Origin: an uncultured delta proteobacterium
GTDB lineage: Bacteria; Desulfobacterota; BSN033; UBA1163
DNA: 64,000 nucleotides
NCBI GenBank assembly: GCA_963827685.1
Contig: CAWHBU010000002.1
Span: forward strand, 768,001-832,000
Direction: 5' to 3'
Shown here: positions 1-64,000 of the stretch, in pieces
How positions within the stretch are numbered: position 1 is the first letter of the stretch
Layout: every line of letters begins with the position of its first letter
Program-made: the position numbers and the translations under genes
Notes under the pieces: model-generated
Seen by the model: the letters and a program-made list of their open reading frames with translations, nothing else
The model's database searches: none
Told to the model about the DNA's origin: nothing

Positions 1-83
1 TATCCCTCTTTGATCAATATCACGGATAACATGTGTCTAAAACTTTCTTCGTCATCCACGATGAGAATGCGTTTAGGAATCAT
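1..83 (-). CDS. Response regulator receiver N-terminus (probably sigma-54 activator type), truncated by window edge
   Basis: Hand translation from ATG at 83: MIPKRILIVDDEESFRHMLSVILIKEG; GGAGG RBS upstream; downstream of a histidine kinase. Not in the ORF track. Confidence 0.8.
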   Translation of the reverse strand, partial: MIPKRILIVDDEESFRHMLSVILIKEG

Positions 84-95
84 TAATGCCTCCTC

Positions 96-244
96 TGGAA
101 TAATGGAATATTGGAAGACTGGAATATTGGGTGAAAAAAATTCAACCCAACACTACAGCAGGTTTTCCATTTCTTTTCCCATCATTTCATCTTTTTCTCT
201 TCACATCCTTCCATTATTCCAATATTCCATAATTCCATCTTTCA
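96..244. repeat. Inverted arrays of degenerate 8-mers (TGGAATAW x4 at 96-131; NNNTTCCA x4-5 at ~206-244)
   Basis: Read directly: tggaataa tggaatat tggaagac tggaatat tggg ... ttcca tta ttcca ata ttcca taa ttcca. Confidence 0.85.
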
Positions 245-655
245 TTGTTGAAAGGTGTCTTCCCACTGGCCACCTTTTTGCTTTCGTTGGAGCGATTCAA
301 TCAATTTCAACAATTGGTTTTCGACCTTGTAATGGAGCTCGTCTAAGTCTTCATATTCTTCCTTTGATATTTGATCTGCTTGCATACAGCTTTCGTAGCA
401 GGAATGAAACTCACCACACGAGCCAAGAGCAATGTTCAAATGGTTCAGATACTCTTTTAAACTCCTTCGGCAGTAGCCTTCTGAAATATTTCTTGATATG
501 CTGTGAGCAGCATCAACGCTATTTGCCGAAATCTTCTTCAGTTCAAAGGGAAACTTAGCAAAGACCTTACAAGCCAGGATGTAAAGTAAAACTGAATCTT
601 TCCATACGTTGAGCCTCTTAAATCCCCTATTGACGTTTTTCCTTTCAGTATTCAT
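242..655 (-). CDS. Four-helix-bundle protein (23S rRNA IVS protein / bAvd-like family)
   Basis: Motifs GFKRLNVWK, SISRNISEGYCRRS, YLNHLNIALGSCGE; 137 aa. Confidence 0.9.
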   Translation of the reverse strand: MNTERKNVNRGFKRLNVWKDSVLLYILACKVFAKFPFELKKISANSVDAAHSISRNISEGYCRRSLKEYLNHLNIALGSCGEFHSCYESCMQADQISKEEYEDLDELHYKVENQLLKLIESLQRKQKGGQWEDTFQQ

Positions 656-772
656 CCCATTATTCCATCATTCCAGTCTTCCATCATACCATTCTTTCTT
701 TTTCTATTATTCCATCTTTCTATCCTTTTTCTTTTCCATAATTCCACCATTCCATTATTCCACTATTCCAGT
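645..772. repeat. Degenerate 8-mer array (NNNTTCCA, ~10 units) upstream of the four-helix-bundle gene
   Basis: ccattattccatcattccagtcttccatcatacca ... ttccataattccaccattccattattccactattcca. Confidence 0.85.
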
Positions 773-776
773 TTCT

Positions 777-2450
777 TTAGGCTGCTGGAAAATAGATCTC
801 GAAGCTTGTTCCTTTTCCAAGCTCGCTCTCCACCCTTATTTCCCCTCCCAATGACTCAACAATCTTTAAAGAAATCGATAAACCAAGGCCTGTTCCTTTA
901 TCCGGAGCTTTGGTTGTAAAAAAGGGGTCGAAAATATTTTCTAAATCTTCTTTTTTGATTCCACTCCCTGTATCAGAGATTCGGACCTTAACGAGTCGGT
1001 CCCCTTTTGAGAATTTTGTTGAGAAAGCAGAAAGGGGATCGGATTTCCGCAAATAAGAATAATCGGATTCCATCGGATCACTTTTACGTCTCGGAGGATA
1101 AGGGCGTTGAAACCAGTCGTCATATAAATGTTCCATGACGTGTCCTTCCGTTTGAATTTGTAATATACCGCCATCTGGCATGGCATCGATTGCATTTAAA
1201 ATGATGTTAATAATAACTTGAGAAAGCTGCGATTCGTCCCCTTTGATTACAGGAAGGTTAGACTGCAGGTCTAATCGGGTTTCGATATTTTTAAAATCTT
1301 TTTGATACGATAATAAAGAGAGGGTGCTTTCAACGATCTTATTGATTTCCACCTCACGTATTTCCAATTTAGATGGCCTTGCAAAATCCAGAAGCTCCCG
1401 GACGATTTTGTTAATCCGTTCTATTTCTTTTTCGATCCTCTTCAAATAGTCCTTCGATTCGTCACGATCCATCCCTTCCTTCCTCAAAATGTTCGTATAT
1501 CCCAGAATGGCCCCTAAAGGGTTCCCCACTTCATGGGCCACACCTGCGGCGAACCTTCCAACGGAGGCGAGTTTCTCTGTACGGATCAGTTCTTCCTGGG
1601 TTTGCTTCAATTGGTTGTTGGCTAATTCAAGGGATTCCAAATATTTTTCTAAACTGTCTTGATTTTCTTTCAACCTCTCGATCATTCGATTGAAAGACCC
1701 TATGAGCTGTCCTATCTCATTTTTGCTGGTCACTTCAATTTTTTGGCTGAAATCCCCGTTACTGATTCTTTTTGTCAATCGGACAAGATCTTTAACGGGT
1801 TTAACTAAAACCCGCGAAAGTAAAAAGCTCCCGAAAATGATCAGGACAAAGGCGTCGAAGAGGACGGTGATTAAAATGATTCTTTGAGATTCTAATAAAG
1901 TTGTCATTAAATCCCCGATGAAAACCTCCATTTGAATACCGCCAACAATTTTCCCATGATGCCATAAGGGGGAGTAAAGTATCATTTTTTGATAATGGGT
2001 TGATAAAAAGTTCCCTGATTTTTCAATTTCAGCTCTTGATTCACCTGATTGGATAGCCTTTTGCAGAAACGGATCAGTAGATCGTCTATTGATCAACTCT
2101 GATTTCTTGCTGGCAATGATATCGAATTGCATATCTACAATCAATAACTCATAGAATCCCTTCCCTTTCGCATACGTGTAAATAAAATTTTGAACCTCTT
2201 TCTTAGCAAGAGGGTTATCTAATGTAAATTCCTTTTTATCGCGTGATATAAAATCAACGATGGTTTGGAAATCTTGGACCATCCTCTCCCCATACTTGAT
2301 CTTTTCTCGGAGGATATTCCTCTCAACGATCTTGGACATCGTAAACCCGATTAACAGGATTGCGGCCAACATGAGAAAGGATATATTAATGATGACTTCT
2401 GTCCTGAGGCCTAAATTTATTTTTTTAAATAACCAAAAACCCTGTTTCAT
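777..2450 (-). CDS. Membrane sensor histidine kinase (HAMP, HisKA, HATPase; NtrB-like)
   Basis: Two TM segments, HAMP, H-box AGVAHEVGNPL, N-box NIILNAIDAM, DTGSGI, FDPFFTTK, GTGLGLSI. Confidence 0.95.
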   Translation of the reverse strand: MKQGFWLFKKINLGLRTEVIINISFLMLAAILLIGFTMSKIVERNILREKIKYGERMVQDFQTIVDFISRDKKEFTLDNPLAKKEVQNFIYTYAKGKGFYELLIVDMQFDIIASKKSELINRRSTDPFLQKAIQSGESRAEIEKSGNFLSTHYQKMILYSPLWHHGKIVGGIQMEVFIGDLMTTLLESQRIILITVLFDAFVLIIFGSFLLSRVLVKPVKDLVRLTKRISNGDFSQKIEVTSKNEIGQLIGSFNRMIERLKENQDSLEKYLESLELANNQLKQTQEELIRTEKLASVGRFAAGVAHEVGNPLGAILGYTNILRKEGMDRDESKDYLKRIEKEIERINKIVRELLDFARPSKLEIREVEINKIVESTLSLLSYQKDFKNIETRLDLQSNLPVIKGDESQLSQVIINIILNAIDAMPDGGILQIQTEGHVMEHLYDDWFQRPYPPRRKSDPMESDYSYLRKSDPLSAFSTKFSKGDRLVKVRISDTGSGIKKEDLENIFDPFFTTKAPDKGTGLGLSISLKIVESLGGEIRVESELGKGTSFEIYFPAA

Positions 2451-2451
2451 A

Positions 2452-3219
2452 TCATCCCCTATATCGCAGGTACCAGAATATTATTTCATTTTGGTAAAAA
2501 AGAGCGATCACAGCGCCAAGTGAAAGAAACGGTCCAAAGGGTATAGCATATTTAAAATCCTTTCCTTTCAAGACCATAATGATAATACCAGTAATAGAAC
2601 CAATAAGTGAACTTAAAAAAATGGTTAGGATGACGGCTTTCCATCCCAAGAAACCGCCGATCATAGCTAGCAATTTGACATCTCCTCCTCCCATCCCTTC
2701 CCTTTTAAAAAGCCACTGATATATAGTCGCAACTAAAAAGAGACTCCCACCTCCCAATAGTATCCCTAATAAGGAATTGAGAAAAGTGATCTGGGGGATA
2801 ATTAGAGAGGCCAATAGACCCGCTCCTATCCCTGGAAGGCTGATCACATCCGGAATGATCTGGTGATAGAAGTCGATAACGGTGATCACAATCAAGGCGG
2901 AAAGAAAGGCAAAATAGATCAGATAGCCCACCGAAGGCCCGAATCTCAAGAAGAGAAGAAAGGATCCCAGGGCCGCGATCCCTTCCACCAGCGGATACTG
3001 AATGGAAATGGAGGCCTGGCAATCGCGGCATTTCCCTTTGAGGACAAGGTAGCTGATGATCGGGATATTGTCGTAGAACCGAATCGGGTGCCCGCACCGC
3101 AGGCAGTGGGACCCCGGATAGACAATAGATTCCTCCTTCGGCAGCCTCGCAATGCATACATTCAAGAAACTGCCGACCATCGCTCCAAAAAGGATTGAGA
3201 AAATATTAACCATGGGCAT
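2452..3219 (-). CDS. pilD: Prepilin peptidase / N-methyltransferase
   Basis: GSFLNVCIARLP, CxxC...CxxC zinc motifs, GMGGGDVKL, IPFGPFLSLG. Confidence 0.97.
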   Translation of the reverse strand: MPMVNIFSILFGAMVGSFLNVCIARLPKEESIVYPGSHCLRCGHPIRFYDNIPIISYLVLKGKCRDCQASISIQYPLVEGIAALGSFLLFLRFGPSVGYLIYFAFLSALIVITVIDFYHQIIPDVISLPGIGAGLLASLIIPQITFLNSLLGILLGGGSLFLVATIYQWLFKREGMGGGDVKLLAMIGGFLGWKAVILTIFLSSLIGSITGIIIMVLKGKDFKYAIPFGPFLSLGAVIALFYQNEIIFWYLRYRG

Positions 3220-5124
3220 TTACCTGTGATGCTCCAAATCTTGAATCATCCACCTCAGACCTTCAATTCTGTTTTTGGCTTTAGGCGCAGCTTCGATCCC
3301 CTTAGTATAATAATGTCTTGCTTTTTCCAAATCCTTAAACTTGCTCGCATATATATTTCCGAGTTCCTCATAACCACTGATGATATGGGGGGCTAATTCA
3401 ACAGATCTCAGAAGTTCTGAAATGGCCTCTTCATAGCGCCCCGCATCCTTATAAAGGAGTCCTAATCGGAAGTGGAGATTGGCGTTTTGAGGACTTTTCA
3501 ATAGCAAATATCGCAGAACCTCTTCGGCCTTTTTATACTCTTTTTGCCTCTGATAAAAAACAGACAGATTGATTTTGATTGTATCATCATCTGGTTTCAA
3601 CTGTATCGCCGTTGAGAACTCCTCCAATGCCTTCTCAGGTTCATCCAATCTGCCGTAAACAATACCAAGATTATTCCGAGATTGATAATCATACGGAAAA
3701 ATCTCGACAGCTCTTTCAAGATATTTCACTGCTTTATCATCCATAGCCAAATCCATATACACCACACCCATGAGAGCATTCGCTGAATTGCTGTTTGGAT
3801 ACTTTTCGACAGCATCCGCCCATAATGTATAGCTATTTTCCCATAAGGTGTTTTGTCGAATGGTCATGAATGAATAACCTGCCAAGAGAGACGCAAAGAT
3901 CACTACCGACAATAATTTGAAGAATCCCTCAGAAAACTTTTTATGCTGAAAAGCATAAAGCCGCTCAAAGGCAACCCCTAGCACAAAAACGTAAGAAAAA
4001 GAGGCTATGAATACATAACGATCCGCTTTAAGCGTACTGATGGGAATGATATTCAAGTAAGGTAAAATAGTAATAAGGAAGAAAAAAAAGGAGAAAAAGA
4101 TGATCTTGGTCCGCCGAAGAGATAGGACACTAATGGCAAAAAGGAAGAACGTGATGAGAAATAGAATCACATTTTTCAGACAAAAAACCGGCATATTCAC
4201 CGAAAAAGAATAAGCTGCCGAGTAATTGATCGTAAAGAGAAGAAGTTTAATGTTTTGCAGAAAGACATAGATGCAAATCAGAAGGTTACTTGCGAAACTA
4301 TCTCCTTTATAGTGTTTGATGCCGCCTGCCTCAAACATCACCTTCAGTAAAATGAAGGTGAAGATGGCCGATAGGATTAGAAGGGAGATAACGAAGACCC
4401 AGTGACGTTTGAAAAAAGTTATGAACCCCTTTTTCCTTTTCGAAATCTCATAGACGGCAATAACCCCTGGAAAAATAACTGCAGAAGGTTTTGAAAGAGT
4501 TGCCAAAAGGATGGAAAGGACCACCAGACTTAGGTAAAAGTATAAAGCTCTTCGTCCGGTCTCCTTGTTTGCCTTGAGGTAGAGATAGAATCCAAGGAAG
4601 AAAAAGAATCCTTGAAGGACTTCTTTTCTGGCCGCAAGCCAAGTCACCGCTTCAACGTGAACAGGGTGGGCTGCGAAAAGAAGTGCCCCAAAAATCGCAA
4701 CCCGCCCATGAGAAATCGGAGATGCTTCTTTTCTCAACTCAGCAGAAAGGAGACGGAGGGTGAGAAAAACCATGATGCAGGTGAGGATGTAGAAAAAGAT
4801 GTTCGTGATATGGTAGCCTATCGGGTTAAGCTTCCATATCCTGTAATCAATGGCATAACTGAGCATCCGGACGGGCTGGTAAGTATTTCCTTCTTGAAGC
4901 GTAAATATTTTCCTGATTCCGTCCAAATCCAAATTTCGGATGGAGGGATTTTGATAGATCATCCCATCATCCCAATTTGTAAATTGGTTCCCGAGCGAGT
5001 TGAAATAGAGTGTTGCAACAAATACCGAGATAAGGCAGCAGAGCCCGATTAGCTTGATAGGTTTACTGCCGCCCTCAAGTTCAACAGCACCGAATTGGCG
5101 TATTCCATTCCTTCTAAGCTCCAT
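3220..5124 (-). CDS. TMTC-like GT-C membrane glycosyltransferase with C-terminal TPRs
   Basis: N-terminal WDD motif, YQPVRMLSYAIDY, GYHITN, HPVHVEAVTWLAARKE, ADRY, WENSYTLW, multiple TMs, then TPR repeats. Confidence 0.85.
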   Translation of the reverse strand: MELRRNGIRQFGAVELEGGSKPIKLIGLCCLISVFVATLYFNSLGNQFTNWDDGMIYQNPSIRNLDLDGIRKIFTLQEGNTYQPVRMLSYAIDYRIWKLNPIGYHITNIFFYILTCIMVFLTLRLLSAELRKEASPISHGRVAIFGALLFAAHPVHVEAVTWLAARKEVLQGFFFFLGFYLYLKANKETGRRALYFYLSLVVLSILLATLSKPSAVIFPGVIAVYEISKRKKGFITFFKRHWVFVISLLILSAIFTFILLKVMFEAGGIKHYKGDSFASNLLICIYVFLQNIKLLLFTINYSAAYSFSVNMPVFCLKNVILFLITFFLFAISVLSLRRTKIIFFSFFFFLITILPYLNIIPISTLKADRYVFIASFSYVFVLGVAFERLYAFQHKKFSEGFFKLLSVVIFASLLAGYSFMTIRQNTLWENSYTLWADAVEKYPNSNSANALMGVVYMDLAMDDKAVKYLERAVEIFPYDYQSRNNLGIVYGRLDEPEKALEEFSTAIQLKPDDDTIKINLSVFYQRQKEYKKAEEVLRYLLLKSPQNANLHFRLGLLYKDAGRYEEAISELLRSVELAPHIISGYEELGNIYASKFKDLEKARHYYTKGIEAAPKAKNRIEGLRWMIQDLEHHR

Positions 5125-7093
5125 AGAAAAAAGAATCTCCTTCCCTATCGATAAAGACCCTGAACCACATTTCTAAAAAAAGCAAAGCCCATATTTTCGA
5201 CGAATGGTCATAGCGCAATGCAATATGATCGTTTAGCAGACGCTGGACGCCTTCTCTTCTGAAATATCCCCGCTTTAGCGTCCTTGGATCCAACAGAATA
5301 TCATAGACATAATCTTTCAATTCATTTCTGAACCATCTTGAAACCGGGACCCCGAAGCCCATTTTCCTCCTCTTGAAAACCGCATCAGGCAGAAAATCCT
5401 TAAAAGCTGTTTTCAAGATGAATTTACTTTTCGTCCCTTTCAGTTTCAAATGAGACGGAATTCCAGCAACCAATTCCATAAACTTATGATCGAGAAAGGG
5501 GACTCGGGCTTCGAGAGAATTTGCCATGGTGGCAATATCCATCTTGACGAGAAGGTCTTCAGGAAGGTAGGTTATCATATCCAGATAAAGCAATTTTTCT
5601 AAAAGATCATCCGTGTCCCCTTCCTCATATTTTTTAATCAGATAGTCCAAGGGGTCCGTTCCCTTCACCTGTCTCGAAAAATCTTCAGAAAAAACGCCAT
5701 CCTTATCTTTTTGATTGAAAACCTTTATCTGCTCGGCATAATTTCGTCCTTGATGAGAGGATAACGTTTCTGTAAAATCAGCCAGGCGGTTCAGTGTCTT
5801 TCGCTTCCAGGGTGATTGGGAGAGTATCCTCAAGAAGGATGGCAGGAGGCTTCTTCGCACTTTTTTAGGTAACCGGGTGAACCACGATACATATTTACTC
5901 CGGAGATAGCGGGGATATCCTGCGAAATTTTCGTCTCCTGCATCTCCTGTAAGCACAACCTTCACATAATCCCTCGTCATATTTGCAACGTAATAGGTTG
6001 GGATTGCAGAGGAATCGGCGAAAGGCTCGTTATAGTACCATACCAGCTTAGGCAGAATTTCAATCGCATTCGGTTTCACAACGAATTCATGATGTTCTGT
6101 AGCAAAGTGATTCGAAACTAATCTTGCATAGAAAAGTTCATCAAAGTCCTTCTCCTCAAACCCAATTGAAAAGGTTTTAACAGGCTTCGCGCTAAACTTT
6201 GCCATGATCCCAACGATCAGACTGGAATCCACACCCCCACTTAGAAAGGCGCCCAGCGGAACATCGCTAATCAACCTGAGATTCACAGACTCTTCGAGTT
6301 CTGTTCGTATCCGATCCCCCACTTCTTGCGCGTCGGTATAAGTTTGATGGCTCGAATTAAATTTGAGTTTCCAGTAACGCTCTATCTTGATATTGCCGTT
6401 TCGGTCATAAAGAAGGTAGTGGGCTGGAGGCAGCTTCTTTATTCCTTCGAATATTGTGTCTGGAGAAGGAACGTATTGATAGGTCAAGTATTGATGGATG
6501 GCAGTAGCATTTATTTTTCTTTCGATTCCCGGAATCTGGAGAAGAGCTTTGATCTCCGAAGCAAAAGCAAAATGACCGTTTTGGTGGGTATAGACTAAAG
6601 GTTTTTTCCCCAATCGGTCGCGGGCCATGAATAATCGCTGGAGGTTCGAGTCCCATATTGCAAAGGCAAACATTCCACGGAAATTATTTAGGCATTCCAC
6701 CCCCCACTCTTCGTAGGCATGGAGGATCACATCTGTATCCGACTTTGATTTGAAGGAATGCCCCCGCTTTTCTAATTCCCCTCGTATCTCTTGGAAGTTA
6801 TAAATCTCCCCGTTGAAAACGATCCAGATCTTTCCGTCCTCATTCGTCATGGGTTGATGAGCAGCCTCCGAAAGATCAATGATAGAAAGACGCCGATGCC
6901 CCAACCCAACCTCAAAAGGATTTGTATCAGGAATGAATTCCGAGGAATCCTTCACCTCAAGATATTGATTACCTTTGATGAAAACCATGCCTTGATCATC
7001 AGGCCCCCGATGAGATAATACTCTGCACATCCATTGAATGGGCTCCACCCTGACACCCTCATTAAAATCTATTTCTCCACAGATTCCACACAT
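5114..7093 (-). CDS. asnB: Asparagine synthase-family glutamine amidotransferase (likely glycan amidation)
   Basis: MCGICG Ntn N-terminus, HRGPD, HRRLSIIDL, NGEIYN, LSGGVDSS, GDAGDENFAGY, EARVPFLD. Confidence 0.93.
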   Translation of the reverse strand: MCGICGEIDFNEGVRVEPIQWMCRVLSHRGPDDQGMVFIKGNQYLEVKDSSEFIPDTNPFEVGLGHRRLSIIDLSEAAHQPMTNEDGKIWIVFNGEIYNFQEIRGELEKRGHSFKSKSDTDVILHAYEEWGVECLNNFRGMFAFAIWDSNLQRLFMARDRLGKKPLVYTHQNGHFAFASEIKALLQIPGIERKINATAIHQYLTYQYVPSPDTIFEGIKKLPPAHYLLYDRNGNIKIERYWKLKFNSSHQTYTDAQEVGDRIRTELEESVNLRLISDVPLGAFLSGGVDSSLIVGIMAKFSAKPVKTFSIGFEEKDFDELFYARLVSNHFATEHHEFVVKPNAIEILPKLVWYYNEPFADSSAIPTYYVANMTRDYVKVVLTGDAGDENFAGYPRYLRSKYVSWFTRLPKKVRRSLLPSFLRILSQSPWKRKTLNRLADFTETLSSHQGRNYAEQIKVFNQKDKDGVFSEDFSRQVKGTDPLDYLIKKYEEGDTDDLLEKLLYLDMITYLPEDLLVKMDIATMANSLEARVPFLDHKFMELVAGIPSHLKLKGTKSKFILKTAFKDFLPDAVFKRRKMGFGVPVSRWFRNELKDYVYDILLDPRTLKRGYFRREGVQRLLNDHIALRYDHSSKIWALLFLEMWFRVFIDREGDSFFYGA

Positions 7094-8316
7094 TAGGATT
7101 TCCTATCCAACATGCGCTGATATAAAGTAATATATTTATCTGCCACCAAATCGATGGAAAAATTCTTCTGAATATATTGGCGACCACTTCTTCCCAAATT
7201 CTCCCTCTCTTTTGGATTCCTCACCAAGAAGAGTATGGCCCGGGCAAGGCCGTCAATATCCTCTGGCTGAAATAGCAGTCCATTAGGGGTAGCCATAAAA
7301 TTTCCCTTAGGGATTCTGCTATTTTCCCCAATTCCCATTATCTCCGCATTCCCGCTGATATTCGTGGCGATACAAGTCAACCCGTGGCTCATGGCTTCCA
7401 GCAGCGAATTGGACATTCCTTCTGCTCTCGAGGCAAGGACGAAGATATCGGATTTTTTTAAGTGTTCCTCCACCTGAATAACCTCTCCCATAAATTTTAC
7501 TGAATCGGAAATCCCTAAGGATTGGCAGAGGTCTTTGAATTCGCGTTCGTGAGGACCCTTCCCTATTATGAGAAGGTTCAGATTATTTTCATGAGTCACA
7601 ACCCTTGCCCACGCCTTTAAAAGGATGTCGATTCCTTTTTGTTTGTCGAGTCTTACGCTTGTGATGAGAAAGAGGACTTGATCATAATGAGTCTTTCCAT
7701 CAAGGGAGGGTGCCACTCCATTTGGGATATGTTGAATTCTTTCTAAGGGACTACCAAGAGCCTGATACTCCTCTCCACCTTCATTGTTCACTGTTACCAA
7801 ATAATCCAGTTTTTTGATAAGATACCTTAATTGGAAAATACCGAACGGGAAACGTTTCAAATTTCTTATATCACTTGTCAATCCGGAACAGCCCATTTTG
7901 GCAAGGACCGGTTTCTTCAAAATCCCTTTCCCAATGAGTGTGGAAACAAATGCGGGATAAAGCACCTGGTGAACATGGATGATGTCGTATTCCTTTCGAT
8001 GCATTAGGAGATAAATTCCAAGAGCAAGGGCATAGGCAAAAAAACCAAATGCCCGGACCCCTGCTATTCCAAACATTCCCCAGCATGAAAAATTCCTCAC
8101 AATTCTGATTCCATTCTTTGTCTCCTTATGAGTAGTACCAAATTTCCACCATCCAGTGACAATGCTTACCTGTACCCCCCTTTCGCGCAAAGTCTTCGCA
8201 AGTAATTCAGCTTGCTTCTCCGCCCCACCAATAATGGGATAAAATTGAGAGATTACCATAAGGACCTTCATCTTTGAATCAATGACCCAACTCCCACTCT
8301 CTTTTCGTTGCCCCAT
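7093..8316 (-). CDS. Glycosyltransferase family 4 (start may be ~8271)
   Basis: GGAEKQA N-terminal motif; EGMSNSLLEAM EX7E motif. Confidence 0.92.
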   Translation of the reverse strand: MGQRKESGSWVIDSKMKVLMVISQFYPIIGGAEKQAELLAKTLRERGVQVSIVTGWWKFGTTHKETKNGIRIVRNFSCWGMFGIAGVRAFGFFAYALALGIYLLMHRKEYDIIHVHQVLYPAFVSTLIGKGILKKPVLAKMGCSGLTSDIRNLKRFPFGIFQLRYLIKKLDYLVTVNNEGGEEYQALGSPLERIQHIPNGVAPSLDGKTHYDQVLFLITSVRLDKQKGIDILLKAWARVVTHENNLNLLIIGKGPHEREFKDLCQSLGISDSVKFMGEVIQVEEHLKKSDIFVLASRAEGMSNSLLEAMSHGLTCIATNISGNAEIMGIGENSRIPKGNFMATPNGLLFQPEDIDGLARAILFLVRNPKERENLGRSGRQYIQKNFSIDLVADKYITLYQRMLDRKS

Positions 8317-8346
8317 TAAATAACCTTCTGATCCTGCTTCATCCCA

Positions 8347-9123
8347 TTATTTGATGCAGATGAAGAGTGTCCCTCCTGAGAAAACCAGTCCTAGTAACCT
8401 TAATGTCTTCACCTTGCTGACCAGCTTTAGAACGACAATTTTCCACCACGTCCGGTAAACCAAATCACTCGGTTCAATGATGGCAAACTGATCGAGTACT
8501 CTTTCAAAACCGAGTTCTGCAAAGAACCGCTTTAGTTGAAAATTATTGAATTGATTGAAATCAATTCCCAATTTCATGATCTCCTCTCCGGAGCGGGCTA
8601 CACGGATACGATATCTCCATTTGTTAGGTAACCATCCATAGAATGGCATGTTAAATTCACCGGAGCGAAGACTGAATCGATTGGTCGAGTAAAAATAAAA
8701 CAACCCTCCTGGTTTTAACGCTTCGTAGATTTTACGCAACCCTTTTTGCCAATGTTCCACGTGCTCAAATGTTGAGAGAGCGATGATGATATCGTATTTG
8801 GATTGACCGATTTCCTCATCTTCAATATTTCCAAGTCTAATATCTGGCTTCACTCCATTCATTCGACCGAATTCATAAGCATAGTCCACTAATTGGGGAC
8901 AGATTTCTATGCCATCACAGGCGATCCCATTCTTTTTGCACAAGATGGGAAACCATCCGGCCCCTGTTCCCACCTCCAGTACTTTCGTACTTGAGTTGAT
9001 CTCTTTAAACTTCCGAATCCGTTTGAGGGTACTCTCATAAACGGGGAGGAAGTCCTGAAGCGTTAATTTACGCTGATCGCCGAGAAATCCCTCCACAACA
9101 TGAAGATCGTGCTGTACCTTCAC
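8347..9123 (-). CDS. Class I SAM-dependent methyltransferase
   Basis: VLEVGTGAG, FEHVEH, LKPGG; GTG at 9123 with GAGG RBS preferred over ORF-track start 9183. Confidence 0.88.
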   Translation of the reverse strand: MKVQHDLHVVEGFLGDQRKLTLQDFLPVYESTLKRIRKFKEINSSTKVLEVGTGAGWFPILCKKNGIACDGIEICPQLVDYAYEFGRMNGVKPDIRLGNIEDEEIGQSKYDIIIALSTFEHVEHWQKGLRKIYEALKPGGLFYFYSTNRFSLRSGEFNMPFYGWLPNKWRYRIRVARSGEEIMKLGIDFNQFNNFQLKRFFAELGFERVLDQFAIIEPSDLVYRTWWKIVVLKLVSKVKTLRLLGLVFSGGTLFICIK

Positions 9124-9136
9124 ACATTTACCTCGC

Positions 9137-9994
9137 CTATTCCCTCGTGAACACATATTCATTACAGCCAGATCCGCTACCACGCGTGTTCAGTTTGGAA
9201 AGATTAAACCCTCTCTTTTTATAAAATTCGAACACCTCTTCGGGTTTTGCCACTTCAAATGGATAGCCACCTACCCAATCGACAAGATCATGCCAGACAG
9301 ACATTCCCCTGTTTCTTTTTCTCTGGGTCCACTTCATCAAAGGAAGAGGATTTTGTCCCTCGAAGAGGCGAATGAGCGCAGCTCCCGTTTGTAACCCGCT
9401 TCCTACTCCCAGCAAGATGAATACCCTGACTGGTTTAGGAGATTGGTTATACAGACGCTTTACAGTTCTCCAAAATTGGCTTAAAATGCCTTGGTCATTA
9501 TATATGGAAATAAACAATTTCCCTCTTTCATCAACCAAGCGAGCGACGTTTTCCAGAGCCGCCCACATATTACCGGTGTGATGAAGAACTCCCCAAGAAT
9601 AAACAATGTCATATCTTCCTAAGCTTCTTAAATAAATAGTATCTAAAACGTCCCCATGTTCGATTACCCATTTTCTATCATCAGGATAATAACGCCGTTT
9701 TAACTCTTGCGTGCATGCTACTGAAAGTGGATCGTAATCAAATGAATGGACTGTTCCCCCTAATCTCCTGGCGGCAAGAGAAAATAAACCACTTCCGGAC
9801 CCTATATCGAGAAATCGTTTGTTGTTTAACTCCTCTATTTCAAGCATTCTTTTCAGCGACTTCTCCGCCGCCAAAATTCGGTCTTCATCTAATATCTTAA
9901 GAAATTGTGCCCAGTTCTCTCCAAAGTCAAACCGCCTTCTTTTGGCTACGTTGTTCTTATGATTGTTCACGTCTAACTCTATCAAAGACAGCAA
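9137..9994 (-). CDS. Class I SAM-dependent methyltransferase
   Basis: RFDFGENW, FLDIGSGSGLFSLAA, YSWGVLHHTG, DWVGGYPFEVA. Confidence 0.9.
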   Translation of the reverse strand: MLSLIELDVNNHKNNVAKRRRFDFGENWAQFLKILDEDRILAAEKSLKRMLEIEELNNKRFLDIGSGSGLFSLAARRLGGTVHSFDYDPLSVACTQELKRRYYPDDRKWVIEHGDVLDTIYLRSLGRYDIVYSWGVLHHTGNMWAALENVARLVDERGKLFISIYNDQGILSQFWRTVKRLYNQSPKPVRVFILLGVGSGLQTGAALIRLFEGQNPLPLMKWTQRKRNRGMSVWHDLVDWVGGYPFEVAKPEEVFEFYKKRGFNLSKLNTRGSGSGCNEYVFTRE

Positions 9995-10038
9995 CGAAAA
10001 TAGGAGTGTATGAACTTACGAACCCTTAAGTTATATTG

Positions 10039-11148
10039 TTATTTTTGATCCACCGAATTTGATATGAGTGTTTTATATAATAATTCGAAACAACGCTCAG
10101 TAGCATATTTCTCTCTAACTAACGAGAGCCCGGTCTTCCCCATTTCTTTTCTGAGAAAGCTATTTTCGATTAACAACGCTAATCTCTCCAACCATTCTCC
10201 ACTTGTGGACGCGAAAAAACCGTTCAATCCATCCTCTATTACCTCAAGATGTCCTCCAATAGGACTGCTAACGACGGGTAAACCTGCCGCCATATAAATT
10301 AAGGTTTTCAGAGATGTTTTCCCATGTGCAAACCTATTTCCTTTCAAGGGATTAATTCCTATATTGAAACTAAATACATAGTTTATCATGTCTTCTTCAT
10401 CATAATAAGGTACTGTAATGATTTCTAATCTACCTTCGTCAACTATTGGACATTTTGCATTTCCTATTCCAATAAGTCTTAATTGCAGTGGATATTTTTC
10501 TCCGAGGATATTAAAAATATCTTTAAGGATTTCGATGTGGTGTAATGTACTCTGGCTGCCAATCCATCCTATAACAACTTTGGAGTTTATAATATTCTGC
10601 TTTTCTTCCCTATATGCATCAAATTTATTTAGTGGAATAGAGCTTGGGATCACAGTTACATTTTTATTAAACTTATTAGCATAATCTTTCAAATATTGAT
10701 TACCAGCAATAACAATCTTTGAATTGGTAAGAATGAAGTTCGTATTGTCTTCTGATTCCAAAAACACAGCATCATCATAGTCAAAGACTAAATTTGGGTT
10801 TCTTCTTAAGAGCCTTCGAATAAAATCCCTTGCAAGCGGTAACCATTGGATCAATATGAAATCATATCTACGAGCTGAAAGAAATACCTTTATTTCAACC
10901 CATTTATGATACAATACATTTACATATCTTAGGAACCCTTTTAAAAGTAGTCTTAATAAAGATAAAATGCCTCCATTAATTATTAATCGGTCACAATATT
11001 TCAGAATCGCCGGGTGATGGTAATTTAGAACCTTACATCTAATAGAATGTTCCTGAAAATAGGGAATATAATTTAGAACTCTAACCTTACCGCTTGGAAT
11101 CAAATCAGAGCAGGGAATCAAAAAGAGTATTTTTTTGATCGTTTGCAT
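10039..11148 (-). CDS. Glycosyltransferase family 4
   Basis: FDYDDAVF, IGWIGS, KTLIYMAAGLPVVSSPIG; visibly AT-rich. Confidence 0.88.
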   Translation of the reverse strand: MQTIKKILFLIPCSDLIPSGKVRVLNYIPYFQEHSIRCKVLNYHHPAILKYCDRLIINGGILSLLRLLLKGFLRYVNVLYHKWVEIKVFLSARRYDFILIQWLPLARDFIRRLLRRNPNLVFDYDDAVFLESEDNTNFILTNSKIVIAGNQYLKDYANKFNKNVTVIPSSIPLNKFDAYREEKQNIINSKVVIGWIGSQSTLHHIEILKDIFNILGEKYPLQLRLIGIGNAKCPIVDEGRLEIITVPYYDEEDMINYVFSFNIGINPLKGNRFAHGKTSLKTLIYMAAGLPVVSSPIGGHLEVIEDGLNGFFASTSGEWLERLALLIENSFLRKEMGKTGLSLVREKYATERCFELLYKTLISNSVDQK

Positions 11149-11239
11149 TTAGGTTCTCACGCACCTACGAAGACAACCGCAGGTTCCTTCTATCCGTACA
11201 AAATACAATTTATGTAAAGTTAATTTCTGATTTTCCATT

Positions 11240-12223
11240 CTACGTTTTTCTTGCCCAAACAGTCATTCTTCCGGTTTGACCAAGGCATGCTAAAATATAA
11301 GCAATTGGATATAATAAATAATGTATTCTATTAGCACTATTTGGAAATTGAATTAGCTTTCCTGTAAGCCTGTTTCTTAATCCAGCATCTGAGAGCGAAT
11401 AGCCAATACTGGGAAAAAGATTATAGAGTACTCGCTGGTGGTGAATCTTTACTAACCGCCATCCTCCTGAATTAAGTACCTTCTTTATAGTCTTCGGCGT
11501 GAAATGGAATAAGTGGTTTGGCAAATGTAAAGCATACCAGCAATCTCTGAAGAGTTGAAATTCATAAGATGCTGCGTTTGGAAGAGAGAGAATCAGCCAT
11601 CCTCCGGGTTTTGTCCATTTATACAATCTTTTAAGCGCATGGACTGGATCATGCAGGTGTTCGAGCACCATCCAACCTACAACCAAGTCTAATTCTTCTT
11701 GTAGATCCGGCGCTTCTTCAAGCGGACCAATATGAATTGAATAACCCGTTGCGTTTACATTCGCTCCAGCATGGTCAGATAATTCAACCCCTGCCACATC
11801 CCACCCTTCAAGAGCCATCTGATGCAAAAAAGCGCCGGAGGCACACCCAATTTCTAATAACCTTCCCGGCTTCAAAACTGGTAGACGTGTGTTATTAAAT
11901 TGGAATATCTTTCGCACCAGTTGTTTCCATAATGCTTGATTTTGATTTCCAACCTTTTCTTTTTCGATTTTTGTTCCGAGATAGGGACCATAATTGTCCG
12001 GATAATAAAAAGCAATTGTATCAAGAGTTGGACGTGGGCTAGTTCGCACGAGACCGCATTGCCTGCAACGAACTACGTTAAATTCACCTGGCAAATCATG
12101 GAGTCTATCACGTCCCGTAAACAGCAATACGTCGTCTTTTTTACTACACAACGGACAAGGTTTATCTTCAAGCTCCACCTGATTCTTAAAAGAATTCTTC
12201 ATTTTCTTGCTATCAGCTTCCAA
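11240..12223 (-). CDS. Class I SAM methyltransferase with N-terminal Zn ribbon
   Basis: CPLC...CRQCGL, LLEIGCASG, MVLEHLHDP, LHLPNHLFHFTP. Confidence 0.9.
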   Translation of the reverse strand: MEADSKKMKNSFKNQVELEDKPCPLCSKKDDVLLFTGRDRLHDLPGEFNVVRCRQCGLVRTSPRPTLDTIAFYYPDNYGPYLGTKIEKEKVGNQNQALWKQLVRKIFQFNNTRLPVLKPGRLLEIGCASGAFLHQMALEGWDVAGVELSDHAGANVNATGYSIHIGPLEEAPDLQEELDLVVGWMVLEHLHDPVHALKRLYKWTKPGGWLILSLPNAASYEFQLFRDCWYALHLPNHLFHFTPKTIKKVLNSGGWRLVKIHHQRVLYNLFPSIGYSLSDAGLRNRLTGKLIQFPNSANRIHYLLYPIAYILACLGQTGRMTVWARKT

Positions 12224-12267
12224 CCTTAAGAATCATTTGTATACTTTTATACTGACTTACAGACTCT

Positions 12268-13529
12268 TCACTGATCTTCATATGGCAATGTTTTCAAGAA
12301 ATAAATTTGCAGGATAAGATTAACGAGATAATAAATACTTATTGAAACTGCCAGTCCGCCTAATTTAAATAGATAAAACGCCAAGATTTTAAGGGGAACA
12401 TAGGTAGTATAAGTCCAAATTCCTATCTTTGTCGGCGTTCGCGTATCGCCTTTTGCGTAATATGTCGAAGACGTAATTGTACCCATCCCCCCCCCAACCC
12501 ATAACCCTCCCAAAGCGACAAGCAACCACCAAAGGGTTGAAATATTCTGAGCGTCAAAGTGTTTGTGACCGAACAAGGGAGTAAGCAATGGTTTACCGAA
12601 AATCAAAACTACCAGAAAACCTAAAACTGTGAGCCCTCCCATCAAAAGTAGTCGCTTGAAGAGAATATGCCGAAAAGCCTGCCAATCGCGAGCGTGGGCT
12701 TTTTCGGCCATCACAGGAATCATAGGGGTAGCAATAGACTTATTGAGAATGGTATTTCCAGATCCATATAGTTGTTGTGCCATATACAATAAAGTTAGAC
12801 CCCCCGCAGGCGCCATAGAGGCCAAAATGCGATCTACTAATTGATCGGTCTTATAATAGGTATTTCCTAAGAGTAGCGGTTTCAGCCTATGCCAGGCCTC
12901 TTTTAAAGATTCGCTACGCCAGTCTGGTTTGCTATAGGGCCCAACCCACGGAGTAGAAAAAGCGTTTGCAAAAATGTCTTTAGGATCATCGCCCAGGCAG
13001 CAGCGACTATTCCGAAACGTGATAGCCCCCAGATCAAAAGTCCAAAACCAATCACATTTGAGATAATTGAACTCAGTTCAACCCATATGAATCGCTGCCG
13101 CGCATAATTAATAGACCAGAGAACTGCCGTAAGCGCGGTAAAAATGACCCCCACTAATTGGATTCTTACCAGCAAAAGAGTGAGGGATTTCGTATCGGCG
13201 TCGAAGCCTGGTACTGTCCATGGTACCCAAATGCCTGAGGTGAGAAACAAGATACATGTAATTGCACTAAAAAGAAGTCCAATACTCTGAAAATAAATCC
13301 ATGCGTCCTTATAAAATCCTAATTCTCTCTGATTTGATAACAAAGGAACCAACACATGGGTTAATGAACCAGCGATGATCGCTAAAACCAATTGTGGGAC
13401 AACCATCCCAGCGTAGAGGGCATCTGTCTCTGCCCCTGGACCTACCGTCGTGACGATATACCATTGAAAAATAAATCCCAGTAGGACATTTCCACTGGCT
13501 AAGCCGCCCAATAAGACCGCAAGACGCAT
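12268..13529 (-). pseudogene. MurJ/MviN-like (MOP family) lipid-linked glycan flippase split by a 1-nt frameshift near 12940 (pseudogene or assembly error)
   Basis: ORFs 12903-13529 (GPGAETDALYAG) and 12268-12825 (YYAKGDTRTP) join if one base is added at GGGCCC; bridging frame YSKPDWRSESLKEAWHRLKPLLLGNTYYKTDQLVDRILAS is open. Confidence 0.8.
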
Positions 13530-13598
13530 GTTTAGCTCTGTTTTTCAGATTGTCGAAAATCTACTTGACTCAAAATGACTCTCTCTCCAGACAAATTT

Positions 13599-14750
13599 TC
13601 ATCTCCATCCTGTAGTCAGAATCTGAAATATCTCTGTTTTCCAATCAAAATCGAACCCTTTTTTTCTTTCCCGGCATAAGGTTTTCATCTTTTCGTAAAA
13701 TAGAACATCCGAGAAGGCCCGCTCAATTTTATGGGTAATAGCTTTTTCGTCTGAAGGATCAAACATTAATTCTTCATATTGAAGAATATCCTTTATTCCG
13801 GGGATATTACTTCCCGTGCAAGGTAACCCAGATCCTAATGCCTCCAACATTGCATTTGGCATGCCTTCGCTCAATGAGGGTAATACAAAAAGATCAGAAG
13901 CAAGATAAATCTTCCACAGATCTTCTTTTTCAAGCCAGCCTGTAAAAATAACCTGTTTGTCAACCTCTAATCTTTTTACCAGCTTTTGCAGGGATTCCTT
14001 ATACCACAAATCGACTCGTGTTGAACTATCTCCCACCACTAAAAGATAAAGATTTTCTATTCCTATTTGGGGTAGGCAATTGATAAGGGTTTCAATATTC
14101 TTACCCCGGGTTGGAATCCCAGCCGTGACCAATACCTTTGCATTTCCAGGAATGCCATATTTATCCCTCGTCTGAAGAACATCTTCCTTTTCTCTAATGC
14201 TTATCGGAGGAATGTTGTTATGGAGAACCTGAACATCGATGTTCCTTATCTTGCCCAAACTTTTTGATATTTCATCTCGAGCAGCAGAATTGTTGGTGAT
14301 GATCTTATCGGAGAAAAGAAGACCGTAATATTCAATCATTTTATTCAGAAGAATTAAGACGGTAGAGGAATGTTGCGTTCTCAAACCAAAAGAAAAGTTC
14401 CCACGGATAAAAGTCACCATTGGTCTTTGTAGAAAACATTTAGAGAAACCCAGTACGAAGGCATACAGAGACCCAAAGGCAACCACGACGTCAATCCTAT
14501 TCCTCCAGCCTATCCATAACGACCAAAGTGGGAAAAAGAAGAGGACCGTCAATTTTGCCATCGAGCTTTCTTTATTTCTAAATGGATAAAATAGGATATG
14601 GTTATAAAAACAAGGATTCTCAATGTGAATCGGTTTTAAAGAAAGACAGTGTACTTCCCAGCGTCTTTCTAAAAAGGCTTCAAGCATCATTATGAACCTG
14701 TCGTAAGCTCCCCCTCTCCTAATCGTATACATGGCTGTCATAACCTTCAT
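13599..14750 (-). CDS. Glycosyltransferase family 4
   Basis: RRGGAYDR, SEGMPNAMLEALGSGLP. Confidence 0.92.
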   Translation of the reverse strand: MKVMTAMYTIRRGGAYDRFIMMLEAFLERRWEVHCLSLKPIHIENPCFYNHILFYPFRNKESSMAKLTVLFFFPLWSLWIGWRNRIDVVVAFGSLYAFVLGFSKCFLQRPMVTFIRGNFSFGLRTQHSSTVLILLNKMIEYYGLLFSDKIITNNSAARDEISKSLGKIRNIDVQVLHNNIPPISIREKEDVLQTRDKYGIPGNAKVLVTAGIPTRGKNIETLINCLPQIGIENLYLLVVGDSSTRVDLWYKESLQKLVKRLEVDKQVIFTGWLEKEDLWKIYLASDLFVLPSLSEGMPNAMLEALGSGLPCTGSNIPGIKDILQYEELMFDPSDEKAITHKIERAFSDVLFYEKMKTLCRERKKGFDFDWKTEIFQILTTGWR

Positions 14751-14889
14751 TCGACTCCCCTATGACAACGGAGCGAGTTGCCACGATCCATGACAATTGT
14801 GCATGGGTTAGGGTTACGAGGCCCGTTTCGTATATCGTCAAAGGGTTACGGTTAAAGTATGTTGAATCCGAACAACCTAGCCGAATGGC

Positions 14890-14920
14890 GATACGGGCAT
14901 CCTCACCCTTACCGTTGGAC
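14890..14920 (-). promoter_or_regulatory. Conserved oriented motif, copy 1 (GTCCAACGGTAAGGGTGAGGATGCCCGTATC)
   Basis: 29/31 identical to 46321-46351; 22/27 to 15696-15722; function unknown. Confidence 0.6.
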
Positions 14921-14932
14921 AAAACTTATTCT

Positions 14933-15556
14933 CTAACTAATATCCTTAATATAAATTGAATTCCGGCTGAAGATATCTTCAAGCCTTTCCCTCTTTTTTT
15001 CGTTATCTGTTAACGAAGTGATCAATATCCCATCGGGTTTCAGTTCCTGTACCCGACTCACGGGTTCTATTTCGTAGCCAAAGATAATTCGAGGTGTCAT
15101 TTTCTCATCATCTTCAACAATCCCAACCAACTTCAAATTCACTCCTTGAAGCGTAATGTAGGCTACTTCCATTTCGTCGCTGACCCCGTAAAAAACAATC
15201 CGCTGTAACCCATCGTGTTGCATCTCCAATAGCCTCTGACTAATAATTTTCTTCAATTCTGAATAATGTTGAATGATATAAGAAATGAGATGAAGACTAA
15301 GTTTTGTCCTCTCTGCAAAACCTTTTGGAGTTAAATAGTATCCGATTTTCCGATGATTTAGACCTCGGATTCGAATGAACCCTTTCCGGGCCATCCTTTT
15401 TAAACAGGCATTCGTTACCCCTAGGGCGATGCCAAATTTGTGACTCAACTCACGCTGTGAAACAATAGGATTTTTCTCCAACTCTTCAAGAAGGCGCAGA
15501 TCTCTTATTTCTCTAGATGGTTTAAATATGCTTGGGCTTTCTACCTGTTTTTCCAT
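14933..15556 (-). CDS. Winged-helix MarR-type EPS-associated transcriptional regulator with C-terminal Rossmann-like domain
   Basis: SQRELSHKFGIALGVTNACLKRMARKG, YYLTPKGFAER; C-terminal IVFYGVSDEMEVAY. Confidence 0.88.
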   Translation of the reverse strand: MEKQVESPSIFKPSREIRDLRLLEELEKNPIVSQRELSHKFGIALGVTNACLKRMARKGFIRIRGLNHRKIGYYLTPKGFAERTKLSLHLISYIIQHYSELKKIISQRLLEMQHDGLQRIVFYGVSDEMEVAYITLQGVNLKLVGIVEDDEKMTPRIIFGYEIEPVSRVQELKPDGILITSLTDNEKKRERLEDIFSRNSIYIKDIS

Positions 15557-15695
15557 TTTGGCGACTGATCGTTAAGTCTTCTAACCATTGAACCGGGAAA
15601 ATGGTTTTGGGTAAATGCTACGAAGCCAATTTGGTCCACAGTTGAATGGTTACATGAAAGGTTTTAAAGCCCAACAACATGGCCCTTTAACCAAA

Positions 15696-15722
15696 CCGGC
15701 ATCGTTACCCTTACCTCTGGAC
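15696..15722 (-). promoter_or_regulatory. Conserved oriented motif, copy 2 (GTCCAGAGGTAAGGGTAACGATGCCGG)
   Basis: Similar to copies 1 and 3; ~140 nt upstream of the MarR-type gene. Confidence 0.5.
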
Positions 15723-15928
15723 TATTGACTTTTAATGTTTTGGCAACTTTTGTAAATCATGAGGCTATTTTTGTAATCCGTTCATTATCCGAACATAAAA
15801 ATGAAAAAAATAATAATTATCTTAAGCATCCGAAGTTATTGAAAAAAAATAGCAAACATTAATTTCTCACACGGTTTGAATTGATTATTATTGAAAAGAA
15901 ATAAGCAACTTCTATACCATCTTAACAT

Positions 15929-17098
15929 TTAAGAGAGCAGAAGATTTGAATAGATATTCTTTATTCTTTCGATGGTTACTGGCCAGACTACCTTTTCCCT
16001 TACAATTGAAGAATTTCTTGTTCGGCTCTCTCTCACCAACTCTTCATCTCGAATGGCATCAATAATTCTGGCTGCCAGACATCTCTCTTCGTCAACAGGA
16101 ACCAGGAACCCGTTCTGGCCAGTAATAATCCATTCTCTATTAGCAGGAATGTCTGTTACAATGGGAAAGGCCCCAGAGCCCATCGCCTCAAGCAAAGAAA
16201 CCGATGTCCCATCGTGTAGAGAGGTGGATACATAAATTTCTGCTTGAGATAAGAGGTTTGGCATTTCCTCATGGGGCACCCGCCCCAAAAATTCTACAGA
16301 TGAATTAATGTTCAAGTTCTTTACTTGTCTTTCCAAGACATTTTTCTCAGTTCCATCTCCTGCGATCCGAAACCTTGTTTCTGGCAACTCTTTGAGAACA
16401 ATTGGAATGGCCCGAATTAACAAAGAAACATTATAGATCGGGAGAAGGTTCCGATTGCTGAGAATTGTGATAGGTTTGTTCCCCAATTCCACTCCCCTAT
16501 TCTTCCCGCTCTCTAAAAATGCTGCATCAATACCCATTGGAATTGTCGAGATTTTTTCGCTTGGGACACCCAATCGTTCTAATTCTTTTTTCTGCACCTC
16601 TGAAACACAATTAAGGTGAGCAGCATTCCTGCACACATAGACAAAGAGTTTTCTGAGAAATCCACCCTTTTCCAAAGCCATCCTAAGATCGGAACCGTGG
16701 ATCGTCACAATCATCGGCTTTCTTAGAAGGAGACCAACCGTAACGCCGATGAGTCCAGTCGGAATTGCCCAGTGGACATGAATCAAATAGCATCTGTTCT
16801 TGAGCATCGCATATAAAGTCAAAAGGACCCCGGTGATGTAATAAAGAACCATTCTCAAAAAAGGAATCTCTTTATGTTCAATCAAGAGTTTGTTTCTAGC
16901 AAAGAAAGGAAAACGATATACCATTATTCCATTCTGCTCTTCGAAATACTGACTCCCCTTGTAAATCTTTGGGGTAACGACGGAGATTTCATATCCATCA
17001 TCTCGTAGCAGTTCGGCCATCCTTTTTATGAAAATGCCTCGATGGGAAGATTCAAAGTCAGGATAAGCATTCGTAAGGAAGAGGATTGACTTACTCAT
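15929..17098 (-). CDS. Glycosyltransferase family 4
   Basis: HVHWAIPTG, TIHGSD, DGTSVSLLEAMGSG. Confidence 0.92.
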   Translation of the reverse strand: MSKSILFLTNAYPDFESSHRGIFIKRMAELLRDDGYEISVVTPKIYKGSQYFEEQNGIMVYRFPFFARNKLLIEHKEIPFLRMVLYYITGVLLTLYAMLKNRCYLIHVHWAIPTGLIGVTVGLLLRKPMIVTIHGSDLRMALEKGGFLRKLFVYVCRNAAHLNCVSEVQKKELERLGVPSEKISTIPMGIDAAFLESGKNRGVELGNKPITILSNRNLLPIYNVSLLIRAIPIVLKELPETRFRIAGDGTEKNVLERQVKNLNINSSVEFLGRVPHEEMPNLLSQAEIYVSTSLHDGTSVSLLEAMGSGAFPIVTDIPANREWIITGQNGFLVPVDEERCLAARIIDAIRDEELVRESRTRNSSIVREKVVWPVTIERIKNIYSNLLLS

Positions 17099-17109
17099 GG
17101 ATTACTCTT

Positions 17110-17138
17110 GCATAGGGCATAGAGCATGGGGCATAGAG
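17110..17138. repeat. 7-mer array GCAT(A/G)G(A/G) x4
   Basis: gcatagg gcataga gcatggg gcataga; inverted partner at 17536-17557. Confidence 0.85.
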
Positions 17139-17142
17139 TTCT

Positions 17143-17499
17143 TTACGTCAAAGACCCCTTGAAATTGGTTATTTGTCGGCAAAGACGATCAAGATGTATT
17201 AAAAATACATCTAAACGTTCGTTTGAGATAAGATTCCTTTTCTGCAATAAAATCAGTATATTAGCATTTTCAAAGGTAGACCTTCGGGCCATATTCAAAT
17301 ATTGTTTGAACTCTTTCTTCGAAGAAGAGCCTGAACCCTCCGCTATGTTATTTGACATAGACATCCCTGCTCCCCGTAATTGTTCCGCAAATCGATATAG
17401 TTTTTTCTCTTCAAGTTCATCAGCAATGTCAAATAGTTCGTCTGCAATCTGAATCGCCAATTGTCAGATTTTCAGATCCTGAAATCTAAATTTCGCCAT
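17143..17499 (-). pseudogene. Four-helix-bundle protein with in-frame TGA at codon 12
   Basis: GAGGGAG RBS, ATG 17499: MAKFRFQDLKI*QLAIQIAD...QLRGAGMSMSNNIAEGSG...ARRSTFE; the family normally has Trp at the stop position. Confidence 0.85.
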
Positions 17500-17535
17500 C
17501 TTTCTCCCTCAACTTTCTATTCCTTTGATTCTTTA

Positions 17536-17557
17536 CTCTATGCCCTATGCTCAATGC
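17536..17557. repeat. Inverted 7-mer array (ctctatgc cctatgc tcaatgc) overlapping the GT2 stop codon
   Basis: Reverse complement GCATTGA GCATAGG GCATAGAG matches the 17110-17138 unit. Confidence 0.8.
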
Positions 17558-18506
17558 CTTTTTCAATTTCCTTTTTCAGTTCAAGATTCTCCTTCTGAAT
17601 GCGGAGAATCTCTCGACGAAGAGAGACAATCTGGATAGCAATAAATCCGAAAGAAAGTATTTGGATACCGCCCAAAATCAACAATAGAGCGAATGTAATT
17701 AACGGTCTTCCGGCAGTTAATTCCCCTGAAAATCTCAAATAGGCAATGTATATGCCAATCAAGAAGCCAATTCCAACTGTAACAAGGCCAAGAAAACCAA
17801 ATATAATCATTGGCTTTTCAAAAACAGAAAAAACCAGGTGGGTAAGCGTTGTCTTCCGAAATTTAAATTTTGATCTTCCCTTTTTCCGACCAGTTAGAAT
17901 TGTGGGGATCTCTTTGACGCGGTAACCAAGGGCTAACGCCTTAGACAGAATTTCGAGGTGGATTTCTTTCCCATCTGATTCAAGTTCAAGGGAGTCAAGA
18001 ACCTTTCTGCGATATGCGCGAAAGATTCCGGTCGAAGTATAAATCCGGTTGGGCATCGCAAATCGAAGTATTTTGTTTCCGACTTTGCTGATCCACAGGC
18101 GAAGCGTTGGGACGTTCTTAACACCTCCTCCAGGCATATATGGAGACGCAATGACGAAGTCAATGTCAGGTTCTGCTTTCAAGGTATCGGCGAAATCAAT
18201 TATATAACGGGGGTCATAGCTCAAATCGGCATCAAGGGATACGACGATCTCCCCGTTTGATCCCTTAAATCCTGTCCTTAGAGCCATGCCCCGACCAATA
18301 TTTCTTGAATAAGAAACTACTCTTACTTTCCCATTTTGTGCTGCTAGTCGTTTCAAAATTTCCAGTGTATTATCAAGGCTTCCATCATTCACCGCAACAA
18401 TCTCATAGGTGCCTTGAAAAAAAGCCATTGCCTCTTCAACCCGTTTCAGAGTTGATTCTACGTTTTCAGCTTCATTAAACATTGGGATGACGATTGAAAG
18501 ATCCAT
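17538..18506 (-). CDS. GT2 polyprenyl-phosphate glycosyltransferase-like (DPM1/ArnC/GtrB type), two C-terminal TMs
   Basis: MDLSIVIPMFNE, NDGSLD, DADLSYDP; start 18506 preferred over 18590. Confidence 0.88.
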   Translation of the reverse strand: MDLSIVIPMFNEAENVESTLKRVEEAMAFFQGTYEIVAVNDGSLDNTLEILKRLAAQNGKVRVVSYSRNIGRGMALRTGFKGSNGEIVVSLDADLSYDPRYIIDFADTLKAEPDIDFVIASPYMPGGGVKNVPTLRLWISKVGNKILRFAMPNRIYTSTGIFRAYRRKVLDSLELESDGKEIHLEILSKALALGYRVKEIPTILTGRKKGRSKFKFRKTTLTHLVFSVFEKPMIIFGFLGLVTVGIGFLIGIYIAYLRFSGELTAGRPLITFALLLILGGIQILSFGFIAIQIVSLRREILRIQKENLELKKEIEKGIEHRA

Positions 18507-18598
18507 TTTTAAACCAAACGACTCCTTTTCCAGCTTTCTATAATGATCAAACAAAAAAAGCAAGATAAATAAATTATCTTGCTTTCCCATTCAGTTAA

Positions 18599-18624
18599 CG
18601 CTGTGCGCCATGCACTTTGCTATT
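18599..18624 (-). repeat. Heptamer-array element AATAGCAAAGTGCATGGCGCACAGCG
   Basis: 23/26 identical to 31940-31965 (opposite strand). Confidence 0.65.
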
Positions 18625-18633
18625 GCCTGAAAT

Positions 18634-19047
18634 CTATTTGGCCCATTTGTCGGCTGGGGTTTTATTTCCGTTGTTGTCAATAAACAAACTCCCGTCACTT
18701 AACTGTCTTGTGGTAAATGGGGCTGCTTGCGCGGTAAATGAATTAGCATTCAAAGCGAACCCCCCAGCCCATTGCAAATTATAATCACCCACTGGGTTTG
18801 CCTGAACTCCCCAGGTTGTTCGAAGCTCGGTTAAATCGGTTGAATAGCCACCCTGCTCCGCCCTCCGCATTTCCTGACCTGCTCTTAATTGTTCTAATGC
18901 TGTTTTGGCATCGGCCCTTCGTGCCCTTTGCATGTAATTTGTATACATGGGGATGGCAATTGCCGCAAGTATTCCTATAATAACTACTACTACCAACAAT
19001 TCGATGAGCGTAAATCCCCTCAGCGATTTCATCGGAAACCTCTTCAT
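18634..19047 (-). CDS. Type IV minor pilin, PilE-like
   Basis: G^FTLIELLVVVVIIGILAAIAIPMY, RARRADAKTAL, FTAQAAP, LFIDNNGNK. Confidence 0.9.
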   Translation of the reverse strand: MKRFPMKSLRGFTLIELLVVVVIIGILAAIAIPMYTNYMQRARRADAKTALEQLRAGQEMRRAEQGGYSTDLTELRTTWGVQANPVGDYNLQWAGGFALNANSFTAQAAPFTTRQLSDGSLFIDNNGNKTPADKWAK

Positions 19048-19485
19048 CTAACTCTTAGGCCTGAACTGGGGCGGAAAATCCGGGGACCATCCCCAATTCC
19101 ACTTTATTGAACTATCACTATCTGTCCTTGGTGTTAAAGTCAATGTTTTGAAATCCACCATTGGATGAATATTTTGTACTGTCGCATTGATTGTGCCATC
19201 CACACCTGAAACCGATAGTGTAAAAATCCTTTTAACAGCCCCCAACCCCACTCCTAAGCTGCTTGCAACCTCAGGAATCGTAGGGCAATCAGGCCAGGAG
19301 CTTTGAGTTTCATAATACCCTGTAACACTACTTGCAACCGTGGACATTGCGTTTTCCACTTCAGATAATTTAGCCATTATTGTATAACCCTTATAAATTG
19401 GGAGTGCAACGGCGGCCAAAATGCCTATGATTGCGATCACCACCAACATCTCGATCAGTGTGAAACCTGATTTATTCTTTTTCAT
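19048..19485 (-). CDS. Type IVa pilin, PilA paralog
   Basis: G^FTLIEMLVVIAIIGILAA; aligns by eye with 19606-20049 (AKLSEV/AKLTEV, SSLGV, C-terminal W-x-W...P.P). Confidence 0.92.
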   Translation of the reverse strand: MKKNKSGFTLIEMLVVIAIIGILAAVALPIYKGYTIMAKLSEVENAMSTVASSVTGYYETQSSWPDCPTIPEVASSLGVGLGAVKRIFTLSVSGVDGTINATVQNIHPMVDFKTLTLTPRTDSDSSIKWNWGWSPDFPPQFRPKS

Positions 19486-19533
19486 TGAAAACCCCTACTT
19501 TCTCAAAACAAAGGGTTCTGTTTTCCAAAATCA

Positions 19534-19590
19534 AATAATGCTGGTGCCCAAAGATATCGGTTGAACAATTCCTCGGACACCAACATTATT
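19534..19590 (-). terminator. Long hairpin directly 3' of major pilin (terminator or mRNA stabiliser)
   Basis: AATAATGcTGGTGcCC ... GGaCACCAaCATTATT; T-rich run follows on the minus strand. Confidence 0.6.
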
Positions 19591-19605
19591 ATCAGAGATC
19601 TTAAA

Positions 19606-20049
19606 TTATCGTTTGGGGACATACGCCGGTGGCATACCGTTGGTGGTAGTCCAAAGCCACATAATAGATCCATCCCCAGTCGTAGAAGAACTTGGCGTCA
19701 TCACTAAATTTTTGTTATCAACGGTAGTATCAATGGTACCTGCTGATACGGTCGCTGTGATTATGCCATTTGTCACATCCATAAGACCAATTCTCGTAAG
19801 GGCTGCCGTTGAAACGCCCAGACTGCTTTGAATCATTGCTTTGTCCGGGGCGGTAGGCCAACCACCTGTTTCCTGCATGTATGCTGCTACAGCACTCGCC
19901 ACATTACTCATGCCATTTGTAACTTCAGTCAGTTTGGCCTTGATGGTTTGTGTCTTATACATCGGAATGGCAATGGCTGCCAGAATACCGATGATGGCAA
20001 TAACGATTAACAACTCAATCAATGTGAAACCTTTTTCTCTCCTTAACAT
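19606..20049 (-). CDS. pilA: Major type IVa pilin
   Basis: AAGGAGGT RBS, ATG 20049, MLRREKG^FTLIELLIVIAIIGILAAIAIP; first gene after a sigma-54 promoter; ORF-track start 20121 is too long. Confidence 0.88.
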   Translation of the reverse strand: MLRREKGFTLIELLIVIAIIGILAAIAIPMYKTQTIKAKLTEVTNGMSNVASAVAAYMQETGGWPTAPDKAMIQSSLGVSTAALTRIGLMDVTNGIITATVSAGTIDTTVDNKNLVMTPSSSTTGDGSIMWLWTTTNGMPPAYVPKR

Positions 20050-20150
20050 AATCAGAACCTCCTTTTTTGTTTTGATCATAATGTTTAAGATCTTGCAGTT
20101 TGTGTTTAAACCAAGAACCACCCTAACCGATATAGAAGAACGTTTTTTAG

Positions 20151-20162
20151 GATCACCTCCTT
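20151..20162 (-). promoter_or_regulatory. Extra extended Shine-Dalgarno AAGGAGGTGATC in the pilA 5' leader
   Basis: 12-nt complement of the conserved 16S 3' end, ~100 nt upstream of the pilA start. Confidence 0.6.
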
Positions 20163-20184
20163 CATAAAATTTTATAGGTATTTT

Positions 20185-20201
20185 AGCATATTTTGTGCCA
20201 A
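20185..20201 (-). promoter_or_regulatory. Sigma-54 (-24/-12) promoter of pilA
   Basis: TTGGCAC-AAAAT-ATGCT with GG-N10-GC spacing; IHF-like ATCAAATAGTTG at 20237-20248; dyad TTGTC-N8-GACAA near 20336-20353 is a candidate PilR enhancer. Confidence 0.8.
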
Positions 20202-20606
20202 ATCAGAGCCTTGTCCCCATATTTGATAAAATTATTCAACTATTTGATCTTGCTTAATTTTTAGTCCTCTTGATTTTTGATTATGTGACAACCATGTTCT
20301 CTTGATTCCTGGAACCCGCTACTGATTCACACTTTTTGTCTATTGAATGACAATTCTTGCTAAATACTTGCCCCACACCTCAAATCGAAACAGTCTTGAC
20401 CATTGCGCAACGGGTCAGGCCACTTTTTCAGTTATAATATCAAATTCCAGCCCAAAGGAGCAAGTAGATAACCCTCCCACTTCCCTTCCTCTCTTTGATA
20501 ATAGGTCCATATGCGGGAGGTCCCGGTCATACCTTGACTCTTCTCTTGCTTCTATGGTATGAGAATTGCACTCAAAACATAATTTTGAATCAATTACAAA
20601 GGCAGA

Positions 20607-21317
20607 ATGCATCAATCTTCCGAAAGAATGAAGCCTGAAGAATTTAGAGAGTGGAACGAGAAGATGTTAGAGAAATATGATCCTGATGCCTTCCATCATC
20701 ATTCCAACCCTTTCGTCCGTTTCATTGAAAGAATGAGAGTCAAGGCTATTTTCAAGGTCATCGATATTAGGAAAGAGGATTGTATTATTGAAATCGGGTG
20801 CGGAGCAGGAAACGTCATTGGAAAAGCATCTACCTGTAAATTATTCGGAGTGGACATCAGCTCCTCGGTTCTCAGGAAAGCAAGAGAGAGGCTAAATGAA
20901 AAGGTGCATCTATTTCAGGGGGATGCCCAGAATCTCCCTTGCAAAGATCAAGTATTTACCCGGATTATTTGCTCAGAGGTACTTGAACATCTCTTAGATC
21001 CTTCCGTTGCGCTTGATGAAATGGCAAGGGTTCTAAAGACCGAAGGGACCGCCATCATCTCAATACCCAACGAATCATTGATCAACGGAATCAAAAGCAT
21101 TTTGATACGCCTCGGAATCTTTAAATGCTTATTTCAAAAAGGGTCCTATTCAGAAATGCCGGAGAGGATGTCCACTGAATGGCACCTCCATGTCTTTACA
21201 TTGGAAGAATGGCTTGACTTATTCAGAAAAGTATTTAGAGTGACTGGTGTGAAGAAAATTCCTTTCGCTTGGCTTCCTTTAAGATATGTAATTGCTTTGA
21301 AAAAAAGGGATGAATAA
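20607..21317 (+). CDS. Class I SAM-dependent methyltransferase
   Basis: IIEIGCGAG, GDAQNLP, CSEVLEHL. Confidence 0.9.
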   Translation: MHQSSERMKPEEFREWNEKMLEKYDPDAFHHHSNPFVRFIERMRVKAIFKVIDIRKEDCIIEIGCGAGNVIGKASTCKLFGVDISSSVLRKARERLNEKVHLFQGDAQNLPCKDQVFTRIICSEVLEHLLDPSVALDEMARVLKTEGTAIISIPNESLINGIKSILIRLGIFKCLFQKGSYSEMPERMSTEWHLHVFTLEEWLDLFRKVFRVTGVKKIPFAWLPLRYVIALKKRDE

Positions 21318-21319
21318 TA

Positions 21320-22870
21320 ATGAAGACAATTGGACAAAGAGAAATTTTCATCCTTCTTCTCTGTCTCTTCATAGGCTTTGCCTTAAGGGTCTACACCTTC
21401 GATCAAAAATCCCTCTGGATCGATGAAATCCATACCTTCAACGATTCGAGAGATGGCATCCAAAGCCAATTAAAGTATTATAAGGAAAACCCGACCTACC
21501 TTCATCCTCCTCTCTTTTTTGTTCTCACTCATTTATTCTATCCCTTTACAAAGCCGGAACGAGACCTTCGAATCATCCCCTTATTATTTGGGATCCTTTC
21601 GATACCGATATTTTACCTCCTTTCTAGGCAGTTCTCCCCGAATATCGCACTCCCTTGTACCGTTTCTTTGACTTTCATGACCTATCATATCTATCTCTCC
21701 CAGAATGGCCGCGCTTATTCACTGATCATGTTCGTTGGAATGGCGGGTCTCTATTTCTTTGTGAGGCATTTGCAGACATTAAAAAGACGATATCTCATTC
21801 CTGCTGCTTTCTTTTTTGCGACCTTATTTTATGCGAGTTACAGCTCCATTCTATTTGTTGCCCTTTCCCAGATTCTCTGGTTCTACCAATTGAGGGAAGA
21901 TAATAGAAAGCCAGCTCTCTCGTCCTTTCTAATCTTCAACGGCACTATTCTCTTACTCTGTCTTCCCTGGCTTCTTTTTCTTGGTTTGAATTACCACAAT
22001 CAGCCTTTCATCGATCCCTTCGCGTCTCAAGACCTTGGTCCATTCTCCGCTATGGCATATGGAATCTTGAATGACTGGGTGCCTCATTTACCTCTGACGG
22101 TCATTTCTTTAATTTTCCTAGTCCTTTTTCCCTTTTTTCCAAAAAATAGAAGGAATGCTATTATCCTTTTAAGCGCTTTCGTTCTTCCGATTGGAGGACT
22201 TTACTTGTATTGCAAACTTTTAACCGTGACTCAGTTTATCACTTCGAGATACTTTATCAATTTTCTTCCCCTTTTCGTTATTGCTTTGTTCTCTTCTCTG
22301 GATGCGATCAAAATGAAGTTTGACAGACTAAACAAGCTTATCCGGTTAGACCTTCTCTTTGTAATTCTTTTTATTGTTTCAAATCTGATGATCTTACCTC
22401 TCTACTATCGTTCCGAGAAACAGGACTTCAGAGGCCTGGTGAATTACCTGAATAGCCAGGTTAGAGATGGAGATAAAATTTTTGCAAAAACGTCTACGTA
22501 TATTCCGGGGATACTTCATTATTTTAGAGTCTATCCCCGGAACAGGCACTATGAAGCTCCCATTGTATGGAAGGTCCCCGGGAAACAGTTCGAATTAAAA
22601 GTGTCTCTGATTTCTGAAGGGAGACTCTTTACGATATACTATTCCAATATCCCCTACGCCCAATATGTTGCAAATGGAAACCGACTATGGATCCTTACCG
22701 GAAAAGAAGCCGCGAAGGAGATCAAGAAGAATGTCCCTTGTGCTTTGAAGGGATATTTTGATGGGAGTTTTGCCAACTTCAGACGATTTCCAAGCGATGC
22801 TTCCATGTACCTTTTTCTCTGGGATCCCCAATCGCCAGGAGAAAAGGGGATTGATATGCCGATTGACTAA
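21320..22870 (+). CDS. GT-C fold membrane glycosyltransferase (PMT_2/ArnT-like), paralog 1
   Basis: SLWIDE, HPPLFF, SQNGRAYSL, RYFI, ~11 TMs plus soluble C-terminal domain. Confidence 0.85.
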   Translation: MKTIGQREIFILLLCLFIGFALRVYTFDQKSLWIDEIHTFNDSRDGIQSQLKYYKENPTYLHPPLFFVLTHLFYPFTKPERDLRIIPLLFGILSIPIFYLLSRQFSPNIALPCTVSLTFMTYHIYLSQNGRAYSLIMFVGMAGLYFFVRHLQTLKRRYLIPAAFFFATLFYASYSSILFVALSQILWFYQLREDNRKPALSSFLIFNGTILLLCLPWLLFLGLNYHNQPFIDPFASQDLGPFSAMAYGILNDWVPHLPLTVISLIFLVLFPFFPKNRRNAIILLSAFVLPIGGLYLYCKLLTVTQFITSRYFINFLPLFVIALFSSLDAIKMKFDRLNKLIRLDLLFVILFIVSNLMILPLYYRSEKQDFRGLVNYLNSQVRDGDKIFAKTSTYIPGILHYFRVYPRNRHYEAPIVWKVPGKQFELKVSLISEGRLFTIYYSNIPYAQYVANGNRLWILTGKEAAKEIKKNVPCALKGYFDGSFANFRRFPSDASMYLFLWDPQSPGEKGIDMPID

Positions 22871-22887
22871 GGAGGACCGAGTGAAAG

Positions 22888-22936
22888 GGACTGAGGACTG
22901 GGTAATAAGGACTAAGTGCTAAACACTAGGGATTGA
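22888..22936. repeat. Seven degenerate 7-mers (consensus ~GGACTRA)
   Basis: ggactga ggactgg gtaataa ggactaa gtgctaa acactag ggattga. Confidence 0.6.
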
Positions 22937-22968
22937 GCGGAAAGATGTAACAATTAAGATTCTATGTT

Positions 22969-24513
22969 ATGAGCTACCTTAAACGAAAAGAAATTTTTAT
23001 CCTTGTTCTTTGCCTTCTCATAGGCTTTGCTTTGAGATTCTACACCTTTGACCGAAAATCCCTTTGGATAGATGAAATTTATACATTTAATGATTCGAGG
23101 GATGGTATCAGGGGTCAATTAAATTTTTACAAGGAGAATCCCTCATACCTTCAGCCTCCCCTCTTCTTCATCCTTACCCACCAATTCTACCCGTTTAATA
23201 AACCAGAAAGAGATCTGCGCATTATTCCCTTAATCTTTGGAACCCTCTCAATCCCTATGATCTACCTGCTTGCGAGACAATTTTCTCTTCTTATTGCTTT
23301 CCCCTGCATGGTTTCTTTAACCTTCATGACTTACCACATTTGCCTCTCCCAGGATGGACGAGCCTATTCACTCACCATGTTTTTAGGGACGCTGAGCCTT
23401 TATCTTCTCATACAATACTTAGAGACTTCAAAAAAGCAATTTCTGGTGTTAACCTCTTTTATTTTTGCAATATTATTTTACACGAGTTATAGTTCCGTCC
23501 TGTTTATTGCTGTATCCCAGATCTTATGGTTCTATCGATTCAATGGAGAGAAAAAACCTCCCTTTTACTCCTGGATCGTTCTAAATGGTATCCTCCTTTC
23601 ACTCTGTCTTCCTTGGATTCTTTTTCTAGTAGTAAACTATCGTGGCCAACCGTTGGTACATCCTTATGAATTCAGAGCATTTCTGTCTTTTTGGGGTATT
23701 TTATCTGGTATTTTAAATGATTGGGTGCCTTATGCACCTCTCACTATTGTTTCAGTGATCCTTTTAATATCTTTGCTTTTTTTCTCAAAGTCTAGGAGGA
23801 ATGCCATCCTCCTAATTGGCGTTTTCATCTTGCCGATTGGTGGGCTATACTTGTATTGTAAGTTATTTAATATTTTCCATTTTATCTCTTCTAGGTATTT
23901 TATTAATTTTTTACCTCTATTCCTTATTACCCTATTCCTGTCATTGAGTGCTATTGAATATAGATTTGAAAAATTAAATAAATTCGTGCGATTCAGACTC
24001 GTCTTCACCGTCCTTTTTATCGCATCTAATCTCGTGATCCTTCCACTCTATTACCGCGCTGAGAAGGAAGATTTCAGGGGCTTAGTAAATTATTTAAAGA
24101 CCCATCTCAGGGAGGGAGACAAACTTTTCGATAGCGATATGGCATATATCCCAGGCATACTTCATTATTTTGGGGTTTACCCGGAGAAACGGCACTATGA
24201 GATTCCTTATTATAAGGTTTCAGAAAATGAGATTGAATTCAGGAAATCTTTTGTTTATAAAAATAGTCAATACACAATCTATTATTCCAAAACCTGTTGC
24301 ACCCAGTATCTTTCTGACAAGGGTCGTATATGGATTATTGGAGGAAAAAGGACCGCGAAGAAGATCAAAGGGAATTCTCCTTGTGTTTTAAAAGGGTACT
24401 TCGATGGAAGTTTTCTTAACTTCAACAAATTTCCGACAGATGCTTCCTTGTATCTTTTCCTCTGGGATCCTAAATCCCCAGGAGAGAAAGGGATTGATAG
24501 GCCGATTGAGTGA
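22969..24513 (+). CDS. GT-C fold membrane glycosyltransferase (PMT_2/ArnT-like), paralog 2
   Basis: Colinear with 21320-22870 over the full length (SLWIDE, KPERDLRIIP, DFRGLVNYL, LFLWDP..PGEKGID). Confidence 0.85.
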   Translation: MSYLKRKEIFILVLCLLIGFALRFYTFDRKSLWIDEIYTFNDSRDGIRGQLNFYKENPSYLQPPLFFILTHQFYPFNKPERDLRIIPLIFGTLSIPMIYLLARQFSLLIAFPCMVSLTFMTYHICLSQDGRAYSLTMFLGTLSLYLLIQYLETSKKQFLVLTSFIFAILFYTSYSSVLFIAVSQILWFYRFNGEKKPPFYSWIVLNGILLSLCLPWILFLVVNYRGQPLVHPYEFRAFLSFWGILSGILNDWVPYAPLTIVSVILLISLLFFSKSRRNAILLIGVFILPIGGLYLYCKLFNIFHFISSRYFINFLPLFLITLFLSLSAIEYRFEKLNKFVRFRLVFTVLFIASNLVILPLYYRAEKEDFRGLVNYLKTHLREGDKLFDSDMAYIPGILHYFGVYPEKRHYEIPYYKVSENEIEFRKSFVYKNSQYTIYYSKTCCTQYLSDKGRIWIIGGKRTAKKIKGNSPCVLKGYFDGSFLNFNKFPTDASLYLFLWDPKSPGEKGIDRPIE

Positions 24514-24616
24514 AGTTAAATCGGATGAGGAAAGGATCTTTGTTTGGCAAAAGGGCCATGAAATGGAAATGAGTTCCTAAGGGATAAGACAAAAAAAGAC
24601 ACTGCAACCCAAGGTT

Positions 24617-26632
24617 CTATTGCCGACGGATCTCGAACACCCAAAAATTCTGGTCGCGAAAAAGCTCAAGGGTTTCCTTCCTCAAAAAGTAATCAAAGAT
24701 AACTCGCTCGCTTTGTTCCATGGTTTTTTCCAACAAGGAAAGGTTCAAGAAAAGGTGAGTAAATCCAGCCTTGGCCAACCTTTTGGACAGCTCTTCTCCA
24801 TTGACCGATGCGCGAATGAATTCCTTCAGAGTGGTGTCTTCTATAAAAGTATCAGAATAATACTTGCGGTTCAAATAATACCCGTAGGCTCCTGTCCATA
24901 CGCAAAGCAAGTAAGAACGTGGGGGTAGGTTTTGATTGATAAATTCTAAGGCAGGGTAACCCGGGACTTTTCGAATCAGAAAATCCTTCTCCTGCTCCAT
25001 GCCCAAGACCGGCCTGTAGCATCCAATCTTAAAAAACTGCGTACCAAGGAACCACATGTTCCACGCAAGGGAGCCAATGAGAACCAAGAAAAGTATCATC
25101 CCTATCAGGTGTTTCCTTCTTGCCCAGTTTACGAGAAGCTCTACTGAAGGAGCGGCGAAAGCGCAAGCCAGCATCTGAGAAGGCAACCAAAACCTGACTT
25201 GCTGGGTTCCGAACACAAAGAATGCAGCGGATACAACAAACATCAGTCCTATTTCTTTCAGCCTACCCTCGACCAATCGGCGAAGAATCAAAAGTATGGC
25301 CGAAGCCGCGGCCAAAATCAAAAAAATGAGCAAGAACGGGCCTATGGCACCGTCAAAACGGATGGTGTCAAATCCCCCTGAAAAAGCCAGTCTCCATGGC
25401 AACAGTAGGTAGTCTAACAGATCCCTTCCCATCCCATAAATATCAAAATACTGGGACATCGCGAGCGCCCTGGCTTCATCCCAACCTTTTCCACCAAACA
25501 AAAACCACGCCATGGGATACACTGGATTGCCCAAGATCATCCAGTTCCATCCCATCCAACAAAGACCCGGCGCCGCTGAAAGGCTGAACACTCCCATCAT
25601 GCTGAGTGCCTTTTTAGGAAGTACTCTTCTCTGGCTCCACAAGAGAATCAGTCCGATCAACCCTAAGTAAATTAACCCACTATATTTAAGCGCAGCCATC
25701 CAACCCGCTAAGAACCCAATCAATAAAACGGGGCCGAAGCCCATGCTTCCAATCGTTTTCCCCTCCCTCCCGGATCGAAGGAAAAGGACTAAGACCAAAA
25801 GGCAGCCTCCGAGGGTCATGAGAAGCGCTGGCTCGACATAGCCACACCCTGTGAAGTACATGACAGGAGGAATTGTGGCGTATCCAACCGCGCACAGTGC
25901 GGCCGGCCAAGGTCCAGCCATCAGATAAGCCAAACCGTAAAGCTCGCCAATCGCAGCAACCTGTTGGAGGACCGAAAATCCTTGGGCCGCACGGTCGCCC
26001 GCATTGGATAAAAGAAGGGTCATAAGCACCTCGTGTCCCTTCGGAAATGCCGAGAACAGATTTCCTTGAATATGCACGAGCCGGCCTGCTTTCAAATATT
26101 CTTTTGGGCATAGCAGGTGATAGACCAGAGAGTCCCGGGTATAAGGTGGAGCTGCTGCTTGAAAAATCGCAGGAATGAGAAAAAGCGTGACCACGGCAGC
26201 CAGAAAAAATAAGGCAATGGATCCATCCCTTTTGTTTTGTCGGACTTCACTCTCACATGGAAAAAAAATTCTTCTCTCAGGATTCTTGCCTATCTCCTGA
26301 ATATCCGTGGAAACCTGAGATCCTCTTCCGTGTTGCAGCGGCCCCTTTCCCAATCTGGAAAGAAGTGGCCTTTCATCTATGATAATTTTCAAAAATGCTA
26401 AACCGATTCCAGTAAAAAAGACTGTCCTGAGCACCCACGGGATATATAACCCTGCGAATCCCAAAGCCGTGAGAAAATAGGAAAAGGCTACATTTCCTGC
26501 GGTGAAGGCAAGGGTATGCCGGGCTACGACTGGCAACGGTTCATTGAAAAAAAGCCTGCGGAGAAGATCTCCTCCAGCCCAGCAGGCTGCTCCGAAGGCA
26601 AGGACAGAAATCGACTCTAAAAAAAGATTCAT
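24617..26632 (-). CDS. Polytopic membrane protein, probable GT-C glycosyltransferase
   Basis: PPYTRDSLVYHL, GNPVYP, QQVRFWLP; more than 12 hydrophobic segments. Confidence 0.65.
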   Translation of the reverse strand: MNLFLESISVLAFGAACWAGGDLLRRLFFNEPLPVVARHTLAFTAGNVAFSYFLTALGFAGLYIPWVLRTVFFTGIGLAFLKIIIDERPLLSRLGKGPLQHGRGSQVSTDIQEIGKNPERRIFFPCESEVRQNKRDGSIALFFLAAVVTLFLIPAIFQAAAPPYTRDSLVYHLLCPKEYLKAGRLVHIQGNLFSAFPKGHEVLMTLLLSNAGDRAAQGFSVLQQVAAIGELYGLAYLMAGPWPAALCAVGYATIPPVMYFTGCGYVEPALLMTLGGCLLVLVLFLRSGREGKTIGSMGFGPVLLIGFLAGWMAALKYSGLIYLGLIGLILLWSQRRVLPKKALSMMGVFSLSAAPGLCWMGWNWMILGNPVYPMAWFLFGGKGWDEARALAMSQYFDIYGMGRDLLDYLLLPWRLAFSGGFDTIRFDGAIGPFLLIFLILAAASAILLILRRLVEGRLKEIGLMFVVSAAFFVFGTQQVRFWLPSQMLACAFAAPSVELLVNWARRKHLIGMILFLVLIGSLAWNMWFLGTQFFKIGCYRPVLGMEQEKDFLIRKVPGYPALEFINQNLPPRSYLLCVWTGAYGYYLNRKYYSDTFIEDTTLKEFIRASVNGEELSKRLAKAGFTHLFLNLSLLEKTMEQSERVIFDYFLRKETLELFRDQNFWVFEIRRQ

Positions 26633-26698
26633 CGATCTGACCCGGACTCTTGTCGTTGGGATTATTTAAGTAGGGGACCCTCAAAAAACCATAAGAAT

Positions 26699-28612
26699 TC
26701 AAAGTGAGGGATGGTAACGATTTACCCACAGTTCCCACACGAGAAGGGTCCATAATTGTTTTCTATTATCTCTCTTGTTGAGAAGGTGATCTTGCAAAAG
26801 TTTGGTAACATATTCAGGGTTGAGAAATCCTTCTCTCCGTACGCGATCGAATGCAAGTAAATCTCTGAACAATGCATTCAAAGGCCCCTTTACCCATTTG
26901 GCAATTGGGACGCCGAAACCCTTCTTCGGCCTGTTTATCACTTTGTCTGGAAGCCAATTTTCCATCGCCTTTTTGAGAATGTATTTTGAAGTAAATCCAT
27001 TTAACTTCCATTCCGAAGGAAGTCCCATTACAAATTCTACCAGCTCATGGTCAAGAAAGGGAGCCCTGACTTCAAGCGAACACGCCATACTTGCTCGGTC
27101 CACTTTAGCCAGAATGGATTCTTGAAGATAGAGCTTCAGGTCGAGATATTGAAGTTTTGTTATTGCATCGTCATAAGAAAATTCTCCTTCATAGAAAGAA
27201 ATTTCTTCAAACAATTGATCTCGACGGAGCTGTGTATGGATATCGGGTGATAATACTTTCTCGATTTCTAAAAATGGAAAAGACCCCAGCCAAACCGAAT
27301 TTCTTATGCCATCCGGATAACCTATCCCAGAAAGGAATTTCTTCACTTTGAAATCGAAACTGATATTATCATCGGAGACAGGAAGTAAATTTGCTAAACG
27401 GCTAATCATGGGATGGAAGGCTCCTAAAAAGCGCTCATAATGTCTGGCAAATTTGTGGGCTACATAGGTTGGATACCCTGCGAATAGCTCATCCCCACCA
27501 TCTCCGCCCAGAGCAACGGTTACGTGGTTACGAGTGAATTTGGAAAGGAGATAGGTTGGTAAAATGGAGGCATCTGCCATAGGTTCATCTAAAATATCAG
27601 CGAGATTGGGAACGAGATCCAGTAAATCTTGGGGTGTCATAATCTGCTCATGGTGTTCCGTACCGATATATTTAGATGCCAAAGAAGCATATTTTGATTC
27701 ATCGAAGGAAGGATCTTCAAAACCGATTGAAAAAGTTTTTATCTTCCCCGGCACCTCTTTTTGGGCCAAGGCTGTGATTGTACTGGAATCAATTCCTCCG
27801 CTCAGAAAAACACCCAGTGGAACGTCGCTAATGAGCCGACGCTTGACAGACTCTTTGAGAAGTTCCATCATCCTTAATTCTGCTTCAGCTTCCGAAAGAT
27901 TTTCTTTACACTTCTGAGAATCAAAAGGGGACCAGTATTGCTTAATCTCTATCTTTTTCTTATCCCAGATGAGATAGGAGGCAGCCGGAAGTTTTCGGGC
28001 ATCCTTGAAAACAGTATGAGGACAGGGAATGAACTCAAAAAATAGATATTTCATCAAGGAAGAGGGATCGACCCTTCTCGGAAAGGCAGGATAAAGCATA
28101 ATCGCCTTCAGTTCAGAGGCGAAAAGAAATGTTCCATTTATAGAACTATAGTAAAGCGGTTTCTTACCTAAGCGGTCCCTTGCCAATACCAGCCGATTTC
28201 CTTTTTCATCCCAGATCGCAATAGCAAACATCCCGCTAAGATACCGGAAGCAATCTTCCTTATACTCTTCATAAGCATGAGCGATGACCTCTGTATCTGA
28301 GCAGGTGCGGAACTGATGCCCCCTACTCTCCAATTCCTCCTTTAGTTCTCTAAAATTGTAAATTTCTCCATTAAAGACTACCCACACTGTTTTGTCCTCA
28401 TTGGACAGGGGTTGATGTCCTCCAGAGAGATCAATAATGCTCAGGCGACGATGTCCAAAGAACACAAACGGGCCTTTTTCATCTCGCGGGCGAATATATT
28501 CTCCCTGGTCATCGGGCCCTCGACGGATGAGAACATCCCGCATCTGTTTTAGAATTTCATGTTGTGGAACGTTTGCCGCCTTTGAGGCGAGAAACCCGAC
28601 AATACCGCACAT
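26699..28612 (-). CDS. asnB: Asparagine synthase-family amidotransferase, second copy
   Basis: MCGIVG, RRGPD, LSGGIDSS, GDGGDELFAGY, KVDRASMACSLEVRAPFLD. Confidence 0.93.
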   Translation of the reverse strand: MCGIVGFLASKAANVPQHEILKQMRDVLIRRGPDDQGEYIRPRDEKGPFVFFGHRRLSIIDLSGGHQPLSNEDKTVWVVFNGEIYNFRELKEELESRGHQFRTCSDTEVIAHAYEEYKEDCFRYLSGMFAIAIWDEKGNRLVLARDRLGKKPLYYSSINGTFLFASELKAIMLYPAFPRRVDPSSLMKYLFFEFIPCPHTVFKDARKLPAASYLIWDKKKIEIKQYWSPFDSQKCKENLSEAEAELRMMELLKESVKRRLISDVPLGVFLSGGIDSSTITALAQKEVPGKIKTFSIGFEDPSFDESKYASLASKYIGTEHHEQIMTPQDLLDLVPNLADILDEPMADASILPTYLLSKFTRNHVTVALGGDGGDELFAGYPTYVAHKFARHYERFLGAFHPMISRLANLLPVSDDNISFDFKVKKFLSGIGYPDGIRNSVWLGSFPFLEIEKVLSPDIHTQLRRDQLFEEISFYEGEFSYDDAITKLQYLDLKLYLQESILAKVDRASMACSLEVRAPFLDHELVEFVMGLPSEWKLNGFTSKYILKKAMENWLPDKVINRPKKGFGVPIAKWVKGPLNALFRDLLAFDRVRREGFLNPEYVTKLLQDHLLNKRDNRKQLWTLLVWELWVNRYHPSL

Positions 28613-28618
28613 AGAGGT

Positions 28619-29575
28619 TTACGGGATCGTTTCCTTAATTTGATAGGTGGATTTTCCCTGCGATTCATAATAGGTTCGAGTTAGGATTTCAGCCAAAAAG
28701 CCCATGAGAATTGATAAAAATCCTGACAGCAGAAGAAAGACACACAGTAATGGAAGTGGAGTCAAGATGAATGAAGTCCCTCCAAAATATTTTAGATAGA
28801 CAGCGTAGAGCCCAGCCAGAAATGCTCCTAATATCATTAAGAGTCCCATCCCCCCAAAAATGTAAATGGGTTTCTGAGAATAGGATAGGAGGAATTTGAC
28901 TACCATCAGGTCTAAAATGATTTTAAAGATTCTGTTCATCCCATATTTCGATTTCCCAGACCCCCTGGGAAAATGGCGCACTGGAATTTCTGAAACATGG
29001 GCTCCAATCCATTGGGCATAGATCGGGATGAACCGATGCATTTCGCCATAGAGCTTAATGTTCTTCAGAATGTCTCTCTTGTATGCCTTAAGCGTACATC
29101 CGTAATCGTGAAGATGAACACCTCCAATCCATGAGATGATTTTGTTTGCAATCATTGAGGGTAATCGCCGGGTCCAAAAGGGATCTTTGCGATCTTTCCG
29201 CCACCCACTTACCACATCATATCCTTCCTCAATCTTTTGAAGAAGAGGAAGAATATCCTCTGGATCAGTCTGAAGGTCACCATCCATGGGAATGATGATA
29301 TCCCCCTTAGAGCAATCAATTCCAGCACTTAGCGCTGCAGTCTGTCCGAAATTTCGTGCAAAACTAACAATCCTCACATTTGGATTTCTTTCTCTAAGGT
29401 CGAGCAAAATCTCCAATGATCCGTCAGAGCTTCCATCATCGACAAAGATTATTTCGTAAGCCTTCTCCGTTTTTTTTAATGCGGCCTCGAGCTTATCGTA
29501 TAATAGAGAAAGATTTCCTTCTTCATTATAGACAGGGATGAGGACCGAAACGGTTTCTTCTAACTTGCCTTCCAT
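28619..29575 (-). CDS. GT2 undecaprenyl-phosphate glycosyltransferase (ArnC-like)
   Basis: VLIPVYNEE, DDGSSDGS, RNFGQTAAL, DGDLQTDP, LYGEMHRFIP, two C-terminal TMs. Confidence 0.92.
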   Translation of the reverse strand: MEGKLEETVSVLIPVYNEEGNLSLLYDKLEAALKKTEKAYEIIFVDDGSSDGSLEILLDLRERNPNVRIVSFARNFGQTAALSAGIDCSKGDIIIPMDGDLQTDPEDILPLLQKIEEGYDVVSGWRKDRKDPFWTRRLPSMIANKIISWIGGVHLHDYGCTLKAYKRDILKNIKLYGEMHRFIPIYAQWIGAHVSEIPVRHFPRGSGKSKYGMNRIFKIILDLMVVKFLLSYSQKPIYIFGGMGLLMILGAFLAGLYAVYLKYFGGTSFILTPLPLLCVFLLLSGFLSILMGFLAEILTRTYYESQGKSTYQIKETIP

Positions 29576-29696
29576 GAAATTATTTCACCTCACTATTTAT
29601 TCATTTCTTTTCATTTGTTGAAAAAGTTGTCTAATTATTATATCCTTGCAATGGAGAAGTCAAGGATTTAATGAAGGATATGTACTCTAACTAAGA

Positions 29697-31760
29697 ATGA
29701 ATACTACGAAATCTGTTTCTATTGAAAAAGTAGTAAAAATTTCCATCGCTGTGATTATGATGACTATTACTATTCTCACGGTATTTGGAGTGGCCTCTTA
29801 TTTCTATTTCACTCATGATCTTCCAAGTATTGACACTCTAAAAAATTATAAACCTTCGACCATTACAAAAATATTTTCCGAGGATGGAGAGGTCATCGGT
29901 GAGTTTTTCTATGAAAAAAGAGAGGTGGTCTCCCAGGATAAGATTCCAAGCTATTTAATTCAAGCCTTTGTCGCAGGAGAGGATGCAAGATTCTTTCAAC
30001 ACAAAGGCTTAGATTACCTGGCTATCCTTAGGGCCCTTTTTAGAAATATTTTCTCTGGAGAGATTGTTCAAGGAGGAAGCACGATTACCCAACAAGTGGT
30101 GAAATCACTTTTGCTCTCTCCTGAAAAGAGCTTCGCGAGAAAGATCCGAGAGGCCATATTAGCTTATAGAATCGAAAAAAATCTCACCAAGGAGGAAATT
30201 CTCTTTCTATATCTAAACCAAATCTACTTAGGTCATGGGGCATACGGGGTTGCGGCTGCGGCAGAGAATTATTTTGGGAAGACGGTTGAGGAATTGAATA
30301 TAGCGGAAGCTGCAGTCCTTGCCGGACTTCCTCAAGCACCAAGCAAGAACTCTCCTTATCACCATCCCGAACAGGCCAAAAGGAGACAGGTCTATATTCT
30401 CAATCGCATGGCTGAAGAAGGTTTTATCTCATCGAGTGAGGCTGTGAAGGCTGCTCAAACCCCATATGTCATCCGAGGTAAAGAGAAACCTTCCATCGAA
30501 AAGGCACCTCATTTTGTTGAATACATAAGACGTTATGTCGAAGAAAAATATGGGAAGGATGCTCTTTACAAAGATGGCCTCCAGGTTTTTTCCAGCATTG
30601 ATCTTCATTTTCAGGGAATGGCTCAAGAGGCGGTGGAAACCGGACTAAAGGAGATAGAAAAACGGGAAAGATATCCATCTGCTGACACGGCTTTGACCCC
30701 AGAAGGTGCACTGGTCTGTTTCGATTTAGAGACTGGATATGTCAAGGCGATGGTAGGAGGAAGGGATTTTAGAAAAAGTCAGTTCAACCGAGTGACCCAA
30801 GCCCGGAGACAAACCGGATCAGCCTTTAAACCCATCGTTTATGCCTCTGCCCTCGATAAAGGTTTTACCCCTGCGTCCATTATCGTGGATTCTCCAATCG
30901 TCTTTGAATGGGGAGACAAAAAGTGGAAGCCAAAAAATTTCGAAGGGAAATTTTCTGGGCCAACCACTCTAAGGAATGCTCTGACGCACTCCATCAATAT
31001 CGTAACAGTGAAGATTGCCCAAGAGGTCGGCATTGATTATATCAAAGATTATGCACAAAAGTTGGGGATATCCTCCCCTCTTCATAATAACCTTTCCATG
31101 GCTCTTGGTTCTTCCAGTATCTCCCTTTATGAATTAACGAAAGCCTATGCCGTATTTGCCAATCAAGGGAATGCCTTCAAGCCCATTTTTATAAAAAGGA
31201 TCTTGGATAGAGATGGGAATCTCTTAGAAGAAAACCTCCCTCTTTTCTATTCTGAGGAATCCTTCAAGGAAGAACAAATCCTTACGCCTCAGACGGCCTT
31301 TTTGATTACCTATCTTTTAGAAGGCGTTGTTAAGCACGGGACGGGTTGGAGAGCCAGATCTCTGGGCATGCCTGTAGCTGCCAAGACAGGGACAACTGAT
31401 CAATTTATGGACGCTTGGTTTATTGGCTATACCCCGGAATTGATCACTGGGGTATGGGTGGGTTTTGACGAAGAAAGGTCTCTGGGAGAAAATGAAACAG
31501 GGGCCCGTGCGGCCTCACCCATTTGGGTGGCTTTCATGTCAAAAATATTGAAAGGTAAGCCTATACAAGATTTCCCCGTTCCCGAAGGAATGGAGTTCAT
31601 GAAGGTCGATCCCAAGACAGGTCAGGTCAGTTTAGGAAAGGAAGGCATCCTCGAATGCTTCAGGGAGGGAACAGGCCCTGCACAAAAAGATCCCTCGCCG
31701 TTAAAAACCTCAACAGATTTCTTCAAATTCGATTTTAATCTTTCAACAAAACCACAGTAA
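29697..31760 (+). CDS. mrcA: Penicillin-binding protein 1A (class A PBP)
   Basis: EDARFFQHKG, GGSTITQQ, SAFK, SIN, KTGT. Confidence 0.93.
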   Translation: MNTTKSVSIEKVVKISIAVIMMTITILTVFGVASYFYFTHDLPSIDTLKNYKPSTITKIFSEDGEVIGEFFYEKREVVSQDKIPSYLIQAFVAGEDARFFQHKGLDYLAILRALFRNIFSGEIVQGGSTITQQVVKSLLLSPEKSFARKIREAILAYRIEKNLTKEEILFLYLNQIYLGHGAYGVAAAAENYFGKTVEELNIAEAAVLAGLPQAPSKNSPYHHPEQAKRRQVYILNRMAEEGFISSSEAVKAAQTPYVIRGKEKPSIEKAPHFVEYIRRYVEEKYGKDALYKDGLQVFSSIDLHFQGMAQEAVETGLKEIEKRERYPSADTALTPEGALVCFDLETGYVKAMVGGRDFRKSQFNRVTQARRQTGSAFKPIVYASALDKGFTPASIIVDSPIVFEWGDKKWKPKNFEGKFSGPTTLRNALTHSINIVTVKIAQEVGIDYIKDYAQKLGISSPLHNNLSMALGSSSISLYELTKAYAVFANQGNAFKPIFIKRILDRDGNLLEENLPLFYSEESFKEEQILTPQTAFLITYLLEGVVKHGTGWRARSLGMPVAAKTGTTDQFMDAWFIGYTPELITGVWVGFDEERSLGENETGARAASPIWVAFMSKILKGKPIQDFPVPEGMEFMKVDPKTGQVSLGKEGILECFREGTGPAQKDPSPLKTSTDFFKFDFNLSTKPQ

Positions 31761-31840
31761 GATCCTTTTGGCAATGTCAGAAGATATGTGCAAAGCAAGG
31801 GATGAGTTGAGGAATTCTGATTTTTCAGGTTAAAGGGAAT

Positions 31841-31929
31841 TGGTGCCGAAGAGGGGATTTGAACCCCTACGGGAGCAATTTCCCACTAGACCCTGAATCT
31901 AGCGCGTCTACCAATTCCGCCACTTCGGC
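31841..31929 (-). tRNA. tRNA-Leu (anticodon CAG), long variable arm, encoded CCA
   Basis: GCCGAAG-TGGCGGAATTGGTAGACGC-CTAGA TT CAG GG TCTAG-...-GGGGTTCAAATCCCC-CTTCGGC-ACCA. Confidence 0.97.
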
Positions 31930-31939
31930 ATATCTGGGA

Positions 31940-31973
31940 AATAGCAAAGCGCATGGAGCATAGCGCATAGCGC
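31940..31973 (+). repeat. Heptamer array (GCAAAGC GCATGGA GCATAGC GCATAGC)
   Basis: Same unit family as 17110-17138 and 18599-18624. Confidence 0.7.
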
Positions 31974-32082
31974 AAAAAAAAGACAGTAGTTCAAGGACCA
32001 TTGATTGAATTTCAACGGGTATTATTTTAGTATAAAACCGAGGCCGAAATCAACCCTTAATGCAATTTTTATACTTTTTTCC

Positions 32083-33027
32083 ATGGAAATTATTAAAGGA
32101 ATTCAAAATTTAAAAAGATCCTTCAGGAACCCTGTTCTGACATTGGGGAATTTCGATGGAGTCCATTTGGGGCACCAACAGATCTTCAAAAGGGTGAAAG
32201 AGGAAGCATCGAATATGCACGGAGAAGGAGTGGTTATCACCTTCGAACCCCATCCCCTCAAAGTCCTCGCACCCGAAAAGTTCTTGCCCCTGCTCACGCC
32301 TTTTAGAAAAAAAATGATACTAATCGAGAAATCGGGAATCGAGACCGTACTCTGTATTGAATTTTCGGTAAGATTTTCAGAGATTTCCCCCTCTGAATTC
32401 ATCAAAAGCGTTTTGGTCGAAAAAGTGAAAGTGAAGAAGGTCATCATTGGATACAATTATCGTTTCGGTAAGAGACAAAGAGGGGACGCTCAAACCCTAA
32501 GAGAGGCGGGGAAAGTCTTTGATTTTGGAGTGGAGGTGGTGGCACCGCTAAAAGTTGCCCAAACTATCGTCAGCAGCTCAAAGATAAGAGATCTCATTCA
32601 AAGAGGCGAGGTCGAAGCAGCCTCAAAACTATTAGGAAGAAATTATCCCATCATTGGAAAAGTCGTGGAAGGGCTAAAAAGAGGCAAAACTTTAGGATTT
32701 CCCACAGCAAATTTAGAAATATCAGATGAACTTTATCCAAAGGCCGGAGTCTATGCTGTGGAAGTAGTATGCCATCAACAGCGTTTCAATGGCCTCGCCA
32801 ATATCGGGCTAAATCCCACCTTTTCTCGTCCAATAGATAAAAAAGAGGAACAATTTTCATTGGAGGTTCATATTTTAAATTTCAACCAGGAAATTTATGG
32901 GGAGGAAATTGAAGTTCATTTCAGAAGAAGAATTCGAGATGAAGTTCGGTTCGAATCCCCCTCCCTCCTTATCCAACAGATTAACAAAGATATCCAGTAT
33001 GCCAATGAGAATGTCTTCCGGATCTAA
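32083..33027 (+). CDS. ribF: Bifunctional riboflavin kinase / FAD synthetase
   Basis: LGNFDGVHLGHQ, VSSSKIR, GFPTANL, NIGLNPT, LEVH; ATG 32083 preferred. Confidence 0.96.
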   Translation: MEIIKGIQNLKRSFRNPVLTLGNFDGVHLGHQQIFKRVKEEASNMHGEGVVITFEPHPLKVLAPEKFLPLLTPFRKKMILIEKSGIETVLCIEFSVRFSEISPSEFIKSVLVEKVKVKKVIIGYNYRFGKRQRGDAQTLREAGKVFDFGVEVVAPLKVAQTIVSSSKIRDLIQRGEVEAASKLLGRNYPIIGKVVEGLKRGKTLGFPTANLEISDELYPKAGVYAVEVVCHQQRFNGLANIGLNPTFSRPIDKKEEQFSLEVHILNFNQEIYGEEIEVHFRRRIRDEVRFESPSLLIQQINKDIQYANENVFRI

Positions 33028-33668
33028 TGGATCAGCTTTCCTAACCTCCCCCACCTAATTTCACCCCATCTCCATATTTCCCATATTTCCCAAAAATTTG
33101 GACCTGAATAATAGATAACAAATGCGCTTCCTATAACATCATTATTAATATTGACAAAGCCCCAAAAACGACTATCCTGACTGTTGCCACGGTTATCTCC
33201 CATAACGAACAAATGGCCATCTGGAACTCTGTCCACGTGTTCAAATCTTCCGTTTGTACTGAGATTCCTCATCCCATCACGATAATCTCCCCATGGATCA
33301 TCAATGACCTTATCATTGATGTAGATCTTTTTCCCAACGATATCGACCTTGTCCCCTTCAGTCCCAATAACCCTTTTGATAAAATCCTTCGACCGGTCTT
33401 TTGGAAATATGAAGACGATAATATCGCCCCTCTTTGGCTTCTTATATTGAAACAATTTGATATTGGTATAAGGGATTCTTATTCCATAAATAAATTTATT
33501 AACAAGGATGTGGTCGCCCACCAACAACGTGGGTTCCATTGAACTCGATGGAATTTTAAAGGCTTGGACAATAAAAGCCCGAATGAAAAGAGCAATCAGA
33601 AAAGCCACGGCAATTGGTTCTACATATTCTTTAATAAACTTTTTCCTCTCCATAATCTCCTCATTCAC
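33024..33668 (-). CDS. lepB: Signal peptidase I
   Basis: IPSSSMEPTL, FIKRVIG, GDNRGNSQDSRFWG. Confidence 0.96.
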   Translation of the reverse strand: MNEEIMERKKFIKEYVEPIAVAFLIALFIRAFIVQAFKIPSSSMEPTLLVGDHILVNKFIYGIRIPYTNIKLFQYKKPKRGDIIVFIFPKDRSKDFIKRVIGTEGDKVDIVGKKIYINDKVIDDPWGDYRDGMRNLSTNGRFEHVDRVPDGHLFVMGDNRGNSQDSRFWGFVNINNDVIGSAFVIYYSGPNFWEIWEIWRWGEIRWGRLGKLIH

Positions 33669-33685
33669 CTCAAAACAGGCTCAGC

Positions 33686-33786
33686 GCCCGCCTGCTAAAG
33701 TACTCGCTTGCTTGCCCAATAGCCTGCTCGGGCCAAAATTCAGCAAAGGCAAGCCCGTTCGGCGAAGGCCGGCACGGCGGACAGGC
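33686..33786. repeat. GC-rich REP-like palindromic intergenic element (degenerate, possibly nested)
   Basis: gcccgcctgc ... ggcacggcggacaggc with internal gcttgcc/ggcaagc dyad. Confidence 0.45.
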
Positions 33787-33861
33787 AAAGGGTATAGCGG
33801 ATAGCGTTTCTCCGATCTGTGTTTTTCACTCTATCCGCTCTGCAGCATGCTCTAAGCCATG
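33785..33861. repeat. Inverted degenerate heptamer arrays without an enclosed gene
   Basis: gcaaagg gtatagc ggatagc ... ctctatc cgctctg cagcatg ctctaag ccatg; right arm overlaps the last codons of the hydrolase. Confidence 0.6.
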
Positions 33862-34668
33862 GAGCACCTCTCGGTAACTGTCAGGCCTTCTGTCCCTCAA
33901 AAAAGGCCATTCCTTTCTCACCCTATCAATACTTTTCAGATCAATTTCGACCAAAGCAATGCTATCTTTCATGCCTGTCGGTTTGTCCAGTAATTCTCCC
34001 TCTGGGCTGATGCAAAAAGACTTTCCATAAAAATCCTGTTTTTCTTCACTCCCTACCCGGTTTACCCTGAAAACGTAGATCCCATTGGCAATGGCATTGC
34101 TCGAGATCACCGTTTCCCATTTTCTTTGCGAAGCAAAGGCAGCGGCAGTAGGAGAAAAAAGAATCTTGGCTCCCTTTAAAGCCAATATTCTCGATCCCTC
34201 TGGGAAGAAATTGTCCCAACAGATCTGGACACCAATGGGTGCAAACTTAGTTTCAAAAACGGGAAACCCATGGTTTCCAGGAGAAAAATAATATCTCTCT
34301 TCCCAAAGAGGAATTTGAGGAACATGAATCTTTCTATAACTTCCCAGAATCTCACCGTTCGCGTCAATGACGATCGCTGAATTATAGAAAGAATCTTCAT
34401 CGATTTCAAAGATAGGGCAGATCAAAACGACCTCGTTTTCTTCTGCCAACTTTTGCATTCTCGAGATGGTAAACCCATCGATTTCTTCAGCCAGAGAAAA
34501 ATAGCGTTTGTTCATCTCTCTTGGAAACCAATGGGTCGTAAATAATTCTTGGAAACAGATGAGGTTGGCACCTTTTTCAATAGCGATTTGAGCGAGTTTA
34601 ATCGCTTTTTCAATGTTTCGTTCTTTCTCCTCACAACAGGATATCTGGATTCCTGCCAATTTGATCAA
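33826..34668 (-). CDS. Carbon-nitrogen hydrolase (nitrilase superfamily; N-carbamoylputrescine amidase / beta-ureidopropionase-like)
   Basis: Catalytic triad motifs FQELF, YRKIHVP, ICWD; TTG 34668 with GAGGAG RBS. Confidence 0.88.
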   Translation of the reverse strand: MIKLAGIQISCCEEKERNIEKAIKLAQIAIEKGANLICFQELFTTHWFPREMNKRYFSLAEEIDGFTISRMQKLAEENEVVLICPIFEIDEDSFYNSAIVIDANGEILGSYRKIHVPQIPLWEERYYFSPGNHGFPVFETKFAPIGVQICWDNFFPEGSRILALKGAKILFSPTAAAFASQRKWETVISSNAIANGIYVFRVNRVGSEEKQDFYGKSFCISPEGELLDKPTGMKDSIALVEIDLKSIDRVRKEWPFLRDRRPDSYREVLHGLEHAAERIE

Positions 34669-34752
34669 CGTTTTCCCTCTCCTCAGCGAATATAAAATTT
34701 CTGCAAATGCTAACAAAGTTAGGATGAAGTGTCAAGGTTTCGGGTCATTATA

Positions 34753-36182
34753 TGTCAAGCCAAAATAGAAATGTCCTCTTCTTACCAAAATAGAAATGTC
34801 CTATTCTTCAGATTTGAGATTCTAAGAGTTTTTCTCTGTTATAGGGATGTTTCCTAATCTTGAACTTCCTCCAAGGATGATCAGCCGGAGGAATGTAAGT
34901 CTTCCTCCTTCTCACAATAGCCGGCTGTTTCTTCTCTCTTAGTGGTCTCTCAGTGATCTCTTTAAATCTCAAAGCTCGACCTTTATGGGTCATGACCATT
35001 GATCCGTCGATTCGATCCTGAACCATCACCTTGGAGGCCTTGATCGTATCCTCAACCTGATAGAGCTTCCTGTTATGAGCCACCGTAAAGTCATTTCTCA
35101 GTGCTCGCTCTGTCTTAATGCATAAGATCGCATCCAGATCCACCCCCTTAGGTAAGGGCCTGTGGAAATCGTCTTTCTCCTGGGGCCAAACAGAGAACCT
35201 CTTGTTATAGAGAGGAAGATATTCCTCTAAGAACTGATTGCCTTCCTCAATCGTCCTGATCCCTCTTAAACGCATCTCCTTGACCAGCCTGTCCTGAAGG
35301 GTCCGAAAGAGTCGTTCAATCCGCCCCTTGGCCTGCGGCGAATGGGCATGACTGACCTCTACCCCCAACTCTTTTAAGGCCCTCTCAAACTCACTTAACG
35401 GCCCCACGTCATTTAACTCGTCCTCGATCGTTGGCTTGGCCGTCGACTTATAGGTCGAATGCTTATCCAAATACACCTTCATCGGTAAACCGTTTTTCTT
35501 GATATAACGCTTGAAGCTATCCATCGCCGGGATCGTCCCCTCATACTCATAGAACCTCCCAAAGGCTTCCCCGGTAGCATCGTCAATATAGCTCATCAGA
35601 ACACAGGGGCCACCTCTGTCCTCAAACCAAGCGTGATGGGACCCGTCCATCTGTACCATCTCGCCGTAATGATGCTTCCGCTCCCTCCACTGACGATGCC
35701 TCCCTCTCTTGCGGCTCTTCTTCCAATCCCCCGCCTCGATGAGCCACCTCCGTAAGGTCTCATCACTGATCTCTATCCTACCCCTTTCCAGAAGCTTCTC
35801 CGAGGCCAGGGTCGGCCCAAAACCCTTGTACTGTGCCCGGTAAAGTCGGATCACCCTGTCCTTAATCTTATAGGGTATCCTCCGGTTTGATGGCCTCCCT
35901 CTCGATTTGTGTATGACTCCCCTGTTCCCTTCATTCCTGATCCGCTTCACGATCCTCCGAATTTGCCTACCACTCAAGGAAAGAATCTCTGCTGCCTCTA
36001 CCCGCTTGATGACCCTCTCCAGGACCTTCTGGATGACATGTAACCGCTTTAACTCTCCCTGACGTACCATGATCATGTCCTCTCCTGCCATCATGCCCTC
36101 CTCTGAAAAAGGGCATCTTAGCATGTCGAAAAGAGGACATTTCTAAATTGGTCAATTAGGACATTATCATTTTGGGATTACA
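34753..36182 (-). mobile_element. Complete IS element, IS1202-like (ex-ISNCY), 1430 bp, with 17-bp target-site duplication
   Basis: Ends TGT...ACA; repeated sub-terminal AAATGTCCT/AGGACATT boxes; direct repeat GGTTTCGGGTCATTATA at 34736-34752 and 36183-36199. Confidence 0.92.
34808..36094 (-). CDS. DDE transposase (HTH plus rve-type core)
   Basis: GFGPTLASEKL, QMDGSHHAWF, IDDATG, YLDKHS, SPQAKGRIERLFRTLQDRL; start 36091/36094 after GAGGAGG. Confidence 0.95.
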   Translation of the reverse strand: MMAGEDMIMVRQGELKRLHVIQKVLERVIKRVEAAEILSLSGRQIRRIVKRIRNEGNRGVIHKSRGRPSNRRIPYKIKDRVIRLYRAQYKGFGPTLASEKLLERGRIEISDETLRRWLIEAGDWKKSRKRGRHRQWRERKHHYGEMVQMDGSHHAWFEDRGGPCVLMSYIDDATGEAFGRFYEYEGTIPAMDSFKRYIKKNGLPMKVYLDKHSTYKSTAKPTIEDELNDVGPLSEFERALKELGVEVSHAHSPQAKGRIERLFRTLQDRLVKEMRLRGIRTIEEGNQFLEEYLPLYNKRFSVWPQEKDDFHRPLPKGVDLDAILCIKTERALRNDFTVAHNRKLYQVEDTIKASKVMVQDRIDGSMVMTHKGRALRFKEITERPLREKKQPAIVRRRKTYIPPADHPWRKFKIRKHPYNREKLLESQI

Positions 36183-36313
36183 GGTTTCGGGTCATTATAT
36201 TTAGATATTGCTTTTTTCAACAATCAATTTATAATGTTGATGTTTATTTCTTATCTATTTAACAAGCTGCAAAAGCATGCCCCATCCATCTTTGGAGGAG
36301 GCCTGAAAAAGCA

Positions 36314-36991
36314 ATGAGAATTTTAGTCATCGAAGATGAGAAAAAGGTTGCCAACTTTATTAAAAAAGGACTGGAAGAGGAACATTATGCGGTGGACCAT
36401 GCTTATGATGGGGAGTCAGGGCTTTACATGACAGAAGTGAATGAATACGATTTAATTGTTCTTGATCTGATGATCCCCAAGATCGATGGATTAGAGGTAC
36501 TAAAAAGAATCCGGGGAAATCGAAACAATGTCCCCATCTTGGTGTTGACTGCCAAGGATAGCGTGGAAGATATTGTGAGGGGTTTGGATGCAGGGTGTGA
36601 TGATTATTTGACGAAGCCATTTGAATTTTTAGAATTTTTAGCCAGAATCCGTGCTCTTTTACGCCGGGAAAAGATAGATAAAGAGCCTACTTTAAAAATA
36701 GCCGATTTGACTTTATCTCTGGTTACGCATAAAGTGATGCGGAGAGGGAAAGAGATTGAGCTCACGGCCAAGGAATATTCCCTCTTAGAATATTTTATGA
36801 GAAATCCAGATAAGGTCCTCACTCGGACCATGATTTCTGAACATGTCTGGGATTACCATTTTGACTCGATGACCAATGTGATCGATGTCTATGTGAACTA
36901 TCTTCGGAAAAAAATTGATAAGGGATTTGAATCCAGACTGATCCATACGATTCGAGGGGTCGGTTATATCCTGTCTGCCGACAGGCCCTGA
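36314..36991 (+). CDS. OmpR-family response regulator (CusR/CzcR-like)
   Basis: MRILVIEDE, LDLMIP, DDYLTKPF, TNVIDVYVNYLRKKID, IHTIRGVGY. Confidence 0.93.
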   Translation: MRILVIEDEKKVANFIKKGLEEEHYAVDHAYDGESGLYMTEVNEYDLIVLDLMIPKIDGLEVLKRIRGNRNNVPILVLTAKDSVEDIVRGLDAGCDDYLTKPFEFLEFLARIRALLRREKIDKEPTLKIADLTLSLVTHKVMRRGKEIELTAKEYSLLEYFMRNPDKVLTRTMISEHVWDYHFDSMTNVIDVYVNYLRKKIDKGFESRLIHTIRGVGYILSADRP

Positions 36992-37018
36992 ACCTAATAT
37001 GGTACAGGGCAGGCAGGC
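36970..37018. repeat. Nested palindromic REP-like element overlapping the regulator stop codon
   Basis: CCTGTCTGCC-GACAGG-[CCCTGAACC taatat GGTACAGGG]-CAGGCAGGC. Confidence 0.6.
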
Positions 37019-37033
37019 ATGAAAAGGGCCTGA

Positions 37034-38506
37034 ATGCATTTCAGAAGTCTTCGATTTAAGCTTACCCTTTGGTATGTCTTAATATTGGGAATCTTACTGA
37101 TTTCCTTTAGTACTTTTCTATATTTCACCCTCTCAAAAAGTCTTCATCGAGATGTCGATAACAAATTGAGGTCTCTCGCTGAACTCATCGCCTCGGAATC
37201 TTCGTCTCCCTTATCGAAATTTGGCTTCGGAAGTATTGAACAAGCCCTTGAAACCTCCATGAATCTAAAACCGATAGGAAAATTCATTCAGGTCTTAGAT
37301 GAATCGGGAAAGATTGGTCCGAAATCTGACAATCTAAAGAATGTTCAACTCCCGATCAGTTTAAATGCCTTGAGGAACGCTTCCAAAGGTTTGATCACCT
37401 ATGAAACCAACCGTTCTATCGGAAACACTCCCTTGAGAATCATCACCTTCCCCGTCGTTGAGAATAATCATGTTACGAAAATTGTTCAAATCGCCTCATC
37501 TTTGGAGGAGGTCGAGGATGCCCTCAACACCTTATTCATCATCTTAATCATCACGGTCCCTTTAGCCCTCATGGTGGCCATTCTGGGGGGAGAATTTCTT
37601 GCCCATAAAGCATTGAAGCCCGTTGATCATATTACCCAGACGGCACGGATGATCACCTCTCAAAATCTGAACCAAAGAATTGACCCTCCCAAGGTGAAAG
37701 ATGAAATATCGAGATTGGCCGAGACCTTCAATGAGATGATCTCGCGGCTTGATCAATCCTTCCGACAAATCAAACAGTTCAGCTCAGACGCTTCGCATGA
37801 ATTGAAAACTCCCTTGACCATTCTCAAAGGAGAAGTAGAAGTTACGCTCCGAAAGGAACGAACCACCCAAGAATACCGACAAACCCTCAAAAGTAACTTG
37901 GAGGAAATTAATCGCATGTCACAGATCGTTGAAGATCTCTTGCTCCTTTCAAAAGCGGATACCGGACAGATACGGTTGAATAAGGAAGACATTGATTTAA
38001 CGGAGATCCTCAATGAGGTCGTCGCTCAAATGGATCTATTAGCAAGGTCCAAAAGGCTAAATCTCTCCGCCTCGAACCATCATCAGAATATTCATATTCT
38101 TGGAGATGCTTTACGAATTAGAGAGTTATTCATCAATTTAATCGAAAACGGGATTAAATATACTGAAGAAGGTGGTTCCATCCATGTCACCGTCCAAAAA
38201 GAATATCCACCCTCGGTGAGAAACCAATCAGACTTGGTAGAAGGAGAGGGGGAGAAATTTGTTAAGATCATTGTATCTGATAGTGGGATTGGAATTGCCG
38301 AGGAGGATCGGGAAAGAATATTTAACCGGTTCTTTCGAGTGGATAAGGCTCGCTCAAGAGAGCAAGGAGGAAGCGGCCTTGGCCTCAGCATTTGCAAGTG
38401 GATCGTCGAAGCTCATCAGGGTGAAATTAAAGTAGAGAGTGAATTAGGAAAAGGGAGTTCCTTTATTGTTACATTGCCCCTCTCTTCCCCTCGAATAGTC
38501 AATTGA
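37034..38506 (+). CDS. Sensor histidine kinase (CusS/CzcS-like)
   Basis: Two TMs, HAMP, FSSDASHELKTPL, NLIENGIKYT, FNRFFRVDKARSR, GSGLGLSI. Confidence 0.93.
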   Translation: MHFRSLRFKLTLWYVLILGILLISFSTFLYFTLSKSLHRDVDNKLRSLAELIASESSSPLSKFGFGSIEQALETSMNLKPIGKFIQVLDESGKIGPKSDNLKNVQLPISLNALRNASKGLITYETNRSIGNTPLRIITFPVVENNHVTKIVQIASSLEEVEDALNTLFIILIITVPLALMVAILGGEFLAHKALKPVDHITQTARMITSQNLNQRIDPPKVKDEISRLAETFNEMISRLDQSFRQIKQFSSDASHELKTPLTILKGEVEVTLRKERTTQEYRQTLKSNLEEINRMSQIVEDLLLLSKADTGQIRLNKEDIDLTEILNEVVAQMDLLARSKRLNLSASNHHQNIHILGDALRIRELFINLIENGIKYTEEGGSIHVTVQKEYPPSVRNQSDLVEGEGEKFVKIIVSDSGIGIAEEDRERIFNRFFRVDKARSREQGGSGLGLSICKWIVEAHQGEIKVESELGKGSSFIVTLPLSSPRIVN

Positions 38507-38748
38507 AAATTGCCTTTAAATCAATTAAATCACTTCCAAATAATTGGCTAATTATTTCGCAGTTGTACTATTTTTTTGCACCATTTTGTAAGCAAAAGAA
38601 TAGGAGAAATAATAAAATTCATAAAATTCAAGTAATTAAAAAATAGGCAAAAATTGGCACTCATTTTGCTACCATTACTTTACTCTTGACAAAAATTCAT
38701 CTTTTTTAATATCTTAAATTATTCCAGAAACTTAGGAGGGAACAGAAA

Positions 38749-40545
38749 TTGACAGAACGCTTGGGTGAACTCCTTATAAAAAGAAATTATATCACCCCCG
38801 ATCAACTTAAAAGGGCTTTAGATGAACAGAAATTAAAGGGGGGGCGCTTAGAATCGAACCTGGTCAGATTGGGATATGTCAAAGAAGATGAATTATTATC
38901 CTTTCTCAGTGCCCAATATAGGGTTCCCTCCGTCAAAATTTCGAAAATGGAAATCAATCCAAATGTGATCAAATTAATTCCTTCCAGCATTTCAAAAAAG
39001 TATTTCATCATCCCCATCAATCGAATGGGTCCCAAATTGACTTTGGCGATGGCCGATCCCAGCAATATTGTCGTAATCGATGAAATCAAATTTATGACCG
39101 GCTTCAATGTCGAGCCCGTGGTGGCGTCAGAGACAGAGATTGTCGATGCGATCAAGAAATATTATGGAGGAGGTGGAAGTGTTGCTGGGTTGGGAAACGT
39201 CTCCTTCGAAGCGAGCGACTATGATCTGGATGGTGAAAAGACCGGCGCCCTGGATGGCATCATGCTTGACGACAATGTCGTTGATGTTGAAGATTTTGAT
39301 AAACTGGTTCACGGGGCAGTAGATAATGTCGAAGTGGTTGACACTCAACTCAGTTCAGATGATTCCTTGGATATGGAAGGTCCGATCATCAAGATCGTCA
39401 ATGGAATTCTGATCAAAGCCATAAAATTGGGAGCAAGCGATATCCATTTTGAACCCTACGAGAGGACGTTTCGAGTGAGGTATCGGATCGATGGCGTGTT
39501 GAGGCGGGATATGTCGCTTCCCGTCCAAATCAAAAATGCGATGACATCACGCTTAAAAATTATGGCGAAATTAGATATTGCTGAAAAGCGACTCCCCCAG
39601 GACGGAAGGATCAAGCTACGGATGGGAAAGGGAGGGGAAATGGACTTTCGGGTCTCTTCCATCCCTACCCTTTTTGGTGAAAAAGTTGTCCTTCGTTTAT
39701 TAGATAAATCCGCTTTGCAACTGGACATGACAAAGCTGGGGTTTGAAGAATCGTCCTTAGCTGATTTAAAGGCGGCGATCCACAAGCCTGTCGGAATGAT
39801 CCTGGTGACCGGTCCCACCGGAAGCGGAAAGACGACCACTCTCTATTCTGCCTTATCCGAATTAAATAAAGAGACCGACAATATTATCACAGCGGAAGAT
39901 CCCGTCGAATATAATTTTATGGGGATCAATCAGGTCCAGATGCATGAAGAAATTGGACTCACCTTTGCCTCCTCCCTCCGTTCCTTCCTCCGACAAGACC
40001 CTGATATTATCATGGTAGGTGAGATTCGGGATTTCGAAACCGCTCAGATCGCGGTTCAAGCCGCCCTAACCGGACATCTCGTCCTCAGTACTGTTCACAC
40101 CAATGACGCCCCGGGAACGATTAATAGATTAATTGATATGGGAATCGAGCCGTTTTTAATCTCCTCAGCCGTAATATTAATCCTGGCCCAGCGATTGATC
40201 CGGAAAACCTGTATGGATTGCAGGGAGCCCGTCAAAGTACATCCTCAACTCTTAATCGATTTGGGAATTCCACCCGATGAGGTAAGATCTTTCCAGGTTT
40301 ACAAAGGGAAAGGATGCTCCATTTGTAATAACACCGGATATAAAGGCAGACTTGGACTTTATGAAGTGATGCCCATGAAAGAAGAGCTTAAGGAGCTTGT
40401 CTTATCCCGAGCTTCCAACTCTGAAATTAAAAAGGAAGCCATCCGTATGGGAATGAAGACATTGAGGCAGAGCGGAATTACGAAGATTAAAGATGGGGTC
40501 ACGACCATTGAGGAAGTTCTTCGGTCAACCATCGAGGATCGATAA
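38749..40545 (+). CDS. pilB: Type IV pilus assembly ATPase with N-terminal MshEN motif
   Basis: RLGELL...QLKRALDEQ, GPTGSGKTT, LRQDPDIIMVGEIRD, GHLVLSTVHTND, CxxC pairs; TTG start after AGGAGG. Confidence 0.97.
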   Translation: MTERLGELLIKRNYITPDQLKRALDEQKLKGGRLESNLVRLGYVKEDELLSFLSAQYRVPSVKISKMEINPNVIKLIPSSISKKYFIIPINRMGPKLTLAMADPSNIVVIDEIKFMTGFNVEPVVASETEIVDAIKKYYGGGGSVAGLGNVSFEASDYDLDGEKTGALDGIMLDDNVVDVEDFDKLVHGAVDNVEVVDTQLSSDDSLDMEGPIIKIVNGILIKAIKLGASDIHFEPYERTFRVRYRIDGVLRRDMSLPVQIKNAMTSRLKIMAKLDIAEKRLPQDGRIKLRMGKGGEMDFRVSSIPTLFGEKVVLRLLDKSALQLDMTKLGFEESSLADLKAAIHKPVGMILVTGPTGSGKTTTLYSALSELNKETDNIITAEDPVEYNFMGINQVQMHEEIGLTFASSLRSFLRQDPDIIMVGEIRDFETAQIAVQAALTGHLVLSTVHTNDAPGTINRLIDMGIEPFLISSAVILILAQRLIRKTCMDCREPVKVHPQLLIDLGIPPDEVRSFQVYKGKGCSICNNTGYKGRLGLYEVMPMKEELKELVLSRASNSEIKKEAIRMGMKTLRQSGITKIKDGVTTIEEVLRSTIEDR

Positions 40546-40578
40546 CCCATCAAAGGGGAAATTTAAGGGGAAAGAATT

Positions 40579-41685
40579 ATGATTGAATTACAAAAATTGC
40601 TTGAAATCGTCATTGAAAAAAAGGCCTCCGATTTACATATCACTACAGGAGCCGCTCCGCAATTTCGGATTGACGGAAAGCTAATGAGCTTTGATGACAC
40701 CGTTCTGATGGGACCTGACACCAAAAGACTCTGCTATAGTGTATTGACCGATGCCCAGCGACATAAATTTGAAGAGGAGTGGGAATTAGACTTTTCCTTT
40801 GGGATTAAAGGATTGAGCCGATTCAGGGGGAATATCTTCATGCAGCGGGGCGCCGTAGCGGGAGCCTTTCGAGCCATTTCCTTCGACATCCTCAATTTTT
40901 CTGAATTGGGAATCCCTCCTGTGGCTAATGAGTTGCTCAAAAAGCCCAAGGGTCTTGTATTGGTAACAGGGCCGACAGGAACCGGAAAATCAACGACCTT
41001 AGCCGCCATGATTGATAAGATCAACAATGAAAAAAGCGATCATATCGTCACCATCGAGGATCCGATCGAATATCTTCACCGCCACAAAAGTTGTATCGTC
41101 AATCAAAGAGAGGTGAACCAAGATACAAAAAGTTTCACGGCTGCCCTTCGACACATCCTCCGCCAGGACCCGGATATCATACTCATCGGCGAGATGAGAG
41201 ACCTGGAGACGATCGAGGCAGCCCTCATCTGTGCAGAAACAGGCCATTTGACATTCGCCACATTGCATACCAACTCCTGCGTGGAAACGATCAATCGTAT
41301 CATCGACGTCTTTCCTCCCCACCAGCAAACTCAAATTCGGACACAACTCTCCTTTGTTTTAGAAGGGGTGTTAGCCCAGCAGCTCATTCCAAAGATAGGG
41401 GGCAAGGGCCGTGCCTTGGCGATGGAGGTGATGATTCCGAACCCGGCCATTCGAAACCTTATTCGAGAAGATAAAATTCAACAGATCTATTCAACGATGC
41501 AGGTAGGTCAGACAAAATTCGGGATGCAAACGATGAACCAGGCCCTCCTTACGCTTGTGGAGCGCCATATCATCTCCTTGGAGGATGCTATGGAGCGAAG
41601 CCATAATCTGGACGAATTTCGGCAAATGCTTTCCAGTTCCAATATTGCCATGGCGAAGAAGGAGAGACCTGCGAGAACCGCCTAA
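40579..41685 (+). CDS. pilT: Type IV pilus retraction ATPase
   Basis: GPTGTGKSTT, GEMRDLET, AETGHL, AIRNLIRE motif, GMQTMNQ. Confidence 0.97.
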   Translation: MIELQKLLEIVIEKKASDLHITTGAAPQFRIDGKLMSFDDTVLMGPDTKRLCYSVLTDAQRHKFEEEWELDFSFGIKGLSRFRGNIFMQRGAVAGAFRAISFDILNFSELGIPPVANELLKKPKGLVLVTGPTGTGKSTTLAAMIDKINNEKSDHIVTIEDPIEYLHRHKSCIVNQREVNQDTKSFTAALRHILRQDPDIILIGEMRDLETIEAALICAETGHLTFATLHTNSCVETINRIIDVFPPHQQTQIRTQLSFVLEGVLAQQLIPKIGGKGRALAMEVMIPNPAIRNLIREDKIQQIYSTMQVGQTKFGMQTMNQALLTLVERHIISLEDAMERSHNLDEFRQMLSSSNIAMAKKERPARTA

Positions 41686-41798
41686 ACTCTGTCGCTGCAT
41701 GAGTATGGGGAATCATCCAATTTGATAACGGATCATAGGGTTGGGGGTTTCGAATTTATTACAACAACAGGTTAAACCTATTAGGAAAGGAATGAATT

Positions 41799-43007
41799 AT
41801 GCCAATTTATAAATGGGAAGGGAAAACAGCTAAAGGAGCCATCAAAAAGGGAGAGATGGAAGCTCCCAGCGAGGCTGCCATTCGAATCCACCTTCGACAG
41901 CAGAATGTCATCCCGACCAAAATCAGTGCCAAGGGAAAAGAGATCACGATTTCTTTGCCTTTCTTTAAGAAAAAGGTAAAACAACGATCGGTTGCTATTT
42001 TTACACGACAACTTGCCACCATGATTGATGCAGGATTGCCGCTGGTTCAATCATTAGAAATTCTCTCCTCACAACAAGACGATAAACTTTTCAAAAATAT
42101 TATCCGGGAGATCAAGGAAGATGTGGAGGGAGGTTCTACCTTTGCCGGAGCCCTTAAAAAACATCCCGTAACCTTCACTGAATTGTATACGAACTTAGTT
42201 GTCGCAGGTGAGGAAGGTGGGATCTTAGACACTATTTTGACCCGTCTCGCGAGCTACATTGAAAAGGCGGAAGCTCTGAAAAAGAAGGTTAAATCGGCAC
42301 TCGTGTATCCGGCCACCATTGTGACCGTGGCTATCGCTGTCGTAATGATCTTGATGATCTTTGTCATCCCTGTCTTTGAAAGCATGTTTAAATCAGCCGG
42401 GCAATCCTTGCCTCTCCCTACGGTTATCGTACTCACGATCAGTAAGCTGATCAAAAATACCTTCTACATTATTATCCCGGCCCTCTTCCTCTTGTTTTAT
42501 CTGTTCAAAAAATATTATCAGACTCAAAGCGGAAGGGCTATCGTTGACCGTCTTCTCTTGAAACTGCCTGTGTTTGGACCGTTATTTAAAAAGATTGCCG
42601 TGGCCCGCTTCTCACGGACATTAGGAACTCTGGTCAGCAGCGGGGTTCCCATCTTAGACGGATTAAGTATTGTTTCAAGAACCTCAGGAAATAGAGCCAT
42701 TGAGATAGCCATTATGAATGCGAGAGCCAGCATTCGGGAAGGTGAAACCATTGCAGAGCCCTTGAACCGAAGTACTCTCTTCCCCCCCATGGTCATCCAG
42801 ATGATCGCGGTGGGAGAATCCACAGGAGCGTTGGACGCCATGCTGTCCAAAATTGCAGAGTTTTATGAGGAAGAAGTGGATGTTGCAGTGGCCAATTTGA
42901 CCTCCCTTCTCGAACCCCTACTGATGATCTTTTTAGGAGTCGTGATCGGAGGTGTTGTAATCGCCATGTATCTTCCCATCTTCAACATGGCCTCGGCGGT
43001 GGGTTAG
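41799..43007 (+). CDS. pilC: Type IV pilus inner-membrane platform protein
   Basis: FTRQLATMIDAGLPL, AGEEGGILD, MIAVGESTGALD, AMYLPIF. Confidence 0.97.
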   Translation: MPIYKWEGKTAKGAIKKGEMEAPSEAAIRIHLRQQNVIPTKISAKGKEITISLPFFKKKVKQRSVAIFTRQLATMIDAGLPLVQSLEILSSQQDDKLFKNIIREIKEDVEGGSTFAGALKKHPVTFTELYTNLVVAGEEGGILDTILTRLASYIEKAEALKKKVKSALVYPATIVTVAIAVVMILMIFVIPVFESMFKSAGQSLPLPTVIVLTISKLIKNTFYIIIPALFLLFYLFKKYYQTQSGRAIVDRLLLKLPVFGPLFKKIAVARFSRTLGTLVSSGVPILDGLSIVSRTSGNRAIEIAIMNARASIREGETIAEPLNRSTLFPPMVIQMIAVGESTGALDAMLSKIAEFYEEEVDVAVANLTSLLEPLLMIFLGVVIGGVVIAMYLPIFNMASAVG

Positions 43008-43047
43008 ATTTCCTCCTGTTCCATATCCTGTTGAATGGCGGAATTGA

Positions 43048-44757
43048 ATGGACACGAATTCAACCCTTTCACTCGATACACACCCAAAAATGTTAAAAAA
43101 TGTGGAGGGATTGATGTTGGGTCGCATCATCATCCTCACCCTTCTCCTCACCATCACCTTCCTTTTCCAACTTTCTGAAAAGAAATATTTTTTCATCCCC
43201 ATGACCAATACCTTCTATTATTTCATAGGACTTCTTTACTTGGTGACCATCGTTTATTCGATTTTTTTAAGAAGAATTAAAGACCTCTACCGATTTGCAT
43301 TTTCCCAAATTGTCATCGATCAACTCTTTATCACGGCTTTGATCTATTTTACGGGGGGAAAGGAAAGCTTTTTCCCCATCGTCTACATTTTCTCGATCAT
43401 TGCAAGCAGCACGATTTTTTACAAGCGGGGAGCTCTCCTTTCCGCTTCTCTCTCCTCGCTTCTCTATGGCCTCCTCTTATTACTCCAACTTTATCATTGG
43501 ATTAATCCCTTAGGCCAACCTTCTATTTACGACGCCAGCCAAATCTTTTACTCCTTGATCATTTACATGGCCACCTTTTATATCGTCGCTTTCCTGAGCA
43601 GCGCGATATCGGAGGAGTTGAAGAAAAAGAAAAGAGAACTCGTCCAGAAACAAGTAGATTACAATCGATTAGAGACTTTCAATCGAAATATTATTCAGAG
43701 TCTGGATAGCGGCCTTCTGACAATCGATCTCTACGGGAACATCAATTTCCTAAATCGAACCGCTGAAAAGATCTTGAACCGGAACGGAGAGTCATTGAAA
43801 GACACTTCTATTTATCACTTGTTTCCAAAAATTAATGAGATGGTCGAGCAAGTTAAAAGGAAGGTCTCGGAGTCCTCCCCTGACTATCAACGTTATGAGA
43901 GTCTTTTGACCAATCATGATGGAAGGACAATTTATCTTGGATTTTCCATCTCTCCCCTGACGAACCCAGAGGGATCACTGATCGGCCATACCCTGATTTT
44001 TCAGGACATTACGAAATTTAAGGAGATGGAAGAGCAGATGAAACGGGGGGATAAGATGGCAGCCGTTGGATTACTGGCCGCAGGAATGGCACACGAAATC
44101 AGAAACCCGTTGGCATCCCTAAGCGGGTCCGTTCAAATGTTAAGAACTGAACTCACCTTAGATGATCACCAGCAGCATCTCATGGAGATCACCTTGAGGG
44201 AAGCGGAAAGGTTAAATGCCTTGATCACAGACTTTTTACTTTTTGCACAACCTCCTCAAACCAATAAAATTCTTACTCCGATAGGAAGGATTCTCGAGGA
44301 AACCATAGACCTCTTTATCCATTCCCCTTCCTTTCATGACGGAATCCGTATCCTCCGACCGAGTAGCCAGGAGGAGATACGGGTCTCGATCGACCCTGAC
44401 CAGATGAAACAGGTTTTTTGGAACCTTTTTATTAATGCGGCCCAGTCGATGTCCGATGGTGGAAAAATTCAGATCCAATTGGGTAAAGGGAAGGCCCTGG
44501 GGGTCACCGGCCTCTCCCCCTCGCCCCAGGGGAGAGGAAAGGAATGGGTAAAGATTTCCATCACGGATTCTGGAAGTGGGATTGCTCTGGAAGAGAAGGA
44601 GAAAATCTTTGAGCCTTTTTTTACGACCAAAGAGAATGGAACGGGATTGGGCCTTTCGATCGTCCATAAAATCGTTGAAAACCATAAGGGATTGATCAAG
44701 GTGGAAAGTGAGTTGGGCAGGGGATCCACCTTTAGCATTTTTCTCCCTGTCGATTAA
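43048..44757 (+). CDS. pilS: Pilin-regulating sensor kinase
   Basis: Six N-terminal TMs, PAS, AGMAHEIRNPL; located between pilC and pilR. Confidence 0.9.
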   Translation: MDTNSTLSLDTHPKMLKNVEGLMLGRIIILTLLLTITFLFQLSEKKYFFIPMTNTFYYFIGLLYLVTIVYSIFLRRIKDLYRFAFSQIVIDQLFITALIYFTGGKESFFPIVYIFSIIASSTIFYKRGALLSASLSSLLYGLLLLLQLYHWINPLGQPSIYDASQIFYSLIIYMATFYIVAFLSSAISEELKKKKRELVQKQVDYNRLETFNRNIIQSLDSGLLTIDLYGNINFLNRTAEKILNRNGESLKDTSIYHLFPKINEMVEQVKRKVSESSPDYQRYESLLTNHDGRTIYLGFSISPLTNPEGSLIGHTLIFQDITKFKEMEEQMKRGDKMAAVGLLAAGMAHEIRNPLASLSGSVQMLRTELTLDDHQQHLMEITLREAERLNALITDFLLFAQPPQTNKILTPIGRILEETIDLFIHSPSFHDGIRILRPSSQEEIRVSIDPDQMKQVFWNLFINAAQSMSDGGKIQIQLGKGKALGVTGLSPSPQGRGKEWVKISITDSGSGIALEEKEKIFEPFFTTKENGTGLGLSIVHKIVENHKGLIKVESELGRGSTFSIFLPVD

Positions 44758-44772
44758 AAAGAGGACATAAGC

Positions 44773-46173
44773 ATGATCAAGGACAAAATCTTAGTGGCCG
44801 ATGACGAACAAAGCATGAGGGAATTCTTAGACATCATGCTGAAAAAGGAGGGGTACAGAGTTTCACTTGCCTCGAATGGAGAGGAAGTCGCCAAACTGGT
44901 CGAGAATGATCTCTTTGACTTGGTCCTCCTGGATATTCGCATGCCCAGGCTGGATGGAATCTCTGCATTAAAAAAGATTAAGGCCAACGCCCCGGAAACC
45001 ATTGTGATCATGATCACTGCTTATGCTTCTGCGGACACGGCCATCAAGGCGATGAAGGAAGGGGCCTATGACTACATCACGAAACCGTTCAAGGTCGAAG
45101 AGATCAAATTGATCATAAAAAATGCGTTGGAAAAGAAGAATCTCCAAAAGGAAAACATCCTCCTAAAACAGGTGGTCCGGGACCGTTTTCATTTTGGGAA
45201 TATCATCGGGCAAAGCCCCAAAATGGTAGCTTTGTATGATCTTTTGGAGAAAGTATCTCCCACCAAAACAAATATTTTGATTACCGGAGAAAGCGGAACA
45301 GGCAAAGAGTTGGTGGCGAAGGCGATCCATTATAATAGTCCCCGGAAAGAAAAACCTTTCGTCACCTTAAATTGCGGCGCCATCCCCGAATCTCTCATCG
45401 AAAGTGAACTCTTTGGCCACATGAAAGGGGCCTTCACCGATGCCATTGCTACCAAAAAGGGATTGTTTGAAGTGGCCGATGAGGGGACGATCTTCTTGGA
45501 TGAAATCAGTGAATTGCCTCTCCTCATGCAAGTGAAATTATTACGCGTATTACAGGATAAAGAATTCAAAAGAGTGGGCGGGACGGAAGACATCCGGGTG
45601 GATGTCCGAATTATCGCTGCCACGAATAAAGACCTCGAAGAGGGGGTGAAAGAAAAGCGCTTTCGCGAAGATTTATTTTATCGTCTCAATGTCATCCAGA
45701 TTAAACTTCCACCTTTAAGGGATCGGAAAGAAGATATCCAAATTCTGGCCAACCATTTTCTAAAAAAATATTCCCAAGAGTTGACAAAAAGCATTTTGAA
45801 GATCACCCCAGAGGCACTCCAGATTCTGCTAAATTACGAATATCCGGGCAATGTGAGAGAACTTCAGAATATTATTGAAAGGGCAGTCGCTTTGGAGAGT
45901 CACCAAGAACTCACCGCACACAATCTGAGTTCTTATTTAAGCGAACACCCCCTTCAGAGAAAAGGACCGATTGACATCGAGATTCCGACTGAGGGAATTG
46001 ACCTTGAAAAAATGGTGGAGGATCTTGAGAGGAGTCTTCTGATGAAAGCGTTGGATAGAACAAAAGGGATTAAAAAGAAAGCGGCAGAGCTTCTGCACAT
46101 TAATTTCCGTTCCATGCGTTACCGGTTAGAAAAATACGGATTGAATCACGGGGTAGATTCTGAGCTGGATTGA
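44773..46173 (+). CDS. pilR: Sigma-54-dependent response regulator
   Basis: Receiver, GESGTGKE, ELFGHMKGAFTDA, C-terminal HTH FRSMRYRL. Confidence 0.92.
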   Translation: MIKDKILVADDEQSMREFLDIMLKKEGYRVSLASNGEEVAKLVENDLFDLVLLDIRMPRLDGISALKKIKANAPETIVIMITAYASADTAIKAMKEGAYDYITKPFKVEEIKLIIKNALEKKNLQKENILLKQVVRDRFHFGNIIGQSPKMVALYDLLEKVSPTKTNILITGESGTGKELVAKAIHYNSPRKEKPFVTLNCGAIPESLIESELFGHMKGAFTDAIATKKGLFEVADEGTIFLDEISELPLLMQVKLLRVLQDKEFKRVGGTEDIRVDVRIIAATNKDLEEGVKEKRFREDLFYRLNVIQIKLPPLRDRKEDIQILANHFLKKYSQELTKSILKITPEALQILLNYEYPGNVRELQNIIERAVALESHQELTAHNLSSYLSEHPLQRKGPIDIEIPTEGIDLEKMVEDLERSLLMKALDRTKGIKKKAAELLHINFRSMRYRLEKYGLNHGVDSELD

Positions 46174-46197
46174 TTAGTTAGAAAATAATGTGCCCGT

Positions 46198-46231
46198 GCC
46201 TGCACGCCGAAGTGCGTTCCGGCACGCAGGC
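46198..46231. repeat. GC-rich palindromic REP-like element
   Basis: GCCTGC-AC-GCCG aagtgcgttc CGGC-AC-GCAGGC, flanked by gtgYYcgtg-like repeats. Confidence 0.6.
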
Positions 46232-46320
46232 GTGTTCGTGGTGCGTGTCCGTGAGAAATCAATTTTTATGGTTTGTGAGTGGCCTAACGGCCATGGACAA
46301 TGATGCAGAAAACAGGTTCC

Positions 46321-46351
46321 GTCCAACGGTAAGGATAAGGATGCCCGTATC
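46321..46351 (+). promoter_or_regulatory. Conserved oriented motif, copy 3 (GTCCAACGGTAAGGATAAGGATGCCCGTATC)
   Basis: 29/31 identical to the reverse complement of 14890-14920. Confidence 0.6.
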
Positions 46352-46390
46352 ATTTAGGGGCGATAAACGATGAACAGTGTATTACCTTTT

Positions 46391-46439
46391 TTGTTCATTG
46401 TTCATTGTCCATTGTCCGTTGTCCATCGTTCATTGTCCG
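46391..46439. repeat. Tandem 7-mer TTGTYCR x7
   Basis: ttgttca ttgttca ttgtcca ttgtccg ttgtcca tcgttca ttgtccg; short inverted arm at ~46361-46379. Confidence 0.9.
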
Positions 46440-46511
46440 AAATAAGCCTCCTATCCATAACCTTAAGCTATGGTTCTCCCAGCTTTTTTGTGAGTTACCT
46501 CCCCTTAATGA

Positions 46512-48263
46512 TCATTTCCTTTTGAACTGTTTTTTTAATTCATCCAAAGGGAGGACAAAAAAGATGGGGCGCCCATGAGGACAGGTAGCAGAAGGATGGA
46601 AGGTAATAAGATTCTCCATCAATTTGTCTATCTCTTCTTTTTTCAATAAAAGGTTCCCCCGTACGGCAGAATGACAAGCCAACGTGACCAAAAGGGTATG
46701 AATCGTCTCCTCCCCCTTCCCTTGTCTTTCTAAAAGAGAGAGCTCATCCAATATCCCCCTAACGATTTCTTTCGGATCCTTTTCATCAATCAAAGACGGG
46801 ATCGATCGAATAGCAAATAGCTTTTCACCAACAGGCTCGATTTCGAATCCAATTCCCTTCAATGCCTCCCCAGCCGATTCGAGAATATACGATTCCTCTA
46901 CAGACAACTCGATCAAAATGGGAAGAAGTAATTTTTCTGAAATCATCGACCTATTTTCATACTCTTTTTTAAATTTTTCAAAAAGAATTCTCTCATGAGC
47001 GGCATGTTGGTCAATAAAGATTAAACTCTCCTTTCCTTCGCAGAGAATATAGGTCCCCTGGATTTGTCCAAGAACGGTATAGGGCCATTTTTTCTCGGCT
47101 TTCCATGAAATTCCTCCCGCATCCTGAACCAAGAGCATTCCTTCTTCTTTTCCGCTCATCAAGAAGGAAGGGGGAGATGAAGTTTCTTGACCAAAAAAAG
47201 AGGGCTGAGCCCTCCTTTGAAAAACCTCTTTTCTTCCCGTCCCTCCTGGAGCCATTTCTTCGAACCGGGAGGGACCTTCTTCAAGCACCATCCGAATGGC
47301 AGCGAAAACAGCCTGGTACACTCTATCGGGATCCCTAAATTTCACCTCGGCCTTGGTCGGGTGAACATTCACATCGACCGCAGAAGGAGGAAGGGTGATG
47401 AAGAGGATGACGACAGGGAATTCATTGCCGGGAAGGATATGGCGATAGGCATCTAAAACGGCTTTATAAACCATCCGGTCCTTGATAAAGCGCTGGTTGA
47501 CATAGAAATAAATACCCTCGGGATTTTTTTTCGAAAAGGACGGAAGACTGGCAAACCCCGAGACCCTGATTCCCTCCTCTTCGAATTCAATCGGCTGGAG
47601 ATGACGATAAATCTCTTTTCCAAAAATAGCTTCGATTCGAACCAAAGGGGATTCTGTTTTGAGATGTTCATGGAGGGTCCGGCCGTCATGAATGAACTTA
47701 AACGAAATCGTGGGGTGAGAAAGACTCAATCGGAGAAAGTGATTTAAAGCAAGGCGAAGTTCCGAACGGATCGATTTCAAAAATTTTCTTTTTACCGGAA
47801 TATTGTAGAAAAGATCTCTGACTTCCACTTCAGTCCCAATAGGACAACCTATCTCCGAGATACTCTTCATCTCACCCCCTTCACAGATCGCTTTCGTTCC
47901 GCTGAGAGAATCATGTGCCTTTGTCTGAAGGGTCATTTTAGAAACTTGGGAAATGCTCGGAAGAGCCTCTCCTCTGAATCCTAATGTGTGAATGGCGTAA
48001 AGATCCTCCGCTTTCTTAATCTTGCTGGTGGCGTATCTTTGGAAGGCTAACGGAACATCCTCCTGATCCATCCCCTCCCCGCGATCCGCCACTCGAATCA
48101 GTTGGAGCCCTCCGGCCTTTAACTCGACGGTGATTTCTGAACTCCCAGCATCGATGGCGTTCTCCATCAGCTCTTTCACAACGGAAGCGGGTCTTTCAAT
48201 CACCTCCCCCGCGGCGATGACCTGTGAAATGGATTCTGGCAAAATCTCAATTCTTCTCGGCAT
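46512..48263 (-). CDS. mutL: DNA mismatch repair endonuclease MutL
   Basis: IAAGEVIERP, GFRGEAL, VDVNVHPTK, DQHAAHER, ACH, CPHGRP. Confidence 0.97.
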   Translation of the reverse strand: MPRRIEILPESISQVIAAGEVIERPASVVKELMENAIDAGSSEITVELKAGGLQLIRVADRGEGMDQEDVPLAFQRYATSKIKKAEDLYAIHTLGFRGEALPSISQVSKMTLQTKAHDSLSGTKAICEGGEMKSISEIGCPIGTEVEVRDLFYNIPVKRKFLKSIRSELRLALNHFLRLSLSHPTISFKFIHDGRTLHEHLKTESPLVRIEAIFGKEIYRHLQPIEFEEEGIRVSGFASLPSFSKKNPEGIYFYVNQRFIKDRMVYKAVLDAYRHILPGNEFPVVILFITLPPSAVDVNVHPTKAEVKFRDPDRVYQAVFAAIRMVLEEGPSRFEEMAPGGTGRKEVFQRRAQPSFFGQETSSPPSFLMSGKEEGMLLVQDAGGISWKAEKKWPYTVLGQIQGTYILCEGKESLIFIDQHAAHERILFEKFKKEYENRSMISEKLLLPILIELSVEESYILESAGEALKGIGFEIEPVGEKLFAIRSIPSLIDEKDPKEIVRGILDELSLLERQGKGEETIHTLLVTLACHSAVRGNLLLKKEEIDKLMENLITFHPSATCPHGRPIFFVLPLDELKKQFKRK

Positions 48264-48362
48264 CGTCTTTTCGATTTAGAAAAGTTGCAAGGAAAATAGT
48301 TTTGGGATTCAGGAATAAATCCAGGTATCTAAGACTTATCTTTTGATTCCACACTCGACCTT

Positions 48363-49333
48363 CTAACCTCTCCCGTCATCCATGAAGGCACCCATTCTTC
48401 TAAACTTTTCATATCGGAGGTTCAATAATTCCTCCGTGCTCATTCTTTCCAATTCCTTCAAGTGTCGCTCTATGACCTCTTTCAAAGTTTCTGCCATCCC
48501 CTGTGGGTCTCGATGAGCTCCCCCAAGGGTTCTCTGACAATCTCATCGATCACGCCCAATCGAAATAAATCGGCAGCGGTCAGTTTCAACGAATCTGCGG
48601 CGGCTTCCTTTCCTTTCTCCCCATCTTTCCAAAGGATTGCTGCACATCCCTCTGGAGAAATTACGGAATAGATCGAGTGCTCTAACATCAAGATTCGATC
48701 TCCCACACCAATGCCCAAGGCCCCTCCACTTCCGCCTTCTCCAATGACCACGGCGATGATCGGTGTCCGGAGCATGGCCATCATTTCAAGATTTCTCGCA
48801 ATGGCCTCTGCCTGACCTCTCTCTTCAGCACCCACTCCGGGGAAGGCACCGGGCGTATCGATCATTGTCAAGACGGGTTTGTTAAACGTCTCCGCCATTT
48901 TCATTAACCTCAGGGCTTTGCGATATCCTTCGGGATGAGGCATCCCGAAATTCCGATAGGCCATCTCATTTGCATCCGCTCCCTTTTGATGAGCGATGAT
49001 GGTCACCGCCCTTCCATTAAACTTAGCCATTCCTCCGAGAATCGCGGGATCGTCTCCATAGCTTCGATCTCCATGAAGTTCAACAAAACTGTCAAACGTC
49101 CATCGGACATAATGAGAGGCTTTGGGTCGATCAATATGCCTCGCTAACTGGGTAACTTGCCACCCCGTTAAGTTGGAAAATATTTCTTTTTGCAAACGGT
49201 GGAGTTTTTCTTCCAAGCTTCCTAATTGTTCGTTGAAATGGCTGGGTTTTCCCCTGGAAAACCTTTTCAGGTTTTCAATCTCTCTTTCCAATTCAATGAG
49301 GGGTTTTTCAAATTCTAAGTAATGCTTTACCAT
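48363..49333 (-). CDS. accA: Acetyl-CoA carboxylase carboxyltransferase alpha; apparent 1-nt deletion in the G-run at 48520-48524
   Basis: [31 protein letters not shown]; adding one G restores EPLGGAHRD...RYEKFRRMG to TAG at 48363. Confidence 0.93.
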
Positions 49334-49345
49334 CTCGTTCTCTGT

Positions 49346-52300
49346 CTATTCAAAAGAAATGAGAGAAGATTTAAAAAGATTTTGAATATGGTTTTTAAAA
49401 TGCTGAGTCGGATCGACCGTATATCGATCGGACAGAGCCACAACGGTCTCCCGCTCATTTCCAGCAATAAAGTGAAGAAGGACTTTAGACGATCCGCGGT
49501 TTGCTACAACAACCTCTTTTAAACCTGCAAGTTGGGAGGAGGTTAATGAGGAGAGTGGAATTTTCAGATGTAAAGGTTTGCCCGGAGCAAAGGTTAATTC
49601 TGAAAGAGAAGAGACTCCCGTGCCCTTTATTTTGATGTGTTCCTCGGATAGATCGAGTGTTCCCTTGACGAGAAGTGGGTCTCCTCCTCTCAAACAGGGC
49701 AGCGCCGCCCTAAAAACCTCGGGGAAAAGAATGACCTCCACAAATCCTTTCATGTCCTCCAGAGTCAAGAAAGCCATCCGATCTCCCTTCTTAGTAACGA
49801 TCTCTTTCAATCCGCTGACAAGGCCGCAGATTTTAACCTCGACCCCATTCTCAAGCTTTGAGAGAGTGGAAGTATCCAAGTCAGTATGTTTTTTGATCTC
49901 TTCCTGGTAGCGTGACAAGGGATGCCGAGAGATATAAAATCCGATCGTTTCCTTCTCAAAGGCGATCAGTTGATTTTCTGGGAATTCATCGATGTCCGCA
50001 TAGTCTTCCTTTGATTCCCCGGAGTGATCAATTAACATGCTCAGTTGAGGTTCCCCTTTCTTCTTCTGTGCCGATTGGGATTGTTCCAGGATCTCTCCAA
50101 GAGCGGTCAACATCTGAGATCGGTACGCTTTCGAGAAGTCAAAGGCTCCGCATTTAATAAGACTTTCGACCACTCGTCGATTCACTTTTCTTAAATCGAC
50201 GCGATGACAGAAATCGTACAAGGATTTAAATTTTCCATCGCCTTTTCGTTCTGACAGGATGATGTCAATAGCCGCATCCCCGACATTTTTTACGGCTGTC
50301 AAACCGAACCGGATCTGATTCCCAATGACCGCAAAATGTTTAAAACTTTCATTGATATCCGGGGGCAAGATTTCAATTTTCATCTCCCGACATTCGGATA
50401 TATACTTTACAATCTTATCCGCATTCTGCGCCTCACTCGTGAGCAAGGCAGCCATGAATTCGATCGGGTAATGAGTCTTCAGATAGGCAGTGTGATAAGC
50501 GAGCAGGGCATAGGCAGTGCTGTGGGATTTGTTGAAACCGTACCGACCGAAGGTCTCCATCTGTTCAAAAATCTTCTCCGCTTTCTTAACAGGAATCCTG
50601 TTCTTCTTGGCCCCTTCAAGAAACTTCTCTTTCTGCCTTTCCATTTCCAAGGCGTCTTTCTTGGACATCGCTCTCCGCAGATTATCTGCATCTTCGAGGC
50701 TAAAATTGGCCAAGGCGCTGGCAATGCGCATCACCTGCTCCTGATAGACAATTACCCCATAAGTATCTTTTAGGATCTCTTCCAAGGCTGGGAGTTCATA
50801 CCTTATCAATTCTTGGCCATGTTTTCGTTTGATAAACTCACCCACCATACCACTATCCAGAGGGCCCGGGCGATAAAGGGCAACTAAGGCAATGATGTCT
50901 TTGAAACTCTGTGGCTTGAGTTTAGTTAAGAGGTCACGCATCCCTGAACTTTCCAGTTGGAAAATGCCTAGGTTTGAACCAGCTCCGAGAAGGGCATAGA
51001 CTTCCGAATCATCCAACGGGATTTCAGACAGTTCAAGTTTAATGCTTCGATCCTTTTCAATTAGTTGAATCGTCTGGTCTACCACGGTCAGAGTCTTGAG
51101 TCCCAGAAAATCGAATTTGACCAAACCGATAGATTCAACCTGCTTCATGGCATACTGGGTCATCACTTCATTGTTCTGGCCCCGCTGGAGTGGAAGATAC
51201 TCCGTTAAAGGCTTATTGGCAATCACGACTCCAGCCGCATGGGTAGAGGCATGACGTGCCAAACCCTCTAAGGATTTCGCAATTTCAAACAGGGAAGCGA
51301 TTCGGGCATCCTTTGCAACCGCCTCTCTCAAGCTCGGCTCCTGCTGTAAGGCTTGGTCAAGGGTAATATCGAGTTTGTTCGGTATGAGTTTTGCAATACG
51401 ATCTACTTCTGCATAGGGAATCCCAAGGACACGGCCCACATCCCGAACGACAGCTTTCGCTTGCATCTTTCCGAAGGTGATGATCTGAGCCACATTCTCT
51501 TTCCCATACTTCTCCGATACATAGTGAATGACCTCATCCCTTCCTTCCATGCAAAAATCAACATCCACATCGGGCATGCTGTTCTTTCTTCCCGGGTTCA
51601 GAAATCTCTCAAAGATCAGATCATATTCGATCGGATCCAGGTCTGTAATGTTTAAGGCGTAAGCCACCAAACTTCCAGCTGCCGATCCCCTTCCAGGGCC
51701 GACAGGAATCTTATGGCTTTTGGCATAGTGGATAAAATCATAAACGATTAGAAAGTAACCGGGATAGCCCATCGATTTGATGATCTTGAGCTCTTCCTCA
51801 AGTCGGGCCTTATAACGGGCACAACGATCCTTGAAATCCTTCTCTCCTTGATGTCGGGAAAGCCGTCGCTCTAATCCTTCCTTGGCGAGTTTATCTAAGT
51901 AACTTTCAGCTGTTTCCCCAGCCGGGACAGCGATTCTTGGAATATGCTTCTCATCAAAACGCATCTCAAGATTGCATCGTTCCGTGATTTCAACCGTATG
52001 ATTGATCGCCTCCGGAATATTTTGGAAGAGATCGGCCATTTCTTGAGGCGATTTAAAATAAAATTCATCGGATGAAAATCTCATTCGATCGCTATCTTGG
52101 AGCGTTTTCCCGGTTTGAATGCAGAGGAGAACTTCTTGAGCCTTGGCATCCTTTCGATGGAGGTAGTGGCAATCATTCGTCGCGACCACAGGAAGAGAGA
52201 GTTGATGCCCAATCTCCAAGAGTCGCTCATTCACCTGCAGCTGGTTTTCCACGCCGTTGTTTTGAATTTCAACAAAAAATCGCCGGTCGTTAAAAATCTT

Positions 52301-52798
52301 GCGATAATCTTCGGCGGATTGTAAGGCTTTCTTCATCTCTCCCCGGCTGGCATGGGTGGCTATCTCTCCCTTCATACAACCACTCAGGGCAATCAATCCA
52401 TCGTTGTATTGGCTGAGAAGTTTCTTGTCAACCCTTGGCTTATAATAAAATCCTTCAAGATGGGCGAGGCTCACCAATTTCAGTAGATTGAAATAGCCAG
52501 TCTCATTCTTCACCAAGAGGGTGAGATGATAGTTCCCCTCCCCTCCTTCTCCCATTTTTTTCTCAAACCGGCTTCCTGGAGAAACATAAATCTCACATCC
52601 CACGATGGGTTTGATGCCATGTTTGATTGCCATTTGATAAAATTCGACAACGCCAAACATATTCCCGTGATCGGTCAGTGCCATAGCATCCATTCGATAT
52701 TTTTTCGCTAAATCGAAGGCCTCTTCAAATCGAATGGCCCCGTCCAACAAGCTATATTGGCTGTGGACATGGAGATGGATGAAATGAGAGGGTTGCAT
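49346..52798 (-). CDS. dnaE: DNA polymerase III alpha subunit
   Basis: HLHVHSQYSLLDG, GPGRGSAAGS, PDVDVDF, KFDFLGL, YGFNKSH; start 52798 preferred over 52870. Confidence 0.97.
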   Translation of the reverse strand: MQPSHFIHLHVHSQYSLLDGAIRFEEAFDLAKKYRMDAMALTDHGNMFGVVEFYQMAIKHGIKPIVGCEIYVSPGSRFEKKMGEGGEGNYHLTLLVKNETGYFNLLKLVSLAHLEGFYYKPRVDKKLLSQYNDGLIALSGCMKGEIATHASRGEMKKALQSAEDYRKIFNDRRFFVEIQNNGVENQLQVNERLLEIGHQLSLPVVATNDCHYLHRKDAKAQEVLLCIQTGKTLQDSDRMRFSSDEFYFKSPQEMADLFQNIPEAINHTVEITERCNLEMRFDEKHIPRIAVPAGETAESYLDKLAKEGLERRLSRHQGEKDFKDRCARYKARLEEELKIIKSMGYPGYFLIVYDFIHYAKSHKIPVGPGRGSAAGSLVAYALNITDLDPIEYDLIFERFLNPGRKNSMPDVDVDFCMEGRDEVIHYVSEKYGKENVAQIITFGKMQAKAVVRDVGRVLGIPYAEVDRIAKLIPNKLDITLDQALQQEPSLREAVAKDARIASLFEIAKSLEGLARHASTHAAGVVIANKPLTEYLPLQRGQNNEVMTQYAMKQVESIGLVKFDFLGLKTLTVVDQTIQLIEKDRSIKLELSEIPLDDSEVYALLGAGSNLGIFQLESSGMRDLLTKLKPQSFKDIIALVALYRPGPLDSGMVGEFIKRKHGQELIRYELPALEEILKDTYGVIVYQEQVMRIASALANFSLEDADNLRRAMSKKDALEMERQKEKFLEGAKKNRIPVKKAEKIFEQMETFGRYGFNKSHSTAYALLAYHTAYLKTHYPIEFMAALLTSEAQNADKIVKYISECREMKIEILPPDINESFKHFAVIGNQIRFGLTAVKNVGDAAIDIILSERKGDGKFKSLYDFCHRVDLRKVNRRVVESLIKCGAFDFSKAYRSQMLTALGEILEQSQSAQKKKGEPQLSMLIDHSGESKEDYADIDEFPENQLIAFEKETIGFYISRHPLSRYQEEIKKHTDLDTSTLSKLENGVEVKICGLVSGLKEIVTKKGDRMAFLTLEDMKGFVEVILFPEVFRAALPCLRGGDPLLVKGTLDLSEEHIKIKGTGVSSLSELTFAPGKPLHLKIPLSSLTSSQLAGLKEVVVANRGSSKVLLHFIAGNERETVVALSDRYTVDPTQHFKNHIQNLFKSSLISFE

Positions 52799-52854
52799 GG
52801 ATACCTGAATACCTTTTTCTATTAACGTTTCTAACGAATCTTGGGGATGCTTAA

Positions 52855-52965
52855 CAATGTCAAATGTCAAAGCTCAAATGTCAAGTCAAATCCAAAGCCC
52901 AAATATTAGAAATTCTTAATTGTGAACTTTGACATTCATTTGACATTTGAATTTTGAAATTTGGG
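52855..52965. repeat. Inverted heptamer arrays (CAAATGT-like / ATTTGAC-like) between guaA and dnaE
   Basis: caaatgt caaagct caaatgt ... caaagcc caaat | tttgacattc atttgac atttgaa ttttgaa atttggg. Confidence 0.8.
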
Positions 52966-52977
52966 TTTTCCCCCCAT

Positions 52978-54537
52978 TCATTCCCATTCGATCGTGCTGG
53001 GGGGCTTGGAGCTAATATCATAGACAACCCTGTTGACACCTTTCACCTCGTTAATAATACGATTGGAAAGACGTTCTAAGATTTTATAAGGCAGTCTGAC
53101 CCAATCCGCCGTCATCCCGTCCTGGCTCCCCACCACCCTTAAGGCTATCACGTTTTCATATGTCCTTTCGTCCCCCATCACGCCCACGGTCTTCACCGGA
53201 AGTAACACTGCAAAAGATTGCCAAATCCGATCCATAAAATGGTCTTTCCCCATCTCTGTCATGACAATCTCATCGGCTGCTCTTAAGATTTCTAACCTCT
53301 CCTTGTTCACTTCCCCGATAATCCGGATGGCAAGGCCTGGTCCTGGAAACGGTTGCCGTTTTATGATTTCATCGGGGAGTCCTAATACCTTCCCCAGTTG
53401 TCTGACTTCGTCTTTAAACAATTCTCGAAGAGGCTCTACTAACCTTAATTTCATCTTCTCGGGCAACCCCCCAACATTGTGGTGGCTCTTGATCATTGCC
53501 GAAGGGCCTCTTGAGGAAACGCTTTCGATCACATCGGGATACAGGGTTCCTTGGGCTAAGTATTCAACCCTTCCATTCTTTTTGGCTTCCCTTTCAAAGA
53601 TGGAAATAAATTTCTTTCCAATCCTTTTTCTTTTATCTTCTGGATCGATCACCCCATCCAATTCTTTCAGGAAGGCATTTTCTGCTTTGACGTAGATTAA
53701 CGGTATTCTAAAATGATGACGAAATAAATTCACTACCTGGGAGGCCTCATTTTTCCTCAATAAACCGTTATTCACAAAGATACATTGCAGACGATCACCG
53801 ATTGCTTCGTGGAGAAGAAGAGCCACCACCGTGGAATCAACCCCACCGCTTAGAGCGCATAGGACTTTACGCTTCCCAATTCTTTTTTTCAGGTCACGGC
53901 TGGTCTGTTTCAAAAAAGACTCCATCGTCCAAAGGTTGGAACATCCACAAACATGAAAAAGAAAGTTTTTAATGAGTTCCAGTCCCCTCTGGGTATGAAC
54001 CACCTCGGGATGGAACTGGAGCCCATAAATTCTTCTTTGAGTTTCTTCAATCGCTGCAAAAGGGGTATTCTTCGAATGGGCGATGGCATGGAATCCTGGA
54101 GGCAATATCTTGACCTGATCCCCATGGCTCATCCAAACCACCAGTTGGCCCCCTCTTCTTCCCAAGCCCTTGAATAGTTTTCCATCCCGTTCCAGAGTCA
54201 ACCTGGCTTTTCCGTACTCCCTTTTTTCCGAATGGGTGACCTCTCCTCCCAATAATTGTGCGATCAATTGCATGCCATAACAAATGCCTAAAACCGGGAT
54301 GCCCGACTTGAGGACGGCGGGATCGCAGAAGGGGGCATTCTTCTGATAGACACTTGCTGGCCCTCCAGATAAGATGATCCCCTTGGGGGATAAGGATTTC
54401 ACCCTGTTCATGGGAATGTCATAGGGATGAATTTCACTATAAATCTGGCACTCCCTCACCCTTCGGGCGATCAGTTGGGTATACTGGGAGCCGAAATCGA
54501 GGATGAGAATCTTATCAAAAAAAGCCTGCCTCTTCAT
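52978..54537 (-). CDS. guaA: GMP synthase (glutamine-hydrolysing)
   Basis: [48 protein letters not shown]. Confidence 0.98.
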
Positions 54538-54596
54538 TTTTTCTATATCCGGATCAGAGAATGCCGAGGGAGAAGATAAACGGAATGGATATACTT

Positions 54597-55709
54597 TCAG
54601 TGCTTCAAGAAATATTTTTCGTCCTTTAATTCGTATTGATAGGAGACCCCTTTCCGATAAAAAAGGTCACTTTTCTTCAAAAGTTTTGCTGAAATCAATT
54701 CTTCAAGGCGCGAAGGATAGTAACCCTTTTCTAAATAATAGATTTCTAATGCATTCTTGATTCGATCGAGTTGTGTCTTGTGGACCAAATGCATGGGGAT
54801 CTCAATATCCACTCGATCTATCTTTGACTCCCACAAATGCTGTAAAAAACTGGGTTTGAAATAGATCAGAACGAGAAAGATAAAAACTAAAAAGGCACCA
54901 TAGTAGACATAGGTCAACGCTGCCCTGAAATTGAACATGCTTACCTTCTTGATCAGACTGGGAGTTCGAACCCCCGCCATTTCGATCAGCCCCATTTCCG
55001 AGAGGTCTACCAAAATTTCACTGGCATTGAATTTTCCCAAAAGGCTTCGATCAATAATGTCCTGAACCGTTTTGGTCCCATCTACTAAGTTGTAAACCAA
55101 TTCCTGCTCAGAGGTTAGCTTCTCTTTTAGGTAACTTTGAGAAGGGAGTCCACTGATAGACCTCTCTTCAAGCCTAAGAACCCTTTTGAATACCAGATGG
55201 GGTGAGAAAATCTTCTTCTCAATCTCGGACCACTCATCCACCATCCGCAGGATATTCAATAACACCTGCTCCGTGCTCAGGGCAAAGGGGATTTTCTTAT
55301 AACTTTCCACCAATTTTAGATCAAAGTTGAAGTGGCCATCCTCCCACCAAAAAAGGTCGTAAATCGTTTCATAGATCTGCGTTGAAATCACCTTGAGCAC
55401 ATCGTCCTTAGTCAGGAGTTGGAGCTCCACCAGAATCTCTCCTAAGTATTTGAGCGTATCTTTTTGAATTTTCAAAACCCGCTCCAACTGTTCTTCAGAG
55501 ATCAGTTCGGCCTTCACCAATATCTCACCGATGAGATCCTTCTTCCCACGATAATTCGAATAGACGTGAACAATCATCCCATCCACAAAATGGATCTCCA
55601 CGAGATCTTTCCCCCGCCGAATTCTTAGGATGCCCGTTTTGAGTTGCTGGCCGATCAGCTGAATGATCTCGGTAATGCTGAAGTCTTTTAAAGTTCCCTG
55701 CAGGGCCAT
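54597..55709 (-). CDS. DUF4388 (PatA-N-like) protein with MshEN-like repeats and a C-terminal TM
   Basis: [19 protein letters not shown]...KTGIL; LIGEILV...QLERVLKIQ...LGEILV; C-terminal [19 protein letters not shown]. Confidence 0.78.
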
Positions 55710-55755
55710 GGCCTTCCTCTTTTAGTTTTCATTCGCTCGTGAAACAGGATTCTCA

Positions 55756-57709
55756 TCATCGCATAGATGGTTTCTTACTACTGGAGAAAGTCTTCGTATG
55801 GCCTCCCGATCGCTCACCTTCCATATCGAAATTTGATTCAAGCCGATGGAGCTGTCGAACGGAGAAGATATAGAACATCGCAAACAGCCCTCCCCAGAGA
55901 ATCCATCTCCAGACATTGGAGGACAGTTGAGGGAGAGAAGAAGGGATCACTCCATTCCAATAGACAAATCTTAAAATGAAAATAAAAAAGACAAAGAGGA
56001 AAAAGAGCCCTCTGAGGATTTGCTCCCTCCATAGGTTACCGAACCCGACCAAAAAGAAGGAAAGACATCTGCTAATCAAATGATTCTGTTTTTGAAATTG
56101 GCGAACTTGAAAAGATTTCTTCTCGACAATCTTGGGGTGAAGCTTTTCCTTCTGGATGAAAATACGATAGCAATTGAAACAAATAAATTCCTGGTCGGAA
56201 GTCCCTAAATAGAACCGGTAGGTCGGACTGCCGCACATAGGGCATCGGGTCAAAAACCGTTTCGCCCGGCAATATCTGGCCATGCCTATTAAGAACCCCA
56301 AGAATAAGATGGGCGTCAAAAAGGGAACTCTCGACGGAATTCTTTCGAACCAAGCCTTAAAAAGGCGGAACAAAAATCCTTCTTTTCCAATGAACTGATC
56401 CAGAAACCTCTTCCAGAGCATGTGGGGCGTTAGGACCTCGTCGATCACCAGTCGATTGAGGTTGGGGGAATCGATCGTCATGTAGTATCTTACGAGCAGG
56501 GGGTCTAACTGTTGTGCTTTTTGTAAGGCTCGATCAACTTTTCCGGAAAGGAAGGACTCTTGAGAATAGGCCCGATGAAGGTTGTAGTAATAAGCTCCTT
56601 GATTGGGATTCAAATCAGTGGCTTGTTGATAAAAACCGATGGCCAAGGCAGTCTGTTTTTGAGCCAGGTAGACATTTCCCAGATTGGAAAAGGCTTCGCT
56701 GAATTTGGGATCCAGCTGAATCGCCCTTCGGTAAAATTCTTCCGCCTCGGGATAGTGGCCTTGCCTCTTTTCTGCCAATCCGAGAGAGAAAGCAACTTCG
56801 GGGTCATTGGGATGGGTCACTAACCAGGCCCGCATTTTTTCTTCTGTTGCCTTTCCCCAGTCTTCATGATTCGTCTGATTCATTTCCAAAATGATATCGG
56901 ATGCCCCCCCGTCTACAAAAGAAGAGAAGGAACGAAGGAAAAAGGGAAAGTAGACTAAAACGATGAGAAAGACGAGAATGAATTGTTTTTCCCTTTTCGT
57001 TACATACCCCCACAATAAAACGGACCAAAAGAAAAGAGCCCAGAGCATGTCCAAACGCAGGAAGAAGGGAATGAAGAAAATAAAAATCTTGAGGCTGTTG
57101 ATGAGAAGCCCTGAAATCTCTTGGGTCACATTTTTTCGGATGTCATAGAAAAAGAGAGGGAAATATTTAATCATGAGGACGATGCTGAAAATAATAAACG
57201 TCATGAGGATGGCATTGGAGAGAATATAGAACACGTTATAAAAAAGCTTAAGGGAAGTGGGATAATATTGAAATTGTACGGCCGCTCCTTTGAACACCTC
57301 AGGAAGGATTTTATGGAGCTGAAGAAAGTTTTGATGCCAGAGGGGCTCGTGCCAATTCAAAATAGGGCTGTGGCAGATCGGGCGAAAATGTTATAGAGTA
57401 AAGCGCCATCTGGATGGCTTGATCAGCGTCCCCCTTCCGTCTCGCCTGCTCGGATTCTCGCATCAGTAGGAGAGAAAGGATCGGAACGTTTCGAATCCCT
57501 TTGTCCAATTTCAATTGGTAGAGTTGATCCAGCTCTTGCTGGCTCAGAGAGGTACTTTTTTTAAGATCCCATACTCGATCGGTCGAAGATGGACTCTCAA
57601 CAGAAAAGAATTCTTTAGAGAAAGGGAGAGTTTCCTTTCTCGTGAGCACCCCCATGTAATAAAGCAGAGAAAGAATTAGAATGATCGATATCAAAATGGC
57701 TTTCTTCAT
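55756..57709 (-). CDS. Membrane TPR protein with CxxC...CxxC motif; split by an apparent 1-nt insertion at 57342-57345
   Basis: ORFs 57311-57709 and 55756-57360 join as PYFELARA-LWHQN if one C is removed; TPRs (AFSNLGNVY), CPMCG...CFNC, several TMs. Confidence 0.75.
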
Positions 57710-57736
57710 GAAACAATCATTCTCACGAGAGCCGGC

Positions 57737-60926
<3,190 letters not shown>

Positions 60927-60949
60927 TTATTCCTCCTTAATTTCTTTCA

Positions 60950-60978
60950 ATATTAATATGCCGCGCCAACGAAGTCAA
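60950..60978 (-). promoter_or_regulatory. Sigma-70-type promoter for hflX
   Basis: TTGACT-N17-TAATAT. Confidence 0.6.
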
Positions 60979-60984
60979 GTATTT

Positions 60985-62040
60985 CTATTCATTAAGAAAT
61001 TCAACTCTCCCGGGTCTTCCTATTTCTCCCCGCCTTTGAACCTTCACCTCCAAGAAATGACCAATAGCCCACACACTTGTGAGAAGATGTTCTGTTATTT
61101 GGCTGGTGGTAAAGGAAGAGTTACCTTTCGCCATAGCTACGAAAGGGATAAGTTGGTCTGCTAAGTGAGGGTCAATACAACCATCCGATTCCATATAATT
61201 TTTCAATGAATCCACGGCTTCATCGGCCACTTTCTCGGCAGGTTTTCCTCTTGCACCTAAAGACGAAAATCCTGCGAATGTCTTTTCATATTCAGCTAAC
61301 AAGAACAGGAAAGAACCTGGTCCATTCGAAGGAACATCCTGCAGGATGGTAATCTCACCATCGATCTTCAGGTCCCTCCGAATCCTCTCAAAGGCTTGCT
61401 GCTTTTGTCTCTCTGTCACATGTTTAGGAAGGTTGGAGGAAGCAGAAATTCCGCGAATCTTTTTCAGTGAGCCCCGGTCAACCAAGGAAATTGGCTTAAG
61501 TCCGTGAACGGGATTGATTTCCAATTCAATCTTGCCTCCTCCTTTTGGATAGAACCCCCACTTTTCAATGGCGGCGTTGGCGGATACTCCCATCCATTGG
61601 AGAATGGGCAATAGAACCTCAGAGAGATAATGAAAAGATGGACTCCAAGGGACATGGGTACCACCGACCAAGGTCAACCTTGACTTTTCATTGGCCAAAC
61701 AAAGAGGAAGAAAAAGGGCTTGAAGGAGGAGTGAGACTGATCCCGCTGTCCTCACTTCGAATTGATAATCTCCCGGTAGAATCTTTTGGGGAATGAAAGT
61801 AATTTTCTGTGACCCAAATCTAACCCCTTCTGTCTGAGCTTCTGTAATTCTAGACAACGCTTCTACGGCTACCAAATGCTGGGCTTGAAGACCGGGGTTC
61901 TTTCGCTTTGATCGAATGTGGTGGATGGTGAAGGGTTTCTTCAGAATAGCTGAGAGGGCAAGAGCCGTCCTTAATATCTGCCCTCCCCCTTCCCCATAAG
62001 ACCCATCAATTTCAACAGGCTTTCCTTCTGCAACAACCAT
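60985..62040 (-). CDS. rtcA: RNA 3'-terminal phosphate cyclase
   Basis: IDGSYGEGGGQILRTAL, PGLQAQH, GGTHVPWSP, GFYPKGGG, HLADQL, ITEHLLT; start 62040 preferred over 62124. Confidence 0.95.
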   Translation of the reverse strand: MVVAEGKPVEIDGSYGEGGGQILRTALALSAILKKPFTIHHIRSKRKNPGLQAQHLVAVEALSRITEAQTEGVRFGSQKITFIPQKILPGDYQFEVRTAGSVSLLLQALFLPLCLANEKSRLTLVGGTHVPWSPSFHYLSEVLLPILQWMGVSANAAIEKWGFYPKGGGKIELEINPVHGLKPISLVDRGSLKKIRGISASSNLPKHVTERQKQQAFERIRRDLKIDGEITILQDVPSNGPGSFLFLLAEYEKTFAGFSSLGARGKPAEKVADEAVDSLKNYMESDGCIDPHLADQLIPFVAMAKGNSSFTTSQITEHLLTSVWAIGHFLEVKVQRRGEIGRPGRVEFLNE

Positions 62041-62149
62041 TTCTAATAACTTATTAAAAAGGTCATCCAATGTCAATTCAATTTGACGCCAGCGAGAAAA
62101 GGAGTTACATCCGATCCATTTCATGTTAATCTATTAGAAAATATTTTTG

Positions 62150-62920
62150 ATGGAGTATAGCGTTTTGGCTGAATTGATCATCATAGGCTCGGGAACTGGA
62201 ATTCCCTCTTTAAAGAGAGGTTCTCCAGGTCTTGTCGTCCTCTCGGATAGCTCGACCTTATTGATCGATAGTGGGCCTGGAGCCTTGAGGAAGATGCTGG
62301 AGGTTGGGATAACCTACCAGGATATTGACGTTCTCCTCTATACCCACATTCACCCAGACCATGTTTCTGACCTCGTTCACGTTCTCTTTGTATGTAAATA
62401 TGCAGATCTTCCGCGGGAAAAAGAACTATTGTGCATTGGAGGGCCTGGATTTAAATCTTATTTTGAGAGATTGAAGAACCTTTATGGCTCCTGGATTGAA
62501 CCCCTATCTTACCGATTGACCATCAAAGAGATCTCTCAAGAACCCCTTCTCTATCGGGACATGAGAATCATTTCAAAACCCATGGCCCACATTTCTGAAA
62601 GCGTTGGCTATCGGATCAAGTTTAACGATGGCAAATCGATGGCCATTTCTGGGGACACGGATTATTGTCAAAATATTATTGATCTGGCCTCTGAAGTGGA
62701 CCTCCTTGTTCTCGAGTGTTCTTTCCCTGATGGGAAGAAAGTAGAAGGCCACCTCACCCCTTCGTTGGCTGGAAGAATTGCAATAGAATCGCGCTGTAAA
62801 AAAGTTCTTCTCACCCATCTCTATCCAGTTTGTGACCAATTTGATATCGTGAAGCAATGTAAGCAAGTTTATCGAGGTCAAGTCATTTTGGGAGAGGACC
62901 TTTTGAGGATTCAGATTTAG
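62150..62920 (+). CDS. Metallo-beta-lactamase-fold hydrolase, RNase Z/BN-like
   Basis: GSGTGIP, THIHPDH (HxHxDH), SGDT, LECS, GHLTP, LTHLYP. Confidence 0.85.
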   Translation: MEYSVLAELIIIGSGTGIPSLKRGSPGLVVLSDSSTLLIDSGPGALRKMLEVGITYQDIDVLLYTHIHPDHVSDLVHVLFVCKYADLPREKELLCIGGPGFKSYFERLKNLYGSWIEPLSYRLTIKEISQEPLLYRDMRIISKPMAHISESVGYRIKFNDGKSMAISGDTDYCQNIIDLASEVDLLVLECSFPDGKKVEGHLTPSLAGRIAIESRCKKVLLTHLYPVCDQFDIVKQCKQVYRGQVILGEDLLRIQI

Positions 62921-62935
62921 ACTTTTTGGAATGAT

Positions 62936-62964
62936 TTGACAATCCCTCTCTTTTGTGGGATACT
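62936..62964 (+). promoter_or_regulatory. Sigma-70-type promoter for nfeD
   Basis: TTGACA-N17-GATACT with TGn extension. Confidence 0.5.
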
Positions 62965-62985
62965 GATATTTTGGGAGGAGAAATC

Positions 62986-64000
62986 TTGAAAAGATACAAG
63001 CTCTTATTGATTCTTTCCATCTTTTTCATGTTTGCGTTTGCTGCTGCAATTCCAAGCCAAGAGAAGGCACCAGTCTTTACCATCGAGGTAGATGGAATTA
63101 TAAACCCCGCCACTGCAAAGTTTATTACGGATTCGATCGATCAAGCCACTAAAGAAGGTGCCCAATGTTTGATTATTCAGCTCGATACCCCTGGAGGGTT
63201 GCTGGAGTCGACAAGGATGATCGTTAAAAAGATGCTTACCTCTAATATCCCGATCATTGTATATGTGTCTCCCAGCGGCGCAAGGGCGGCTTCTGCTGGC
63301 GTATTTGTCACCATGGCTGCACACATCGCCGTGATGGCTCCTGGCACTCACATCGGAGCAGCCCATCCCGTCACATTGGGAGGAGAAGGAAAAGAAAACA
63401 AAACGATGACGGAAAAAATCGTCAACGACACGGCTGCCTTCGTTAAGAATATTGCCAAGACCCGAGGGAGAAATGCGGATTGGGCTGAAAAGGCGGTAGT
63501 GAAAAGTGTCTCCATCACTGAGGATGAGGCGGTCAAACTTAATGTCATCGATTTTATTAGCCCTGATCTTCAGAACCTTCTCGCCAGTCTTGACGGTAAG
63601 ATTGTAAAATTCGATGGCGGCACCCGAACCCTTCAAACGAAGGGAATTCAACCCAAACCAATTCAGATGAGCTGGCGCGAAAAACTTCTGGATGTCATTT
63701 CTAATCCTCAGATTGCCTACTACCTTCTCATGTTAGGGGGGATGGGAATCTTTTTCGAATTATCAAATCCTGGAGTCATTCTTCCTGGGGTAGTTGGGGG
63801 AATTTTCCTTATCCTCGCTTTCTACGCATTGCAGGTGCTTCCGGTCAATTATGCCGGCTTGGCGCTGATCCTATTCGCCATCATCCTATTCATTGCCGAA
63901 ATCAAAGTGGTCAGTCATGGATTGTTAGCGGTGGGTGGCGTTATCTCCCTTTTCTTAGGTTCACTGATGTTATTTCAAAGTCCAGCTGAATATATGAGAC
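62986..64000 (+). CDS. nfeD: NfeD-family membrane-bound ClpP-class protease (3' truncated by window)
   Basis: Hand translation from TTG 62986 (GGAGGAG RBS): signal peptide, VDGIINP, LDTPGGL, GARAASAG, APGTHIGAAHPV, ELSNPGVILPGVVG; absent from ORF track. Confidence 0.9.
   Translation, partial: MKRYKLLLILSIFFMFAFAAAIPSQEKAPVFTIEVDGIINPATAKFITDSIDQATKEGAQCLIIQLDTPGGLLESTRMIVKKMLTSNIPIIVYVSPSGARAASAGVFVTMAAHIAVMAPGTHIGAAHPVTLGGEGKENKTMTEKIVNDTAAFVKNIAKTRGRNADWAEKAVVKSVSITEDEAVKLNVIDFISPDLQNLLASLDGKIVKFDGGTRTLQTKGIQPKPIQMSWREKLLDVISNPQIAYYLLMLGGMGIFFELSNPGVILPGVVGGIFLILAFYALQVLPVNYAGLALILFAIILFIAEIKVVSHGLLAVGGVISLFLGSLMLFQSPAEYMR

Follow-up and report, generated by a model that had tools for sequence, protein, structure and literature searches.

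A four-helix-bundle gene with its own opposed repeat arrays in a kinase–regulator operon: a candidate mobile module of protein and repeat

What is a small four-helix-bundle (4HB) gene, enclosed by arrays of 8-nt repeats, doing between a sensor kinase and its response regulator? Such a locus joins two questions, both open since the 1990s, namely what the proteins of the S23p/IVS family do and where the short heptamer-type tandem repeats of bacterial genomes come from. Here we follow the locus from its anatomy in a 64,000-nt stretch of DNA from an uncultured delta proteobacterium (the window) to its family in the same genome, its state in relatives, and the association of protein and repeat across phyla.

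Anatomy of the cassette and its protein

The features of the locus are listed by window position, with the basis of each assignment in brackets.

1–83, minus strand: start of the response regulator, ATG at 83–81 (Response_reg and Sigma54_activat domains)
89–93, minus strand: intact GGAGG ribosome-binding site of the regulator, 2 nt past the last repeat unit (sequence)
96–130, minus strand: terminal antisense array, four TTCCA-type 8-mers on the transcript (TGGAATNN on the plus strand), the 3' arm (Tandem Repeats Finder, inverted repeats, pattern search)
131–208, minus strand: spacer of 78 nt, loop of the 3' hairpin (sequence)
209–238, minus strand: short sense array, four TGGAATNN units right after the 4HB stop codon (Tandem Repeats Finder, inverted repeats)
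242–655, minus strand: intact 4HB gene, 137 aa (PF05635 / TIGR02436)
652–770, minus strand: upstream sense array, reaching up to the 4HB start codon (Tandem Repeats Finder, exact-core count)
777–2450, minus strand: sensor histidine kinase (HAMP, HisKA and HATPase_c domains)
2452–3219, minus strand: prepilin (type IV leader) peptidase of this operon, upstream of the kinase (A24_N_bact, Peptidase_A24)

The minus strand carries all genes of the locus, and the sigma-54-type regulator extends past the window end to a length of 459 aa in the genome. What we call the cassette spans positions 95–771 of this strand (~677 nt) in the orientation of the operon; 6 nt separate it from the kinase stop codon, and it ends 2 nt before the GGAGG of the regulator. 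In transcript order it consists of a TGGAATNN 8-mer array, the PF05635/TIGR02436 gene, four sense units, the 78-nt spacer and four antisense units. Domain hits and coordinates confirm the original prediction, made from the letters of this DNA, that the 4HB gene lies between a kinase and its response regulator. Because the cassette is co-directional with the operon, and neither a sigma-70-like promoter in positions 1–1000 nor a terminator-like site within the cassette was found, it is probably co-transcribed with its neighbours. Its closest neighbouring ORFs yielded no domain of a reverse transcriptase or transposase.

Tandem Repeats Finder (TRF) places period-8 arrays at 96–130, 209–238 and 652–770. 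The upstream one comprises two exact TGGAATNN blocks (about 656–691 and 734–770) flanking a degenerate middle, with 9 exact TGGAA cores in what TRF scores as 15 units (67% match). Some ten TGGAA-type 8-mers had been proposed before the gene, about four after it and about four TTCCA-type units before the regulator's ribosome-binding site; the exact counts of 9, 4 and 4 agree well with this. Allowing up to one mismatch, TGGAANNNTGGAANNNTGGAA matches 10 times in the window, always inside 96–770, and dinucleotide shuffles give an expectation of 0.02 matches per window.

The last array can pair in two ways, as had also been proposed. Positions 96–124 are complementary to the near array at 209–237 (29 nt, 90%), and 95–140 to the far array at 726–771 (46 nt, 76%); the far pairing, which encloses the S23p-family ORF by terminal complementary sequences as in an intervening sequence (IVS), is used by both the minimum-free-energy and the centroid RNA folds. 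In the spacer at 131–208 the small helix UUGGGU/ACCCAA closes a U-rich loop, and its loop bases GGGT...ACCC are similar in gene-less hairpins of the same repeat family. Complementarity allows both pairings, but no sign was found that pairing across the gene is under selection. The fold of the whole region has a z-score of only -1.78. Across 47 loci the variable arm positions score 0.669, compared with 0.654 ± 0.015 for arms from different loci and 0.680 ± 0.011 for shuffled unit order, and local hairpins are barely above their shuffled-unit control (0.825 versus 0.808; 24 of 36). G:U and A:C mismatches number 107 and 88 overall (split over three sets as 18/18, 31/17 and 58/53), which is no clear excess. 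With neither covariation nor such an excess, the arms look like two opposed arrays of a single motif rather than a maintained helix.

The 137-aa protein has PF05635 as its sole detected domain (E 3e-18; 66.3 bits, cut-off 33.8; profile positions 1–104 of 106) and also belongs to TIGR02436 (E 7e-19; 68.1 bits, cut-off 24; positions 1–109 of 109). A profile built from 14 copies of this genome matches the PDB entries 2RLD and 2GSC (E 1e-27 to 6e-28), each with 5 chains, and PMC4990558 describes the S23p of Xanthomonas as homopentameric. At E ≤0.01 the same profile matched no Avd chain of the PDB. The protein lacks an HUH/Y1 (IS200/IS605-like) transposase domain, PADLOC anti-phage defence models gave 0 families at E ≤0.01, and the protein is not basic (pI 7.6; 20 K+R, 19 D+E). 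Purifying selection acts on it: against an 89%-identical copy in a congener dN/dS is 0.045, with dS at 1.18 for the closest pair and undefined for pairs beyond.

Copies in the genome and co-conservation across phyla

The genome holds 18 genes of the family. Scored by ungapped complementarity, the flanking arrays of 16 of them are copy-specific and mutually inverted, exceeding the 95th percentile of mismatched flanks; the mean is 15.4, versus 8.3 ± 1.6 for mismatched pairs. Whole-flank RNAduplex energies were discarded for this comparison as too noisy (matched mean -88, mismatched -77 ± 13). Arrays also accumulate beside these genes, where 28 of the 864 arrays of the genome (TRF score ≥40) are found and 3 are expected from genome share, an enrichment of about 9-fold. 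The genome-wide test for repeat enrichment around 4HB genes that had been proposed is positive here, as it is in a survey of the phylum, where 22 of 27 sampled loci have matched inverted flanks.

The repeats also occur away from their genes. Eleven orphan TGGAATNN arrays form about 8 gene-less hairpins between other genes, four of the seven commonest heptamer families are identical to the unit flanking one of the 4HB genes, and 9-mer arrays cluster in many spacers of the gene cluster around their cognate gene (G000:C2:283–304 kb). Orphan arrays lying mostly within ORFs of at least 120 aa number 138 of 437. For the orphan families AAATTCC and AAATCCC (45 arrays together) no cognate gene was found in this 94.5%-complete assembly. 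Two inverted array pairs 500–660 nt apart have no TIGR02436 match between them; they contain an endonuclease-III-like ORF (named by eye) and a 138-aa ORF of no assigned function.

Copies follow the direction of transcription. All 18 share the orientation of the upstream ORF and 16 that of the downstream ORF, and in 15 of the 18 upstream arrays the sense strand has more G than C (counted by eye). Outside this genome the orientation bias is weaker (upstream 49/67, downstream 60/69) in a set of 80 loci that still includes 7 copies borne by insertion sequences. A long-read genome bin contains six or seven nearly identical copies (L086–L092) that suggested fresh transposition, but they proved to be a truncated 4HB fragment on an IS91-like element of 1.3–1.6 kb.

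A 14-sequence alignment offered no conserved stretch for finding related loci; those in named genomes were gathered with a single protein query and sample this subfamily. Across 73 loci from many phyla the TGGAA core is kept despite saturated synonymous sites. At 50 loci with at least 60% identity, from several phyla, sense chains of at least 3 units lie upstream in 40 and antisense chains downstream in 39; in the unit logo T (.94), G, G, A, A (.95) and T (.75) precede the variable positions. The modal number of units per array is 4 upstream and 3–4 downstream, TRF cut-offs trimming the low end.

Protein and repeat are co-conserved. In a sister protein clade TGGAG replaces TGGAA, and the protein tree shows only 3 changes of the fifth unit base (A, G or T), compared with a shuffled mean of 12.2 and with 0 of 200 shuffles as low. 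Residues 8 and 89 track this base in its three states, including the only independent A-to-G switch (L106), which shares just 2 of 18 clade-specific residues with the G clade. For one base position in one subfamily, this is suggestive of a link between residue and base. Simple co-inheritance of the cassette would equally give covariation of protein and repeat.

Filled, empty and re-used sites in relatives

The cassette is present or absent at this very spacer. Among 24 relatives having both genes, kinase and regulator are at most 44 nt apart in 16, and in 5 close relatives the spacer is 20–24 nt; deleting 95–771 in silico leaves a spacer of 20 nt, like theirs, and the regulator-type ribosome-binding site is also found at empty junctions. 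Filled and empty genomes form sister pairs with a support of 100. The proposed comparison of the kinase–regulator junction in relatives has thus yielded both alleles.

The same spacer has also been used by others. In three congeners the kinase and regulator flank another PF05635 gene, whose inverted repeats are non-tandem, and one more distant genome has those repeats at the junction without the gene. In one congener an 89% (aa)-identical gene with the same repeats and layout lies two genes upstream, just before the prepilin peptidase gene. A further record, with a kinase of just 64% identity, carries the cassette at this very junction; its matched part is 91% identical and contains a stop. 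Empty spacers, another 4HB cassette in the same spot and the same cassette elsewhere in the operon support the earlier idea of a transposase-less cassette, and indicate that it is gained, lost or moved.

At 35 cassette borders neither a target-site duplication nor a recurrent target motif can be seen, and with no transposase domain either, the cassette does not classify as an insertion sequence or MITE. Contigs of four DNA runs show break points at array edges (95/96, 132, 237, 762 and 770), many run-contig joints coming from other loci with the same arrays. A contig of run X3 joining 84 to 806 was rejected as an empty allele of this strain, since its identity is ~92% and an undetermined stretch lies between.

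A proposed module of protein and repeat, and its alternatives

On balance we lean towards reading positions 95–771 as a copy of a transposase-less, co-evolving module, in which a PF05635 4HB protein travels with its own short-repeat arrays (TGGAATNN, period 8) as its binding sites. The association of protein and repeat over many phyla points to a mobile module of protein plus repeat that has not been described: the literature searched contains no paper generalising this layout, and in full texts outside subscription journals no paper links the 4HB family to flanking tandem arrays outside rRNA, with only the Coxiella IVS heptamers described.

In the REP/REPIN system a single-copy RAYT gene is flanked by its own repeat, gene-less inverted pairs of which are dispersed, with several families per genome. 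The cassette resembles this organisation in having a gene with its own repeat, gene-less intergenic hairpins of the same unit and several protein–repeat families in one genome, and differs in its four-helix-bundle protein without an HUH/Y1 transposase domain and in arms of tandem 6–9-nt units, where REP is a single ~20-nt sequence. The module may thus be organised like REP/RAYT, only without a known enzyme.

The comparison with rRNA intervening sequences is equally instructive. As described in PMC4990558, the IVS of Coxiella burnetii contains an S23p ORF, a terminal 28-bp stem and three copies of GACAGAT before the start codon, a number that varies between strains; ORF-bearing IVS are also cited there for Leptospira and Brucella, the ORF often decays, and the IVS is considered to be selfish DNA, its origin being unknown. 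The IVS-like stem of the original prediction finds a counterpart in these tandem heptamers before the ORF and in the terminal stem. Shared features are the S23p/PF05635 ORF, a size of about 430–680 nt, a closable terminal stem and tandem repeats before the start codon. In contrast, the cassette lies between two protein-coding operon genes, a histidine kinase and a response regulator, and not in helix 25 or 45 of a 23S rRNA gene (helix 45 in Coxiella); its arms are arrays of 4–15 8-mer units instead of unique inverted repeats, its gene is intact and under purifying selection, and gene-less hairpins of the same unit occur in its genome. RNase III has been shown to cut the IVS and may also cut the cassette. 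ORF-bearing IVS could then be a special case in which the module landed in rRNA.

Several other readings have to be weighed against the module. The opposed-array stem might be the essential part, as in an IVS-like RNA-processing element where an RNase III cut frees the 4HB mRNA and splits the kinase and regulator messages, leaving the protein a secondary role. The outer arrays do close the whole cassette in both predicted folds, the arms are similar in length to the Coxiella stem, the Coxiella IVS is cut by RNase III at its first tandem heptamer according to PMC4990558, and the cassette is co-directional with the operon, with no promoter-like site found in positions 1–1000. We still consider this unlikely, given variable arm positions no more complementary than both controls, local hairpins barely above theirs, the absence of a clear G:U excess, the low fold z-score, and a dN/dS that argues for the importance of the protein. 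The missing arm covariation suits binding sites better than a helix and would fit a dsDNA-binding regulator with the arrays as iteron-like autoregulatory operators and the orphan arrays as its regulon. Such an operator model, which also accommodates the co-conservation of protein and repeat, the orphan arrays in intergenic spacers and the 9-mer arrays clustered around their cognate gene, nonetheless seems rather improbable to us: the G bias of the sense strand hints at strand-specific use, the arrays lie inside operons between co-directional genes with no promoter-like site beside the cassette, and Avd, the only relative with known biochemistry, binds RNA (bioRxiv 10.1101/2023.10.23.563531).

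Kinship with Avd, the accessory protein of diversity-generating retroelements (DGRs), also allows a reading in which the protein assists a reverse transcriptase, arrays are made or copied by reiterative reverse transcription and the cassette moves through an RNA intermediate. In that preprint Avd is a pentameric barrel resembling S23 ribosomal proteins; like the cassette protein it is a small helical bundle, and short units with variable last positions may resemble templated reiterative copying. We give this reading very little credence, since no reverse transcriptase adjoins the cassette, neither its domain nor that of a transposase was detected in the nearest ORFs, and for 18 4HB genes the genome has a single RVT_1 match, on another contig (C4:393223; the cassette is on C2). 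Least credible of all is coincidence, the gene simply lying among short tandem arrays that abound between genes in this genome. Arrays are indeed abundant (864 in total, and 96 TRF rows on one contig versus 2 in its simulated sequence), but they are copy-specific and enriched beside 4HB genes, and this idea is already contradicted by the matching of flanks here and in the phylum and by a unit that follows its protein across phyla. Tandem repeats of comparable size are described from cyanobacteria and Beggiatoaceae, where PMC4679880 reports abundant intergenic 7-nt direct repeats (STRR, TAACTGA repeats) in 2–6 copies near start codons, of unknown function and with only one inverted set. That paper does not contain the terms 'four helix', '23S' or 'intervening' and hence ties the repeats to no such protein; the cassette arrays, unlike STRR, form opposed pairs with a cognate gene.

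Returning to the module of protein and repeat, the repeats would be the predicted binding sites of the protein, most likely as a single strand or hairpin of RNA. The proposal of RNA is made by analogy, because the related pentameric Avd binds a defined RNA stem-loop near its own gene region (bioRxiv 10.1101/2023.10.23.563531). The candidate ligand would be (TGGAAUNN)4–5, for example (UGGAAUNN)x5, with TGGAGU (UGGAGU) as variant unit; about 4–5 units per array would match one pentamer, a fit that is loose. Its targets would include the ~8 scattered gene-less TGGAATNN hairpins as well. A wider reading, which we offer as a tentative and somewhat doubtful extension, makes PF05635 a large family of sequence-programmable short-repeat binders, the gene and its sites together being a mobile element of a new, enzyme-less kind. 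About five tandem 6–9-nt units on RNA or ssDNA would be read per pentamer, a few residues would set the unit, and the element would seed the long-puzzling short tandem arrays of bacterial genomes, re-use operon spacers repeatedly and have given rise to rRNA intervening sequences.

The locus offers a defined protein with a defined 8-nt repeat, a natural specificity variant (TGGAAT versus TGGAGT) with two candidate specificity residues, and sites that occur both filled and empty in nature, among them a 20-nt spacer that two different cassettes have used. Should a simple rule govern how the protein reads its repeat, it would serve as a small, programmable binder of nucleic acids. In the host, the cassette may affect the expression of kinase and regulator and, placed between them, could uncouple the two.

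Anatomy and origin of the cassette

Every gene in the window's first 5 kb is on the minus strand, in the arrangement listed below.

Genes and repeat arrays at the start of the window, in transcript order (arrays last)
5124-3220, minus strand: TPR protein, first in the transcript
3219-2452, minus strand: type IV prepilin peptidase, following the TPR gene
2450-777, minus strand: sensor kinase (HAMP/HisKA/HATPase)
655-242, minus strand: four-helix-bundle (4HB) protein of 137 aa (TIGR02436, PF05635)
ATG at 83-81, minus strand, extending past the window edge: sigma-54-type response regulator, last in the transcript
96-130, 209-238 and 652-770: period-8 arrays (Tandem Repeats Finder, TRF)

The 4HB protein scores 68 bits against TIGR02436 (cut-off 24) and 66 bits against PF05635 (cut-off 33.8). 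Sense TGGAATNN units start six bases past the kinase stop codon and extend to the 4HB start codon, the nine exact cores falling into two blocks with a degenerate stretch between them. The 4HB stop codon is followed directly by four further sense units, 78 nt, and four antisense units (NNATTCCA) that stop 2 nt short of the regulator's GGAGG. A three-unit pattern (≤1 mismatch) has ten matches in the 64-kb window, all in 96-770, where shuffles expect 0.02. Together with the domain matches and the TRF arrays, this confirms the observation behind the original prediction, namely a 4HB gene with pairable repeat arrays inside a two-component operon. PADLOC models returned no match.

A kinase orthologue was found in 25 other genomes, in 23 of which the regulator comes next on the same piece of DNA, giving 24 loci with the window. 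The kinase-regulator spacer measures at most 44 nt in 16/24 loci, among them five close relatives whose 20-24 nt hold little beyond a ribosome-binding site. Removal of positions 95-771 leaves the window with a 20-nt spacer like these empty ones; the segment is an insertion in the kinase-regulator spacer. Three congeners (G010, G006 and G014) carry in this spacer an insert of 560-725 nt with a different PF05635 gene (57 bits), interrupted by a stop in G006 and flanked by a pair of unique inverted repeats of about 20-26 nt without tandem arrays. The same inverted repeats occur in G023, from another genus, in 151 nt without a gene, and three more genomes hold other inserts of 81-241 nt. The spacer thus seems to collect hairpin-type elements.

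Inserts at the kinase-regulator junction of collected loci
L022:3163-3887, L024:921-1500 and L025:3160-3719: 4HB cassettes of the second kind
L030:3160-3310: stem-only, gene-less copy of the second kind
L027:3175-3415: 241-nt piece containing a run of GACACG-type hexamers
L032:2959-3333: GC-rich palindrome
L029:1420-1500: 81-nt piece

L022 has an additional stem-only copy of the second-kind repeats behind its 4HB gene. One metagenome contig of about 92% identity (run X3) bypasses the cassette region, joining window position 84, at the start of the regulator, to 806, at the end of the kinase gene, with a stretch of ambiguous letters between; its source is probably a relative whose spacer is empty or holds another insert.

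A quick tree of the kinases twice places a filled genome as sister to an empty one (G010/G004 and G006/G012, support 100 each), and the spacer has therefore gained an insert, or been precisely cleared, several times. The whole cassette also occurs at a second spot. The operon of G014 has, two genes further upstream and between the genes for the TPR protein and the peptidase, a gene that shares 89% identity with the 4HB gene of the window, with five TGGAATNN units upstream, two downstream, a spacer and five antisense units; in the window this junction has zero spacer. Locus L052 shows the same arrangement and was counted with G014 as one observation. Another collected locus, L117, has a TGGAATNN cassette at the same kinase-regulator junction, with an interrupted 4HB gene 91% identical over its matched part in a host whose kinase and regulator are only 64% and 77% identical to the window's. 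Cassettes thus resemble each other more than their hosts do, a pattern that suggests either transfer into this same site or precise losses that recurred elsewhere. No target-site duplication or shared target motif is visible at 35 cassette borders, the cassette has no transposase, and the genome's one reverse transcriptase gene lies on another contig. With empty spacers in relatives and a complete cassette elsewhere in G014, the proposal of a transposase-less cassette is borne out.

Conservation and pairing of the repeat arms

A search with the single window protein gave 80 loci in named genome records, titled as Thermodesulfobacteriota, Bacteroidota, Ignavibacteriota, Calditrichota, Nitrospinota, KSB1, Balneolota, Planctomycetota, Kiritimatiellota and others; 73 remain after removal of five repeat copies and two truncated ones. 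Among 50 loci of at least 60% identity, a strictly 8-periodic sense chain (≥3 units) lies upstream in 40, an antisense chain downstream in 39, and both in 31. The unit logo reads T (.94), G, G, A, A (.95), T (.75), R, N, its GGA being fixed by the anchoring of chains. For the closest 4HB pair dS is 1.18, and it was not computable for four more distant pairs; with a dN/dS of 0.045, the protein is under strong purifying selection. Since synonymous sites are saturated, the conserved repeat core is not a leftover of recent common descent.

Variation in the unit follows the protein. The fifth base in 23 more distant loci is G in 13, A in six, T in three and mixed in one. When 51 intact proteins are placed on a quick tree, this base requires three changes against a shuffled mean of 12.2, and none of 200 shuffles was as low; 17 of the 80 loci had been dropped by eye (partial, interrupted or repeat copies) and 13 further ones because they had stops, few units or mixed units. 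The G clade differs from the A type at 18 alignment columns. L106, the one independent G locus, on a long branch, has the G-clade residue at two of these 18, residues 8 and 89. For A, G and T units residue 8 is I/V, K and M, and residue 89 is S, A and V; these alignment columns offer a lead, not a code.

The original prediction further held that the last array can pair and so loop the gene out as a stem. Complementarity of the terminal array extends over 29 nt (90%) with the near sense array and over 46 nt (76%) with the far array, and the far pairing encloses the whole cassette in minimum-free-energy and centroid RNA folds, with a region z-score of only -1.78. Across 47 loci, the best register gives an agreement of 0.669 between the two arms at variable positions 6-8, no sign of helix selection beside arms of different loci (0.654 ± 0.015) and shuffled unit order (0.680 ± 0.011). 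In 36 local hairpins of the window's genome there is a slight excess over shuffled units (0.825 versus 0.808; 24/36, Wilcoxon p 0.035), and mismatches in the best arm pairings of the three sets together comprise 107 G:U and 88 A:C. The arms are able to pair, but upkeep of exact pairing is not seen; their behaviour is accordingly that of a single motif arrayed twice in opposite orientations. The earlier interpretation is partly supported: its cassette part stands, while pairing as the function is so far not supported.

Of 65 upstream chains, 29 have four units and 49 have three to five, and TRF copy numbers peak at 4-5. The solved relatives 2RLD and 2GSC have five chains each, and a Xanthomonas family protein is described in the part of PMC4990558 consulted as a homopentameric toroid. 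About four units per array loosely fits one unit per pentamer subunit.

Family copies and gene-less arrays across the genome

TIGR02436 matches 18 genes in the window's genome (G000; 5.2 Mb in 14 contigs), of which three contain an internal stop and one is short. The genome also has hundreds of short-period arrays; its contig C2 alone gives 96 TRF rows (score ≥40, period 6-10), and an order-3 Markov simulation gives two. Of 864 arrays, 28 lie no more than 350 nt from one of the 18 4HB genes, where the genome share expects three. Read from array listings, the 18 copies have 15 distinct flank units of 6-9 nt, each copy-specific, and paralogues close in sequence have related units. Upstream-downstream flank complementarity beats 95% of flank pairs from different copies in 16/18 (mean 15.4 versus 8.3 ± 1.6 for mismatched copies). 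The genome-wide repeat enrichment anticipated around 4HB genes is thus present. Across the phylum, with one best locus per other genome, 22/27 loci pass the complementarity test (29 minus two with short flanks).

A second TIGR02436 copy in the window (17149-17466, minus strand) is broken by an in-frame TGA and has its own heptamer array (GCATAGG type, 17110-17138); the nearly identical GCATAGC is among the genome's commonest orphan families. In loci L086-L092, from two genome bins, a copy of the window's 4HB gene truncated to start at residue 19 directly precedes an IS91-type transposase ORF (Zn_Tnp_IS91, Y2_Tnp) in a 1.3-1.6-kb element, present in at least six copies, 99.3-100% identical, in one long-read bin.

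Away from 4HB genes the genome has 437 orphan arrays of period 6-9, of which 212 lie within one mismatch of a cassette unit, a loose criterion. Four of the seven commonest heptamer families exactly equal a 4HB gene's flank unit, far from chance by our own estimate of about 1170 heptamer classes. The TGGAATNN family comprises 11 orphan arrays forming about eight hairpins (3-4 sense units, a 30-60-nt loop, 3-4 antisense units) in short intergenic spacers on four contigs. A simple one-gene-one-family picture is opposed by the AAATTCC and AAATCCC families (45 arrays together), for which no cognate 4HB gene was found in the G000 assembly, and by the 138/437 orphan arrays lying mostly within long ORFs.

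AAATTCC/AAATCCC arrays occur genome-wide (e.g. G000:C2:1190475-1190531), and for several 8-mer families (AATTCCTC, AAGGGGTC) the assembly likewise lacks a 4HB gene whose flanks match. Arrays of a AACCCAATA-type 9-mer fill many spacers of two co-directional gene clusters, some apparently inside ORFs; the cognate 4HB gene lies within one of them (C2:294243), and the pattern is suggestive of a local regulon or of spread over a short range.

Further arrays, those in the window without an adjoining 4HB gene
Window 46391-46438: TTGTCCA (6.9 copies)
Window 52856-52904: AATGTCA
Window 31944-31974: GCATAGC
G000:C2:283835-303527 and G000:C4:792359-802096, outside the window: AACCCAATA-type 9-mer clusters

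A probable protein-plus-site module and its relatives

The cassette is most likely a co-evolving protein-plus-site module in which, by analogy, the 4HB protein would most likely bind its own repeats; according to the consulted part of 10.1101/2023.10.23.563531, the related Avd forms a pentameric barrel resembling S23 proteins and binds an RNA stem-loop. The 18 genomic copies are co-directional with the preceding ORF in 18/18 cases and with the following ORF in 16/18. Because of this operon co-orientation, and because no sigma-70-like promoter was found in window 1-1000 and no terminator-like site within the cassette, we suggest that it is transcribed as part of the kinase-regulator mRNA. The arrays, and any bound 4HB protein, would then sit directly before the regulator's ribosome-binding site, and a putative effect on regulator expression is plausible.

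The closest described system is the ORF-bearing intervening sequence (IVS) of 23S rRNA. In Coxiella, according to the part of PMC4990558 consulted, this 428-nt element has an S23p ORF, is closed by a 28-bp terminal stem that RNase III cuts, and carries three tandem GACAGAT heptamers ahead of the start codon, their number varying among strains. As far as this description goes, the anatomy is the same in an rRNA setting, whereas the cassette occupies an mRNA spacer, its arms consist wholly of tandem units, its gene is intact and constrained, and dispersed gene-less hairpins exist. Through these hairpins the organisation is REP/RAYT-like, but without the enzyme. TAACTGA repeats are abundant intergenic heptamers in the part consulted of PMC4679880, a paper from which the words 'four helix', '23S' and 'intervening' are absent, and the full-text literature, outside subscription journals, yielded no generalised link of the 4HB family to repeat arrays. 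We class the cassette among IVS-type elements, as one that lies outside rRNA and has a cognate repeat system. Its high interest comes from joining two old questions, the function of the 4HB (S23p/IVS) proteins and the origin of short tandem repeats, in a system that lends itself to direct experiments.
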